NCBI GenBank assembly: GCA_049700215.1
Contig: JBNAVT010000085.1
Location: forward strand, 1-10,064
Length of the DNA stretch: 10,064 nt
DNA from: Thermoproteota archaeon
GTDB lineage: Archaea > Thermoproteota > EX4484-205 > JAAOZP01
Direction: 5' to 3'
The translations under genes and the position numbers were made by a program. Of the stretch, positions 1 to 10,064 are shown piece by piece; within the stretch, counting starts at the first letter, position 1, and each line of letters opens with the position of its first letter. Under the pieces are notes generated by a model. The model had not been told where the DNA came from and did no database searches. It was given only the letters and a program-made list of their open reading frames with translations.

Positions 1-1
1 A

Positions 2-1750
2 GCATTCGTAGGCGTTGAAAAGGCTGAGACAAGGATCACCTGGACAAGCATTGGAACGAATGAACTCTACAGCCAGATGGCGAGCGTCAGCGGGCTGCTC
101 GGAAGCGTTTTCGGACACGCTTTCGCAGAGGAGCTTGTTAAAACACTGCTGTTAAGCGGGCTGACCGACGCTCAAGTGCTGGACATAGTCAACACTTTGG
201 CGAAGAACGTTGGGTGGCTGAAGACGTTAACCAGAAGCAGCAGGGTCGATGTCATCAGAAAGATAACTGACTACGTTAAGAAGGGTAATACTGCCGAGGA
301 AGCGAGGGGGAAAGTTGAGAAGGAGAGCGAGGAGTACGTTAAGAACCTTGAGCTGGAGATACTTGAGTTCTACAACACTATCTCCGACACCATGCTTGCG
401 AACGAAGTTGAGGATCTTCTGAGACACGTTCTGAACACCCTTGGGCCGGAAGAGGCAAAGTGGCTCCTAGACCTGCTTAAGAGAATCCACAGCCAAGCTG
501 GAAACGCTGGGCTTAGGATAGCTGTAGAGAAAGCCTTCAAATATCCTGAAAGCAAGACGCAGGGATGCGCACTAGCCTCACACATAGTCGGCGAGCTGAG
601 GGAGAAAAGCACCGAGCAGGCATGGGAGGAGCTTAACAGGATAGTCAACTACCCTGACGGAATAAGATTTAGATGCAGACTTATATCTCGCGGAGACGGC
701 TTAGGATTTAGAATACCTGTAGAGTATCGGCCGTCGGTAGTTTCATATCTGGGGCATGAACCGTGCTGGATAAAATTGGAAGTAAAGGGAAGGGTTTTCT
801 ACAGAAACTATGGACCAAGCTTCGAATTCCGCCTTCCACAGAACGTTGGCGAAGTAGGCGAAGAAGTCGACATAACTATCGTTAAGATCAACACTTACGA
901 TTTCGTCAGAGACATCATTGAGAAAGCGAACGCGCCCTTCGACATATCATTCCGTTCGGGAAAATACATGCTTATTATAGGTGGAAAAGAAGTCTGCGAA
1001 ATATCCTTAGAGAAAGATTTGCATTACAGTGAGGGAGACGGTGGCCCCGCAGTCATCTTCGCCATAACAGACTATGCTGGGAGAAAGCACTCAATTAAGC
1101 TGGTTCAAACAAGTAATGATGAAAATCTGGTCAAAGTGATGATCAGCCAGTTTAGGAGAATTGCAAACATGAAATACGATGAGAAGGAAAGCAAACTCAC
1201 AATAGAATATTATAGGGGAGAAGGTGAAACCACGTCTGAGCATGAGGTCTTTTTCGAAAACCCCAAGACAGTTTTAGTAAGGATGGCTGAAGAATTGCGA
1301 GAACTTATAGGCAAGGGACTTAAGCGCGAAGCAAATGAGCTCGAAGGGGAAATTGGTGAACTTTATGCGGAGATTTATTTGAAAGAAGAGGTAATTAAGG
1401 AGAAGGCTTCTGGAATCCTAGGGATCCCGAAGGAAAGGCTCAGTATCCAGAAGGGTCATGAGAAGTGGGGGCCAGATTTCTACATTTACGGCGATGGCAA
1501 GTTGTTAATGATAATTGAGATCAAGGCCACAAGAATAAGCGATATAACGGAGCAGATGAATGATGCCATGGGTCAACTAAAAAAATATTTTACAAAAGAT
1601 AAGTGGAAAGATTACTTCATTGATATCAAATACGGAATTTCCTTAGTCATAGCATTTACGAATTTAGATAAAATTATCATATCAAACTTCTCAGAAGGCG
1701 TTGATATTATTTTCGGCGATGTAGTACTAAACCCGAACTATAAGGGTTAA
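2..1750 (+). CDS. 5'-truncated large protein with C-terminal PD-(D/E)xK (REase-fold) nuclease domain; putative polymorphic toxin A
   Basis: The frame of the 77..1750 ORF is open back to base 2 (AFVGVEKAETRITWTSIGTNELYSQM...), so the true start probably lies outside the window. A helical region (to ~660) is followed by a beta-rich region and then the motif set GEIGE (1346), GPDF (PD at 1472) and IIEIKAT (EIK at 1517), followed by QMNDAMGQL. This is the classic E...PD...ExK restriction-endonuclease-fold signature. Confidence 0.8.
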   Translation, partial: AFVGVEKAETRITWTSIGTNELYSQMASVSGLLGSVFGHAFAEELVKTLLLSGLTDAQVLDIVNTLAKNVGWLKTLTRSSRVDVIRKITDYVKKGNTAEEARGKVEKESEEYVKNLELEILEFYNTISDTMLANEVEDLLRHVLNTLGPEEAKWLLDLLKRIHSQAGNAGLRIAVEKAFKYPESKTQGCALASHIVGELREKSTEQAWEELNRIVNYPDGIRFRCRLISRGDGLGFRIPVEYRPSVVSYLGHEPCWIKLEVKGRVFYRNYGPSFEFRLPQNVGEVGEEVDITIVKINTYDFVRDIIEKANAPFDISFRSGKYMLIIGGKEVCEISLEKDLHYSEGDGGPAVIFAITDYAGRKHSIKLVQTSNDENLVKVMISQFRRIANMKYDEKESKLTIEYYRGEGETTSEHEVFFENPKTVLVRMAEELRELIGKGLKREANELEGEIGELYAEIYLKEEVIKEKASGILGIPKERLSIQKGHEKWGPDFYIYGDGKLLMIIEIKATRISDITEQMNDAMGQLKKYFTKDKWKDYFIDIKYGISLVIAFTNLDKIIISNFSEGVDIIFGDVVLNPNYKG

Positions 1751-1783
1751 CATCCTTATGGGGCTCCTCCTGTCTTCTGCAGA

Positions 1784-2539
1784 CTAATGCAACTTTACAT
1801 ATTTCCAGCCCCTTTCTTTCCTAAGCCTCTCAGCTTCATCTTGGGTAAGAACGATGAAGTAGAAATATTCATCCGGGAGCTCATAGTATTGATATCCAGT
1901 ATCCTTAATCAGCTCGTTTATCTCCTCCACAGCGGGACCCATTACGAGGTAATCGCGGTTGCAGAAAAAATCAGCGGCATGCTCCTTATTCCTGAACTTA
2001 AAAGACACCCTGATTCTAGTCCAATCTCCATAGCTAGAGTATACGTATTTCTTCACATTGGGAGGAGCTTCTCCCTCCCACTCGCTCCATTCCTCCTCCC
2101 TCAAATCTGCCGGAGTAAAAACACCCCTAGAGATCCTAGTTAGTCTCCTCATCAAGTAAATCCCAATATTCTCAGAGACAATCGTTTCTACAGCTTCAAT
2201 GAAAATTCTATTCTTATCGAAGGAGGCCAGCTCCAAATCTACTTCGTACTCGCTCCTCTTCATCCAATACTCCTTATCCCTCTCAACCCATTCCCTCAAG
2301 ATTACTCCGCGAGGCGTCTTCTTCCACACCTTCTTAATGTACTCCTCACCCTGCTCGTCCCTTGTCTCCTCCACAAACCATTGGGATTCATAATCTATCT
2401 CTCCACTGAAAATCTTGTCAAGAATCTCCTCTGAAGACAATTCGGAATAGTCTTTGAAGAACTCCATCTTCCTAAGGTACTCTATCGAATTCACGAATCG
2501 CTTCCTAAGTTCAGGATTCACCATCCTATTAATGATCAT
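1784..2539 (-). CDS. Hypothetical acidic/aromatic-rich protein, candidate immunity protein for toxin A (start may be ATG at 2524, MVNPELRK...)
   Basis: 251-aa ORF with natural composition whose stop is 33 bp from the toxin A stop (convergent). A degenerate paralogue of its N-terminus at 3468-3557 supports it being a real gene family. The immunity role is inferred only from position. Confidence 0.75.
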   Translation of the reverse strand: MIINRMVNPELRKRFVNSIEYLRKMEFFKDYSELSSEEILDKIFSGEIDYESQWFVEETRDEQGEEYIKKVWKKTPRGVILREWVERDKEYWMKRSEYEVDLELASFDKNRIFIEAVETIVSENIGIYLMRRLTRISRGVFTPADLREEEWSEWEGEAPPNVKKYVYSSYGDWTRIRVSFKFRNKEHAADFFCNRDYLVMGPAVEEINELIKDTGYQYYELPDEYFYFIVLTQDEAERLRKERGWKYVKLH

Positions 2540-2548
2540 GAAGCCGAG

Positions 2549-2556
2549 CTTTTAAG
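2549..2556 (-). promoter_or_regulatory. Possible TATA box (CTTAAAAG) for the 251-aa gene
   Basis: Lies ~25-32 nt upstream of ATG 2524, the spacing expected for a leaderless archaeal transcript. No clear BRE. Confidence 0.3.
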
Positions 2557-2672
2557 CGTAACTATTTCCTAATCTCATATGGAAGATTCTTCTCCATGAT
2601 TCAAAGTTTAGTGAGCTAATAGAGGCAAGTATAATTGATAAAAATATTTAAATAATACCGCCGGCGGGAAGA

Positions 2673-2688
2673 ATTTCGCTTTTTAAGT
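2673..2688 (-). other. tRNA intron 2 (16 nt, position 59/60, T-loop)
   Basis: Intron ACTTAAAAAGCGAAAT forms a strict BHB: central helix TTCG/CGAA, bulges AG|A and AT|T, inner stem CTT/AAG, outer T-stem GGAAG/CTTCC. Removal restores the T-loop TTCGAGT. Confidence 0.92.
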
Positions 2689-2725
2689 CTCGAACTTCCG
2701 ACCAACGGGTTAACAGCCCGCTGCT

Positions 2726-2738
2726 TTAGGCTGTTTAA
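2726..2738 (-). other. tRNA intron 1 (13 nt, position 22/23, D-arm)
   Basis: Intron TTAAACAGCCTAA forms a bulge-helix-bulge: central helix AGGT/GCCT, bulges AG|T and AA|A. Removal restores the D-stem GCTC/GAGC. Confidence 0.9.
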
Positions 2739-2792
2739 CTACCTGCTGAGCTACGCCGGCCGCCGGCTGGTTTTTATTCGGAGGAGAGGTGT

Positions 2793-2806
2793 GTTAAATA
2801 CTTTTC
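2793..2806 (-). promoter_or_regulatory. BRE + TATA box of the tRNA-Asn gene
   Basis: The minus strand reads GAAAAG-TATTTAAC, a purine-rich BRE directly followed by a TATA-like box, 33-46 nt upstream of mature tRNA position 1. This is consistent with a short 5' leader. Confidence 0.65.
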
Positions 2807-3455
2807 TGTCTTCCTAGCTTTTGAAAAGGGCGTATGAATGTGTGCTATAGGATTGGTGCCGGAATGTAATTAGTGTAGTCGGTCACGTCATAAATAGCGT
2901 TTTCATCGTGTGTTTTATCGTGGTATGTGTCCCAGTTGTGAAGCATGTCTTCTCCCACTTAGCGCGCGTGCTGAAGCTGAATCTTTCCCTTGCTTAGAGC
3001 CTTCTCGTTTACTATTCCACAAAAACACGAATGTCTTCTTGTTTGAACTTGAGTGTGAAATTAGTGCTGAGAGGTGTTCTGACATCTGACATCTAATATA
3101 TCATTGTTAATACGCGCACTAGCCAGCCATGGTGAGCCCATTATATAGGCTTGCCGTGAGCATCCTTATTCAGAGGACCGTCCTCACAGGGTTACCCCAG
3201 CCTCCGACGATCCTGTTTTTAGCGTGCATGATCATCGCTTCCATGCTCAGGGGTAACTGAAAGGGGCCATATTGCCAGGGAGGGGTTTGCCTCGTCGAGA
3301 ACCCTAGCTATACTTTTTCTTTCAAGCTCCACCCTGCCACCTGTGGGTTTGCACGCGCGCGCAAAGCATCCATGATGGTTCACCTAAACAATCTCGTCTT
3401 TATGATTCCTTTAGAGGCCGCCTCATGGAGAGCTGAATAATGCTTCCCTTTCCCA

Positions 3456-3560
3456 TTACTCTGTATTTTCCTCATCGAATATCCTTTCAAAAATCTTCTC
3501 CGAAGGCAGGTTGGAGTAGTTCTGAAAGAAGTCGGGCTTCCTAGGGTATTCTATCGAAAA
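3456..3560 (-). pseudogene. Degenerate N-terminal fragment paralogous to the 1784..2539 gene
   Basis: 3557-3468 translates SIEYPRKPDFFQNYSNLPSEKIFERIFDEE versus SIEYLRKMEFFKDYSELSSEEILDKIFSGE in the intact gene (17/30 identical, ungapped), then hits TAA at 3458-3456. Weak similarity may continue through stops and a frameshift to ~3391. Confidence 0.85.
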
Positions 3561-3652
3561 GCTACTTAGGTACGACAATTTACTATCTTCGGATGATAAT
3601 ACTTATATTTTGCTGTATAATTACAGCTGGATTGCAATGGCTTTATTGTTGA

Positions 3653-4720
3653 ATGAGGGAGAAGCGTTTAATGATTAGGGTAGACTATGATAAGAAGGTT
3701 TTAGAGATTAGGCCGTTCTCAGGCGAGGAATTGTGGAAGGCTTACCATCTTATCGACGAGGGCGACTTGGCTTCGGCGGAAACCGTGCGAATACTGAAGA
3801 TTGATGAAGGCGAGAAAAGCAGGCGCAAGGCTTTTCTGAAAATAATGGTTGAGAAGGCTGGGTTCGAAGTCTCGTCGGAAACTATTCAGCTCAGTGGAAG
3901 GGTTTTAGAATGCCCGGAGGACATGGAGGGTGTTCTCGGCCATTATCATACTCTGACTGTAGGCGTCGGGGACAGGGTTGTGGTTGAGAAGCAGGAGTTC
4001 TCCCCGATTCACAGGAGGATTCTAAGCCGGGACGTGGCCACGAAGAAGTATATTATCATAGCGATTGAGCTTGGAACCGCTACGCTAGCCGTCGTGAAGG
4101 ATTACGGGGTTGTTGAAAGCCTAGAGGTTGAGCAGGATATTCCTGGTAAAAACTTTCCCGAAGAGCGTGAGGCCCTAGCCGTAAGGTTTTTCCACGAGGT
4201 GTCAAAGACTCTTAGAAGCATCTGGATTAAAGAAGGTAAGCCGAAGATAATCCTGATAGGTCCCAGTGTTACGCGCGAAGCATTCCTGAAATTCGTGAAG
4301 GACAAGCATGGGGATATTCAAGACTCTATAGCCGGTAGCTTCCACTCCTCCGGGGGAACAATATCAGCGGTAAACGAGTTTCTGAGGAGCAACGAGATGA
4401 GGGTTGTGGCGAGGGAGTTGAAGATTGTCGACGAGATAACGGCTATAGAAAGCTTCTTTGAGAACCTGGTTAAGGAGAGGGCTGTCTACGGTCTGGAGGA
4501 AACCTGGAAGGCTGTTGAAAAGGGAGCAGTCAGCCAGCTGATAATACACGTTAAGCTGGCCTCCCAGTCAGGCTCCTTGAGGGAGAGAGTGATGGAGATG
4601 ATAAGGCTTGTTGAACAATACGGCGGGGAAGTAACCATAGTGAGCGGCAGACATGAGTCGGCGGAGAAACTCAGGAGGATCGGCGGCATAGGGGGGATTT
4701 TAAGATATAAAATATACTAG
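3653..4720 (+). CDS. pelA: mRNA surveillance / ribosome rescue protein Pelota (Dom34 homologue); start may be ATG 3671
   Basis: 355 aa with the typical archaeal pelota three-domain pattern: ELWKAYHLIDEGD..AETVR, LSGRVLECPED..LGHYHTLTV, the IPGK loop, ILIGPS, AVYGLEE..KAVEKGAV..L, and C-terminal GGEVTIVS..HE..EKL..IGGIGGILRY. It lacks the GGQ/NIKS motifs of aRF1. Confidence 0.95.
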   Translation: MREKRLMIRVDYDKKVLEIRPFSGEELWKAYHLIDEGDLASAETVRILKIDEGEKSRRKAFLKIMVEKAGFEVSSETIQLSGRVLECPEDMEGVLGHYHTLTVGVGDRVVVEKQEFSPIHRRILSRDVATKKYIIIAIELGTATLAVVKDYGVVESLEVEQDIPGKNFPEEREALAVRFFHEVSKTLRSIWIKEGKPKIILIGPSVTREAFLKFVKDKHGDIQDSIAGSFHSSGGTISAVNEFLRSNEMRVVARELKIVDEITAIESFFENLVKERAVYGLEETWKAVEKGAVSQLIIHVKLASQSGSLRERVMEMIRLVEQYGGEVTIVSGRHESAEKLRRIGGIGGILRYKIY

Positions 4721-4806
4721 CTTCTGCGGACCACTGGTATATCGTGCCATGAAACCTTTGTAGCGATACGGATAAAATCAGGAGTCGCTTATCTGCGGGG
4801 AAAGGC

Positions 4807-5148
4807 CTAATCATACGTTCCTATGCTTCTCAGAAAAAGGGTGATATCGCCTCCCAGTCCAAGCGAGTATGGTAATAATGCGATAGGGAGTTTGTCTACC
4901 GGTTCATCGTTCATTGTAATCCTAGTATTATCCGATGTTCTAGTGGGCCCAGGCATTCTCATGTATATTATGATGACCAATGCTTCTTTCAATATATATG
5001 CCAGGCATACCAGCCAAGTATCATTACTATAATGCAATATCTCCAGTACATTATTTCCGGAAATCCTTGATATTTTTCCATATAGGTCCCATATTAGAGA
5101 CTTGGTGTTAAGCTTACTCAGCCACCATGTGCGATTGAGCTCATACAT
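4807..5148 (-). CDS. Doubtful hypothetical protein or decayed gene
   Basis: 113-aa ORF filling the gap downstream of, and co-oriented with, the 5182..5913 gene. No recognisable motif. Confidence 0.25.
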   Translation of the reverse strand: MYELNRTWWLSKLNTKSLIWDLYGKISRISGNNVLEILHYSNDTWLVCLAYILKEALVIIIYMRMPGPTRTSDNTRITMNDEPVDKLPIALLPYSLGLGGDITLFLRSIGTYD

Positions 5149-5181
5149 ATACCTTGCCGAAGGCTACTGCTTAACGTAGTG

Positions 5182-5913
5182 CTACGCCTGTTTGATCGTG
5201 AACCACATCTCTACGTTGTACTTCTTATAGACCTCATAAGACTTCTTGAAGATGTTGCCGAAATGTCTTACGTATTCGCTGAGGAATGACGTATACTCAT
5301 CGACAAGTTGTTCTTCTGTCTTCTCATTAAGTTCCTTCTTACTAATGTGGTAGCGCTTCATCCACTTTTTTGCGATCTCTCTGTCCTTAGGATTGGCCTT
5401 CGAGAACAATCCCTCCTTAAGGAGAATGCCAACCTCGTCCATCACCTCTCTTAAACCGAACACATCAACTGGCCAGAGGAGACCATACGGAAGCTGGGTT
5501 ATCCTCCTGAAATACCTGTCACTCCTCACCACCGGCTTCACTTTGTCTATGAGTAAAGTCGCATAAGGGTATGTTTTCTCCATTTCCTTCTTCAGGGACT
5601 CATAGTCTTCTCGAAGACACTTCCAGCCGGATTCTTGATCGAGGCCTAGCGTCTCCATGATCCTACTTACAGAGAAATAGGACATTGAGTCAATGATGTC
5701 CGGTATGTACTTGAGACCCTTCTGAACCATTAGCCAAGTTTCGTCCATACGGTGCTCCTCCCATGGCAGCCGGGAGGAATTCCCGATCTCACCTATAAAA
5801 CCTAGATCCTCACCGATCTTTTCTTCAATTTCCCTTTCGATCATCCTTCTTTTCCTACTGCGAACCTTAGAGGAGACTAAGATGATTATGTGATACAGCA
5901 TCCTACTTACCAT
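5182..5913 (-). CDS. Hypothetical helical charged protein, candidate immunity protein for toxin B (start could be 5901 or 5844)
   Basis: 243-aa ORF with natural composition from MIERE (5844) onward. It is co-oriented with toxin B and begins 71 bp after its stop. The immunity role is inferred from position. Confidence 0.75.
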   Translation of the reverse strand: MVSRMLYHIIILVSSKVRSRKRRMIEREIEEKIGEDLGFIGEIGNSSRLPWEEHRMDETWLMVQKGLKYIPDIIDSMSYFSVSRIMETLGLDQESGWKCLREDYESLKKEMEKTYPYATLLIDKVKPVVRSDRYFRRITQLPYGLLWPVDVFGLREVMDEVGILLKEGLFSKANPKDREIAKKWMKRYHISKKELNEKTEEQLVDEYTSFLSEYVRHFGNIFKKSYEVYKKYNVEMWFTIKQA

Positions 5914-5984
5914 AAATTACTCTAACACTTATTAAGCTTACATGAAGGTCAGAGTCAAACCATATGTATGGCTCTAACTCATTC

Positions 5985-8900
5985 CTAGCCAAGGTTTACC
6001 GTGTACTTGTCTAAGCTGGGGTGATCGGGTGAGACGGGATCTCCCTCTTCGATTATGACGAAGACCTTACCCATGAGCTTGTTACCATACTGCTTATTGT
6101 ATTCTATGTATACCTGCCTTATTAGGGTGAGGTACTCCTTTGCTCCTCGCCCTATAGGCTCATTATAGAAGCGATAGTATACTGCGGAGTAATCCTTGTC
6201 TTCAAGAAGCAGTAATGCATCCTTCTCTGCTTGTACCTTTGTACCTTCATCGACCCAGTCTTCCAGCCCAGTCTTCACCTCCCAGATGGTTTCTTTTCCT
6301 CCCAATATTATAGTAAGGTCCACCGCACGCTCACCCTTAGAGGTCCTAATCCGTACTTCATGCCCCGTTACTTGACCTCCCCTCTTAGTAGCATAGACTT
6401 CCGTATCGATCTTCGCCACGCTATGAAGATCTTGCGGAGCCGGCTTCGAAAGACCTATAAGCTTCCTCCTTCCATCTTTTGGATAAACGACTAGTATATC
6501 TTCTGCCTGCATTCCCTTTACAACCTCTCCATGGATGAAGTAATAAGTTCGATAGTATTCAATCTTTTCGATGCTCCATCTCTCCTTAACCCTTTCTTCT
6601 TTTACGTACCTAACTATTAGCTTAACGATAAAACCTTCTTGGTCATCTGTAGAAATTTCAAATGCCAGTCTATGATTCTCGTTATGGAAGTTCATCTCGA
6701 GCGTGGTCATCATCCGTGTCGGAGTCGTAAACCGATAGTCACTCTCCTCGATCCTTCTGTATATAGTTCCCTCGGATGTTTTGATCCAGAGATGCACTAT
6801 CTTTTCTCCATTAACTAACTCCGTCTTGATGGTAAAATCTCCACTTTCCATTTTATACTCAAATTTGTCTGCCCATAGGACACAAAGATCTGATAGGCTG
6901 GATACTCCTTCCGGAACATCAAACTCCATTTTAGAAGAAGCTGTCCACGCGGCCGTCTTTCCACCACTGTCGGTGTCGAAGATTGCCAGGAGTACGACCA
7001 TGTCATTTTCTAAACCCGTCTTAAGCCTTCGGTAGGTCTGAGGATCAAGGATCCTCCTGAAGAATTCATCAACTTTCAGGAGACTCTGATCCTTTTTAAA
7101 GGAAATGATTCCTTCGCTGTTATCAAGTCGCCAATACCATTGCCCTTCGCAGAGATCACTGCTTATGAGGAATATACCTGCAAGCTTTCCATCTAGGCCT
7201 TCAAGTAACAGTAGCTTACTTGTTTTGCCGGAAACAACATCCCTAACCGACTTTAATGAGAATCCCTTTATCGCCCCTACACTTCCAGAGGGACGTACTA
7301 GCTCTAAAGATCCCGTAGTAGTAACGCGAATCTTATACTTTGGTGCTCCTTCCTCTGATAGATCGCTGAAGGAGAACTCTATGTACGGCCCGCGTGTACC
7401 TGCTCTAATCTTTCCGGGTCCAAGTTCTTCAAGACCATTAAGGTAGATGTTCTCATCCTTTACTATAAGGATTCTCTCTATATTGTTCTTAAATCTAATG
7501 TAAAAGTCTATGCCTGTGAACTCTTTTATTATAACAAGGACTTCTTGCCCACCCTTTATACCACTATCCGTAAATGCGAAGACCTCTTGCGACTGCTCAA
7601 CCTCCCTTGCACCCTCCGTTATGAGCTCTCCCGTATTTGGATCTAAAACATACACGTAAATTACCTTCCCCATGATCCTGCCCGAATCCTCCGGCAAGGG
7701 GACATAATCTTTTTGAGGAGTTCTCTTAATGTATATGCATCCGTCATCAAAAGTCTTAGCAAGGTCATTGAGTAAATAAGGGTTTTTAGCTATAACTTTA
7801 AGAAGCGCATCTGCAATACTTCTTCCATACTGCCCTGATTCCAAAGCCATAAAGTAGATGTTAAATAGCTTAAGTCCATTTCCGAAGGTACTACCAACTT
7901 GAGCAAGTGCCTTACCTATGTCCTCAAGTTCTTCGGCACTGAGACCACTAAGCTTTGGTACTATTTCAACAATGACTTGCTCTAACGCAACTGCTTCAGT
8001 ATTGTAAATCCAATGGAGGAGTTCGTTAGCACATTTCTTACTCTTTTTACCGATGCTTTTCATCTCTTGAATAAACTTGTCCCAAGCATCCTCGCTTAAC
8101 CTGCATTTTCCATACGCCCAAAGCAAGCCTAGGAAAGCATCCTCGCTCAACCCGAGTCTGCAAGAGATATCTAGAGCGTCATCGAGGAATCTCCCGGTAA
8201 ATTCAACCAGCGAGCTCAGCGATCCCTCATCATCTTTAATCAAATTCAAGTGCCGCCTGAAATCGTCATTCTCCTCAGAAATTGCTAGGGAGGCGGCGAT
8301 CCCCCTTGCCGTAAGCTTTCCAGCTACGACTCCTACATCCCACAGCGGTGGGGTTATCCAATTGTAAACTCCTTTCAAAAATTCCTTTACCTGCCCTGCA
8401 CACGAAAGCAATTTCGGTCCGTTGCTGAGAAACCTGTAATACATTCCAGCATAAGTGATAAGTGATAGCGCTGCCCCTACTAGTCTCCCTAAAGCCCTAC
8501 CTTTCTCGTATTCTCTCGTATCCTCCTTGCCGAAAACGATTAGCACGTCCCTTATGGTTACGTCCGCAAGCAGATCTAGCGCTGTGCTCTCAACTACGTA
8601 TCCCTGTTTCTCCTCAATCCTGTTTTTAAGCCCTTGAAGGAGAGAATATGTGTTGAAGAACCCGGCGTAAGCAACCCTCTGGGAGAAACCGTCGAGTTCT
8701 TCAGCAACCTCGCTAATCTTAGCGTAGGCCGAATAGGCTTCGAAGATCTTCCTGATGTTAGATGCCACGCCCACGGCCATGAGGCTTGGAATCACCGCAG
8801 ATGCCAAAAGGTCCTTGACGTAGGCTAGGAAGGAGCCGCCGTGCGTCGGTATTGCAAGTATGACCATTATCGTCGCTGTTACGATTATTCCGGGTAGCTT

Positions 8901-10064
8901 CTCCTTGACCCCGTCCCAGAAGCCGCTCCAGAACTCTGAGATCTCACCTGCGGCATGAACCCAGAGCGATGCGACAAACCTATCCCCATGCCTAAGATGA
9001 ATGAGGATTGGAGAATTTACGCTTTTAAGCTGAACAAGATTCAGGGGAACTGAGCCGTAAGCTGGGATGCTAAGGACACTGTTCTCTGGCAGAGACTCGG
9101 TCATCGGTCCACGTAATAATTCGAGCTCATAAGTCATATCCCTTGCGGCATAGTTTTTGACTAAAACTCCCTTGACTAATCCGTCTCCTTGACAGGTGAG
9201 CGGACGGTAAATGAGCTTCATCGTTTTCTCATGCAGAATCCTAATTGTAGCTTTATCCAGGTCCCATTTCTTAACCCTCGTGTCCTCATACTTGTAATCA
9301 TGGTCCTCCCAGTTGTCGTACTTGAGCTTCTCATAGAATTCATCGTTAACAGTTACGATCTCAGATTGGTTAAGCACCTCTTCCTTGAGAAGCTTAACCT
9401 CATAGCCAGGTGGAATCTTGCTGGTCTCTAACTTCTCATCTTCGTTTATGTGAAAGAGTCTCTTTACTTCATCCTCTCTTAATATTCTCTCGCAGAGGAA
9501 GCCTGGTTTAACATCGACCAGCATGTACCTTACCTCCGGAACCTTGGAAGAAATCTCTGGAATATCGTTCGCATTCTCCAAGGTTAGCGTGAAGCCGTTT
9601 GGAGAGATTGGTATTAAGCTAAGCCCAGTAGGGAAGCCAGGAGCATATGGAGGTATCAGGTCATTTCTCATTAGGTAAAGCTTGAGGTGAGTTGCACCGC
9701 GATAGCCTGGGACGAAGATCCTCTTAGTCTCCTCATATTCCGGAACTTCTATAAGGTAGGTTCTCCACTCCTCCGGAGTTACGAAGTTTGTGGTCGAGAT
9801 CGTCGTGAGTGAAGTACTAGTATGCCTCTTGCCATCAAGGTCATGATAGACCGCTGTGATGTTAACTTTAGCTATTGGTGAGAGGAGTTTAGTTATTATA
9901 TTTCCCTCCCAAGTGTGCCAGACCCTTCCAACATCAAGCTCCTTCTCCTCGATATCCCCGGTTACGAGGAGCTTGACATCCCTAGCCTCCTGCCCACCAC
10001 TATTAACCAAGGTTATCGTAAGGTTCGCGAACTTAGCTAAGGCCTCGGCCTTAAGCTCAACCTT
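5985..10064 (-). CDS. 5'-truncated very large (>1350 aa) protein with Ig-like region, central hydrophobic segments and C-terminal REase-fold nuclease; putative polymorphic toxin B
   Basis: The frame is open to the window end (KVELKAEALAKFANLTITLVNSGG...). Visible N-terminal part resembles a CARDB/Ig-like beta-sandwich (LTITLVNSGGQEARDVKL...VNITAVYHDLDGKRH). Hydrophobic block FWSGFWDGVKEKLPGIIVTATIMVILAIPTHGGS...VGVA at ~8935-8760, and YEKGRALGRLVGAALSLITYAGM at ~8510-8440. C-terminal E (6401)...RTSKGERAVD (D at 6320)...WEVKTG (E at 6281)...QAEKDALL...VYYRF motif set. Confidence 0.82.
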   Translation of the reverse strand, partial: KVELKAEALAKFANLTITLVNSGGQEARDVKLLVTGDIEEKELDVGRVWHTWEGNIITKLLSPIAKVNITAVYHDLDGKRHTSTSLTTISTTNFVTPEEWRTYLIEVPEYEETKRIFVPGYRGATHLKLYLMRNDLIPPYAPGFPTGLSLIPISPNGFTLTLENANDIPEISSKVPEVRYMLVDVKPGFLCERILREDEVKRLFHINEDEKLETSKIPPGYEVKLLKEEVLNQSEIVTVNDEFYEKLKYDNWEDHDYKYEDTRVKKWDLDKATIRILHEKTMKLIYRPLTCQGDGLVKGVLVKNYAARDMTYELELLRGPMTESLPENSVLSIPAYGSVPLNLVQLKSVNSPILIHLRHGDRFVASLWVHAAGEISEFWSGFWDGVKEKLPGIIVTATIMVILAIPTHGGSFLAYVKDLLASAVIPSLMAVGVASNIRKIFEAYSAYAKISEVAEELDGFSQRVAYAGFFNTYSLLQGLKNRIEEKQGYVVESTALDLLADVTIRDVLIVFGKEDTREYEKGRALGRLVGAALSLITYAGMYYRFLSNGPKLLSCAGQVKEFLKGVYNWITPPLWDVGVVAGKLTARGIAASLAISEENDDFRRHLNLIKDDEGSLSSLVEFTGRFLDDALDISCRLGLSEDAFLGLLWAYGKCRLSEDAWDKFIQEMKSIGKKSKKCANELLHWIYNTEAVALEQVIVEIVPKLSGLSAEELEDIGKALAQVGSTFGNGLKLFNIYFMALESGQYGRSIADALLKVIAKNPYLLNDLAKTFDDGCIYIKRTPQKDYVPLPEDSGRIMGKVIYVYVLDPNTGELITEGAREVEQSQEVFAFTDSGIKGGQEVLVIIKEFTGIDFYIRFKNNIERILIVKDENIYLNGLEELGPGKIRAGTRGPYIEFSFSDLSEEGAPKYKIRVTTTGSLELVRPSGSVGAIKGFSLKSVRDVVSGKTSKLLLLEGLDGKLAGIFLISSDLCEGQWYWRLDNSEGIISFKKDQSLLKVDEFFRRILDPQTYRRLKTGLENDMVVLLAIFDTDSGGKTAAWTASSKMEFDVPEGVSSLSDLCVLWADKFEYKMESGDFTIKTELVNGEKIVHLWIKTSEGTIYRRIEESDYRFTTPTRMMTTLEMNFHNENHRLAFEISTDDQEGFIVKLIVRYVKEERVKERWSIEKIEYYRTYYFIHGEVVKGMQAEDILVVYPKDGRRKLIGLSKPAPQDLHSVAKIDTEVYATKRGGQVTGHEVRIRTSKGERAVDLTIILGGKETIWEVKTGLEDWVDEGTKVQAEKDALLLLEDKDYSAVYYRFYNEPIGRGAKEYLTLIRQVYIEYNKQYGNKLMGKVFVIIEEGDPVSPDHPSLDKYTVNLG
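8084..8152. repeat. 18-bp direct repeat pair (17/18 identical) within toxin B, 51 bp apart
   Basis: AAGCATCCTCGCTTAACC (8084-8101) and AAGCATCCTCGCTCAACC (8135-8152); each encodes LSEDA on the minus strand. Confidence 0.7.

Follow-up and report, generated by a model that had tools for sequence, protein, structure and literature searches.

The 10,064-nt window analysed here is the entire contig C85 of a MAG from a Brockarchaeota-like hot-spring archaeon. On it are what are probably the 3' portions of two polymorphic toxin-immunity loci, independent of each other and belonging to a system specific to this Brockarchaeota-like lineage. Each locus would encode a giant membrane-anchored surface protein (the carrier), in which a conserved body ends at a recombination breakpoint and is followed by an exchangeable module always terminating in a PD-(D/E)xK nuclease domain (the tip). 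The system looks like an archaeal version, so far undescribed, of the bacterial toxin-and-antidote weapons used against neighbours. A polymorphic toxin reading had already been proposed from the letters of the window (hereafter, the original prediction); it is supported, having withstood the two refuting conditions that were checked: homologues differ in their C-termini and have neighbouring genes that are conserved per tip class, and the tips fold as REase domains.

Two truncated loci flank a Pelota gene

Since the window is a complete contig, both long open reading frames are cut by its ends. ORF A (2..1750, forward strand, 582 aa) and ORF B (5985..10064, reverse strand, 1359 aa) have open 5' ends, which bears out the prediction that two long reading frames run off both sides of the window (Table 1). 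They had been described as a single locus; we found instead two separate loci with two carrier families, one on either side of a housekeeping Pelota gene. Both proteins had also been called giant. This holds for B, the visible part of which begins only at residue 367-368 when aligned with full-length relatives of 1620 aa, and for A we can only infer it: residue 1 of A falls near residue 1757-1799 in relatives of 2330-2460 aa, and the conserved segment of A corresponds to about aa 1757-2004 of these full-length proteins. Stand-alone A forms of 558-562 aa also exist and start within the conserved carrier segment. The missing N-terminus of B (signal peptide plus 366 aa) is likely encoded at one end of contig C20, where the gene of a 401-aa anchored protein precedes the candidate. 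As predicted, a gene of roughly 220-250 aa lies within 75 bp of each stop (nA, 251 aa at 33 nt; nB, 243 aa at 71 nt), and nA is oriented opposite to A, a point absent from the prediction. The region beyond nA has no intact gene, Rfam family or tRNA, and we take it for what is left of a decayed cassette or of a mobile element. Remnants of primase-like mobile-element genes adjoin cassette remnants in the window and also on contigs C64 and C69.

Table 1. Features of the window (positions in nt; residues numbered from the first visible residue of each reading frame).
Feature	Position	Strand	Remarks
ORF A, conserved carrier segment	2..616	+	visible aa 1-205; GC 0.515
ORF A, variable module, beta-rich middle	617..1183	+	aa 206-394
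Tip A, PD-(D/E)xK (REase-fold) nuclease domain	1184..1750	+	aa 395-582 plus stop
nA, putative immunity gene	1784..2539	-	251 aa, no hydrophobic segment; convergent with A, 33 nt from A stop
Remnant region	2540..3652		1.1 kb, no intact gene
Remnant of archaeo-eukaryotic-primase-like C-terminus	about 3158..3356	-	inside 2540..3652
Remnant of nA-like N-terminus	3456..3578	-	inside 2540..3652
nB, putative immunity gene	5182..5913	-	243 aa, no hydrophobic segments; co-directional, 71 nt downstream of B
Tip B, PD-(D/E)xK nuclease domain	5985..6452	-	aa 1205-1359 plus stop
ORF B, variable module, beta-rich middle	6453..7877	-	about aa 730-1204
ORF B, conserved carrier segment	7878..10064	-	visible aa 1-729; GC 0.474

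Carriers match no annotated family and appear membrane-embedded

The window ORFs, two full-length relatives (L009, 1620 aa; L010, 1704 aa) and pieces of the A family were searched against Pfam at E <= 0.05-0.1. No Rhs/YD, haemagglutinin, LXG, Hint, DUF4157 or other family was detected in the window ORFs or the full-length relatives, no part matched NCBIfam or PADLOC, and a sequence search returned no solved relative. The suggestion that the carrier may be of an undescribed type appears correct. No known secretion-system domain was found. The carriers form two multi-copy families, of about 1600-1800 aa and 2330-2460 aa, detected only in this lineage: 13 of the 26 genomes of the class gave matches, up to 15 per genome, and nearly all of them belong to one genus.

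Judged by hydropathy, the carriers are embedded in the membrane via internal hydrophobic helices, a feature that the original prediction lacked. Members of the B family appear to consist of a signal peptide and an Ig/CARDB-like exterior of about 720 aa, followed by a hydrophobic hairpin with a helical region behind it; the signal-peptide-like N-terminus of the full-length paralogues was called on hydropathy alone, and the helical hairpin falls at aa 390-437 of B (nt 8754-8897). In the A family, hydropathy points to an N-terminal polytopic domain, then about 1000 aa, then 2-3 hydrophobic helices. As this topology is drawn from hydropathy only, the nuclease could be cytoplasmic.

C-terminal modules are exchanged at recurrent breakpoints

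Similarity among homologues is lost sharply at aa 721-736 of B and aa 199-215 of A, and these positions recur. ORF B is 73-76% identical to five relatives (P0019, P0021, P0017, P0016 and P0014) over aa 1-721/736 and has no match to them beyond, while with P0027 and P0030 the body is 24-26% identical and the last ~120 aa are 44% identical. Similarly, the conserved segment of A is 56-60% identical to paralogues on contigs C8, C42, C57 and C9; at this identity, those on C8, C42 and C57 have only aa 1-215 in common with A, and five database homologues cease aligning at aa 199-205. Modules also cross between the two families. For example, protein C57a joins an A-type conserved segment to the C-terminal module found in C10b, a protein of the B family (44% identity across 484 aligned columns), and both core classes include members with a class 6 tip. 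A variable tip of ~140 aa had been anticipated; the C-termini do vary, yet the exchangeable unit is larger and spans about 370-640 aa.

Orphan and decayed cassettes of a tip plus nA are common. Contig C9 harbors a 131-aa tip-only ORF next to a partial nA-like ORF, and many stop-bearing fragments of tip A still have an adjoining nA. Free-standing complete tip-neighbour pairs lacking a carrier-derived segment were not seen, and short forms start in the conserved carrier segment. Base composition follows the same division, with a GC of 0.41-0.45 in the variable modules and neighbours, below the conserved segments (0.47-0.52) and the genome (0.49). In the window, GC is 0.414 in the variable part of A (617-1750), compared with 0.492 for the genome, and 0.437 in that of B (5985-7877).

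Both tips adopt the restriction endonuclease fold

The motif sets ascribed to the two C-termini are present in the translations: GEIGE...GPDFYIYGDGKLLMIIEIKAT in A and TSKGERAVDLTIILGGKETIWEVKTG...QAEKD in B. Confident AlphaFold2 models of the C-terminal 188 aa of A (pLDDT 89.1) and 155 aa of B (pLDDT 91.5) both display the REase fold, as the original prediction had proposed for the tips, with D...ExK retained in models and alignments. Both tips belong to the PD-(D/E)xK superfamily by their alpha-beta-beta-beta-alpha-beta core, in which D is located at strand 2 and (D/E)xK (ExK in both models) within strand 3. In the tip A alignment, G96-P97-D98 is invariant (9/9), position 112 is E in 8/9 and D in 1/9, and K114 is K in 8/9, one relative having E where the motif has K; in ORF A numbering, the presumed catalytic set is D492, E506 and K508. 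Among tip B relatives, D45, E58 and K60 are invariant (7/7), pointing to D1249, E1262 and K1264 of ORF B as candidate catalytic residues, and H1214, E1236 and D1282 are likewise invariant. The retention of the D...ExK positions across tip relatives argues for catalysis. By eye, D...ExK can also be recognised in six further tips that the genome encodes and in the alignment of class 1, and every tip class inspected is a PD-(D/E)xK variant.

Foldseek and VIA-align matches of both tips are nearly all PD-(D/E)xK nucleases, including REases, Hjc, Cas4-like proteins, SfsA and XisH. The scores are middling: the best Z of tip A (7.1) is to a CamS lipoprotein domain, not a nuclease, and Foldseek E-values range from 1e-3 to 1e-2. 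Tip B matches XisH (2okf, Z 9.0), AF1548 (Z 8.5) and BstEII (Z 8.4), and its fold relatives include the defence nucleases Can2, Card1, Cdn1 and DdmD. Toxin nucleases are found among the fold matches as well, namely CdiA-CT (4g6v, Z 6.2), TseT (7dym, Z 6.3) and CidB (Z 5.9). At the sequence level, HSDR_N matches 4 of the 9 tip A members weakly (best E 2.5e-4), and tip B has only 16 relatives among 1.84 billion representatives. At E <= 0.1, neither A and B nor the relatives of tip A nor the remaining tips matched any of the Pfam Tox-REase families of bacterial polymorphic toxins.

Tip class predicts the neighbouring gene

Neither nA nor nB matches Pfam, NCBIfam or PADLOC, and neither has a signal peptide. 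nA is a putative cytoplasmic immunity protein of neighbour family N2, and nB a putative immunity protein of family N3. We sorted 51 complete C-termini into tip classes and neighbour families and found that tip class predicts neighbour family (15/15, 6/6, 3/3, 3/3, 5/7, 3/5 and 3/5). Class 1 and class 7 go with N1 (15/15 and 3/3), class 3 (tip A) and class 6 with N2, the nA family (6/6 and 3/3), and class 2 and class 5 (tip B) with N3, the nB family (5/7 and 3/5). The pairing of tip and neighbour is not strict: two of the five class 5 members have a different neighbour of 471-475 aa, the five members of class 4 have three different neighbours, and two of the seven in class 2 have no clustered neighbour. 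In the loci examined, nA adjoins tip A in 17/20. The N2 family comprises 125 clusters, all from archaeal MAGs and with no Pfam match, and accompanies three tip classes (3, 4 and 6). Tip identity correlates with nA identity (Mantel r 0.76 over 12 pairs, reached by 0/2000 permutations), a result that linkage alone can produce; the loci, moreover, come from related genomes and are therefore not independent. Immunity-like genes also accumulate: three nB-family genes stand in tandem downstream of another paralogue on contig C40, and one contig can bear several nA genes.

A model for the two loci and its alternatives

From these features we infer toxicity, immunity by binding, export, a delivery route and a target along the following lines. 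On contact, the carrier would display or deliver its C-terminal module to a neighbouring cell, where the nuclease would cut nucleic acid unless a matching immunity gene is present. The small cytoplasmic neighbour, nA for tip A and nB for tip B, would be the cognate immunity protein that blocks its nuclease in the producer and its kin. Orphan cassettes of tip and immunity gene could serve as a reservoir for tip replacement via recombination in the conserved segment. A more specific version, which we put forward tentatively as a doubtful possibility, is archaeal contact-dependent killing by one giant self-delivering protein in place of a separate secretion machine. The hairpin-anchored carrier would reach the neighbouring cell with its Ig-like exterior, and the hairpin and helical region would act as a translocon through which the C-terminal REase module, once cleaved, enters the cytoplasm of the target. 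Brockarchaeota would keep their own private stock of cassettes, each a REase with its immunity gene and drawn from three immunity superfamilies (one always convergent), and shuffle them between two unrelated carrier chassis. Some features sit uneasily with the polymorphic toxin reading. Classical polymorphic toxin systems combine unrelated toxin folds, and the tips inspected here are all PD-(D/E)xK variants, which is atypical. The convergent nA, not co-transcribed with the toxin gene, is atypical too; it is rather well conserved (mean column identity 54%) and accompanies three tip classes.

We consider it unlikely that the loci are a membrane-anchored, abortive-infection-like defence, in which the exterior senses virus or envelope damage and a cytoplasmic tip, held inhibited by nA or nB, is released on infection to degrade DNA; nuclease-inhibitor diversity would then stem from an arms race with viral inhibitors. 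Internal hydrophobic helices that make the carriers integral membrane proteins would suit such a role, as would neighbours devoid of signal peptides and hydrophobic segments and the kinship of the tip B fold with Can2, Card1, Cdn1 and DdmD, and an odd number of membrane spans would place the tip inside the cell. However, B shows only two strongly hydrophobic, adjacent helices, which would put both large parts on the side of the signal-peptide-led N-terminus. PADLOC models match no part, and recombination segments, orphan cassettes, stand-alone C-terminal forms and immunity arrays are a signature of competition toxins, not of known defence.

In 51 complete examples the tips are in-frame fusions to carriers of the two families, which also speaks against selfish, toxin-antitoxin-like addiction cassettes that would spread by recombination and have become joined to the 3' ends of surface-protein genes whose giant products serve primarily in, for example, adhesion or the S-layer. 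We hold this to be quite improbable, even though cassette GC lies below that of the carrier bodies, carrier-less short or orphan forms occur beside housekeeping genes, and primase-like mobile-element remnants adjoin cassette remnants (in the window, C64 and C69); breakpoint positions recur, and no free-standing full pair without a carrier-derived segment was seen. Least probable among the readings weighed is kin recognition or adhesion, with variable C-termini as identity tags, REase-like domains as non-toxic binding modules and the neighbours as recognition partners, akin to hypotheses for VARTIG. In its favour, the proteins are of large size, anchored at the surface and confined to one lineage, their C-termini are hypervariable and the genes downstream vary, all of which is also reported for VARTIG (PMC8416519). 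Against it, D...ExK is kept in 7/7 tip B and 8-9/9 tip A relatives and seen in other tip classes, and the neighbours have no signal peptides or hydrophobic segments.

Comparison with known systems

Polymorphic toxins, of which Zhang et al. 2012 reportedly give the general definition, have a conserved carrier, a variable C-terminal toxin, an adjacent immunity gene and displaced cassettes. Here, C-termini differ among close homologues, the same tips sit on distant carriers, the adjacent gene varies with tip type (with exceptions in classes 2, 4 and 5), and orphan or displaced cassettes occur. CdiA-CdiI, the contact-dependent growth inhibition system of Proteobacteria, combines a giant surface protein with an exchangeable C-terminal toxin, a cognate immunity gene and orphan CT/immunity modules, and some CdiA-CTs are PD-(D/E)xK nucleases. 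The loci share with it the conserved giant body, exchangeable C-terminus, small adjacent gene and orphan modules, and the CdiA structures 4g6v (Z 6.2), 4g6u and 4zqu are among the structure matches of tip B. Unlike CdiA, which uses T5SS two-partner secretion, they give no TPS, haemagglutinin-repeat or VENN/pretoxin Pfam match (E <= 0.05-0.1), show no VENN-like conserved motif in the junction alignment and have no CdiB-like partner; the host is archaeal, the carrier is embedded by internal hydrophobic helices, nA is convergent and all tips seen are REase variants. Rhs/YD, LXG, MafB and WapA systems likewise join a carrier to a variable C-terminal toxin and an adjacent immunity gene, with displaced cassettes, but none of their carrier domains is detectable here. 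Rhs/YD toxins carry RHS/YD repeats and an RHS core with an aspartyl protease motif; no RHS or YD Pfam match was obtained in the window ORFs or full-length relatives. TseT-TsiT (T6SS; 7dym, 9oz0) and Wolbachia CidB/CinB also pair a PD-(D/E)xK toxin domain with a dedicated neutralising partner (Z 6.3-6.4 to tip B and 5.9 to tip A), yet only the fold is shared, at 11-12% identity, and carriers and partners are unrelated.

Polymorphic toxin systems of archaea are said to have been predicted by Makarova et al. 2019 (mBio). Nuclease domains of the PD-DExK type are listed among the abundant toxins in archaeal conflict systems (PMC6393860), and haloarchaeal T6SS DUF4157 toxins were shown to be toxic and their downstream immunity genes protective (PMC11566945). 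Archaeal inter-microbial conflict and toxin-immunity pairs would be common ground; the differences are that no DUF4157 or other signature domain and no contractile injection system was found here, that carrier and immunity families are without annotation, and that the lineage is Brockarchaeota-like. VARTIG proteins (arCOG07710/arCOG14200) are described as Thermococcales-specific, with a C-terminal Ig domain as their hypervariable part and no toxin domain identified (PMC8416519). VARTIG and the present proteins are alike in being lineage-specific, multi-copy, large and secreted or anchored; both contain Ig/CARDB-like parts, have a hypervariable C-terminus that recombines and are followed by small genes that vary (PMC8416519). 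Here, in contrast, it is a nuclease that closes the variable part, and the products of the downstream genes are free of transmembrane segments, which sets the two apart by architecture as well as by lineage.

Gene layout and source of the window

The source MAG comprises 85 contigs (2.09 Mb, 94.6% complete), and the window is the entire contig C85. Relatives of its large proteins, where named, come from MAGs labeled 'Candidatus Brockarchaeota archaeon' or 'Thermoproteota archaeon', and the window DNA itself was found in hot-spring metagenomes. Contigs of the probable source run overrun both window ends (a 915-nt record covers window positions 1-446, a 255-nt record positions 9954-10064), and a comparison of three hot-spring DNA runs (contigs only) yielded no usable joint for these ends; the sequencing runs listed for this DNA included none of RNA. 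Hot-spring runs from two further studies contain, at low depth, pieces nearly identical to A, nA, Pelota, nB and B.

Features of the window (A and B, large ORFs; nA and nB, their adjoining small genes)
Feature	Position	Strand	Description
ORF A	2-1750	+	582 aa, 5' end open
nA	1784-2539	-	251 aa
Region without intact gene	2540-3652		1.1 kb
Pelota/Dom34	3653-4720	+	ordinary gene; Pfam eRF1_1, eRF1_2, eRF1_3
Gene fragment	4807-5148	-	113 aa
nB	5182-5913	-	243 aa
ORF B	5985-10064	-	1359 aa, 5' end open

Neither Rfam families nor tRNAs were found in the window. As the housekeeping gene Pelota lies between the A and B loci, these are read as two separate insertions around it. The 113-aa ORF corresponds to the C-terminus of a protein of 318 aa (C17:44911-45864; 60% identity across 114 aa) whose N-terminus has a hydrophobic segment, and is probably a pseudogene piece.

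Two multi-copy carrier families of undescribed type

Within the MAG, tblastn placed both A and B in multi-copy families. In alignment, the first visible residue of B corresponds to residue 367-368 of a C10 paralogue that is complete (1620 aa) and begins with a signal-peptide-like segment. A 366-aa ORF that runs off the end of C20 matches residues 2-360 of the same paralogue and is likely, from this alignment, the missing N-terminus of B; a sequence overlap between this ORF and the end of B could not be shown. Hydropathy reveals two adjacent strongly hydrophobic helices in B (aa 390-437), and genes of this family overlap an upstream gene whose ~400-aa product has a signal peptide and is anchored at its C-terminus. 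Residue 1 of A aligns to about residue 1757-1799 of proteins of 2330-2460 aa that bear some six hydrophobic helices at the N-terminus and another two or three around residue 1300. The gene upstream of these long forms differs from the B-family one and encodes a ~500-aa secreted protein. All A-family copies in the MAG are truncated by contig ends, except for one stand-alone form of 558 aa, and A might itself be only a short gene of 557 aa starting at an ATG at nt 77. The original prediction of two giant proteins therefore holds for B, which aligns inside the 1620-aa paralogue, whereas A is either the long or the short form. The membrane placement of the carriers, the conserved bodies of these proteins, is predicted from hydropathy.

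The carrier had been suspected to be of an undescribed type, and our searches support this. Neither the carriers nor the accessory genes matched Pfam, NCBIfam or PADLOC, and no solved structure was matched by the carriers at the sequence level; a profile search of the B-family body against PDB sequences returned only designed helical repeats and a weak titin Ig match. For the neighbour families N1 and N9, both upstream genes and the other tips, Pfam gave sub-threshold, chance-like matches only. By these database searches and the literature, the carrier, accessory, tip and putative immunity families all appear undescribed. No component family is annotated, from the two carriers and the accessory anchored protein to the several classes of nuclease tip and the three families of neighbours. 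One 2383-aa A-family protein (P0182), with no Pfam family recorded, bears the source name 'transcription elongation GreA/GreB family factor', which looks like a mis-annotation.

The B-family body was detected in 13 of 26 genomes of the class, with up to 15 matches per genome; by genus, it occurs in 11/16 genomes of the same genus, 1/3 of one other genus and 0/6 of the remaining four genera. Database searches yielded 39 proteins of the B family, 21 of the A family and 125 clusters of the nA family; their sources, where named, are archaeal MAGs of this kind, with a few other archaeal labels. Genomes of this uncultured hot-spring lineage carry about ten or more giant genes of the system each. One B-family paralogue (344-5195, + strand, of locus L014, C10:1-8000) is broken by a single TGA and has no signal peptide of its own. 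Its 5' end is in frame with ~80 codons resembling, by eye, the start of an aspartate kinase, and its convergent nA-family neighbour is still kept; it is probably a rearranged pseudogene.

C-terminal modules are exchanged between carriers

Homologues had been expected to differ in their C-termini, and points at which similarity is lost were found in both families. Up to aa 721-736, five database relatives share 73-76% identity with B; beyond, no similarity could be detected. The last ~120 aa of B recur at 44% identity on two proteins with bodies just 24-26% identical. Paralogues on C8, C42 and C57 have only aa 1-215 in common with A, and the alignment of five database homologues with A ends at aa 199-205. 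One gene on C57 (C57a) combines an A-type conserved segment with the C-terminal module of a B-family gene on C10 (C10b; 44% identity, 484 columns). GC content is 0.414/0.437 in the variable modules and 0.437/0.451 in their neighbours, against 0.515/0.474 in the conserved segments and 0.492 in the genome. At the junctions, no short conserved motif like VENN was seen.

The exchanged modules end in REase-fold tips

The PD-(D/E)xK motif strings reported at the ends of A and B are present in the translations, and assignment of both tips to the REase fold is borne out by AlphaFold2 models, fold matches and retention of the D and ExK residues in relatives. Both models (tip A, pLDDT 89.1, pTM 0.82; tip B, pLDDT 91.5, pTM 0.86) contain the REase alpha-beta-beta-beta-alpha-beta core. 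Tip B was compared with 48,161 chains by VIA-align; the best match was XisH (2okf; Z 9.0, 116 aligned, rmsd 3.3), followed by AF1548 (Z 8.5) and BstEII (Z 8.4). The remaining matches were nearly all REase-fold proteins, including SfsA, NucS, Hjc, the T6SS toxin TseT (Z 6.3) and CdiA-CT 4g6v (Z 6.2). Fold scores were lower for tip A, with CamS lipoprotein domains at the top (Z 7.1 and 7.0), then alkaline exonuclease (Z 6.7), a REase-like protein (Z 6.6), HsdR (Z 6.3), BpuSI (Z 6.1), CidB (Z 5.9), EcoRV and Hjc; Foldseek E-values were only 1e-3 to 1e-2. A weak HSDR_N Pfam match was present in 4 of 9 tip A relatives. Given the models, the fold matches and HSDR_N, we regard the REase fold of both tips as established, which makes them putative nucleases. 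At the sequence level tip B is rare: its profile found 16 proteins among 1.84 billion representatives, and the sole match among PDB sequences was a non-significant one to Cas4 (E 0.67). All tip classes inspected are REase variants.

Two further observations concern individual tips. One tip A relative (L047:1495-2046, in a 2340-aa protein on contig C14 of genome G012) reads IIELETT where the others have (E/D)xK, the motif lysine being replaced by glutamate. Its nA neighbour is retained despite the altered motif, and the tip may be inactive or altered. Tips of classes 1 and 6 (L009, L010, L016-L018 and others) carry a conserved beta-rich motif, approximately FDNGxxAYCG...VPEGAxxIxxIEIV, just upstream of the REase domain, which could mark a pretoxin or processing region.

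Neighbouring genes follow the tip class

For the linkage analysis, 62 loci were taken from this MAG and 12 related genomes, and 66 ORFs of at least 500 aa, ending in a stop and with no masked residues near the end, were screened. Of these, 52 matched a carrier family, and removal of one internal piece of a split gene left 51 C-termini in 14 tip classes; outside this set fall one paralogue whose C-terminal part is masked and genes that a contig end interrupts ahead of the stop. The first clustered neighbour within 400 nt was scored. An adjoining gene specific to each tip type had been anticipated, and the neighbour is indeed largely predictable from the tip class, with exceptions.

Neighbour family by tip class (counts are not independent: all come from related genomes, and some entries are one sequence present in two genomes)
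Tip class	Neighbour	Orientation	Count
1	N1	co-directional	15/15
2	N3 (nB family); none		5/7; 2/7
3 (tip A)	N2 (nA family)	convergent	6/6
4	N2; N3; another		3/5; 1/5; 1/5
5 (tip B)	N3; 471-475-aa protein		3/5; 2/5
6	N2	convergent	3/3
7	N1		3/3

A class-wide search located tip A at 38 places in 14 of 26 genomes. Among the matches listed, an nA homologue lies tail-to-tail beside tip A in 17 of 20 loci (stop-codon fragments included; two loci overlap one place and two come from this MAG), and the three without nA are the weakest tip matches. Tip B was found at 8 places in 5 of 26 genomes; nB follows it in three of the eight, an nB fragment lies on the other side in one, and none is present within the flank examined in four. 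Across 12 tip-N2 pairs, tip identity correlates with nA identity (Mantel r 0.76, reached by 0/2000 permutations), which shows that tip and nA are inherited as a unit but does not imply binding. Complex prediction for tip A and nA from alignments, run without controls, scored 0.04, a value that counts neither for nor against a complex. An ESM Atlas search gave no usable match for nB; the matches for nA were limited to clusters of ~200 aa from bacteria, all unnamed (feature score 0.93, TM 0.59), which are a lead rather than evidence.

Orphan cassettes, decay and traces of a mobile element

On C9 (39314-42832, within locus L015, C9:37000-47000), a complete short A form of 558 aa and its convergent nA stand directly after ribosomal-protein genes. 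Behind them lies an inverted orphan cassette, made up of a class-6 tip-only ORF of 131 aa and a partial nA-like ORF of 106 aa. A similar short form of 562 aa occurs in another genome (G019, L057). C40 carries three nB-family genes in tandem, and a single contig can carry several nA genes.

Two remnants lie in the window's region without an intact gene, one from the N-terminus of an nA-like gene, the other primase-like and recurring on C64, C69 and C17. This second piece (3158-3356, - strand) is the C-terminal remnant of an archaeo-eukaryotic-primase-like protein, with ~80% protein identity to the C69 and C64 pieces; the C17 copy is at C17:169-1059. The C64 and C69 pieces adjoin fragments of nA and of the gene upstream of A-family carriers, which suggests a mobile element associated with these loci. 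A decayed locus on C1 (~27200-28700) looks as though its giant gene had been lost by deletion: a tip A remnant and nA-like pieces come immediately after a fragment of the A-family upstream gene.

A candidate toxin-immunity system and its rivals

At the level of comparative genomics, the reading of the window as a polymorphic toxin locus is supported. In these loci a conserved carrier runs up to a recombination boundary, beyond which lies an exchangeable nuclease-tipped module; the module has a small cytoplasmic partner linked to it, and cassettes also occur as orphans. This combined architecture fits a polymorphic toxin-immunity system better than the alternatives. The giant protein would be displayed in the membrane and deliver its C-terminal module to neighbouring cells, with nA and nB protecting kin.

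Three features count against this reading: the inspected tip classes comprise REase variants throughout; nA is convergent, fairly conserved and found alongside three tip classes, all of which it would have to serve; and tip-neighbour pairing has its exceptions. As rivals we keep a defence nuclease anchored in the membrane, selfish addiction cassettes and a role in recognition. If the toxin-immunity reading is true, these loci represent a new delivery chassis for nuclease toxins across the archaeal envelope and a source of new thermostable nuclease-inhibitor pairs, and would explain why metagenome assemblies break at them.

Comparison with known systems

Polymorphic toxins have reportedly been predicted in archaea by Makarova et al. 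2019 (mBio). Our search of the literature on Brockarchaeota toxins and archaeal polymorphic nuclease toxins, which did not cover the lists of that study, found no description of the present system; the papers that came up on archaeal nuclease toxins dealt with bacteria or were general. Antagonism between archaea has experimental support in only a handful of cases so far, among them halocins, sulfolobicins and the DUF4157 toxins of a haloarchaeal T6SS; for these DUF4157 toxins, toxicity and protection by downstream genes were shown (PMC11566945). PMC6393860 quotes DUF4157 as a signature of archaeal polymorphic toxin systems and counts PD-DExK nucleases among the abundant toxins of polymorphic toxin systems. 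The loci described here carry none of these signatures. In organisation, the nearest archaeal analogue is VARTIG of Thermococcales, where an Ig domain forms the variable part and no toxin domain is identified (PMC8416519).
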